The position numbers and the translations under genes were made by a program. From contig DPJQ01000217.1 in assembly GCA_003542935.1 (NCBI GenBank), forward strand, positions 1 through 35,859: a stretch of 35,859 nucleotides of DNA, given 5' to 3'. The notes under the pieces are model-generated. The model made no database searches and was not told where the DNA came from. It saw only the letters and a list, made by a program, of their open reading frames with translations. The stretch is from Lachnospiraceae bacterium (GTDB lineage Bacteria; Bacillota; Clostridia; Lachnospirales; Lachnospiraceae). Below are positions 1 to 35,859 of the stretch, piece by piece (the stretch's first letter is position 1; each line of letters begins with the position of its first letter).

Positions 1-309
1 TCGGGCGGCAACCAGCAGAAAGCCGTGATCGCCCGGTGGCTGGTGGAGAAACCGGACATCCTGTTCCTTGATGAGCCGACCCAGGGGATTGATGTGGGGG
101 CAAAAGACGAGATCTACGGGATCATCAATGAACTGTCCAAAAACGGTACAAGTATTATCATGGTGTCCAGTGAAATGCAGGAGAACCTGAGTCTGTGCGA
201 CAGGGTCATCACTTTATATGAAGGCCAGGTGACCGGGGAAATCCGGCGCAGTGAGCTGTCAGAGGAGAGAATGATGGCAGGGATGTCCATGGAAAAAGAA
301 GCAGAATAG
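1..309 (+). CDS. ABC transporter ATP-binding protein, C-terminal part (5' end lies outside the window)
   Basis: Frame 1 is open from base 1. The translation SGGNQQKAVIARWLVEKPDILFLDEPTQGIDVGAK... has the ABC signature and Walker B typical of the second cassette of RbsA/MglA-like sugar importer ATPases. Stop at 307-309. Confidence 0.85.
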   Translation, partial: SGGNQQKAVIARWLVEKPDILFLDEPTQGIDVGAKDEIYGIINELSKNGTSIIMVSSEMQENLSLCDRVITLYEGQVTGEIRRSELSEERMMAGMSMEKEAE

Positions 310-317
310 GAGGAAAT

Positions 318-1595
318 ATGTCAACAAGCAGGGAACGTTTAGACCAGACTTTAAATCATATAGAACCGGATCAGGTAGTGGTGGACATGGGTTCCACCCC
401 CATCACCGGCATCAACGCCAATGCCCTTGACCGTCTGCGCAGGGCGCTGCATCTGGAGGAGAGAAAGATCAAGATCAATGAGCCGCTGCAGCTTCTGGGA
501 GAAGTGGAGGAGGATGTGCGGCAGGCGCTCCATCTGGACTGTGTGGATGTAACCACCAATATGAATATGTTTGGCTTTTCCAATGCGGGCAGGAAACCCT
601 GGACGATGCAGTCGGGGCTGGAGGTGGACGTACCTACGGAGTTTATGACCACGGTGGATGAAAAGGGGCGCACCTTTTTGTATCCCCAGGGGGATACAAG
701 CGTACCTCCTTCCGGGATGATGCCGAAAAACGGGTTCTTCTTCGATAATATCGTGCGCAACAGCATGGAGTACGACGAGGATACCAGTGGGGCGAAGATC
801 CATTTTAAAGACGATTTTGCCCTGATCACAGATGAGCAGCTCCGTTTTATGGAAAAACAGTGCGACGATTACTACAATAATACGGAGTATGGCATTGTGG
901 CCAGCGGAGCCCTGGCCTCCCTGGGAGATTTCGCCATCGTGCCGGGACCAAATGTCAAACATCCGGAAGGGATCCGCAATCTGCCGGACTTCATGATGGC
1001 CCACTCGATCTGCCCGGACTACATCCATGAGCTTTTCGAGATGCATACGGAGTACGGGCTGAAGAATGCGGAGATGATCTATCAGGCCTGTGGAAACAAG
1101 ATCCAGGCCATCTACATCTCGGGGACGGATTTCGGTATCCAGACGGGACCCTTCGTGTCGGTGGATACCTATCGGGAATTCTATAAGCCCTATTACAAGA
1201 AGATCAACGACTGGATCCACAAAAATACGAAGTGGAAGACTTTCTTCCACACCTGCGGGGCCATCACCACATTTCTGCAGGACTTCTATGAAGCCGGTGT
1301 GGATATTCTGAACCCGGTACAGCTCTCGGCCAGGGGAATGGACGGCAAAAAGCTGAAAGAACAGTGGGGAGATAAGTTCGTCTTCTGGGGCGGCGGTGTG
1401 GATACACAGCGGACTCTGCCCTTCGGTACGCCGGAGGAGGTGTATAAAGAAGTCACCGAACGTCTGGAGCTGTTCTCCAAAGGCGGCGGTTTTGTATTCA
1501 ATACTACCCACAATATCCAGAGCCAGATCAGCGCGGAAAATATGATGGCCATGTTCAAGGCAGTGGAAGATTTTAAGATGAAGAATAAAGCATAA
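318..1595 (+). CDS. Uroporphyrinogen decarboxylase (URO-D) family protein, MtaA/CmuA-like methyltransferase fold
   Basis: 425-aa ORF with GGAGG 6 nt upstream of the ATG. C-terminal half shows ...FFHTCGAITTFLQDFYEAGVDILNPVQ...FVFWGGGVDTQ..., typical of the URO-D/MtaA family. Assigned from memory of the family pattern. Confidence 0.65.
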   Translation: MSTSRERLDQTLNHIEPDQVVVDMGSTPITGINANALDRLRRALHLEERKIKINEPLQLLGEVEEDVRQALHLDCVDVTTNMNMFGFSNAGRKPWTMQSGLEVDVPTEFMTTVDEKGRTFLYPQGDTSVPPSGMMPKNGFFFDNIVRNSMEYDEDTSGAKIHFKDDFALITDEQLRFMEKQCDDYYNNTEYGIVASGALASLGDFAIVPGPNVKHPEGIRNLPDFMMAHSICPDYIHELFEMHTEYGLKNAEMIYQACGNKIQAIYISGTDFGIQTGPFVSVDTYREFYKPYYKKINDWIHKNTKWKTFFHTCGAITTFLQDFYEAGVDILNPVQLSARGMDGKKLKEQWGDKFVFWGGGVDTQRTLPFGTPEEVYKEVTERLELFSKGGGFVFNTTHNIQSQISAENMMAMFKAVEDFKMKNKA

Positions 1596-1613
1596 AGTAT
1601 AAGGGGCGAAATA

Positions 1614-1677
1614 AATAACCGTTCTTGCGGAATCCGCATTTTTGGCGTATTCTGGAACAGAACGGTTATTTTTTTGA
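1614..1677 (+). terminator. Putative rho-independent terminator after the URO-D family gene
   Basis: 12-bp perfect stem AATAACCGTTCT (1614-1625) / AGAACGGTTATT (1659-1670) followed by a T7 run. The loop is long (33 nt) and holds a small GCGG-AAT-CCGC hairpin plus T5. Confidence 0.45.
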
Positions 1678-1708
1678 GATTTGGCAGGAACGGATAGAAG
1701 ATATTGCG

Positions 1709-3442
1709 ATGGCTGCGGCATTATGGAACGAAAAGTTTTACAAAACAAAACAGGAGAAGGAAAAACTGCGGATTGCCGTGGAACTGTGTCTGCATGACGT
1801 GAGTGAAAAACCGGCTGCGCCGGATATAGAGCGTTATCTCAGATTGCGTCAGCGTCCGGCTGCGGAGTTTCTGATACGGCAGGGAGATCTGGCGGGAATG
1901 CGTAAACTGGTATCTTATTCCTGGTTTGAGAGAAAATATCTCCCGGACTATCTGCGGATGGCCCAGGAGACAGGCCGGACGGAGCTGGTGGCGGAGCTGC
2001 TGCGGGAATGGTATGGAATGTGCAAAGTGAAAGGCAAAGCAGGGAGTGGGCGGGAGTGTTCCGGTGGAGGGGAGGACCGTGGAAAAGAAAAAAGAATTGC
2101 CGGGCCCGGCTGCGGTACGGCAGATGAGGGGGCAGAAAGGTTTTCCCAGGAAAACAGAATCGTGGAAAACGGACAGAAGAGAGGCGATCCGGGGCGTACG
2201 GCCCGGGAGATCGTGCAGCTGACGATCCAGAGCCTGATGCAGCGTTTCCCGTTTCTCGGAGGTGCGCTGCTGGCACTGGAACCCGTGCAGACGGACAGAG
2301 AGCTGCCGGAGCAGATGCGGACGGCAGGAGAGTCGGAAGGAAAAGAAAATGCAGGGCAGGATGCGGCGGACGAAACGGATAAGATGCCGGCTGCATTTGG
2401 CACGGACGGTGAGAAATTGTATTATGAGCCCCGGACAGTCTGCTGTCTCTTTCAACAGGGGCCCCATATTCTGGAACATCTGGCGCTGCACAGTCTGTTT
2501 CACTGTCTGCTCTGCCATATATTTTTGCCCTGTGGGGACGGAGACAGAGAGGGGGCGGATCGGGCGGCGGACGAAATGGTAGATGAACAGCTTGGCCGTA
2601 TGATGGAGAGAGTGGAGATGATCCGTGACTGCCATGATTTCTGGCCGTCACGCCGGGAAAACTGTACGGGGGCCGATCCGGGACAGATGGAACTTTTGCG
2701 CCGTCGGTGGAAACATCTGGCGGCCGGAGAGGGCAGCGGCGGCATGGGCCCGGTACACGGGAAAAACAGCGGCGGACTGTATCAGGATTACGGATGCAGG
2801 AAACGAAAAGCCTATGACTACCGCCGTTTTCTGGAGCGGTTTATGGTGCGCCGGGAAGAACGGATGCTGGATATGGAGAATTTTGATCCGATATGGTATC
2901 ATTACAGCCGCAGCCGATATGAAGGGCTGGTACTTTTGGAGCCTTTGGAAACCAGGGAGGTGACCCGGCTGGAGGAGATTCTGATCGCTATTGATACTTC
3001 AGCTTCCTGTTCCGGAGAGGTGGTGGAGCGGTTCCTTGATGAAACTTTTGCAATTCTGGAGCGTCAGGAACATTTTTTTCACAGGATGAATGTCCATATC
3101 GTCCAGTGCGACTGTATGATTCAGGATCATGTGCGGATCACCTGCGAGCGGGAGTGGCGGGAGTACCGGGAACATCTGAAGATCCGGGGCCTGGGCGATA
3201 CGGATTTTACGCCGGTCTTTGCCCTGGCCGGGGGGCTGGAGCGTGCCGGACAGATCAGGGAACTGAAAGGGATTTTGTATTTCACCGACGGGGACGGCAT
3301 CTTTCCCCGAAAAGCGCCGCCCTGGCCCTCGGCATTTGTGTTTTTAAATCATGAATTAGAGAAACATGAGCTGCCGGACTGGGCGATACGGCTGAATCTG
3401 GAGGAAGGCTGGGAATATGGATTATCGGAAAGAAAACGGTAG
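1709..3442 (+). CDS. VWA domain protein with N-terminal DUF2201-type (putative metallopeptidase-like) domain
   Basis: The C-terminus has an intact MIDAS-type VWA motif set (IAIDTSASCSG = DxSxS, GLGDTDFTP, ILYFTDGDG). The middle part has the DUF2201_N-like pattern (RFPFLGGALLAL...FGTDGEKLYYEP...LALHSLFHCLLCH). I chose the ATG at 1709 because the TTG at 1625 lies inside the upstream terminator hairpin. Confidence 0.7.
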   Translation: MAAALWNEKFYKTKQEKEKLRIAVELCLHDVSEKPAAPDIERYLRLRQRPAAEFLIRQGDLAGMRKLVSYSWFERKYLPDYLRMAQETGRTELVAELLREWYGMCKVKGKAGSGRECSGGGEDRGKEKRIAGPGCGTADEGAERFSQENRIVENGQKRGDPGRTAREIVQLTIQSLMQRFPFLGGALLALEPVQTDRELPEQMRTAGESEGKENAGQDAADETDKMPAAFGTDGEKLYYEPRTVCCLFQQGPHILEHLALHSLFHCLLCHIFLPCGDGDREGADRAADEMVDEQLGRMMERVEMIRDCHDFWPSRRENCTGADPGQMELLRRRWKHLAAGEGSGGMGPVHGKNSGGLYQDYGCRKRKAYDYRRFLERFMVRREERMLDMENFDPIWYHYSRSRYEGLVLLEPLETREVTRLEEILIAIDTSASCSGEVVERFLDETFAILERQEHFFHRMNVHIVQCDCMIQDHVRITCEREWREYREHLKIRGLGDTDFTPVFALAGGLERAGQIRELKGILYFTDGDGIFPRKAPPWPSAFVFLNHELEKHELPDWAIRLNLEEGWEYGLSERKR

Positions 3443-3492
3443 ATATTGATCAAAAACGGCGTACAGGTTATTTCAAGGACGGATTACTATAT

Positions 3493-5007
3493 ATGAATAT
3501 ACAACAGGCAAAAGAAGAAATTATACACACAATCCACGCTTACACGGCAAAGGACGAGGCGGGTAATTACCGGATACCGCCCCTGCGCCAGCGGCCCATC
3601 CTGCTGATCGGCCCTCCGGGGGTGGGAAAGACAGCCGTCGTGGAGCAGGCTGCGGCGGAGTGTGGGATCGGCCTTGTGGCTTACACGATCACTCACCATA
3701 CCCGCCAGAGCGCCGTGGGGCTGCCGGTGATCAGCCATAAGATCTGGCAGGGCCGGGAGTATACGGTGACTGAGTACACCATGAGCGAGATTATAGGATC
3801 TGTCTATGAGACGATGGAGCAGACAGGATGTCGGGAGGGGATCCTGTTTATCGATGAGATCAACTGTGTCTCCGAGACACTGATGCCGACCATGCTGCAG
3901 CTTCTCCAGGCCAAACGTTTCGGAGAATACCGGGTGCCCGCCGGATGGGTCATTGTGACGGCAGGGAATCCCAGGGAGTATAACGCCTCTGTCCATGAGT
4001 TTGATATGGTGACGCTGGATCGGGTGAAAAAGATTACCGTGGAGGCGGATTACGACGCCTGGCTGTCCTATGCCTGCGGCCATGATATTCACGGTTCTAT
4101 TCTGTTCTATCTGGACGGAAACCGTGGGAATTTTTATCATATCAGCGGGAGTGGAGAAAACAGGCAGTTTTTGACAGCCCGGGGCTGGGAGGATCTCTCG
4201 GTGGTAATCCGGGAATATGAGCGGGAGGATATTCCCGTGACTCCGGGGCTCATCGAACAGTATCTACAGTGCCCTGAGATTGCCGCGGATTATTTTGGCT
4301 GGTATCAGCTGTACGGCAGATGCGGTGAGAAGCTGCGTCTGAAAGAGTCCTGGGAAGGGCGGCTTAATCGAAAAGAGCGGGAGGCACAAAAGGAGGCTGT
4401 CCGGCTGTCCGGCTGGGAAGAGCGTCTCTGTGTCAGCCGTTATTTTACTGAAAAGCTGACGGGGATGCTGGAGGAATCGGAGAGGGAGGAGGCATTGTGC
4501 CGCGAAACAGAAAGGTTATGGCAGCGTTTCCTGGGACAGGTATCGGAGATGAACGGTATCCCGGAACAGTTCCGCGGCTGGCTCAGGAAGGAAAATCATG
4601 CCCTTGAGATTAAGAGTGAGCAGGGGCTTGTGGATGAGGGGGAGGAGAGGGGAACCAGACAGGCATTGTATGTGCTCCGCGCTCTTTACCTGGAACTGGC
4701 CGGGCGGCAGGAGGGAACCGGGGAAGAGTGGGAGGCCCGTGCCGCCGTCTGGCTGCAGAAACGGCAGAATGATCATCGGGAGCGGGATCGGGAGCGGCAG
4801 GAAAAACTGTCGGATACGCTCCGGAGCCTGTCGGATACTCTGGGAACGGGGACGGAATTTGTCAGCCTTTTGTCGGCCATGGCGGTCAATCAGGACTGTG
4901 TACGTTTTCTGATCCGGCATCCCTGCAGCGTTTTTGCCGGATATGCCTCCCTTCTGCAAGTGGATGACCGGCGCAGACGTTTGCAGCAGGTTTTTGAGAA
5001 GGATTGA
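3493..5007 (+). CDS. MoxR-like AAA+ ATPase (AAA_5 type) with a long C-terminal charged/coiled extension
   Basis: Walker A LLIGPPGVGKT, Walker B GILFIDEINC and sensor region VIVTAGNP. Adjacency to a VWA protein is the classic MoxR-VWA pairing. About 270 aa of E/R-rich C-terminal sequence follow the ATPase core. Confidence 0.8.
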   Translation: MNIQQAKEEIIHTIHAYTAKDEAGNYRIPPLRQRPILLIGPPGVGKTAVVEQAAAECGIGLVAYTITHHTRQSAVGLPVISHKIWQGREYTVTEYTMSEIIGSVYETMEQTGCREGILFIDEINCVSETLMPTMLQLLQAKRFGEYRVPAGWVIVTAGNPREYNASVHEFDMVTLDRVKKITVEADYDAWLSYACGHDIHGSILFYLDGNRGNFYHISGSGENRQFLTARGWEDLSVVIREYEREDIPVTPGLIEQYLQCPEIAADYFGWYQLYGRCGEKLRLKESWEGRLNRKEREAQKEAVRLSGWEERLCVSRYFTEKLTGMLEESEREEALCRETERLWQRFLGQVSEMNGIPEQFRGWLRKENHALEIKSEQGLVDEGEERGTRQALYVLRALYLELAGRQEGTGEEWEARAAVWLQKRQNDHRERDRERQEKLSDTLRSLSDTLGTGTEFVSLLSAMAVNQDCVRFLIRHPCSVFAGYASLLQVDDRRRRLQQVFEKD

Positions 5008-5047
5008 CTTTTTTTGCATACTGATATATAATTTTTTGTATAAAATG

Positions 5048-5078
5048 ATGCTCTTTTAGTGATAAAAGAGCATTTTTT
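5048..5078 (+). terminator. Rho-independent terminator after the AAA+ ATPase gene
   Basis: Stem ATGCTCTTTTA / TAAAAGAGCAT (11 bp perfect), loop GTGA, followed by TTTTT. Confidence 0.65.
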
Positions 5079-5194
5079 GATTCCATGGGTAACAAAATGA
5101 CTGCGCAGATCGCTGCCTTTTATGTATCAGGCGCACAAAGGGCGTGTGTGATGCGGGAATTTTGTGAAAGTTTTACAAGAACGAAGGGGGAAAT

Positions 5195-5704
5195 ATGCTA
5201 AAGACGGGCGACTATGTGGTACATTCCATGGAGGGCGTGTGTGAAGTACGGGATGTTGTGGAAATGAAAAAGGGCAGAGAGATGGTTTCTTACTACCAGC
5301 TCTGTTCGTGGCCGGACAAACGAACGACAGTGTATGTTCCTGTGAATCAGGAAAACGGCCGTGTGCGTCTGCGGGCACTGCTGACACGGGATGAAGTGCG
5401 GGATATCTGCCTGGAACTGCAGGAGTCGGAGGTGGAATGGGTTTCCGATATCGGCAAAAGGCAGGAGCAGATGTTGGAGGTTCTGCGGGAGGGAAATCCG
5501 GGCCGGATGGCCCGCATGACCAAGATGCTGATGATCAAGGATCTGGAAAAACCGTTGGGGAGCCGGGATAAGTCTACGCTCCTGACCGCCCAGAAAGTGT
5601 TGTTTTCAGAGATTGCCATGGCTACGGGAATGGACTTTCAGTCTGTCCAGCGGGCTGTCAAGCAGAACCTGAAAGATCCCAGCGAGCCGCTGCCTTTCGT
5701 GTAG
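5195..5704 (+). CDS. CarD/CdnL family transcriptional regulator
   Basis: N-terminus MLKTGDYVVHSMEGVCEVRDVVEMKKG...YYQL...VYVPV matches the CarD_CdnL_TRCF RNAP-interacting domain, followed by a helical C-terminal domain. GGGGGA RBS upstream of the ATG. Confidence 0.8.
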   Translation: MLKTGDYVVHSMEGVCEVRDVVEMKKGREMVSYYQLCSWPDKRTTVYVPVNQENGRVRLRALLTRDEVRDICLELQESEVEWVSDIGKRQEQMLEVLREGNPGRMARMTKMLMIKDLEKPLGSRDKSTLLTAQKVLFSEIAMATGMDFQSVQRAVKQNLKDPSEPLPFV

Positions 5705-5763
5705 AGGCAGGCTGAACTGTCACGCTTCCGGTATTTAGCGGCCGACGAACTTTGCTTTCGCTA

Positions 5764-5792
5764 TTTACATTCAGGCGCGAAGATGATAGAAT
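5764..5792 (+). promoter_or_regulatory. Candidate sigma-A promoter for aspartate kinase
   Basis: TTTACA (5764-5769), 17-nt spacer, TAGAAT (5787-5792), about 50 nt upstream of the start codon. Confidence 0.4.
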
Positions 5793-5842
5793 TTATGAGG
5801 ATTTTTTTGCGCATTACCTGAAATAAATAGACGGAGGAAATT

Positions 5843-7162
5843 ATGAAAAAAGTAGTCAAGTTCGGCGGCAGTTCTCTGGCCAGTGCCGAACAGTTTCGGA
5901 AGGTCGGAAATATCATCCGCTCTGATTCCACCAGAAAATATGTGGTGCCGTCCGCTCCCGGCAAGCGTTTTGCAGGAGATGCGAAGGTTACGGATATGCT
6001 ATATAAATGCTATGAGGCGGCGGAAGCGGGCGAGGATTTTTCCGGGCAGCTTGCTGCAATCAGGGAGCGATATCAGGAGATCATCGACGGGCTGGAGCTT
6101 TCATTGTCTTTGAAGGAAGAATTTGCCGCAATTGAGAAGCATTTCCGTGATCGGGCGGGTGTGCAGTATGCGGCCTCCCGCGGTGAGTATTTGAACGGCA
6201 TCATTATGTCCCGGTATCTGGATTTTGCTTTTGTAGATGCGGCGGAAGGTATCGTGTTCGGGGAAGACGGTACCCTTGACAGTATTGCCACCAATCGGAA
6301 GCTGGGTGAGCTTCTGAACGATCTGGAGTATGCCGTGATCCCGGGATTTTACGGAGCGTCGGCAGACGGAACGGTGCATACTTTTTCCAGAGGCGGATCC
6401 GATATCACGGGTTCCCTGGTGGCGAGGGCCACGAAGGCGGATCTTTATGAAAACTGGACAGATGTATCCGGCTGTCTGGTGACGGATCCGCGGGTGGTGG
6501 AGAATCCGGTGCCCATCGAGATTATTACCTATAAAGAATTGCGGGAGCTATCTTATATGGGAGCCACCGTGCTGCATGAGGATGCGATTTTCCCGGTACG
6601 CACCGTGGGGATCCCCATCAATATACGCAATACGAATCGACCTCAGGATAAGGGAACCATGATCGTGCGGGATACCTGCAGCCGGTCCGAGTATACGATC
6701 ACCGGTATTGCGGGAAAGAAAGGTTTTGCTTCCATCACCATCGAGAAGGGTATGATGAACTCTGAGATAGGGTTTGGCAGGAAAGTGCTTCAGGTATTTG
6801 AAGAGAATGGCATTTCCTTTGAACATATGCCCTCCGGGATAGACACGATGACGATTCTGGCGCACCAGACGGAATTTGCAGAGCACGAACAGAAGGTGCT
6901 GACAGGCATCCAGAAAGCCGTACATCCCGACAGCGTATCCCTGGAGGCAGATTTGGCTTTAATCGCTGTCGTAGGAAGAGGAATGAAGTCTACCCGGGGT
7001 ACGGCGGGACGGATTTTCTCCGCACTGGCCCACGCCCACGTCAATGTCAAGATGATCGACCAGGGTTCCAGCGAGCTGAACATTATCATTGGAGTGGCAA
7101 ATGATGATTTTGAAACGGCAATTCGGGCCATATACAATATCTTTGTGCTTTGCAGGATTTAA
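5843..7162 (+). CDS. Aspartate kinase
   Basis: MKKVVKFGGSSLASAEQFRKV... is the amino-acid kinase N-terminus. The 439-aa protein has C-terminal ACT-like repeats (...LIAVVGRGMKSTRGTAGRIFSALA...NIIIGV). GGAGG RBS. Confidence 0.9.
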   Translation: MKKVVKFGGSSLASAEQFRKVGNIIRSDSTRKYVVPSAPGKRFAGDAKVTDMLYKCYEAAEAGEDFSGQLAAIRERYQEIIDGLELSLSLKEEFAAIEKHFRDRAGVQYAASRGEYLNGIIMSRYLDFAFVDAAEGIVFGEDGTLDSIATNRKLGELLNDLEYAVIPGFYGASADGTVHTFSRGGSDITGSLVARATKADLYENWTDVSGCLVTDPRVVENPVPIEIITYKELRELSYMGATVLHEDAIFPVRTVGIPINIRNTNRPQDKGTMIVRDTCSRSEYTITGIAGKKGFASITIEKGMMNSEIGFGRKVLQVFEENGISFEHMPSGIDTMTILAHQTEFAEHEQKVLTGIQKAVHPDSVSLEADLALIAVVGRGMKSTRGTAGRIFSALAHAHVNVKMIDQGSSELNIIIGVANDDFETAIRAIYNIFVLCRI

Positions 7163-7173
7163 GGGAGGCAGTT

Positions 7174-7869
7174 ATGAAACGTGTATTGTTGAAACTGAGC
7201 GGTGAGGCCCTGGCCGGTGAGAAAAAGACCGGTTTTGACGAGCCCACGGTCACGGCGGTGGCAAAGCAGGTGAAACGGCTGGTGGATCAAGGCATCCAGG
7301 TGGGTATCGTTATTGGCGGCGGCAATTTCTGGCGGGGGCGTACCAGTGAGACTATTGACAGGCCCAAAGCGGATCAGATCGGTATGCTGGCTACTGTTAT
7401 GAATTGTATCTACGTGTCGGAGATCTTCCGGTCTGTGGGAATCGGCACGGAGATTATGACACCGTTTTTGTGCAGCTCCTTTACTTCTCTGTTTTCAAAG
7501 GACGGGGCAGTGTCGGCCCTGGAAGCGGGGAAGGTGGTATTTTTTGCCGGGGGCACGGGCCATCCCTATTTTTCTACAGATACGGCAACAGTGCTCCGGG
7601 CTGTGGAGATAGAGGCGGAAACGATTCTTTTAGCCAAGGCGGTGGACGGCATCTATGACAGTGATCCCAAGGTAAATCCGGATGCCGTTAAATATGATGA
7701 GATTACGATTCAGGAAGTCATTGACCGCAGGCTGGCAGCCATGGATCTGTCGGCGTCTATCATGTGTATGGAAAACCATATGCCCATGCTGGTCTTTTTG
7801 CTAAATGGAGAAGACAGTATTGTTCGTGCGGCCAGGGGAGAGATTGAAGGTACCAGAGTTACGGTGTAG
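7174..7869 (+). CDS. pyrH: UMP kinase
   Basis: MKRVLLKLSGEALAG...VIGGGNFWRG...FAGGTGHPYFSTDTAT. RBS AAGGGAGG lies 6 nt upstream of the ATG at 7174. The ORF-track start at 7150 overlaps the aspartate kinase stop and has no RBS. Confidence 0.95.
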   Translation: MKRVLLKLSGEALAGEKKTGFDEPTVTAVAKQVKRLVDQGIQVGIVIGGGNFWRGRTSETIDRPKADQIGMLATVMNCIYVSEIFRSVGIGTEIMTPFLCSSFTSLFSKDGAVSALEAGKVVFFAGGTGHPYFSTDTATVLRAVEIEAETILLAKAVDGIYDSDPKVNPDAVKYDEITIQEVIDRRLAAMDLSASIMCMENHMPMLVFLLNGEDSIVRAARGEIEGTRVTV

Positions 7870-7959
7870 AAAAGAGCAGTTGATTCTCACGACACAGGGG
7901 ATAGACGTGTCTGTCCGGCTTGCTGTACGTGGAAATAATGACCACAGGAGGATTTTTAT

Positions 7960-8514
7960 ATGAATGAGAAAATTCAGGCTTATGAGACAAAGATGGGAAA
8001 GACACTGGCAAATCTGGAGTCTGAGTTCGGCGCCATCCGGGCCGGACGCGCCAATCCCCATGTGCTGGACAGATTGTATGTGGATTATTACGGTACGCCG
8101 TCACCGATCCAGCAGGTAGCCAATGTGTCCGTACCGGATCCCCGGGTGATCCAGATTCAGCCCTGGGAAAATAAGATGATCAAAATCATCGAGAAAGCGA
8201 TTATGACCTCTGATCTGGGCATCAATCCTACCAATGACGGTAAGTCGATCCGTCTGGTATTCCCGGAACTCACTGAGGAGCGGCGTAAAGAGCTGGTGAA
8301 GGATATCCGCAAGAAAGGGGAGGCTGCCAAAGTGGCTGTCCGCAATATCCGCCGTGATGCCAACGACATGCTGAAAAAGCTGGGTAAGGGGGAAGATATC
8401 TCCGAGGATGAGATCAAGGATATGCAGGATGAAGTCCAGAAACTGACGGACAAATACATCAAGGAAGTGGACAAAGCCGTGGAGGTTAAGTCGAAGGAAA
8501 TCTTAACAGTATAG
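7960..8514 (+). CDS. frr: Ribosome recycling factor
   Basis: 184 aa, ...FGAIRAGRANPHVLDRLYVDYYGTPSPIQQVANVSVPDPRVIQIQPWE...LTEERRKELVK..., and the canonical position after pyrH. Confidence 0.95.
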   Translation: MNEKIQAYETKMGKTLANLESEFGAIRAGRANPHVLDRLYVDYYGTPSPIQQVANVSVPDPRVIQIQPWENKMIKIIEKAIMTSDLGINPTNDGKSIRLVFPELTEERRKELVKDIRKKGEAAKVAVRNIRRDANDMLKKLGKGEDISEDEIKDMQDEVQKLTDKYIKEVDKAVEVKSKEILTV

Positions 8515-8673
8515 AGAAATGACGTCTGGCGGGAGGCCGGACGGCAGTAAGAAAATGATATTCCGGCAGGCATCAGTGATGTTTGCCGGAAGTTGTATCG
8601 TAAGGTAACTGTGGAAGTTTGGGACAGTTATTATAGTAAGAAAGGATGGCAGACCGGGATCTGCGGATGAACG

Positions 8674-9375
8674 ATGAATATACCGAATCATGTGGCGATT
8701 ATTCTTGACGGGAATGGGCGTTGGGCAAAGGCGAAAGGGATGCCCCGCACTTATGGGCATACAAAAGGATGCGAAAATCTGGAGAAGATCTGTTATGTGG
8801 CCAGGGATGTGGGCATTAAATATCTGACCGTATACGCCTTCTCCACAGAAAACTGGAAACGATCTCCCGACGAGGTGAACGCTCTGCTGCGGCTATTCCG
8901 CAGATATCTGAAAAAATGCATTAAATCCTCCGAAGAGAATCAGATGAGGGTGAAAGTGATCGGGGATACGACAGCCTTTGAGCCGGATCTGCAGGAAAGT
9001 ATTCGCAGACTGGAAGATTTTTCCAAAGATTACGATAAACTGTATTTCCAGATTGCCTTGAATTACGGCAGCCGCGATGAGATAACGCGGGCGGTGGGCC
9101 GTCTGGCCGCCGATGTCAGGGCCGGACGGATAGAGAGTCCTGTGACGGAAGAAATGATTTCCTCTTATCTGGATACGGCGGGAGTGCCGGATCCGGATCT
9201 TTTGATCCGCACCAGCGGAGAGCAGCGTCTGTCTAATTTCCTGCTCTGGCAGCTGGCTTACACGGAATTTTATTTTACGCCGGTGGCCTGGCCGGATTTT
9301 CACAAAGAGGAATTGTTGGAGGCTATCCGGCAATATAATGACAGAGACAGACGTTACGGCGGTGTGAAGGAATGA
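8674..9375 (+). CDS. uppS: Isoprenyl transferase (undecaprenyl diphosphate synthase)
   Basis: HVAIILDGNGRWAK...TVYAFSTENWKRS...RTSGEQRLSNFLLWQLAYTEFYF. Conserved cis-prenyltransferase motifs and synteny. Confidence 0.95.
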   Translation: MNIPNHVAIILDGNGRWAKAKGMPRTYGHTKGCENLEKICYVARDVGIKYLTVYAFSTENWKRSPDEVNALLRLFRRYLKKCIKSSEENQMRVKVIGDTTAFEPDLQESIRRLEDFSKDYDKLYFQIALNYGSRDEITRAVGRLAADVRAGRIESPVTEEMISSYLDTAGVPDPDLLIRTSGEQRLSNFLLWQLAYTEFYFTPVAWPDFHKEELLEAIRQYNDRDRRYGGVKE

Positions 9376-9388
9376 CGGGGGAGGCGCT

Positions 9389-10186
9389 ATGTTTAAGACG
9401 AGACTGATAAGCGGGATCGTGCTGGTGGCGGTAGCCCTGCTCACGGTCTGCACAGGGCATCTGGTGCTTTTTATGACGCTGCTGGGGGTGTCCGTGATCG
9501 GTATGCAGGAGCTGTATAAGGCGATGAAAGTGAGGGAGGAGCGCTTTAACGGCCTGGAGCTGGCCGGCTACGCCGGAGTGACCGGATACTATCTGGTGAT
9601 CGGTACGGCGGGGCAGTATGCCTTGATGGAACTGATCGCCGTACTGGTGCTGCTGATGTGCGTGTATGTATTTTCCTATCCCAGATACAGGGTAGAGCAG
9701 GTCATGGCAGCCATGTTCGGCGTGATTTATGTTGGTGTGATGCTGTCCTTTATCTATCAGACCAGGAGCCTGTACGGTGGAGAATACCATGTGTGGCTGA
9801 TTTTTCTGTCTTCCTGGGGGTGCGATACCTGTGCGTACTGCGTGGGTATGCTGATCGGTAAACATAAAATGGCGCCTGTTCTAAGCCCCAAAAAATCCGT
9901 TGAGGGAGCCGTGGGCGGCGTGGCGGGAGCGGCGGTTTTGGGCGCTGTTTATGCCGCGGCCACGGGCAGTATTCCCATGGTCTATGCACTGATTTGCGGT
10001 GTGGGGGCACTGATCTCCATGGTAGGGGATCTGGCTGCCTCGGCGATCAAGAGAAACCAGGGGATCAAGGATTACGGGACGCTGATCCCCGGACACGGGG
10101 GGATACTGGATCGTTTCGACAGTGTGATCTTTACGGCCCCGGCGATTTATTTCCTGTGTGCACTGCTGATTGCCCAGAAATTTTAA
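9389..10186 (+). CDS. cdsA: Phosphatidate cytidylyltransferase
   Basis: Polytopic membrane protein with the C-terminal signature SAIKRNQGIKDYGTLIPGHGGILDRFDS. Synteny uppS-cdsA-dxr. Confidence 0.9.
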   Translation: MFKTRLISGIVLVAVALLTVCTGHLVLFMTLLGVSVIGMQELYKAMKVREERFNGLELAGYAGVTGYYLVIGTAGQYALMELIAVLVLLMCVYVFSYPRYRVEQVMAAMFGVIYVGVMLSFIYQTRSLYGGEYHVWLIFLSSWGCDTCAYCVGMLIGKHKMAPVLSPKKSVEGAVGGVAGAAVLGAVYAAATGSIPMVYALICGVGALISMVGDLAASAIKRNQGIKDYGTLIPGHGGILDRFDSVIFTAPAIYFLCALLIAQKF

Positions 10187-10288
10187 CGTCTATGTGCAGG
10201 GCTGCTTTTGGGGATGGGATCCTTGTGATATTTTTAAGAAAATGGACACAGGGCGGTCACAGATGGAAAGTAAGGTATGAGGAGTGTT

Positions 10289-11440
10289 ATGAAAAAAATT
10301 GCTGTATTGGGTTCTACGGGCTCCATCGGAACGCAGACCCTGGAGGTGGTCAGGGAAAACGGAGATATCCAGGTGACGGGACTGGCAGCCGGAAAAAATA
10401 TTGAGTTGCTGGAAAGACAGATCAGGGAGTTTTCCCCGTCCCTGGCGGTGGTATGGGAGGAAGAAAGGGCGAAAGAGCTGGCCGTCCGGGTGGCGGATCT
10501 GCCGGTGCGGGTTCTGTCCGGTATGGAGGGGCTTGTAGAATTGGCGGTGATGCCGGAGGCAGAGCTTTTAGTGACGGCTATCGTGGGTATGATCGGCATA
10601 CGTCCTACCATTTCGGCGATAGAGGCCGGCAAGGACATTGCTCTGGCCAATAAGGAGACACTGGTGACGGCGGGGCATCTGATCATGCCGTTAGCAGAGA
10701 AATGCGGCGTGCGGATCCTTCCGGTGGACAGTGAGCACAGCGCTATTTTCCAGGCTCTTACCGGAGAAGCGGGAAACAGGGTCAGCAAATTGCTCATCAC
10801 CGCGTCCGGCGGGCCTTTCCGGGGCAGGGATCGGGCATTCCTGGAGCATGTGCAGGTGGAGGATGCTTTGAAACATCCGAACTGGGCTATGGGACAGAAG
10901 ATCACCATCGATTCCGCCACCCTGGTTAATAAAGGGCTGGAGGTGATGGAAGCCAAATGGCTGTTCGGCGTAGATCTGGACAGAATACAGGTGGTGGTAC
11001 AGCCCAAAAGTATCATCCATTCCATGGTGGAGTTTGCGGACGGGGCGGTGATGGCGCAGATGGGTACGCCGGACATGAAGCTGCCGATCCAATATGCACT
11101 GTATTATCCCGAGAGACGTCACCTGCCCGGAGAAAGGCTGGATTTTTGGAGGCTGGGGCAGATCACTTTTGAAAAGCCGGATATGGAGACTTTCCGGGGG
11201 CTTCCTCTGGCTATGGAGGCGGCCCGCGCCGGCGGTTCCATGCCCACGGTGTTCAATGCGGCCAATGAGATGGCGGTGGCGGCTTTTCTGAAGCGAAAGA
11301 TAAATTTTCTTGACATATATGAGATGATTGCGGATGCCATGGCATCCCACCGGAAAGTGGCCGATCCGGATCTGGAGCAGATCCTGGCGGCAGAACAGGA
11401 GACCTACGAGCATATCAGAAGGAGGCATGCGGCAGATTGA
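10289..11440 (+). CDS. dxr: 1-deoxy-D-xylulose 5-phosphate reductoisomerase
   Basis: MKKIAVLGSTGSIGTQTL...LANKETLV...DSEHSAIFQ...NKGLEVMEA. GAGGAG RBS before the ATG at 10289; the ORF-track start at 10277 is less likely. Confidence 0.95.
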   Translation: MKKIAVLGSTGSIGTQTLEVVRENGDIQVTGLAAGKNIELLERQIREFSPSLAVVWEEERAKELAVRVADLPVRVLSGMEGLVELAVMPEAELLVTAIVGMIGIRPTISAIEAGKDIALANKETLVTAGHLIMPLAEKCGVRILPVDSEHSAIFQALTGEAGNRVSKLLITASGGPFRGRDRAFLEHVQVEDALKHPNWAMGQKITIDSATLVNKGLEVMEAKWLFGVDLDRIQVVVQPKSIIHSMVEFADGAVMAQMGTPDMKLPIQYALYYPERRHLPGERLDFWRLGQITFEKPDMETFRGLPLAMEAARAGGSMPTVFNAANEMAVAAFLKRKINFLDIYEMIADAMASHRKVADPDLEQILAAEQETYEHIRRRHAAD

Positions 11441-12723
11441 GTATTCTATTAGCATTGCTGATATTCAGCGTTTTAGTATTGTTCCACGAGTTTGGGCATT
11501 TTCTTTTTGCAAAGCTGAACCATATCACGGTACTGGAGTTTTCCCTGGGGATGGGGCCGAAGCTGTTTAGCTTTGAGAAGGGGGGCACGCTGTATTGTTT
11601 AAAGATTCTTCCTTTCGGCGGCTCCTGCATGATGCAGGGCGAAGACGGCGAGGACGAATCGGAGGGCTCTTTTAACGCAGCGCCGGTCTGGGGCCGGATC
11701 TCTGTGGTGGCGGCCGGACCGGTCTTTAACTTTATTCTGGCCTTTCTTTTTGCCATGATGGTGGTGGGGATCTCCGGTTTTGACCGGCCCACGGTTACGG
11801 GGGTGGAAGAGGGATCTGCTGTGGAGGCTGCCGGATTGCGGGCCGGTGATCAAATCACTAAATTTGACGGTTACGGTGTGTCGCTGGGCCGGGATCTCTA
11901 TATGTATATGAATCTGGTGGGCGTGTCGGATGGTCAGGTGCAGGTGGAGTATCTCCGCGACGGTGTGAAACAATCCCTGTCCTATGTGCCGGACAGTGAA
12001 GAACGCTATATGTTGGGCTTCAATTATTATGCGGATGACCAGGAGCCTCTGATCGCGTCGGTGAGCCTGGGCGGAGCCATGGCCGAGGCGGGAGTAAAGT
12101 CCGGGGACGTCATTCTGGAGCTGGACGGTACGGTGATAAATACCGGTGCAGAACTGGAAAAATATATGGCGGATCACCCTATGGACGGCAGTGTGATCCA
12201 TATGGTCTATAAGCAGGGGAATAAAATAAAGGAAGCGGACGTGACCCCTTCGGTGCAGAAGGCTGTCAATATCGGATTCAGCTATAATATGGCCTATGAG
12301 AAGGTGGGGGCTCTGGGTATATTCCGACATGGTTTTGAGGAAGTCAAATACTGGGTCAAGACAACGGTTTTAAGTTTACGGATGCTGGTGACAGGAAAGG
12401 TGGGCATCAATGACATGTCCGGTCCGGTGGGTATTGTAAGCACCATCGGCGATACCTATGAGCAGAGTAAGTCCTATGGGGCGGCCGTGACGCTGGCCAG
12501 TATGCTGGAACTGGTGATCCTGTTGTCCGCCAATCTGGGTGTCATGAACCTGCTGCCCATTCCCGCTCTCGACGGGGGCCGTCTGATCTTTTTGTTGGTG
12601 GAGGCCATACGCCGCAAGCCGGTGAACCGGGAGCTGGAGGGGAAGATCCATTTTGCAGGATTTGCGCTTCTGATGCTTTTGATCGTGTATGTGAGTGTAC
12701 ATGATATTGTGAAATTGTTTTGA
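11437..12723 (+). CDS. rseP: RIP metalloprotease RseP/RasP (site-2 protease, M50 family)
   Basis: HEFGHFLFAK (HExxH) in the first TM helix, PDZ-like middle region, C-terminal NLLPIPALDGG. The TTG start overlaps the dxr stop (ATTGA) and has GAAGGAGG upstream. Confidence 0.9.
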   Translation: MSILLALLIFSVLVLFHEFGHFLFAKLNHITVLEFSLGMGPKLFSFEKGGTLYCLKILPFGGSCMMQGEDGEDESEGSFNAAPVWGRISVVAAGPVFNFILAFLFAMMVVGISGFDRPTVTGVEEGSAVEAAGLRAGDQITKFDGYGVSLGRDLYMYMNLVGVSDGQVQVEYLRDGVKQSLSYVPDSEERYMLGFNYYADDQEPLIASVSLGGAMAEAGVKSGDVILELDGTVINTGAELEKYMADHPMDGSVIHMVYKQGNKIKEADVTPSVQKAVNIGFSYNMAYEKVGALGIFRHGFEEVKYWVKTTVLSLRMLVTGKVGINDMSGPVGIVSTIGDTYEQSKSYGAAVTLASMLELVILLSANLGVMNLLPIPALDGGRLIFLLVEAIRRKPVNRELEGKIHFAGFALLMLLIVYVSVHDIVKLF

Positions 12724-12831
12724 GGTCATAGGTAAGGAAAGAACGTGTCTGGAAATTGTGGGAATGGATTTTCAGGCACGTTTCGGTTTATTTCTGTGGG
12801 ATATGTTATAGAAAAACGGAAGGAGCATTTT

Positions 12832-13614
12832 ATGGACGAGCAGCAGATTTTCAGAGAACGTCTGGCATCCATCGGCGCTTTTGCGGAGGAAAAGCAAGGA
12901 GTGCTGACGGAACAGGAGATCCGCAATTATTTTGGGGGCATCACGCTGGCCGATGAGCAGTGGGATATGGTGTACCGTTATCTGGAGACTTTAAAAATTC
13001 GTATTGCGGGACGAAAAGAAACATCGGATTTTATACTGATGCCGGAGACGTCCTCCGCCGGGGACGAGGCCGCATCCGGGGAGGACGGGGACGGGGCAGA
13101 CGATGTGCTGGAACTGTATCTGGAGGATATGAGGCAGGTGGCCCCGGCGGTCCCCGGTGAGGAGGAAGCTCTGGTGGAGGCAGCCGCGGCGGGAAAGGAT
13201 ACCGCGGTCAAACGGCTGGCGGAGCTGTATCTGTACCATGTGATTGCCATTGCCAGGGAATACGCCGGGAAGGGCAGCCTGCCTGTGGGGGATCTGATCC
13301 AGGAAGGAAATGTGGGCCTGCTCACCGGTATTTCCATGCTGGCAGACCGGTCGGCGGACACTTCCCCCGCGGATTACCTGATCGGCTCTATCAGAGAGGC
13401 CATGGAGCTGTATATCCTGGAACTGGGGGATCAGAGTAATATCGGAAAACGGGTGGAGGAAAAAGTGAATCATCTCCATCAGGCTATACAGGAGCTGGAA
13501 TGTGATCTGGAGCGTAAGGTCACAAAGGAGGAAGTTTCAGCTTTTCTGAACATGCCTCTTTCCGAGATCGAGGATCTTTTGCGCATGGCCGGGGATGGAT
13601 TGGAGCTGGAATAA
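12832..13614 (+). CDS. Sigma-70 (RpoD-like) paralog truncated after region 3.1; no region 3.2 or region 4
   Basis: 260 aa from the ATG at 12832 (GGAAGGAG RBS). It aligns by eye to RpoD regions 1.1-like, acidic linker, 1.2 (DVLELYLEDMRQV), 2.1-2.2 (LYHVIAIAREYAGKG...DLIQEGNVGLL) and 3.0-3.1 (...KVNHLHQAIQELECDLERKVTKEEVSAFLNMPLSEIEDLLRMA). The ORF stops where region 3.2 would begin. Confidence 0.6.
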   Translation: MDEQQIFRERLASIGAFAEEKQGVLTEQEIRNYFGGITLADEQWDMVYRYLETLKIRIAGRKETSDFILMPETSSAGDEAASGEDGDGADDVLELYLEDMRQVAPAVPGEEEALVEAAAAGKDTAVKRLAELYLYHVIAIAREYAGKGSLPVGDLIQEGNVGLLTGISMLADRSADTSPADYLIGSIREAMELYILELGDQSNIGKRVEEKVNHLHQAIQELECDLERKVTKEEVSAFLNMPLSEIEDLLRMAGDGLELE

Positions 13615-13621
13615 ACTATGT

Positions 13622-13652
13622 TAGCGGAGCTGGCCTTTCAGGTCAGCTCCGC
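13622..13652. terminator. Hairpin between the convergent sigma-like gene and the sleC 3' fragment (possible bidirectional terminator)
   Basis: AGCGGAGCTG / CAGCTCCGCT 10-bp perfect stem with an 11-nt loop. It overlaps the last sleC codons. There is no strong T-tract. Confidence 0.35.
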
Positions 13653-14225
13653 TATTCTTGTCACGCCCACATAGATATCCTGGATCCGGTACCAGGTGGG
13701 ATAGTCCACGATACCGGTCTGCGGCAGCCCGAAGACTCGCTGGAAGGTGCGCACAGCATTCTGCGTACCCTCTCCGTAGATACCGTCCACAGATACGGCG
13801 GGAATGGCAGGATAGCCTCTGCGGATGGCGTTGAGCTGTTCCTGCAACTGGCGCACTTTTGCACCTGTGGCGCCAATATTCAGGTCATAGCCCGGCCAGG
13901 AGGAGGGGATGCCGGAGATCTCTTCGGCGGTGTTGATGTACATGTTTTCGCCGTAGTAGTAGCGCAGGATTTGGATGGCGGAGTAGTTTCGGTCGCCGAG
14001 GTATTTGGAACCCCACTGGCTCATCCAGTTCGGGCAGGTCACTCGCTCTCCGTCACAATATTGTGTGAGAATGGGCTGCTTTATGTTTGGCCGGGACAGA
14101 TAGTTGCCGAACAACTCATCGACGATCTGACTCACATTCGTAAATAGATTCCGGCCGTTGATCCATTTGTGGTCGTAGGCAGTGGATGAGGTGATTGTAA
14201 AATCATAGCCCTTGTTTCGATACCA
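13638..14225 (-). pseudogene. sleC: SleC-type spore cortex-lytic enzyme, C-terminal half of a split gene (ORF-track ORF 13638..14306)
   Basis: From W at 14225..14223 the translation reads W-YRNKGYDFTITSSTAYDHKW...TQYCDGERVTCPNWMSQWGS...ILRYYYGENMYI..., then a PG_binding_1 repeat (VRQLQEQLNAIRRGYPAIPAVSVDGIYGEGTQNAVRTFQRVFGLPQTGIVDYPTWYRI). The 27 codons upstream of W belong to the inserted element. Confidence 0.75.
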
Positions 14226-15927
14226 TTTTGTAAGCAGGATTTCGGAAGGGCAGACGATCCAGGCAGATCCGTGAATGAATGTGGATATTTTCATTGCATA
14301 TATCAATTCGCGAAATCAGCCGGTTAACGACAGCACATTTTTCCGCAACAGAGCTGTCCATAAAGGCTTTCGGCCATGGTGGCAGATCGGTAATATGTCC
14401 CGTTGGGCTTTTCTCTGCAGGAAGATTTCCGGTCGAATCCGGATAAGTATTGCAGTCCATTGTTTCGTGTGCAAATTCTTTCATGATATTGTTCAAGTGC
14501 TCTCTTTTTTCCTTGGCTTTGTGGATGAGTTCTGACAGATGTTCAGAGGAAAAAGAAATTTCTCCCCGCAGCGCTTTGGGAATCGATTCTTCCAGTATCT
14601 CAATATCCCTCTGTAAAGATTTTATCCGGGTTGCCAGCGCTTTTTTCTTTTCAGAAATGATTTTCTTCCGACTGCAGTTTTCTTCTGCCAGTTTGTCAGA
14701 CAGAAATGTATTATCCTGGATGGCGGTCAGACAGTCTGTGACAAAGGCGAATATTCCGGTTTCCAGATCGTCGGCACGATAAAGAGCTTTTCCCTGGCAG
14801 AGTCCTCCCTGGTGTTTTGTCGGACAGCGGTAGCAGCCCACCCGGCTGCGATGCTTTATTCCGTCTTTTGTAGTCCAGTAATTATATTTGCTGCCGTTGA
14901 TCATTTTTCGTCCGCAGCTGCCGCAGTACAAAATATCCAACAGGGGAAGAGCCCGACCGGTGCCGGTGGAAACCGCGGACGCGTTCTTTTTCTGCGGAGT
15001 GACGGCATTTCTGCGCATTTCACGGAGTTCCTGCACTCTGTTCCAGAGAGCGGGGTCGATGATCCGGATATTCGGGTCACATTTTTCCGAGAGAATCCAT
15101 TTCGTGTGATCCAACGTGATAAAATGTCCATCGACCCGTGTGCGCCTGTTATATGCCAGATAGCCGGTGTAGATGGGATTGCGCAGAATATCCCGGACAG
15201 TTCCGGATTTCCAGGCGATGCCGTTGGGAGACAGAAGCCTCAGCCGTTCATCTTCGTTCAGCAGAGATGTGATTTTGGAGTAGCCATATCCGCAGGAGCC
15301 GGCGAGATTGTACATATAACGGACAATTTCGGCCCGTTCCGGGTCGATGACTTTCTTTTTCAGTGCCCTCTGATGTTTGCTGAACTCGCCGGAAAAAACC
15401 AGATGGTAGCCGTAAGGAGCTTTTCCGCCCTGATTTTTCCCAAGGCGTACATTTTCCCTGGCGGTATCTTTGACCCGCTGAGAAGTGTCCCGGCTGGCGC
15501 CTTCCGCATGCCAGTAGCGTATGAAATTGATCAGGGAATCCGTGTGGTTCTGCGGTGTGATGCAGCCGTCCTTTACGGTAAAAATCAGGACACCGAAGGA
15601 CGCCAGTTTTTTGATATACTGGGGAATCTCATCTTCCCGCCGTCCCAGCCGGTCATCCTTGTAGCAGACCAGAATTTGAAATTCTCTGTTTTCTGCGTCA
15701 GCCAGGATATCCTGAAGTGCCTGACGATTCTTTACGGAATTTTTGTAACCGGAAACACCGCCTTCATAATATTCCGGTTTGACGGTGTCCAGCATCCATT
15801 CTCTGTGTTTTGCTATGTACGCCGTCACAATGTTTCGCTGGACGGCCAGATCGCCGTCGGCATCCAGCTGCTGGCCGGAAGAGACCCGGAGCAGCATTCT
15901 CACGAGAAGGGGAGCATTTATCTCCAA
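14203..15927 (-). CDS. Large serine recombinase (resolvase N-domain + recombinase domain + zinc ribbon + coiled coil)
   Basis: 574 aa. N-terminus LLRVSSGQQ...DILADAENREFQILVCYKDDRLGRRE is a resolvase catalytic domain with the RVSS serine. APYGY...recombinase domain, Cys cluster CGSCGRKM...CYRCPTKHQGGLC, then a coiled-coil region. TTG start at 15927 with GAGGAGGG 6 nt upstream. The last 7 codons and stop lie beyond the element boundary. Confidence 0.9.
   Translation of the reverse strand: MEINAPLLVRMLLRVSSGQQLDADGDLAVQRNIVTAYIAKHREWMLDTVKPEYYEGGVSGYKNSVKNRQALQDILADAENREFQILVCYKDDRLGRREDEIPQYIKKLASFGVLIFTVKDGCITPQNHTDSLINFIRYWHAEGASRDTSQRVKDTARENVRLGKNQGGKAPYGYHLVFSGEFSKHQRALKKKVIDPERAEIVRYMYNLAGSCGYGYSKITSLLNEDERLRLLSPNGIAWKSGTVRDILRNPIYTGYLAYNRRTRVDGHFITLDHTKWILSEKCDPNIRIIDPALWNRVQELREMRRNAVTPQKKNASAVSTGTGRALPLLDILYCGSCGRKMINGSKYNYWTTKDGIKHRSRVGCYRCPTKHQGGLCQGKALYRADDLETGIFAFVTDCLTAIQDNTFLSDKLAEENCSRKKIISEKKKALATRIKSLQRDIEILEESIPKALRGEISFSSEHLSELIHKAKEKREHLNNIMKEFAHETMDCNTYPDSTGNLPAEKSPTGHITDLPPWPKAFMDSSVAEKCAVVNRLISRIDICNENIHIHSRICLDRLPFRNPAYKMVSKQGL
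14222..14225. repeat. Left copy of the 4-bp junction core (ACCA on plus strand, TGGT on coding strand)
   Basis: This is the only sequence shared by the two sleC/element junctions. The second copy is at 21002-21005. Confidence 0.6.
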
Positions 15928-16076
15928 TGGATACCCTCCTCTGTCTTTCTTAATTGGCCTAAAATCAAAAATGTCATCAGCTCTTTCAGGTCATCCACTG
16001 TTCCGGTATCGTCATCCCCGGAGTCGGAGAGGGTGATTTTCCACGCGTCTTCTGTATAGAAGGCAGTTTTGCCCAT
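15918..16076 (-). CDS. Small acidic ORF (52 aa) translationally coupled to the recombinase; candidate directionality factor
   Basis: Below the ORF-track size cutoff, so translated by hand: MGKTAFYTEDAWKITLSDSGDDDTGTVDDLKELMTFLILGQLRKTEEGIHWR. GGAGG sits 6 nt upstream of the ATG at 16076. Its TAA (15920..15918) overlaps the recombinase TTG start by 10 nt. Confidence 0.35.
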   Translation of the reverse strand: MGKTAFYTEDAWKITLSDSGDDDTGTVDDLKELMTFLILGQLRKTEEGIHWR

Positions 16077-16182
16077 GGTATTCCTCCATACGTCATCTCT
16101 CTTCAGTTTTATGCCGTTCGTTCTTGTCCCTATGCATGATATTTTTGTGTGATTTCAGGCAGAGATCGGATTGCGGCGGAGC

Positions 16183-17520
16183 TTATCGCGTCAGTTTTTT
16201 TGCCCAATGACCGAAATTGCATTTTAGAAATGCCGGCACACACTTAAAAATCTGGTCTGCATTGAGACAGCACACGACTACGACGGGGGATGCTTTCACC
16301 CAAAAGGCCATTATAAAAGATATGGGAATGACGATTCCCCAGATACTGATCAAATCCATCTTCATCACATATTTTGTGTCACCGCCTCCTCGGACAATGC
16401 CGATGTTGGTGGGCATCTGGTAGGACATGCCCACACAGATCACGGACAGAATGACAAGAAAAGTGTTTGCCATAGACATGGTTTCCGGTTCCAGTCTGTA
16501 GAGGGAGAGAACGGGTATCCGCAGGAAATACAGGCCGATTCCGGAAAGAACCCCAATCCCCACAAAGAGGGTCTGCAGCGTGCGTGCCAGGACCGTCAGC
16601 CCTTTTTCATTGCCTTCACCAATGGTTTTGCCGACAAAGAAAGACGCAGCGGAAGCGGAGCCCATACCGGTGGATTTTACCATTAGAAATAAAGTGGATG
16701 CCACACTGTTTGCCGCGATGGCACGGTCGGTCATATGGCCGAGAATGGCATTTTGTGTGGCACTGTTCAGTCCCCACAGGCTGCTGGCCAAAAGCAGGGG
16801 CAGCATAATACGGAAATAATCCCTGCGAAGCACCGTATCCGTACGGAAATAATCCCGCAGATGTATATCTTTCTTCCGTATGTATATATAGAAAATCAGA
16901 ACCAGGAGTTCGGCGATGCGGGCCGTAAGCGTTCCGATGGCAGCGCCCGTCACTCCCAGGCGCGGGGCACCGAAATGTCCGTATATCAGTGTATAATTGA
17001 TACCGCAGTTGATCAGCAGTGTGCATACGGATAATATAAGGGCAATGTGCACGATCCCCATGCTCCGTAATACGGCCAGCAGAAGCTGTGTGATGGCAAA
17101 AAACAGATAGGTATATCGGATGATCCGAACGTATTCCGCCCCCTGGTCTATGATAGCCGGATCCGCCACGAACAGCCCCAGGAGCTGTCGCGGAAACAAA
17201 CTTACAGCGAAAAAAAGCAGTGCAGCCGTTACCAGGGCCGTATGCATACCGATGGAAGAGAGTATCCGGATGGGCTCCATCTGTTTTTTACCGTAATACT
17301 GTGTGGCCAGGACAACGGCGCCTTCGCCAATGGCCGTAATGAGCTGTTGGTACACAAATTGTATCTGATTAGCTGCCGCTACACCGGACAGAGATACTTC
17401 GCTGTAAGCTCCCAGCATAATATTATCCGCCAGATTGACACTGAGCGTAATGATATTTTGCAGCACCAAAATTATCCACATTGAAAAAAATGATTTATAG
17501 AATGTCTTGTTTTTTATCAT
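16183..17520 (-). CDS. MATE family efflux transporter
   Basis: 445 aa, 12-TM-like hydrophobic profile. N-terminus ...FFSMWIILVLQNIITLSVNLADNIMLGAYSEVSLSGVAAANQI... is typical of MatE repeats. Confidence 0.85.
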   Translation of the reverse strand: MIKNKTFYKSFFSMWIILVLQNIITLSVNLADNIMLGAYSEVSLSGVAAANQIQFVYQQLITAIGEGAVVLATQYYGKKQMEPIRILSSIGMHTALVTAALLFFAVSLFPRQLLGLFVADPAIIDQGAEYVRIIRYTYLFFAITQLLLAVLRSMGIVHIALILSVCTLLINCGINYTLIYGHFGAPRLGVTGAAIGTLTARIAELLVLIFYIYIRKKDIHLRDYFRTDTVLRRDYFRIMLPLLLASSLWGLNSATQNAILGHMTDRAIAANSVASTLFLMVKSTGMGSASAASFFVGKTIGEGNEKGLTVLARTLQTLFVGIGVLSGIGLYFLRIPVLSLYRLEPETMSMANTFLVILSVICVGMSYQMPTNIGIVRGGGDTKYVMKMDLISIWGIVIPISFIMAFWVKASPVVVVCCLNADQIFKCVPAFLKCNFGHWAKKLTR

Positions 17521-17707
17521 GGTGTTTTTCCTCTGTAATATTCAGATATGTAGAGTATACATCCAACAAATGAAGACAACAAGAATGTTTGCATACAAAA
17601 ATCGGATTTAACCATTGAAAAAAACGCAAAAGTGACAAAACTTGAAATTTTTATGCATAATTCCGGATGCCGTAGCAGCTAACAGAAGCGATTGGCGGAA
17701 AGCCGGT

Positions 17708-19240
17708 TTACCGTATCGCCTTTATCAAATAAAATGCTGTGAACCGCATATGGCCGCTTCGCAGATCGCCGCCGGTTTTCCAATCTCCGTAAGGCGTGGT
17801 TTTTCTTTTGTTGGAAGCGTAGCAGTCAAGAACCAGGTATCGGCCGTTTTTGTAATCGCCGATAGCCATGTAGTGCCCCGGTATACGCCCGACGGCGGTG
17901 CCGCCGTTTTTTAAATGATTTTTCAGAGTGGTGAGGCTGGAAGTGGACCCTGCGTAGGTAAATCCATAAGTTTTTCCGAATTTTCTGGCTGCCCCGTTGA
18001 AAAATGCCGCCGCAGTTCCCTGACCGGGGATTCGATAGCCTGCTCGTACGGAGAAGTCAGCGAGAACCATGGGATCTATATATTGCCCGTTCAGGGCATA
18101 GACCGCGTTTGTCAGGGAGAGCACGCCGCAGGCGGATGCGGCCATAGAATTTGTCTTACCGTATCCTTTGCTTCCCCAATCCGGGTCGTATTGGGAAAAT
18201 ACCTGATAATTCGTCCGGTTTTTATTGGTAGCCATGGTGAATCGAAACTGTTTTTTGCCTGATTGGTTTTGTGCACCCAGGGTAAATGTCCGGGATGCCG
18301 TCAGGTAGCCGTCTGTACCTGCGTTTTTGAGAAAAAAATAAGAACCGGATCGGGTAAGCTGCCAGATCTGTCCGGGATTAATTTCATCATTGACCCTTTC
18401 CAGTACTACCTGATTTGCGTGTCCCGCGTTTTCGGATGCTGCTGCCAAATGTATTTTTTCTTCGCTTTCAGGCGTCGCTGCAAGACATAGGCCGGTGGCG
18501 GCATGAATGATCTGATAACAGTTGTTTCCGACAAACTGAAGCTTAAATTTCTGCCGGGATGAGCTGTTTGCTTCTTTCAGGGACAGGCCCTTTGCAGAGC
18601 CCTCAATGTGTTGGTAAGGGGCGCTTTTGGGGGTCAGATAATAGGTTCCCTCTGCCAGAAGCTTCTTTTCACGGCTGTCATAATCCCAGCGGGTATAGTT
18701 GAGAACAGACTCTTTTATCCATCCGATCCGGTAATCGGACTGGCATTTGCAGATGACCTGATACCAGCTTCCTGACTTGCCAATGATTTCCATAGCCGAT
18801 AAAAAGGAGATAGTGCCGAAGGGCGAACCGGATTTTCTGCCGTATATGGTGCTCCTGCTTTTGGCCGCAGCCATTTCATGTTCATAAGCGGGTTGTCTGA
18901 CAAAGTCTTTTTCCCTGAACCAGCCGGATGTATTTCCCCGGCTGGTTTTGCAGGTTCCGTAAAACGCCTGATCCCTGTACTTTTTTAACTTTACCGTCAG
19001 AGCTTTACCCTTTACCGTACCGATTTCGGTTTTGCAGTCGGAGTTTTTGTAAATGGTAAGCTTTTCAGTGGAGAGAGGGTAAGCGGTAACTGTGTTTCCA
19101 TGGCCCATAATCTGGTATTTTGTGCCGTATGCATAAGAGGCGGCTTTGGCTTCTAAAGTCCGTTCCGGTATGCAGGCCGGGATAAAAACAAACACCAGCG
19201 CCAGCAGCATTGTCAAAAGATATTTTGCATTCTTTTTCAT
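17708..19240 (-). CDS. Secreted multidomain protein: signal peptide, SH3b-like repeats, ricin-type lectin-like region, C-terminal C39-like cysteine peptidase domain
   Basis: Start at the ATG at 19240 (AGGAGA RBS), giving MKKNAKYLLTMLLALVFVFIPA...AKA. Two SH3b-like segments (...SGWFREKDF; ...SWYQVICK...IGWIKESVL). QxW-like lectin repeats (QKFKLQFVGNNCYQIIH..., QIWQLTRSGSYFFLKNAGTDGYLTA). The C-terminus has ...SMAASACGVLSLTNAVYAL...GHYMAIGDY (Cys/His pair as in Peptidase_C39-like folds). Confidence 0.55.
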   Translation of the reverse strand: MKKNAKYLLTMLLALVFVFIPACIPERTLEAKAASYAYGTKYQIMGHGNTVTAYPLSTEKLTIYKNSDCKTEIGTVKGKALTVKLKKYRDQAFYGTCKTSRGNTSGWFREKDFVRQPAYEHEMAAAKSRSTIYGRKSGSPFGTISFLSAMEIIGKSGSWYQVICKCQSDYRIGWIKESVLNYTRWDYDSREKKLLAEGTYYLTPKSAPYQHIEGSAKGLSLKEANSSSRQKFKLQFVGNNCYQIIHAATGLCLAATPESEEKIHLAAASENAGHANQVVLERVNDEINPGQIWQLTRSGSYFFLKNAGTDGYLTASRTFTLGAQNQSGKKQFRFTMATNKNRTNYQVFSQYDPDWGSKGYGKTNSMAASACGVLSLTNAVYALNGQYIDPMVLADFSVRAGYRIPGQGTAAAFFNGAARKFGKTYGFTYAGSTSSLTTLKNHLKNGGTAVGRIPGHYMAIGDYKNGRYLVLDCYASNKRKTTPYGDWKTGGDLRSGHMRFTAFYLIKAIR

Positions 19241-19446
19241 TGGTTTCTCCTGAAAATGTATTTTTTGGGCGACAGCATATTCTGCCACATAATGTCGAAA
19301 TGATTATAACTCAAATAAGTCATATAATTCAATATATAACTCAAAGTAAAACTTGATGTTCTTGCGGTCTCAGCAGCAAGTGCTTCGACCAGTGCTGAAC
19401 AGTTAGCAAATTTTCTCTGTTTTGTAGGCGTAATATGAGTTTTATG

Positions 19447-19476
19447 TTGACATATATAATTTAAAAGAGTTATAAT
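19447..19476 (+). promoter_or_regulatory. Candidate sigma-A promoter for the 19507 gene
   Basis: TTGACA (19447-19452), 18-nt spacer, TATAAT (19471-19476), about 30 nt upstream of the start codon. Confidence 0.5.
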
Positions 19477-19506
19477 TTTGAAAAAACATCAGAAAGGAAA
19501 AGGATT

Positions 19507-20421
19507 ATGAAAAAACACAAAAAAATACACTATGATATCCTGGGTTTGATGTCTGTTTGTTTTTTGATGGGCATTTTTTTGGCAGTGCCGGTGAAAGCTG
19601 AGGCGGCCACCTTTCAAACAGGCTGGGGCAGTGATAAGATGAAAACAGGGAAATATTATGTCTGGGTGGATGATAAGTCGGATTCTGTTGTCGTTTCCAC
19701 ATCCCAATCAGGGGATGGACGGGTGATTGCAACAGCTTCCGGGAAACGTGAAATGAATGGCTCCTTTATGTCTGACGGTTCTACCGTTTTCTATGCAGAA
19801 AAGATTTATAAAGAGGACTATGCTCTTGATTATATTTATAAAATAAGTATTCAGGGGAAAAGACGTACATATATTGGCAAAATGAAGGATATGAACAATT
19901 TTGAAGCCTGCTATGGCGGAAATCTGTATGTATCCTGCTGGGATTTTCGGGAAGATTATCAGGGCGAATTCGATCCTTGCCACATTTATCGAATAAACAT
20001 AAAAACTGGAAAAACAAAATGTGTTGTAAAAAATGCAACTGTTGACAGCCAGTATAAACGGTATTTGCTCGCATCAGCGCCTACTGATGCAGCATATGCT
20101 CCGCGTAATTTCTATGTTTTTGATTGTAAAACCGAAAAAGCTGTCAGGATTGGTAAAAACATTCGATTTGCGTCTTTTTCAGCAAATAAAGTGTATTATG
20201 CGGAGGGTATCAATGATACGGCTATCCGTGTACTGAGCTGCAGTCTGTCCGGAAAAAATAAAAAGACGATTGTAAAGAAACTTACTGTAGATGGCGGCGC
20301 CGGAGTAGGGAGAATTACTTCAAAGTATGTGTATTACCTTAAAGGAGGGAAACCCCGCCGTTACAATATCAAGACAAAGAAGTCAGAAAAAATCAGTGAA
20401 AAAAAATATCTGTCCTGGTGA
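19507..20421 (+). CDS. Secreted repeat protein, DUF5050/TolB-like beta-propeller type (tentative)
   Basis: Signal peptide (...LMGIFLAVPVKAEA). Recurring blade-like motifs (VFYAEKIY..YIYKISIQGK; NLYVSCWD..IYRINIKTGK; NFYVFDCKTEK; KVYYAEG...SLSGKNKK; YVYYLKGG..YNIKTKK). AGGAAAAGGA RBS. Confidence 0.45.
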   Translation: MKKHKKIHYDILGLMSVCFLMGIFLAVPVKAEAATFQTGWGSDKMKTGKYYVWVDDKSDSVVVSTSQSGDGRVIATASGKREMNGSFMSDGSTVFYAEKIYKEDYALDYIYKISIQGKRRTYIGKMKDMNNFEACYGGNLYVSCWDFREDYQGEFDPCHIYRINIKTGKTKCVVKNATVDSQYKRYLLASAPTDAAYAPRNFYVFDCKTEKAVRIGKNIRFASFSANKVYYAEGINDTAIRVLSCSLSGKNKKTIVKKLTVDGGAGVGRITSKYVYYLKGGKPRRYNIKTKKSEKISEKKYLSW

Positions 20422-20448
20422 TACAGGAATAAAGTGTTTTGGAAAAAC

Positions 20449-20474
20449 GGCAGCGTACAGGCTGCCATTTTTTT
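20449..20474 (+). terminator. Rho-independent terminator after the 19507..20421 gene
   Basis: GGCAGC-GTACAG-GCTGCC hairpin followed by ATTTTTTT. Confidence 0.6.
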
Positions 20475-20624
20475 GCTTTTTCAGCCATTTAGATTATGTG
20501 AATATACGCAAAATACATACTCATTACAGTTATATATTAAAAAACAAAGCTCAATTATATATCTAAATTCTATTGCTAAAATTAGATAGAATAGGGGAAG
20601 ATATAACGAAAGTGAGGTGTATCC

Positions 20625-20960
20625 ATGATAGAAGATCAGGTGATTGAAAGAATTGATGCCCTGCGTCTGAAACGTCACTGGTCGTTGTACCGTCTGGCGA
20701 AAGAATCTGAGATCCCCTATTCAAACCTGAACAATATATTTAACCGTAAAACATGTCCGAGTATTCCGACTCTGGAAAAAATATGCGCTGGCCTGGGTAT
20801 GTCCCTGGCTGAGTTTTTTGATTTTCACACGCAGCCCGGGCCGGAAGATGGGCTGTCTGAGACGGAGGAAGATATCATATACGCCTTTCGCACATTGTCC
20901 CAAAGGGATAAAGAACTATTTCAGACCTATCTGAGCGCGCTGTGCCGACAGCTGCCGTAA
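20625..20960 (+). CDS. XRE-family helix-turn-helix transcriptional regulator
   Basis: 111 aa. ...LRLKRHWSLYRLAKESEIPYSNLNNIFNRKTCPSIPTLEKICAGLGMSLAEFF is a typical HTH_3/Cro-C1 domain. GAGGTG RBS. Confidence 0.8.
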   Translation: MIEDQVIERIDALRLKRHWSLYRLAKESEIPYSNLNNIFNRKTCPSIPTLEKICAGLGMSLAEFFDFHTQPGPEDGLSETEEDIIYAFRTLSQRDKELFQTYLSALCRQLP

Positions 20961-21001
20961 ATAATTAAATTTTTTTATCCTGAATGCCCGGTTACAAATG
21001 C

Positions 21002-21005
21002 ACCA
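21002..21005. repeat. Right copy of the 4-bp junction core (ACCA on plus strand)
   Basis: Identical to 14222-14225. It sits at the point where SleC-type sequence ends (codon W at 21005..21003). Confidence 0.6.
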
Positions 21006-21686
21006 CTCTGTATAGACACGGTTTAACGTAAAGGACATGATAGCCAGCACATTAGCCCGTATGGTGCTGTCCGGCCAGGTGGAGTAGATTTCGCTGCAGG
21101 CCACATTTTTTATATAGTCCCTGTATCGCACATAATAATTTGCGGCGGTGCTGTCTGACGGCACGCCGTCATGTACCACCACATATTCCGGTACCACGAC
21201 CCGGCTTAAAACGATCTCCCCGCTATCATCTACAGGCTTCACTTCGTCTTCAGGAATCTTTTCCGGGTAATCCCCAAACAGGGTATGGGCGGGAATTACG
21301 ATTCTCTCAAAATCCTCGCCTTCCGTCAGCGGTATCATCCGTATGGGCTGGATGCTGGTCTCGTTAGCCAGAAGTTCTGAGCCGCTTACATTGACGGATT
21401 CAAAACCCGGCACATCTACATGGATATTGTATTCCGAATAAGGCTGATATTCCGACGGCTCCAAACTGTATTCAAGGGGGGGCGTCATCAGCTCCACGGC
21501 CTCCGTCTGACCGGATTCATCGGTGGTCAGTTCTTCGATCACCTGATCCGGTTCTCCGGTGTAGGAGATGGATACTTTTGCCCCTTCCAGAGGTGTGTTT
21601 TCCAGCATGGATGTTACATCCACCCGGAGTCTTCCCCGGTCTGCGTTTTCCGTCTGCATTGCTCTCCAAAAACTTTTTTCCTGCAT
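21003..21686 (-). pseudogene. sleC: SleC-type spore cortex-lytic enzyme, N-terminal half of a split gene (ORF-track ORF 20916..21686)
   Basis: ATG at 21686 with AGGAG RBS. The 228 aa end in ...VVVPEYVVVHDGVPSDSTAANYYVRYRDYIKNVACSEIYSTWPDSTIRANVLAIMSFTLNRVYTEW. After W the frame runs 26 unrelated codons into the element (CICNRAFRIKKFNYL...) to a stop at 20916. Confidence 0.75.
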
Positions 21687-21714
21687 GGCAGTATGCTCCT
21701 GTATGCCTTTAGAT

Positions 21715-21741
21715 TATTTTATGAATGAAAAGAAAAGATGT
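21715..21741 (-). promoter_or_regulatory. Candidate sigma-K-type (mother-cell) promoter upstream of sleC
   Basis: The minus strand reads AC-N16-CATAAAATA (AC = 21741..21740; CATAAAATA = 21723..21715). This matches the B. subtilis sigma-K consensus AC-16/17-CATAnnnTA. It lies 27 nt upstream of the ATG, leaving room for the AGGAG RBS. Confidence 0.3.
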
Positions 21742-21900
21742 GAATGGGAAGAGAAAAGAAGAGTGATGAAAAGCTTTCCGCCATTTAATTATAGAAAAAA
21801 TATATAATGAAGTTTGGCTGATATGAGAGAAAATGTATAAAGAAAGCTGTAAAACGGACAGAAAGCATAGAAAAAAATACAAAAAAAGATTGATAAGTAA

Positions 21901-21929
21901 TTGTCAATTGCCTATGCATGGTATATTAT
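21901..21929 (+). promoter_or_regulatory. Candidate sigma-A promoter for hppA
   Basis: TTGTCA (21901-21906), 17-nt spacer, TATTAT (21924-21929), 35 nt upstream of the ATG at 21964. Confidence 0.4.
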
Positions 21930-21963
21930 AGTTAAAATACTTAAAAGCGAGGAGGAAAAAGAA

Positions 21964-24063
21964 ATGGATAACACTTTAGCGTTAGTTGCGCTGGGCGGTT
22001 CTGTTCTGGCTCTGCTGTTTGCCGTGGTCAAAGCAAAAGGAGTGCTGGCCTTTGACGAGGGCAGCGACCGTATGAAAAAGCTTTCCCAGTCTATCCGTAC
22101 CGGCGCCATGGCTTACTTAAGCCGCCAGTACAAAATACTGGTGATCTTTTTTGTGGCGATGTTTGTCGTGCTGGGGGTGATGGCGGCCCTTGGACTTTTG
22201 ACCTGGTTTGTGCCCGTGGCCTTTGTGGTGGGCGGCGTACTGTCCGGCCTGTCCGGCTATGTGGGTATGTCTATCGCCACGAGGGCGAACGCGCGGACGG
22301 CCAATGCCTGTCAGACCGGGCTGAACAAGGGACTGCAGATTGCTTTCTCTGCCGGTTCGGTCATGGGCTTTACGGTGGTGGGCCTGGGCCTGCTCTATAT
22401 CTCCGTATGGTATCTGGTATTGAAGATGGGGTTTGGCCTGAATGCGGAGCAGATCACCAGCGCTATGCTGACCTTCGGTATGGGCGCCTCAGCAATGGCT
22501 TTATTTGCCCGTGTGGGCGGCGGTATTTACACCAAGGCTGCCGATGTGGGTGCTGACCTGGTGGGCAAGGTGGAAGCCGGTATTCCCGAGGATGATCCGA
22601 GAAATCCCGCCGTTATCGCCGATAATGTGGGCGACAATGTGGGTGACGTAGCAGGTATGGGTGCGGATCTCTATGAATCCTATGTGGGCTCTATCATCTC
22701 TGCCTGTGCCCTGGGCTTTACTGCGTTTAACGGACATGCTTCCGTTGCGCCGGAGGCGGCGGTGGCTTTCCCGATGCTCCTGGCAGCCATCGGTATCGTC
22801 TGTTCCATGGTATGTACCTTCCTGGTAAAGACCGGGGAGAGCACGGAGCAGACTATGCTCTTAAAGGCGTTGAGCCGTGGTACGAATACCAGTGCCATCG
22901 TGATCGCCGTTGTGGCTTTCCCGCTGGTCTATATGGTGTTCGGCATGGAAAATGTCGGTATTTATCTGGCTATCATTTCCGGCTTGCTGGCCGGTGTGCT
23001 GATCGGCCATTTTACCGAATATTATACTTCGGATACGTATAAACCTACCCGTGACCTGGCGGCGGAATCCCAGACAGGGTCGGCCACCATCATCATCGGC
23101 GGTATCGGCCTGGGTATGCTCTCTACCATGGCTCCGATCATCATCATCGCCATCTGTATCATGTGTTCCTTCGGTTTCACAGGCGGTTTTGCCAATGCCA
23201 ATATGGGCCTGTACGGTATAGCCATCGCGGCGGTGGGTATGCTCTCCACTCTGGGAATCACGCTGGCCACAGACGCCTATGGCCCCATTGCCGATAATGC
23301 GGGCGGCATCGCAGAGATGGCCGGTCTGGATCCGGAGGTCAGGGAGAGGACGGATGCTCTGGATTCTCTCGGAAATACTACGGCGGCAACGGGTAAAGGT
23401 TTTGCCATCGGTTCGGCGGCCCTGACGGCTCTGGCTCTGATCGCTTCCTATGTGCAGAAGATCCAGGAGGTGGGCGGCGAGGCCGTGGCCCTGGATCTTA
23501 GCGTCATGAATCCTCCGGTGCTGGTGGGTATCTTTATCGGTGCCTGCCTGCCCTTTATCTTCGCGGCCCTGACCATGAATTCCGTGGGCCGTGCAGCCCA
23601 GAGTATCGTTATGGAGGTGCGCCGTCAGTTCAAGGAGATCAAGGGCATCATGGAAGGTAAGGCCGACCCGGATTACGCTACCTGCGTAGACCTGTGTACC
23701 AGGGCCAGCCTCCACGAGATGGTTATGCCGACGGTATTGGCTATCATCACCCCCGTGGCGGTAGGTCTGATTCTGGGGTACAACGGCGTGATCGGTATGC
23801 TGACCGGATCCACAGCCACCGGCTTCCTCCTGGCTATCTTCATGTCCAACTCCGGCGGGGCCTGGGACAATGCAAAGAAGCATATCGAGGCCGGGAATTT
23901 CGGCGGAAAAGGCAGCGACTGCCATAAGGCCGCGGTGGTCGGCGACACGGTGGGCGATCCTTTCAAGGATACCTCCGGCCCGTCGATCAACATCCTGATC
24001 AAGCTGCTGTCCATGGTTTCCATCGTGTTCGCGGCGTTGGTGGTGAATTTCCATATTTTCTGA
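21964..24063 (+). CDS. hppA: Membrane-bound proton/sodium-translocating pyrophosphatase
   Basis: 699 aa, polytopic. Hallmark motifs [77 protein letters not shown] and [26 protein letters not shown] before 21964. Confidence 0.95.
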
Positions 24064-24187
24064 TTCCCTCTTGGCATGCCATATGTATTCTCACGGTCTG
24101 TGCAGTGCACCGAAGGTGTCCTTTGGGAAATGCACAGACCTGGATGAACTGTTACATCTATATACAGCATACCGGGTATACAAAAGG

Positions 24188-24221
24188 GGCCGTCCTGAAA
24201 ATGCTTCAGGGCGGCCTTTTT
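24188..24221 (+). terminator. Rho-independent terminator after hppA
   Basis: GGCCGTCCTGAA / TTCAGGGCGGCC stem (12 bp, one mismatch), loop AATGC region, followed by TTTTT. Confidence 0.75.
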
Positions 24222-24394
24222 GGGTATAGCGCTATAAGGGAGGATTCCGTAACAGTGAGGCCGGAAGGCTGAACTGTTACAGGATATCGTGGAAACCGGA
24301 AGAATTCCTATAGCAATGTTTTTGCGTAGCTGTTATAATGTATTTGGTTTGGTTCACAATAAGAAAGCGGCTGATGGAAAGGGTGTGGAAATAA

Positions 24395-26080
24395 ATGGAA
24401 ATGCGGAAAAAGAAACTTCCCATAGGGATCGAACATTTTAAAGAAATACGATCAGAGGATTTTTACTATGTGGATAAAACAGGGTTGATCAGAGATCTTT
24501 TGCAGAATTGGGGAAAGGTGAACTTGTTTACCCGTCCCAGAAGATTCGGAAAATCCTTGAATATGAGTATGCTGGAAGAATTCTTTTCCCTGGAGGGCGA
24601 TCAAGGCATTTTTGACGGACTGGAAATATCCGGAGAAACAGCGCTCTGTGAGAAATATATGGGGAAATATCCGGTCATTTCCGTCTCGCTGAAAGGGGTT
24701 GATGCCCGGACGTATGAAACGGCGTTTCAAATGGCGGTTCAGGTTGTCGAGGAAGCAGCCGCAAAGTTCTATTTTCTGCTGGACAGCAAAAAACTGAATG
24801 AGCACGACAGATCGGTGTATCAAAAACTGCTGGGTGACGATATGAATGAAGGCTGGCTCGGCAATAGCCTGAAGCTGTTGTCGGGGCTGCTGGAAAAACA
24901 CTATGATAAAAAAGTGATCCTTCTGATTGATGAGTACGATGTCCCTTTGGCAAAAGCTTTTGCGAACGGGTATTATGATCAGATGATCTCCCTTATACGC
25001 AATCTGTTCGGGCAGGTTCTCAAGACGAACAGCAGCCTGAAATTTGCGGTACTGACCGGCTGTCTGCGTATATCAAAGGAGAGTATATTTACCGGGCTTA
25101 ATAATCTGAAAGTATTGACCATTGCGGATGAGCGCTTTGACGAATATTTCGGATTTACGGACGGAGAAGTGAGAGAGCTCCTGGAATACTATGATCTGGC
25201 GGATCATTACGATACGGTCAGGGAATGGTATGACGGTTATCTGTTTGGCAATGTGGAGGTGTACTGTCCATGGGATGTGCTGAACTATTGTGACAGAGCC
25301 AGAAGCAGCCCGTATGCGCAGCCGGAAAATTACTGGATCAATACCAGCAGCAATGATGCCGTGAAACGGTTTATCCGGGAATCGGCAAATGCGACGACAA
25401 AGCGGGAGATCGAGCGTCTGGTGGCGGGAGAAGTCATCACAAAAGAGATCCATCAGGAGCTCATTTATCCGGAAATGTATAAAACAGTGGAGAATATCTG
25501 GAGCCTGCTTTTTACAACGGGGTACCTGACACAGCGTGGAAAAGCGGAGGGCAGGCAGATGAAGCTGGCTATCCCCAACAGGGCAGTTCGGGATATTTTT
25601 GTGACGCAGATCATGGATTATTTCAAGGAGAATGTCCGGGGGGACGGAGATACGCTGAACCGTTTCTGTGACGCATTGCAAAAGGGCGACGCAGAGGGCG
25701 TGGAGAGCGTTTTCAACGAATATTTGAGGAGATCGATCAGTATCCGGGATACCTTTATAAAGAGCGGCATGAAAGAGAATTTTTACCACGGCATCCTGCT
25801 GGGGATCCTGGGAGTCAAAGACCGCTGGGGCGTTTCTTCCAACCGGGAAATGGGCGAAGGTTACGCGGATATCCTCGTGGAACCGGATACCGAAGTTATG
25901 GGGATCATTATTGAAATAAAATATGCCCATGACGGAAATCTGGATGCCGCGTGTGGGGAAGCGCTGAAACAGATAGCGTATACAAAGTATGAAGACGATC
26001 TTTTAGACGATGGGGTAGAGCATATTCTGAAATACGGGATCGCGTGTTATAAAAAGAGGTGCAAGGTTATGCTGGCATAA
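24395..26080 (+). CDS. AAA-ATPase-like (PF09820-type) N-domain fused to a PD-(D/E)XK nuclease-like (PDDEXK_9/DUF1703-type) C-domain
   Basis: N-terminus KKLPIGIEHFKEIRSEDFYYVDKTGLIRDLL...LFTRPRRFGKSLNMSMLEEFF is the stereotyped start of this family. The C-terminus EGYADILVEPD...GIIIEIKYA fits a D...E-x-K nuclease core. A TGTTATAAT extended -10 lies about 60 nt upstream. Confidence 0.75.
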   Translation: MEMRKKKLPIGIEHFKEIRSEDFYYVDKTGLIRDLLQNWGKVNLFTRPRRFGKSLNMSMLEEFFSLEGDQGIFDGLEISGETALCEKYMGKYPVISVSLKGVDARTYETAFQMAVQVVEEAAAKFYFLLDSKKLNEHDRSVYQKLLGDDMNEGWLGNSLKLLSGLLEKHYDKKVILLIDEYDVPLAKAFANGYYDQMISLIRNLFGQVLKTNSSLKFAVLTGCLRISKESIFTGLNNLKVLTIADERFDEYFGFTDGEVRELLEYYDLADHYDTVREWYDGYLFGNVEVYCPWDVLNYCDRARSSPYAQPENYWINTSSNDAVKRFIRESANATTKREIERLVAGEVITKEIHQELIYPEMYKTVENIWSLLFTTGYLTQRGKAEGRQMKLAIPNRAVRDIFVTQIMDYFKENVRGDGDTLNRFCDALQKGDAEGVESVFNEYLRRSISIRDTFIKSGMKENFYHGILLGILGVKDRWGVSSNREMGEGYADILVEPDTEVMGIIIEIKYAHDGNLDAACGEALKQIAYTKYEDDLLDDGVEHILKYGIACYKKRCKVMLA

Positions 26081-26090
26081 CCTTGCACCT
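26057..26090. terminator. Hairpin between convergent genes; functional terminator mainly for the minus-strand GH13 gene
   Basis: 15-bp perfect stem AGGTGCAAGGTTATG / CATAACCTTGCACCT with loop CTGG. On the minus strand it is followed by CTTTTTA. It overlaps the stop of the plus-strand gene. Confidence 0.6.
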
Positions 26091-26106
26091 TGACATTCTT
26101 CCGCCG

Positions 26107-27720
26107 CTATTCCACATAAATCAATGTGCCGTGGTTTGCGGGAAGCTGAACTTCGAGCCTGCCGTCCTGGAGGTGAAGCTCGGGTCCTTCGATCTCCCTG
26201 GGCGGCGCCTGCATGGCCAGAGGCATACGGAATTCACGGGCATAACCGTCGATGAGAGAGATGAGTCCGTCGGCATCACTGTGGAGCTGCTCGATGGTGC
26301 AGGTATCCTCCCCGGAACCGGTCAGTGTATCGGCGGCTGACTGCAAACGCTGGAGGGCCGTGCGGATATCGGCGGCCATGAACTGTAGCTTTTTGGCCTT
26401 CTCTGCCTCGCGGTGCTCGTTTTCTGCCTGTTCCGCCAGAGGATCCTGCTCGTTTTCTCCCGCGTCAATCAGTATGTCTGTGGCCCGGGTAGCGGCAATG
26501 GGCAGCGGGATAGAAATGACGGCGTATCGGTCGTCATTGTTCAGCGCTGCGATGACGGCCCGTCCGTTGAGCACACGGGCAAAGGCATACTGGCGGTTCT
26601 GCAGATACAGCTCCCGGTATTCGCCATAGGTCAGCTCAGGATACAGCTGTTTGCAGCGGCCCAGCTGTACGATCAGGTGGGTCAGTTCATTATCTTCGTA
26701 GGCATCTCTATAGTCAGACAGCTCCAGGCAGGGGCGCAGGCTCCAGTCGGAGCCCCATTCTTTTTTCCCTTCGATGCCAAACTCCGTACCATAGTACAGG
26801 GAAGGAATGCCGGGCAGGGTGTAATTCAGGATCATGACCGGACGCAGATGGGCTTTGTTGTTTAGCTTTGTGGCCAGGCGCTCCACGTCATGGTTATCCA
26901 CGAAGGTATAGAGGGGCGTATTGCCGCAGATACCCAGCAGACGGCGTACGGAGTGGGCGATTTCGAAATAATTGTGGTCATTGTGGCCGGAATACAGCCC
27001 CTTGTGGAGCTCGTAATTGGTGACGGAGTGGAGCATTTCGTTGTTGGCCCAACGGCTGTAATCGCCATGGATTACCTCCCCCATCAGCCAGAATTCCGGC
27101 TTCAGGCTGTCGGTCAGTTTCCGGAGCTGGCGCATGAAATTGTGGTCCAACACATCGGCTGCGTCCAGGCGGATGCCGTCAATGTCAAACTCCGATACCC
27201 AGAAACGGACGGAATCGAACAGGTAGTTTTGCACCTCGGGATTCCACTGGTTCAGTTTGACCAGCAGATTGTAGCCGCCCCAGTTGTCGTAGGAGAAACC
27301 GTCGTTGTACTCATTGTTTCCGTAAAAATTCACATTGCAGTACCAGTCTTTGTAGCGGGAATTTTCCCGATGTTCTTTTAAATCCTGAAAGGCGAAGAAG
27401 CTTCTGCCCGTATGGTTGAATACGCCGTCCACGATGACATGGAGGCCGATGCTGTGGCAGTAGCTGACATAATTTTTGAATTCCCCGTTGGTTCCCAGGC
27501 GCCGGTCCACTTTCCGGTAATCGGTGGTTTCGTAGCCGTGCCCCTCGGACTCAAAGAGAGGGCCAATATAGATGGCCGTACAGCCCAGCTTCCTTGCGTG
27601 GTCGGCCCAGGCTTTCAGTTTGCCGAAATGGTGTCCCTCCTCTCCATGGTTTTCGTGGGGGCATCCGCAGAGCCCCAGTGGATAAATGTGATAAAATACT
27701 GCGCTGTCATACCAGGCCAT
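26107..27720 (-). CDS. Glycoside hydrolase family 13 (alpha-amylase family) enzyme with a C-terminal extension
   Basis: Start at the ATG at 27720 (AAGGAGA RBS), giving MAWYDSAVFYHIYPLG. GH13 regions DGVFNHTG, GIRLDAADVL, WLMGEVIHG and FVDNHDV are present. About 110 aa of coiled/charged C-terminal tail follow. Confidence 0.85.
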   Translation of the reverse strand: MAWYDSAVFYHIYPLGLCGCPHENHGEEGHHFGKLKAWADHARKLGCTAIYIGPLFESEGHGYETTDYRKVDRRLGTNGEFKNYVSYCHSIGLHVIVDGVFNHTGRSFFAFQDLKEHRENSRYKDWYCNVNFYGNNEYNDGFSYDNWGGYNLLVKLNQWNPEVQNYLFDSVRFWVSEFDIDGIRLDAADVLDHNFMRQLRKLTDSLKPEFWLMGEVIHGDYSRWANNEMLHSVTNYELHKGLYSGHNDHNYFEIAHSVRRLLGICGNTPLYTFVDNHDVERLATKLNNKAHLRPVMILNYTLPGIPSLYYGTEFGIEGKKEWGSDWSLRPCLELSDYRDAYEDNELTHLIVQLGRCKQLYPELTYGEYRELYLQNRQYAFARVLNGRAVIAALNNDDRYAVISIPLPIAATRATDILIDAGENEQDPLAEQAENEHREAEKAKKLQFMAADIRTALQRLQSAADTLTGSGEDTCTIEQLHSDADGLISLIDGYAREFRMPLAMQAPPREIEGPELHLQDGRLEVQLPANHGTLIYVE

Positions 27721-27820
27721 AGAGTGATCTCCTTTGCTATAGTAGTTAAAAATAACAGAACCCTTCTGTCTGACAGAACGGAAAAATTTTCTGTTCCGTT
27801 CAATGGAGGGTGGCATGATG

Positions 27821-27845
27821 AAAAAAACCGCCGCCGGCAGTTTTT
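27821..27845 (-). terminator. Putative terminator after the DtxR/MntR-family gene
   Basis: The minus strand reads AAAAACTGCCGGCGGCGGTTTTTTT: a short GC-rich hairpin flanked by an A-run and a T7 run. It overlaps the TAA stop. Confidence 0.5.
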
Positions 27846-28221
27846 ATTCATGGAAATGATATTTGTATACGTGAGCCTTGATGGCCTCAAAGCTTTCCGG
27901 GCTGACCACATGTTCCATGCGGCAGGCGTCCTCTGCGGCTGTCCGTGGATTGACTCCCAGATCAATCAGCCAACGGGACAAAAGCGTGTGCCGCTCATAG
28001 ATCATAGATGCGATTTCGTTTCCCTTTTCCGTCAGAGAGATAAACCCGTTCTCGTCGGTGACAATGTAACCGCCAGTGCGAAGATTTTTCATAGCTACGC
28101 TGACACTGGGTTTGGAAAACCCCAGTTCGGAGGCGATGTCCGTGGAGCGCACATATCCCTTTCTGTTGTGCAGGATCAGGATAGTCTCCAGGTAGTTTTC
28201 AGCTGATTCCTGAATTTTCAT
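27844..28221 (-). CDS. DtxR/MntR-family metal-dependent transcriptional repressor
   Basis: 125 aa. MKIQESAENYLETILIL...GYVRSTDIASELGFSKPSVSVAMKNLRTGGYI is a winged HTH, followed by the dimerisation/metal-binding helices (IYERHTLLSRWLIDLGV...AAEDACRMEHVVS). Confidence 0.85.
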   Translation of the reverse strand: MKIQESAENYLETILILHNRKGYVRSTDIASELGFSKPSVSVAMKNLRTGGYIVTDENGFISLTEKGNEIASMIYERHTLLSRWLIDLGVNPRTAAEDACRMEHVVSPESFEAIKAHVYKYHFHE

Positions 28222-28283
28222 AAGTTCCTCCTATATTTATATAGGCTCATCGGGGGATGGCCCGCGTCAATACAACAATAGGT

Positions 28284-28312
28284 ATTATAGCATTAACCGG
28301 GATGATAGGCAA
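28284..28312 (-). promoter_or_regulatory. Candidate sigma-A promoter of the DtxR/MntR-family gene
   Basis: The minus strand reads TTGCCT (28312..28307), 17-nt spacer, TATAAT (28289..28284). Confidence 0.5.
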
Positions 28313-28469
28313 CCTTTGGATGCCGCTTTTGCCCTCATAAAACACCAGTCTCCCTGTGGCGGAAAGCCAAAAAGCATGGGGCGGTTTTTGCACAGCAAAA
28401 CTCGGAATGCCGCCCCCAATCGTTACTTTGAGCGGCCTCCAGGCCGTGAAAAGTAACGATGATACCGGA

Positions 28470-28498
28470 TTGTCAATTGGGGGCAGTTCTGTTATAAT
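28470..28498 (+). promoter_or_regulatory. Candidate sigma-A promoter of aroK
   Basis: TTGTCA (28470-28475), 17-nt spacer, TATAAT (28493-28498), 30 nt upstream of the ATG. GGAGGGGGG RBS region. Confidence 0.55.
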
Positions 28499-28527
28499 GG
28501 CACAGAGACGGAGGGGGGCAGGAGATT

Positions 28528-29031
28528 ATGGGTAATATTGTTTTGATCGGTATGCCGGGAGTTGGCAAGAGCACCATCGGCGTGATTCTGGCTAAAGAGA
28601 TCGGGTATCAGTTCGTGGATTCGGATCTGCTGATCCAGAAGACGGAAGGGAAGCTGCTCAAGGAAATCATAGCCGAGAGAGGCGTGGACGGTTTTCTGGC
28701 GGTGGAGGACAGGGTCAATGCTTCCATCAAGGCAGAGAGGAGCGTGATCGCCACCGGCGGCAGCGTAATATATGGCGAGGCGGCTATGAAACATTTCAAA
28801 GAGACGGCCCTGGTGGTCTATCTGAGCTGTCCCTTTGCCAGGCTGGAGAGACGGCTGGGAGACCTGAAAGGGCGCGGCGTGGTGGTCAAGGACGGACAGA
28901 CCCTCCGGGATATTTACGAGGAGCGCTGCAGGCTGTATGAGCGGTATGCGGATGTGACGGTGGATGAAGGCGACCACGGGATAGAGGAAACGCTGGAGCT
29001 GCTGGTCAGAGAGATAGAGACATTGATCTGA
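28528..29031 (+). CDS. aroK: Shikimate kinase
   Basis: MGNIVLIGMPGVGKSTIGVILAKEIGYQFVDSDLLIQ...IATGGG(S)V. Size (167 aa) and motifs are typical. Confidence 0.9.
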   Translation: MGNIVLIGMPGVGKSTIGVILAKEIGYQFVDSDLLIQKTEGKLLKEIIAERGVDGFLAVEDRVNASIKAERSVIATGGSVIYGEAAMKHFKETALVVYLSCPFARLERRLGDLKGRGVVVKDGQTLRDIYEERCRLYERYADVTVDEGDHGIEETLELLVREIETLI

Positions 29032-29102
29032 GGCGGCCGGGCACAGATTTCTGAACGGTGCGCCAATGAGGCGCAGGATGGTTTATTTTACAGGAGATAA
29101 AG

Positions 29103-30347
29103 ATGGACGAAAAGAGACCAGGGAGGAGACGGGCGAGGCAGATTTCCGTTTTCCCGTTTTTTGTGTATGCGGCGGTGCTGATCCTCATGCTGGGAGCGGC
29201 GGTGACGCGGGCCCGGGACGGAGAGACGGTTTCCCGCCGGGAGCAGAAGAAAAATGCGGAAGCTCAGGCGGAGCCGGCCGGAGGAAACAGTACAGGACAG
29301 AATACGGGGGAGGGACAGCCCATATCGGGTGAAGCGGTTCAGACGGCGGGTGTGTCCGATCCCATGAGGACGCAGAGCACCGGTGAAACGGGCGAACAGG
29401 CGCCGGGGCAGACGGCTACCCCTTTAGCCGGATCCGGCCAGGTACAGGTGACCATAAGCGCCGCCGGGGACTGTACGCTGGGCACGGACGAGTATTTTGA
29501 CGCCGCCACCAGCCTGCCGGCCATGTATCAGGCGAAGGGAGCAGACTGGTTTTTTGCCGGGGTGAAAAATATTTTTGCGGCGGATGATCTGACCCTGGTA
29601 AATCTGGAGGGAACTTTTACCACATCCACAGCCCGGGCGGATAAAACATACGCTTTTAAAGCTGATCCGGAATATGTGGGTATCCTTACAGCGGGAAGTG
29701 TGGAAGCAGTCAATGTGGCGAATAATCACAGCCGCGATTACGGGGAACAGAGCTATACGGATACGGTGAGCGCCGTGGAGGCGGCAGGGATTGCCGTGTC
29801 GGGTTATGATAAAGTGGCGTTGGTGGAAAAAAACGGTGTTAAGATCGGCATGACGGGATTAAGCACCCTGTCCGGCATGGAGGGGAAGGAGGAGCAGCTA
29901 AAGACAAATATCGAAAGCCTCCGGGCCCAGGGCGCGAATCTGATCATCACCAATTTCCACTGGGGAGTTGAGAAAGAGAATACGCCCACATCCGACCAGA
30001 TCACTATGGCCCATGCGGCCATCGATGCCGGTTCGGATCTGGTGATTGGCCATCATCCCCATGTCCTGCAGGGTATCGAGGTGTACAAAGGAAAATACAT
30101 ATGCTACAGTCTGGGAAATTTCTGCTTTGGAGGGAACAAAAATCCCGGGGATAAAGATACCATGATTTTTCAACAGACCTTCACCTTTATCAATGGCGCA
30201 CTGCAGACGGATGAGAATGTAAAGATCATTCCCTGCAGCCTGTCCTCCGTGTCGGACCGGAATGATTACCAGCCCACGCCTGTCTCGGGCAGCGAGGCGG
30301 AGAGGATCAACAGGAGGATCGAGGAGTTCAGCAGCAGACTGCATTGA
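29103..30347 (+). CDS. CapA family (PGA_cap) metallophosphatase-like protein, membrane-anchored
   Basis: N-terminal TM helix, low-complexity linker, then ISAAGDCTLGTD...LVNLEGTFT...NVANNHSRDYG...NFHWGVE...GHHPHVLQGIE...YSLGNFCFGG. Confidence 0.85.
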   Translation: MDEKRPGRRRARQISVFPFFVYAAVLILMLGAAVTRARDGETVSRREQKKNAEAQAEPAGGNSTGQNTGEGQPISGEAVQTAGVSDPMRTQSTGETGEQAPGQTATPLAGSGQVQVTISAAGDCTLGTDEYFDAATSLPAMYQAKGADWFFAGVKNIFAADDLTLVNLEGTFTTSTARADKTYAFKADPEYVGILTAGSVEAVNVANNHSRDYGEQSYTDTVSAVEAAGIAVSGYDKVALVEKNGVKIGMTGLSTLSGMEGKEEQLKTNIESLRAQGANLIITNFHWGVEKENTPTSDQITMAHAAIDAGSDLVIGHHPHVLQGIEVYKGKYICYSLGNFCFGGNKNPGDKDTMIFQQTFTFINGALQTDENVKIIPCSLSSVSDRNDYQPTPVSGSEAERINRRIEEFSSRLH

Positions 30348-30504
30348 CCGGTCCGGCGGTATGGAAAAGCGGATGAGGGAAATTATCTGTATGACCGCCG
30401 ATTGAAAACATGCGGGGTAAAGCCCGTGAAATGATAGGCAGGCTGAGAGCGGTTGCGATGGATAAAGCCTGTATCCTATATAAAGCAGAACAGGAGGTTT
30501 TACT

Positions 30505-31476
30505 ATGAAGAGAAATGTTACCATTCCGGAAACCGATCTGGTGCTGTCCCCTATGGGGCTGGGGGCAGTGAATGCGGGGCTTCGCTGGGACGGGCCCGAT
30601 GCGGACAGGATCTTTGACGCGTTTCTTGATCTGGGCGGCAATGTGATCGATACGGCGCGGGTGTATTCGGACTGGATCCCGCCGGAGATCGGCCGTTCCG
30701 AGAGGGCGGTGGGTGACTGGCTGGAGAGGAGCGGCAAGAGGAGCCGGGTGGTGCTGGTTACCAAGGGAGGCCATCCGGTGATGACAGGCCCCCATCCGGA
30801 TCTCCATGTAAACCGTGTGGCCCGTGCGGATATGGAACAGGATATCGATCTGTCTTTGAAGGCTCTGCGGACGGATCATATCGATATTTATTTTTACCAC
30901 CGTGATGATCAGACAATACCGGTGGAGGCACTGGTCGATACCATGGAAAGCTTTGTGAAAGCCGGAAAGATCCGCTATTACGGCTGTTCCAACTGGACCA
31001 CGGACCGCATGAAAGCGGCGGATGCCTACGCCAAGAAGATGGGATACCGCGGTTTTGCGGCGAATCAGGCCCTGCTGAACCTGGGCTCCAAATACATGAA
31101 TCCCCTGGAGGATGATACACTGGTTTATGTCAAGGAGAAAATGTACCGGTATCATGATGAAAACAGAGGAAATCTGCTGATGCCCTACATGGGCGTGTGC
31201 GGCGGCTTTTTCTCCGCCTATGCGGCCAGGGGGGAGGAGGCCGTGAAGGACAGCCCCTATGCCACACCGGAAAATCTGGCTTTTGCGAGGCGGATCGGTG
31301 AGCTTCAGGAAAAATATCATGCCTCGCCGATCCAGCTGGCCCTCGGGTATTTTACCCTGCAGAAATTTCCCTGCATCCCGCTGTACGGCCCCCGCGACGT
31401 AGCCTCCCTGGAGGATGCCGCCGGGACGTTTGATATCGCGTTTGAGCGCGGGGATTACGAGAAATATCTGTATTAA
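30505..31476 (+). CDS. Aldo/keto reductase
   Basis: 323 aa. ...LGLGAVNAG...GGNVIDTARVYS...IDIYFYHRDD...IRYYGCSNW... are AKR-family motifs. AGGAGG RBS. Confidence 0.9.
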   Translation: MKRNVTIPETDLVLSPMGLGAVNAGLRWDGPDADRIFDAFLDLGGNVIDTARVYSDWIPPEIGRSERAVGDWLERSGKRSRVVLVTKGGHPVMTGPHPDLHVNRVARADMEQDIDLSLKALRTDHIDIYFYHRDDQTIPVEALVDTMESFVKAGKIRYYGCSNWTTDRMKAADAYAKKMGYRGFAANQALLNLGSKYMNPLEDDTLVYVKEKMYRYHDENRGNLLMPYMGVCGGFFSAYAARGEEAVKDSPYATPENLAFARRIGELQEKYHASPIQLALGYFTLQKFPCIPLYGPRDVASLEDAAGTFDIAFERGDYEKYLY

Positions 31477-31500
31477 AAGTGATTTAGGTGTGTAAAAATC

Positions 31501-32310
31501 ATGAACGATATAACCTATGCTTTTCCAAAGCTCAAAGGGGTGGATCCGTCCTGTTATATAGATGCCTATTCTCTGGTTCTGCTGTGCAGCCAGGCCCACA
31601 CGCCGAGAAGCTTTACGATGAAGCTTCTGGAAAAACTGAAAAAGATATGTCCTTATGATGAGGCTATAGTGTTTTTCCTCAATGAGAATAAAAAGATCAC
31701 GGGGCAGTACAGCGTCGGCGTCAAAGAAGAATGGGTAAACATTTATCTGGAATATTATATGGATGAAGTGCCTAAAACGAATCCCGCTTTTGCGATTCAG
31801 CAGAACCTCCGGGAAACTGACTGGGAAAAGACGGTAAATATTATTGACTGGAGCCAGTACTCCGGCACGGAGTTCATTCAGAACTATATAAACGGCAGAG
31901 GATTAAAATACTCCTGGGGCTTTACCTTTTTCGATATGAACGGAAATTACCGGGTGACGATTTCCCTTGACAGAAAGACGGAATCCCCGTTTACGAGGCG
32001 GGAGCAGACCTGCTTCCGCCTCGCCCTGCCGATTCTCAACAATATGTACCGGAACTTTTTTTACTCGGGCATTGACACGTCCAGTAAAAAGAAGCAATCC
32101 CAGTGGGAAAGGTACAATTTTACGGCAAGGGAGGCTGAGATCGCCAATCTGCTCTGCCAGGGAACCACGGTGAAAAATATCAGCTCCATCTTGTATATAG
32201 AAGTATCGACAACCTATAAACATATGGCTCACATCTATAAAAAGGCGGGGGTGTCCTCGAAACAGGAGCTCCTGGTGGAATTGCTGCAGGGCAGGGATAC
32301 GTGGGAGTGA
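31501..32310 (+). CDS. LuxR-family (GerE-type HTH) transcriptional regulator with an uncharacterised N-terminal domain
   Basis: The C-terminus FTAREAEIANLLCQGTTVKNISSILYIEVSTTYKHMAHIYKKAGVSSKQELL is a LuxR/GerE HTH. The roughly 200-aa N-terminal domain matched nothing I recognise. Confidence 0.75.
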   Translation: MNDITYAFPKLKGVDPSCYIDAYSLVLLCSQAHTPRSFTMKLLEKLKKICPYDEAIVFFLNENKKITGQYSVGVKEEWVNIYLEYYMDEVPKTNPAFAIQQNLRETDWEKTVNIIDWSQYSGTEFIQNYINGRGLKYSWGFTFFDMNGNYRVTISLDRKTESPFTRREQTCFRLALPILNNMYRNFFYSGIDTSSKKKQSQWERYNFTAREAEIANLLCQGTTVKNISSILYIEVSTTYKHMAHIYKKAGVSSKQELLVELLQGRDTWE

Positions 32311-32314
32311 CGGC

Positions 32315-32373
32315 AATACTCAGTATTAGGTATTTTTTGGAATAAATCCGAAAGATACATAATACTGAGTATT
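32315..32373. repeat. Two copies of the palindromic 13-mer AATACT(C/G)AGTATT; a terminator stem and/or paired operator sites
   Basis: AATACTCAGTATT at 32315-32327 and AATACTGAGTATT at 32361-32373. They are mutually complementary (13-bp stem, 33-nt loop), and the second is followed by TTTTT. Confidence 0.5.
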
Positions 32374-32497
32374 TTTTGCTTATTGTGCAAATATACCGAA
32401 AATTGGGTATATTGATAAGAAAAATAAGATAGTATGATGAACCTGTCAAGTATTGATGGCTGCCGGATCGGCATGTCACACAAACAGGAGGAAAAAA

Positions 32498-33370
32498 ATG
32501 GCTGAGAAAAAAATGTCTATGTCAACCGTTCACAGAGGGAGAAAAAATCTTGCGTATCTTCAGAAAATGAAAGAAAAGGGAGAGAAAATCGTACAGATGT
32601 GTCCGGCGGAGCTCGGACCGGTATTTGGCCTGGCGGCAGAGATGGTGGGATGCGATATCCTTCGTACCCCCGGACTTTTGTCCATGCGTACGGGACAGGA
32701 TCAGACTTATGACCAGGCGATCAGCAGGCTGTCGGTCATGAAGTACCGTGAATACGTGCAGAATATCCACATCAATTTCTTTATTCCCATCAGTCTGTAC
32801 GCGGACAAGGTGGACGCGGTAAAATACGGCGCGGAGATGGTATTCGCCGGTGCGGATTCCATCCTTGCCATGGGAGTAACCAATGACACGCTGAAATTTA
32901 TGTCAGACAACTATGTGCCCACCTACGGCCATATCGGCGCCGTCTCCGGCTGGCAGACCAATGCGACCGGTTACGCTAAAGTGGGAAGGACTGCGGAGGA
33001 CGCTTTCCGGATCTTTAAGTGGGGCTACGAATATCAGGAGAATGGCATGGGCGGCATGACCATAGAGCTGACGCCCATGGAGGTTTCTCAGGCAATCGCG
33101 GAAAAACTGAGAGTACCTGTAGTGGCCATCGCCGCCGGTGCGCCCTGCGACGGTTCCGAGATGGTCGATATGGATACCTTCGGCATGATGCCGAAACCGG
33201 CCGGACATGCAAAAGTATACGCAGAGCTGCTGCCGTTCCTGTGCGAAGCCTATATGGCCTGGGCGGAGGATGTCCGGAGCGGGGCTTATCCGGAGGAGAA
33301 ACACGGCTACCACATGGATCCGGAAGAGCTGGAGAAATTTAATGAAATGATGGACAAGTTTGAGGCATAG
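32498..33370 (+). CDS. PanB-like (3-methyl-2-oxobutanoate hydroxymethyltransferase family) protein, divergent
   Basis: Start at the ATG at 32498 (AGGAGG RBS). It matches PanB by eye at LQKMKEKGEKIVQM, GHIGAVSGW, VVAIAAGAPCDGSEMVDMD and the C-terminal GAYPEEKHGY. The GDSLG and ADLPF equivalents are absent. Confidence 0.65.
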   Translation: MAEKKMSMSTVHRGRKNLAYLQKMKEKGEKIVQMCPAELGPVFGLAAEMVGCDILRTPGLLSMRTGQDQTYDQAISRLSVMKYREYVQNIHINFFIPISLYADKVDAVKYGAEMVFAGADSILAMGVTNDTLKFMSDNYVPTYGHIGAVSGWQTNATGYAKVGRTAEDAFRIFKWGYEYQENGMGGMTIELTPMEVSQAIAEKLRVPVVAIAAGAPCDGSEMVDMDTFGMMPKPAGHAKVYAELLPFLCEAYMAWAEDVRSGAYPEEKHGYHMDPEELEKFNEMMDKFEA

Positions 33371-33397
33371 ACCGGAAATACACAGGGAGGTATGAGT

Positions 33398-33616
33398 ATG
33401 GCTGTCAGTTCAAAAAGTAAACTGCGGGAAATCGTCGCGGATGAGAGGGCCGTGAATATTATTGATGAATATGTTCCGGGATTTATGGAGCAGTCCGAGG
33501 CTATGGGGCCGTGCATGGGTATGAAGATTGATACATTGCTGAAATTCCCGCAGGTGGGTATCGCCCGGGATAAAGTGGCAGAGATATGTGAAAGGCTGGA
33601 CGCGCTGGACGCATAA
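33398..33616 (+). CDS. Small hypothetical protein (72 aa; alternative start at 33392)
   Basis: ORF immediately downstream of the PanB-like gene, with GGGAGG upstream. No family recognised. Confidence 0.4.
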   Translation: MAVSSKSKLREIVADERAVNIIDEYVPGFMEQSEAMGPCMGMKIDTLLKFPQVGIARDKVAEICERLDALDA

Positions 33617-33641
33617 GGCAAAAAGCAGTTTACACAGTGGC

Positions 33642-33667
33642 GGCGCAGGTTTTGGCCTGCGCCTTTT
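33642..33667 (+). terminator. Rho-independent terminator after the small ORF
   Basis: GGCGCAGG / CCTGCGCC 8-bp stem, 6-nt loop, followed by TTTT. Confidence 0.65.
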
Positions 33668-33750
33668 GAGGCCGGCGCACCGTGCCATATGTGTTTGGTA
33701 TAGAGTGCCGGGCAGCAAAAGTGTGAGATAACAGGAAGAGGGGTGAAAGG

Positions 33751-34566
33751 ATGGCAGGTCGTTTAGAGGGTAAGGTGGCGCTTGTCACAGGCGCCGGATC
33801 CGGTATGGGGAAAGCCATAGCGCTGGATTACATAAAAGAGGGGGCGAAAATAGTCGGATTTGATATTCTCGAATCCAGGCTAAAGGAGCTGGAAGAAGAA
33901 GTTGCCGGTGACGGCCATACAGACCGGCTGGTGACGTTTGTCGGCGATATTTGTAAAAATGAAGATTGCGAGGGGGCTGTCGCCTGCTGCGTGGAGCACT
34001 ATGGCACATTGAATGTCCTGTCCCACAACGCGGGCATCAGTGACAAAATGTATCCGGTGCATCGGCTTCCGGACGAAGAATGGGATCGCCTGATTGCCAT
34101 AAATCTGACGGGATCCATGAAAATATCCCGTGCCGCCCTGCGGTATTTCAAGAAGCAGGCAGATGAAAACGGCGGCGAGTTCGAGGCCGCCATGGTCATG
34201 ATTACGTCCAATGCGGCATTTGAATCGGCTACAGGGGGCCCCGCGTATTCTGCCTCAAAGGCAGGAGCCAATGCCCTGGCCAAAGCGATCGCTTTCGAGT
34301 ACGGACGAATCGGTGTGCGCTGCAACACGATCTGCCCGGGGCCGGTGCTGACCAATATCGTATCCGGGATGGCGGATTTTGATCCGGAGGGGATTGAGCT
34401 GCACAATAAGAGCGGCTATAACAGTGACGCGTGGAAGTGGACAGGCGGTGTGCTCGGTATGCCGGAGGATATCTCTCCGCTGGCCGTATATCTGGCCAGC
34501 GACGAGTCAAAGTATATGAACGGAAATTCCTGCGTGATCGATTCCGGCGTATGTCTTTCCCGGTGA
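33751..34566 (+). CDS. SDR-family oxidoreductase
   Basis: LEGKVALVTGAGSGMGKAIA (TGxxxGxG), NAG, and a catalytic YSASK motif. 271 aa. Confidence 0.9.
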   Translation: MAGRLEGKVALVTGAGSGMGKAIALDYIKEGAKIVGFDILESRLKELEEEVAGDGHTDRLVTFVGDICKNEDCEGAVACCVEHYGTLNVLSHNAGISDKMYPVHRLPDEEWDRLIAINLTGSMKISRAALRYFKKQADENGGEFEAAMVMITSNAAFESATGGPAYSASKAGANALAKAIAFEYGRIGVRCNTICPGPVLTNIVSGMADFDPEGIELHNKSGYNSDAWKWTGGVLGMPEDISPLAVYLASDESKYMNGNSCVIDSGVCLSR

Positions 34567-34596
34567 GATAAAGAAAAAGGATGAGACAGGAAATAT

Positions 34597-35859
34597 ATGA
34601 AGGCAGTCTTTAGTGAAGAAACAAAACTTAAAATGTTAAAAGGCGTAGACGTCCTGGCGGATTCGGTTCAATCGACGCTGGGGCCTTTGGGGAGGAATGC
34701 GGCCATGTATCAGAAGGCAAACCTCCGGGATGCGGAATATTCCGATCCCCGCAGGGCCGGCGCCCATGTACTGGTCACCAATGACGGCGCGACGATCGCC
34801 CGGGGCATCGTTCTGGAAGATCCCCTTGAAAATATGGGGGTACAGCTTTTGAAAGATGCGGCTGTCCGCGTGAATAAAACGGTGGGAGACGGGACGACGA
34901 CGACGATCGTTCTGGCCCGGCGTATGCTCCACGAAGCCATGGCCGGTATTGCGGCGGGGGCCAGCCCCGTCCAGGTTCGGAGGGGGATGCATGCGGCGGA
35001 AGAGGCTGTCAGGAAAAGTATCCGGGAAAGCGCGGTTCCGGTCTCATCCAGAGAAGAGTACATAAAGGTGGCATCCGTGTCCTGCGGAGATCCAAAGCTG
35101 GGAGAAATGATCGGAGAGGCCTTTGAACGCGTGGGCCCGGAAGGTGTGATCCGCCTTGATGACGCGGGAAAACCGGAAACCTGCCTGGAAGTGCAGGAAG
35201 GAATCGTTCTTGACCGGGGATTTATCCATGCGGAGATGGCGACGGATGCGGAGAGATCCTGTGCTCAGCTGCACCACCCGTATATTCTTCTGTGCGACAC
35301 CCAATTTACCGATCCCCAGGATCTGCTGCCGGTGATGATCATGGCGGCGGAGGATGACAGGCCCCTGCTGGTTATCTCCGAAAGCGTGGAAGCGGAGGCC
35401 CTGGGACTGATTCTTGGCAATAAACGGCAGGGTTCTCTGGAGGTCGTCTGCATACAGGCGCCGGAGTACGGCGACGGACGCCGCTGGAGAATGGAGGATA
35501 TGGCCGTCCAGACAGGCGGTATATATATATCCGGGGAAAAGGGGCTGGCGATCCGAAATGTCACCCGGGATATGCTGGGGTCGGCGGATTATGTCAAGGT
35601 CACCCGGAAGCAGACGGTGATCACCGGCGGGCATGGGGATCCGGCCCTGATACAGATGCGGACAGCGGAATTGCGGGAGCTGATCCGTATCACGGATTAT
35701 GAATTTAACAGAAAAAGATACGAAGAGCGGCTGGCAAAGTTTGTCTCCGGTGTTGCGGTGCTGTATGTCGGCGGTGCCACAGAACCGGAGCAGTGGGAGC
35801 GGAAAATGCGGGCAGAAGACGCGGTAAACGCCGTGAGGGCAGCCGGGGAGGAGGGAATC
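34597..35859 (+). CDS. Divergent Cpn60/GroEL-family paralog (3' end outside window; absent from the ORF track because no stop is reached)
   Basis: Hand translation of frame 1 from the ATG at 34597 gives MKAVFSEETKLKMLKGVDVLADSVQSTLGPLGRN...TNDGATIARGIVLEDPLENMGVQLLKDAAVRVNKTVGDGTTTTIVLA...EGIVLDRGF...LAKFVSGVAVLYVGGATEPE...AEDAVNAVRAAGEEGI. It is colinear with GroEL through about residue 410. Confidence 0.8.
   Translation, partial: MKAVFSEETKLKMLKGVDVLADSVQSTLGPLGRNAAMYQKANLRDAEYSDPRRAGAHVLVTNDGATIARGIVLEDPLENMGVQLLKDAAVRVNKTVGDGTTTTIVLARRMLHEAMAGIAAGASPVQVRRGMHAAEEAVRKSIRESAVPVSSREEYIKVASVSCGDPKLGEMIGEAFERVGPEGVIRLDDAGKPETCLEVQEGIVLDRGFIHAEMATDAERSCAQLHHPYILLCDTQFTDPQDLLPVMIMAAEDDRPLLVISESVEAEALGLILGNKRQGSLEVVCIQAPEYGDGRRWRMEDMAVQTGGIYISGEKGLAIRNVTRDMLGSADYVKVTRKQTVITGGHGDPALIQMRTAELRELIRITDYEFNRKRYEERLAKFVSGVAVLYVGGATEPEQWERKMRAEDAVNAVRAAGEEGI

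Follow-up and report, generated by a model that had tools for sequence, protein, structure and literature searches.

Excision of DNA by a large serine recombinase during terminal differentiation is known from Anabaena, where the fdxN element is removed by XisF in the developing heterocyst; relative to the element described here, that case belongs to another phylum and another developmental programme. In spore formers, the elements skin, vfbin, vrin, SPbeta, gin and yin work by excision in the mother cell (PMC4191935, PMC5595907, PMC5025042, PMC10747680). With skin (SpoIVCA, in sigK) and SPbeta (SprA-SprB, in spsM) of Bacillus subtilis, excision restores the interrupted gene in the terminal mother cell alone, whereas the element stays in the spore (PMC4191935, PMC5499854), and we propose the same logic for an insert that splits the germination gene sleC. 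In Clostridioides difficile this gene depends on sigmaK, and germination requires it (PMC3789822, PMC5025042). The insert was found in the window, the whole 35,859-nt stretch of Lachnospiraceae DNA analysed here. Since at least 77 further genomes of gut Lachnospiraceae have sleC interrupted at this very codon by related elements, we most likely face an undescribed, skin-like family of mother-cell-excised elements. A full-text literature search found no report of sleC as the target of an intervening element, consistent with the preliminary description of the locus, which knew of none.

The split sleC gene and its insert

Two minus-strand ORFs that had been taken for the halves of one sleC gene are confirmed in place (table 1). 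Taking out the DNA between them in silico, by the proposed join of 21003 to 14222, keeps the frame and yields a 422-aa protein with the motif NRVYTEWYRNKGYDF. The alignment of this protein with the solved pre-pro-form of SleC (PDB 9h68, E=2e-133) runs from end to end and is free of gaps at the TEW/YRN junction (NRVYTEWYRNKGYDFTITS in the joined protein, NRVFTEWYRNKGYNFTITS in the solved one), as expected from the colinearity given in the preliminary description. Residues 347-407 match Pfam PG_binding_1, and a weak match to SpoIID extends across the join. The number of unrelated codons that follow TEW in the N-terminal ORF has to be corrected from 26 to 28. No identical reconstituted SleC occurs in the protein database. 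The uninterrupted allele that the preliminary description suggested looking for does exist: P0001, at locus L001, encodes an intact 422-aa SleC with 96% amino acid and 86% nucleotide identity to the joined sleC, in a gene order (H+-PPase / sleC / sigma-like / M50 protease / dxr / cdsA) common to both loci.

Table 1. Features of the split sleC locus (positions in the window)
Feature	Position	Strand	Details
Intervening element	14223..21002		6,780 bp; 45.9% G+C (both flanks and sleC: 53%)
sleC 5' half	21003..21686	-	codons 1-228, ending ...NRVYTEW
sleC 3' half	13638..14222	-	codons 229-422, YRNKGYDF... to PG_binding_1 domain and stop
attL	20977..21028	-	sleC arm, predicted GT core at 21003/21002, element arm TGCATTTGTAACCGGGCATTCAGGATAAAA
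attR	14197..14248	-	element arm ...CCGAAATCCTGCTTACAAAATG, predicted GT core at 14223/14222, sleC arm ATCGAAACAAGGGC...
sigmaK-type promoter-like site upstream of sleC	21715..21741	-	ACATCTTTTCTTTTCATTCATAAAATA; AC-N17-CATAnnnTA
Conserved regulatory block	16105..16135	-	upstream of small ORF and recombinase; GCATAGG-GACAAG-N10-CATAAAAC
Large serine recombinase, 574 aa	14203..15927	-	Pfam Resolvase, Recombinase, Zn_ribbon_recom
Small acidic protein, 52 aa	15918..16076	-	3' end overlaps recombinase start codon
Cargo: MATE-family efflux transporter, 445 aa	16183..17520	-	Pfam MatE, E=5e-43
Cargo: 526-aa protein	17708..19288	-	N-terminal hydrophobic segment, ricin-type lectin domain (Pfam RicinB_lectin_2, E=1e-6)
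Cargo: 304-aa protein	19507..20421	+	N-terminal hydrophobic segment; no family found
Cargo: XRE/Cro-C1-type HTH regulator, 111 aa	20625..20960	+	Pfam HTH_3, E=2e-10; PHROG transcriptional repressor families

The tetranucleotide TGGT is common to both junctions, and the exact crossover position is ambiguous inside it. The element arm of attL is the inverted partner of that of attR, with 15 of 24 positions symmetric about GT, and the attP sites reconstructed across the family are imperfect palindromes with GT at their centre; it is this symmetry that puts the predicted crossover at the GT.

The serine recombinase, as first reported, is the sole recombination gene of the insert. It matches the PHROG 95 integrase (E=8e-72), carries an RVSS catalytic motif that is invariant across the family alignment, and finds its best solved-structure match, a weak one, in SprA (E=1e-7). 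The best NCBIfam match is XisF, yet its score of 94 bits falls far short of the cutoff (375), and orthology with XisF is rejected on that ground. Its ORF crosses the junction by 19 nt into the sleC 3' half, the last six codons and the stop being sleC DNA. The adjoining 52-aa protein is a candidate recombination directionality factor. Neither a Pfam nor a PHROG family matches it, it shows no recognisable similarity to known directionality factors, and the structure model made for it is of low confidence. As to the cargo, the MATE-family protein scores 184 bits against TIGR00797 (cutoff 147), and the lectin-domain protein has no relative among solved structures.

A family of elements at one sleC codon

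Relatives of the recombinase (40-60% identity) were collected from 80 loci, all GTDB species representatives of different gut Lachnospiraceae species. In 77 of them a sleC fragment adjoins the recombinase gene and is broken after the same TEW codon, an arrangement that recurs in further Logan, ENA and metagenome contigs. By this comparison the elements are shown to form a family directed by its large serine recombinase to a single conserved sleC sequence, the TEW/YRN codons. Where both sleC halves are at hand (23 loci), the elements range from 2,115 to 9,666 bp and the joined ORF is intact in 21. The common core consists of a gene for a protein of about 55 aa and the recombinase, and the smallest element (2.1 kb, L056) holds nothing else; profile search finds a homologous small ORF immediately ahead of the recombinase, and co-oriented with it, in 75/80 loci and in the window. 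PHROG searches revealed no phage genes in the family. Toxin-antitoxin cargo is present in many of its elements. Named candidate carriers are Jingyaoa shaoxingensis NSJ-46, Sellimonas caecigallum JCM 35759, Blautia ammoniilytica and Hominisplanchenecus murintestinalis DSM 111139.

Sites resembling sporulation promoters recur at two positions. Upstream of sleC, 33 of the 50 loci carry the sigmaK-type pattern, most of them at 39-78 nt from the gene; among 100-nt windows of background sequence, 1.9% contain it. Upstream of the small ORF, a block with the consensus cGAATg.GACAAGCt...AATA reads as a putative sporulation-sigma-type -35/-10 pair combined with a SpoIIID-like GACAAG box; 38 of the 76 loci have its strict motif at a set spacing to the small ORF (-54 to -63), where 0.0018 would be expected per 130 nt. 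The GACAAGC core matches the SpoIIID box, given as KRTAACARK in C. difficile (PMC5025042), and the boxes that flank it have the spacing of sigmaE promoters. The first letter of the -10 box is often A, not C, and the -35 box (GMATR) is compatible with the forespore sigmaG/F consensus too, which leaves the sigma factor ambiguous from sequence. Two loci, L079 and L083, have the small ORF co-oriented with the sleC 5' half and starting 37 nt beyond it, thus behind the sleC promoter itself.

The sleC elements are, on comparative grounds, shown to be horizontally mobile: near-identical recombinases are shared by hosts with just 64-67% identity between the N-terminal halves of their SleC. Recombinase divergence does not correlate with SleC divergence (rho about 0) and recombinase dS is far lower than sleC dS in most pairs, so that many insertions must be recent. 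Intact halves are therefore weak proof by themselves.

Proposed excision of the element and its alternatives

The best explanation, and in our judgement a probable one, is that the element is excised in the mother cell and thereby restores sleC, as for skin and gin. The 6.78-kb insert would be a site-specific integrative element whose recombinase crosses over at the GT of tgG-Tat. Vegetative cells and the forespore would carry it integrated, with sleC split. During sporulation, the operon of small protein and recombinase at the element edge would be switched on in the mother cell by the conserved sporulation-type promoter with its SpoIIID-like box or, in some relatives, directly by the sigmaK-type promoter of sleC. 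The small protein, acting as directionality factor, may then steer the recombinase towards excision (attL x attR), to give a 6.78-kb circle and the restored 422-aa sleC. Transcription of the repaired gene from the sigmaK-type promoter of sleC would allow pro-SleC to be deposited in the spore, whose chromosome would keep the element.

Precise excision might have no link to the mother cell, serving instead as a reversible germination switch in growing cells (active lysogeny, as in the Listeria comK prophage) or taking place mainly for transfer on other signals. We consider this unlikely. Frequent horizontal transfer does call for excision and integration outside the terminal cell line or, failing that, for the element to be released, the XRE-type repressor of the window element could gate excision, and in Clostridium botulinum excised yin is present at all time points (PMC10747680). 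The ambiguous sigma-factor reading of the block also leaves room for this view, but no sigma-70-type site was predicted within it and it lacks a -10 box of that type at the proper spacing, and both its match to the box of SpoIIID, a mother-cell regulator, and the placement of the module in L079/L083 argue for the mother cell. Moreover, growing cells would lose a non-replicating circle, a loss that the toxin-antitoxin cargo suggests is penalised, and two widespread recombinase variants, found in 234 and 129 blocks of a public assembly index, were in the integrated state in 14/14 distinct places among the matches listed.

Plain insertional inactivation, by a selfish sleC-targeting element in hosts that have no need for germination or use another cortex-lytic enzyme, and with no regulated restoration of sleC, is in our view a rather improbable reading. 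It draws on the horizontal transfer of elements mostly younger than the divergence of their hosts, whose sleC halves may be young pseudogene pieces, on cargo typical of selfish elements, and on three loci (L050, L065, L084) where the 3' half is cut again or truncated, which could be decay. No excision product was found when attP of one subfamily was searched, in a collection that held just six integrated copies, too few for power. Against inactivation, dN/dS of sleC is 0.022 for each half between the window and the intact L001 allele, and 0.00-0.05 for split sleC in the pairs L028/L069 and L079/L083, where element and sleC dS are similar and the element thus seems as old as the split. Ratios of 0.03-0.27 for the recombinase and 0.07-0.54 for the small ORF were obtained as well; the latter is, judged from these values, under purifying selection. 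Inactivation also fits poorly with the intact joins, with the retention of a sigmaK-type sleC promoter by carriers, with a directionality-factor-like gene kept beside the recombinase together with its sporulation-type block, with the integrated state of the two widespread recombinase variants at all 14 places listed, and with a recombinase family specialised on a mother-cell gene, a hallmark of known excising elements. Of the two options first put forward, a developmentally excised skin-like element or a dead insertion, the comparative evidence thus favours the former, through the shared codon, the intact joins, the common module and block, the sleC promoter and the low dN/dS of split sleC in two lineages.

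Excision directed to the forespore by a sigmaF/G-type promoter (GMATR-N16-MATA), which would remove the element from the germline and repair sleC permanently in the progeny, is hardly credible: the -35-like boxes (GAATG, GAATA, GCATA, GCATG) do fit the sigmaG consensus, reportedly GHATR, and some -10-like boxes (AATACTA, CATAAAA) resemble CATXHTA, but sigmaG sites are spaced by 17-18 nt and these boxes by 16 nt, the SpoIIID-like box that overlaps them belongs to the mother cell, germline loss would be expected each generation whereas the element is integrated in many samples, and forespore repair would not give that spore SleC, because the enzyme comes from a sigmaK-type promoter.

Comparison with described elements

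The prophages or prophage remnants skin (48 kb) and SPbeta (134 kb) of B. subtilis (PMC4191935, PMC5499854) contrast in size and content with the sleC elements, which span 2-10 kb and are free of phage genes. A recent Clostridial case, yin, splits yabG in C. botulinum V73 and excises as a circle (PMC10747680); since YabG processes pre-pro-SleC, its target belongs to the SleC maturation pathway. Nevertheless, yin is prophage-like and known from one strain (PMC10747680), whereas sleC elements occur in at least 77 species-level genomes.

Closer parallels are offered by skinCd, in sigK of C. difficile, which likewise interrupts a mother-cell-specific gene of a Clostridia host and pairs a large serine recombinase (CD1231) with a small acidic directionality factor (CD1234) that has no database homologues (PMC5025042), a description that the putative factor of the sleC element would share. 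The factor gene of skinCd has a sigmaE promoter and a SpoIIID box (PMC5025042), to which we liken the block of the sleC element; however, the skinCd recombinase is constitutive and the factor alone is under sporulation control (PMC5025042), while both genes of the sleC element apparently form one operon behind the block. The targets differ too, sigK encoding a sigma factor and sleC a structural germination enzyme, on which no regulatory cascade therefore depends. Finally, gin, in gerE of Bacillus cereus ATCC 10987, is like the sleC element a non-phage insert in a mother-cell sporulation gene, and encodes a large serine recombinase (GirC) and a small accessory factor (the directionality factor GirX); its attP has an imperfect inverted repeat flanking a short core, and the near-identical copies that different strains carry point to horizontal transfer (PMC5595907), features in which it parallels the sleC elements. 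With 28.6 kb and three recombinase genes (PMC5595907) it far exceeds the minimal sleC element of 2.1 kb, with its one recombinase and one small ORF, and it interrupts gerE rather than a germination gene of anaerobic gut Lachnospiraceae. Excision of gin has been demonstrated in vivo and in vitro (PMC5595907); for the sleC element we infer it from the comparisons above.

A split sleC gene and the element within it

The interruption of sleC is genuine and not an artefact. Both minus-strand ORFs reported in the preliminary description are present: the first runs through the N-terminal half to ...NRVYTEW, followed by 28 unrelated codons rather than the 26 originally counted, while the second opens with 27 unrelated codons and resumes at W-YRNKGYDF..., with a peptidoglycan-binding domain at its end. 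When position 21003 is joined directly to 14222, 6,780 bp are removed and an in-frame protein of 422 aa results. As anticipated there, this joined protein is colinear from end to end with a solved SleC (PDB 9h68_A, E=2e-133, residues 17-421), the match extending over the N-terminal pre-pro region, the catalytic domain and the C-terminal PG_binding_1 domain. Pfam places PG_binding_1 at residues 347-407 and also reports a weak match to SpoIID across the join. The suggested search for an uninterrupted allele returned P0001, with 96% aa identity, which lies on a Logan contig in the same gene neighbourhood as in the window (H+-pyrophosphatase, sleC, sigma-like gene, M50 protease, dxr, cdsA). The split gene is a sporulation gene which, in this organism, would be expressed in the mother cell; in C. 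difficile, expression of sleC depends on sigmaK, and the cortex-lytic enzyme that it encodes is indispensable for germination (PMC3789822, PMC5025042). No csp locus was found in the window. The 289-aa product of the ORF adjoining sleC has a single match, to sigma-70 region 3 (E=3e-6), and its counterpart in L001, a Logan contig with intact sleC, was called at 260 aa; it is an atypical sigma-like protein that is conserved beside sleC in the window's lineage. Far from the element, a DUF2201 (VWA-like) gene adjoins an AAA_5 ATPase gene, apparently unrelated.

Features of the interrupted sleC locus, with the element listed in the orientation of sleC
Feature	Position	Strand	Remark
sigmaK-type motif upstream of sleC	21715..21741		putative promoter
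ORF with sleC 5' half	20916..21686	minus	
Element	14223..21002		
attL			
XRE-type HTH gene		opposite to sleC	cargo
304-aa gene		opposite to sleC	without family match
526-aa ricin-lectin protein gene		sleC orientation	cargo
MATE transporter gene		sleC orientation	cargo
Conserved block, 31 nt	16105..16135		upstream of the small ORF
52-aa acidic ORF (small ORF)	15918..16076		end overlaps recombinase start
Large serine recombinase, 574 aa	14203..15927		Resolvase, Recombinase and Zn-ribbon domains; overlaps attR
attR			
ORF with sleC 3' half	13638..14306	minus	
Sigma-like gene	12745..13614	plus	
DUF2201 and AAA_5 ATPase genes	1625..5007	plus	

The insert has a G+C content of 45.9%, versus 53% in the flanks and sleC. 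A phage origin was considered and rejected, given that the PHROG matches comprise only the integrase and HTH regulators and that structural genes are absent from the insert. The recombinase has the domain set of a serine integrase, with PF00239, PF07508 and PF13408 each above the Pfam cutoff, and R14, S16 and Q20 of its RVSSxxQ motif are invariant across 33 family members. It scores 94.3 bits against the fdxN-element XisF model NF041201, far below the equivalog cutoff of 375, and its relation to SprA is remote (E=1e-7).

On the element side, the attL and attR arms mirror each other as inverted partners, with 15 of 24 positions symmetric about a GT core; the G closes the Trp codon and the T opens the Tyr codon. 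In silico, the repaired gene reads ...GTCTATACAGAGTGGTATCGAAACAAGGGC... (attB) and the circle junction ...CTGCTTACAAAATGGTGCATTTGTAACCGGG... (attP), and TGGT is common to both; other subfamilies have near-perfect palindromic attP sites, such as GGTGATTCCGG-CGTA-CCGGAACCACC. The layout is the standard architecture of serine-integrase sites (approximately 40-50 bp, with a 2-bp crossover), and cleavage would probably take place at the GT. The recombinase ORF itself spans attR, its last six codons and stop being sleC DNA (14203..14222), so that the C-terminal tail reads ...YKMVSKQGL* in the integrated state and ...YKMVHL* in the circle. In 2021 Abe et al., to go by their title, reportedly proposed that the extreme C-terminus of SprA affects directionality; if so, a recombinase tail that depends on the state of the element might matter.

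Distribution and layout of the element family

An alignment of 33 recombinase relatives, used to scan one genome per GTDB species, gave 172 confirmed stretches, the best 80 of which were kept. These 80 are of Lachnospiraceae type as labelled, save a few generic labels and one Bacteroidales-titled MAG (L043), and the carrier genera include Blautia, Dorea, Sellimonas, Faecalimonas, Acetatifactor, Petralouisia, Jingyaoa, Hominisplanchenecus and Mediterraneibacter. Cultured strains among them are Jingyaoa shaoxingensis NSJ-46 (L083), Sellimonas caecigallum JCM 35759 (L024), Blautia ammoniilytica (L057), Hominisplanchenecus murintestinalis DSM 111139 (L064), Petralouisia muris (L006) and Lachnospiraceae bacterium JLR.KK009 (L022). 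The insertion is site specific. With the joined SleC as tblastn query, a sleC fragment broken at residue 228/229 was found in 77 of the best 80 loci, the remainder being two that stop at a contig edge and L026, a second recombinase copy away from sleC. In every examined case, including Logan, ENA and JGI contigs reached by other routes, the junction follows the TEW codons. Among the 23 loci holding both sleC halves, element length ranges from 2,115 to 9,666 bp, and the in-silico join restores an intact ORF in 21.

The sleC fragment directly abuts the module of small ORF and recombinase in 67 of 73 classified loci. Either the recombinase 3' end lies at the junction with the 3' half, on the sleC strand as in the window (41 loci), or it lies at the junction with the 5' half on the opposite strand (24 loci); in these 65 of the 73 the recombinase is next to an att site. 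In two further loci the module follows the 5' half directly and shares its strand. At 2.1 kb, the element of L056 is the smallest and contains the small ORF and the recombinase and nothing else.

Cargo varies between elements. Toxin-antitoxin pairs are frequent and would put dividing cells that lose the element at a disadvantage; examples of cargo are HepT with MNT (L018, L013), PhdYeFM with ParE (L096-L105), DUF4160 (L074) and CheC with CheD (L030). L094 carries a Tn916-type Xis and a tyrosine integrase, a second element nested inside the first. The recombinase copy in L026 (9983..11752) has the small ORF and the conserved upstream block, and its genome also has a copy in sleC (L028, same MAG); it is either at a second target site or in transit. 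Some sleC halves are broken again. The 5' half in L041 (11716..17400) is split at approximately residue 167 by an insert of about 5 kb with another serine recombinase, and the 3' half is re-cut or truncated at approximately residues 295-305 in L050 (~11918), L065 (~11915) and L084 (~2700), the last being the closest relative of the window's element. The second junction of L050, aaatgg|TATTTGCGTATC, resembles an att half-site of the sleC-element family. These further breaks could represent nested elements or decay. Contigs very often break off within the element, between a few hundred and 2,500 bp upstream of the recombinase (e.g., L006, L008, L009, L016, L020, L032, L039, L040, L068 and L071), which fits either repeated copies per genome or a mixture of integrated and excised states that disrupts assembly.

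Regulation, movement and excision

A conserved block is located approximately 55-60 nt upstream of the small ORF, with the consensus cGAATg.GACAAGCt-N7-AATA...TAA. The strict pattern occurs at this fixed position in 38 of 76 loci, versus an expectation of 0.0018 per 130 nt in the remainder of these loci; further loci have variants, that of the window being GCATAGG-GACAAG-N10-CATAAAAC. On sequence grounds the GACAAGC core matches a SpoIIID box (e.g., TGTAACAAG, TGTGACAAG and TACGACAAG). The B. subtilis SpoIIID consensus is said to be WWRRACAR-Y, after Halberg and Kroos in 1994; that of C. difficile is KRTAACARK (PMC5025042). GMATR and MATA boxes stand 16 nt apart in the block, which is the spacing of a sigmaE promoter, and we tentatively regard the block as a sigmaE-type promoter with a weak -10 box. 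The assignment is tentative because GMATR also fits the consensus of the forespore factor sigmaG and because the -10 box is weak; the strict sigmaK and sigmaE patterns matched upstream of the small ORF in few loci. The block could instead be read as a sigma-70 promoter with a GTGACA-type -35 box, but it has no -10 box at 16-18 nt, and no sigma-70-type site is predicted there. Upstream of sleC itself, the window has the sigmaK-type motif AC-N16-17-CATAnnnTA, as do 33 of 50 loci, versus 1.9% of background windows, in agreement with the experiments on sigmaK-dependent sleC in C. difficile (PMC3789822, PMC5025042). In L079 (7850..8079) and L083 (Jingyaoa shaoxingensis NSJ-46, 9696..10001), the small ORF begins 37 nt past the sleC 5' half and runs in the same direction; whatever the reading of the block, the sigmaK-type sleC promoter would drive the excision module in this arrangement.

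In a profile search, 75 of the 80 loci, and the window too, proved to have a homologue of the small ORF on the recombinase strand, immediately upstream of the recombinase. The encoded proteins, 57 aa long in the median, share the pattern (G)-hKhxLEFP...-EhKxIL-xxLxExL (h, hydrophobic) and evolve with dN/dS of 0.07-0.54. Neither Pfam nor PHROG has a family that matches them, and they resemble no known directionality factor. For the window's protein, a word search of 5.8 billion proteins and phmmer against 1.84 billion representatives returned only the query and one 49%-identical relative, and a single-sequence model of low confidence (pLDDT 66) contains one helix only. Position, size and conservation make the small protein a candidate directionality factor, comparable to CD1234, SprB and GirX, which are likewise small and without family (PMC5025042, PMC5595907).

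In this context, we put forward that the element is probably excised in the mother cell, with restoration of sleC. Indirect support comes from the sporulation-type block with its SpoIIID-like box and from the modules that follow the sleC promoter in L079 and L083. Growing cells and the forespore would keep the element in place, whereas in the mother cell the operon of small protein and recombinase would be expressed and both proteins would recombine attL with attR at the GT core, releasing the circle and rebuilding sleC. The rebuilt gene would then be transcribed from its sigmaK-type promoter, pro-SleC would be laid down in the spore, and the spore would inherit the element. Two single recombinase variants occur in 234 and 129 blocks of a public assembly index, and in all 14 distinct places shown for both the sleC 3' fragment follows right after the recombinase; many gut samples thus show integration as the standing state. 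Short Logan contigs with P0122 and P0132, the closest recombinases, were considered as circles and proved to be integrated copies, with sleC following. An attP-specific pattern for the TAACTTCGTAT subfamily gave no match in JGI metagenome contigs or in IMG/VR, where the control pattern was too rare for power (six integrated attL copies in the metagenomes, none in IMG/VR). Neither a repaired allele nor attP was found for the window's strain or for the one subfamily searched, in a collection with only six integrated copies.

The elements are mobile. Where two recombinases are near-identical, the corresponding sleC genes have mostly diverged far more, and for most pairs recombinase dS is far below sleC dS. 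The recombinases of L063 and L064 are 99.8% identical (dS 0.012), with SleC 5' halves only 67% identical, and in L007/L008 dS is 0.05 for the recombinase versus 1.9 for sleC. More broadly, recombinases and element ends are 99-100% identical within the mouse-gut loci L063, L064 and L066 and within the pairs L005/L010 and L007/L008, although the SleC 5' halves of the hosts share only 64-67% identity or their sleC dS is above 1.6. This implies recent intergenus transfer of elements of the 3-kb class without transfer genes; the elements pass from species to species, and many of the insertions are young. Co-divergence of recombinase and SleC, tried as proof of ancient domestication, was discarded (Spearman rho 0.006 and 0.06). 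Such movement would suit an alternative scenario in which excision is real and not restricted to the mother cell, acting as a switch or being linked to transfer; given the SpoIIID-like box upstream of the module, we consider this fairly unlikely.

A further scenario is plain inactivation of sleC in lineages that do not need it. The 3' half that is cut again or truncated in L050, L065 and L084 counts against a restored sleC, those published descriptions of cultured carriers that were consulted report no spores, and arguments from intact halves alone are weakened given that many insertions are recent. The split gene is nonetheless under selection. Each sleC half of the window differs from the intact allele with dN/dS of 0.022 at dS of about 1, along a path that includes time before the insertion. 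In two pairs dS is comparable in element and sleC (L028/L069, 0.60 vs 0.76; L079/L083, 0.064 vs 0.04-0.24), consistent with an insertion older than the split of the hosts, and here the split sleC has dN/dS of 0.036 (L028/L069) and approximately 0.02 (L079/L083, from 33 synonymous differences and one nonsynonymous). The recombinases, with dN/dS of 0.03-0.27, are likewise under purifying selection. Plain inactivation is, in our judgement, improbable. Excision in the forespore, with the sigmaG fit of the GMATR box on one side and the sigmaK-type motif of sleC on the other, is hardly credible.

Significance and relation to known intervening elements

If excision in the mother cell holds true, gene-intervening elements would extend beyond Bacillus and the pathogenic clostridia to a new group of hosts, the dominant spore formers among mammalian gut commensals, with at least 77 species-level genomes carrying the element and single recombinase variants present in more than 100 public assemblies. 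In carriers, sleC is annotated as two unrelated fragments, "peptidoglycan-binding" and hypothetical, and surveys of sporulation and germination genes could therefore misread them as lacking sleC. Should the efficiency of excision limit the supply of SleC, the elements could affect germination and transmission of gut commensals. The family also offers dozens of diverged, compact sets of recombinase, att sites and candidate factor, down to 2.1 kb and with one known attB motif, useful for studies of directionality control and for genome engineering.

A more speculative proposal, doubtful when taken as a whole, is that the sleC elements constitute a minimal self-timed two-gene switch, wired in some lineages behind the sigmaK-type promoter of sleC. 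The germination competence of a spore would then hinge on excision, giving rise to non-germinating or superdormant spores, and lysis of the mother cell would release element circles. Such release would explain how elements of 2-3 kb without transfer genes spread between Lachnospiraceae genera. In the same proposal sleC would be a multi-site harbour, because of the second insertions at residues ~167 and ~295-305.

Full-text literature searches returned no report of an element in sleC, and a survey of sporulation genes across Firmicutes covers SleC and skin elements but not a sleC element. Elements intervening in sporulation genes are known as skin in sigK, vfbin in spoVFB, vrin in spoVR, SPbeta in spsM, gin in gerE and yin in yabG; in the literature consulted, these six genes are the ones hit by experimentally shown elements, and nearly all hosts are Bacillus or pathogenic clostridia (PMC4191935, PMC5595907, PMC5025042, PMC10747680). 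The kind of element is thus already known, the new aspects being the class of target, a germination enzyme, the breadth of distribution and the compactness. The closest in style is gin, which is also non-phage and combines a recombinase with a small factor, but measures 28.6 kb. In regulation skinCd may come nearest: the gene for its directionality factor combines a sigmaE promoter with a SpoIIID box.
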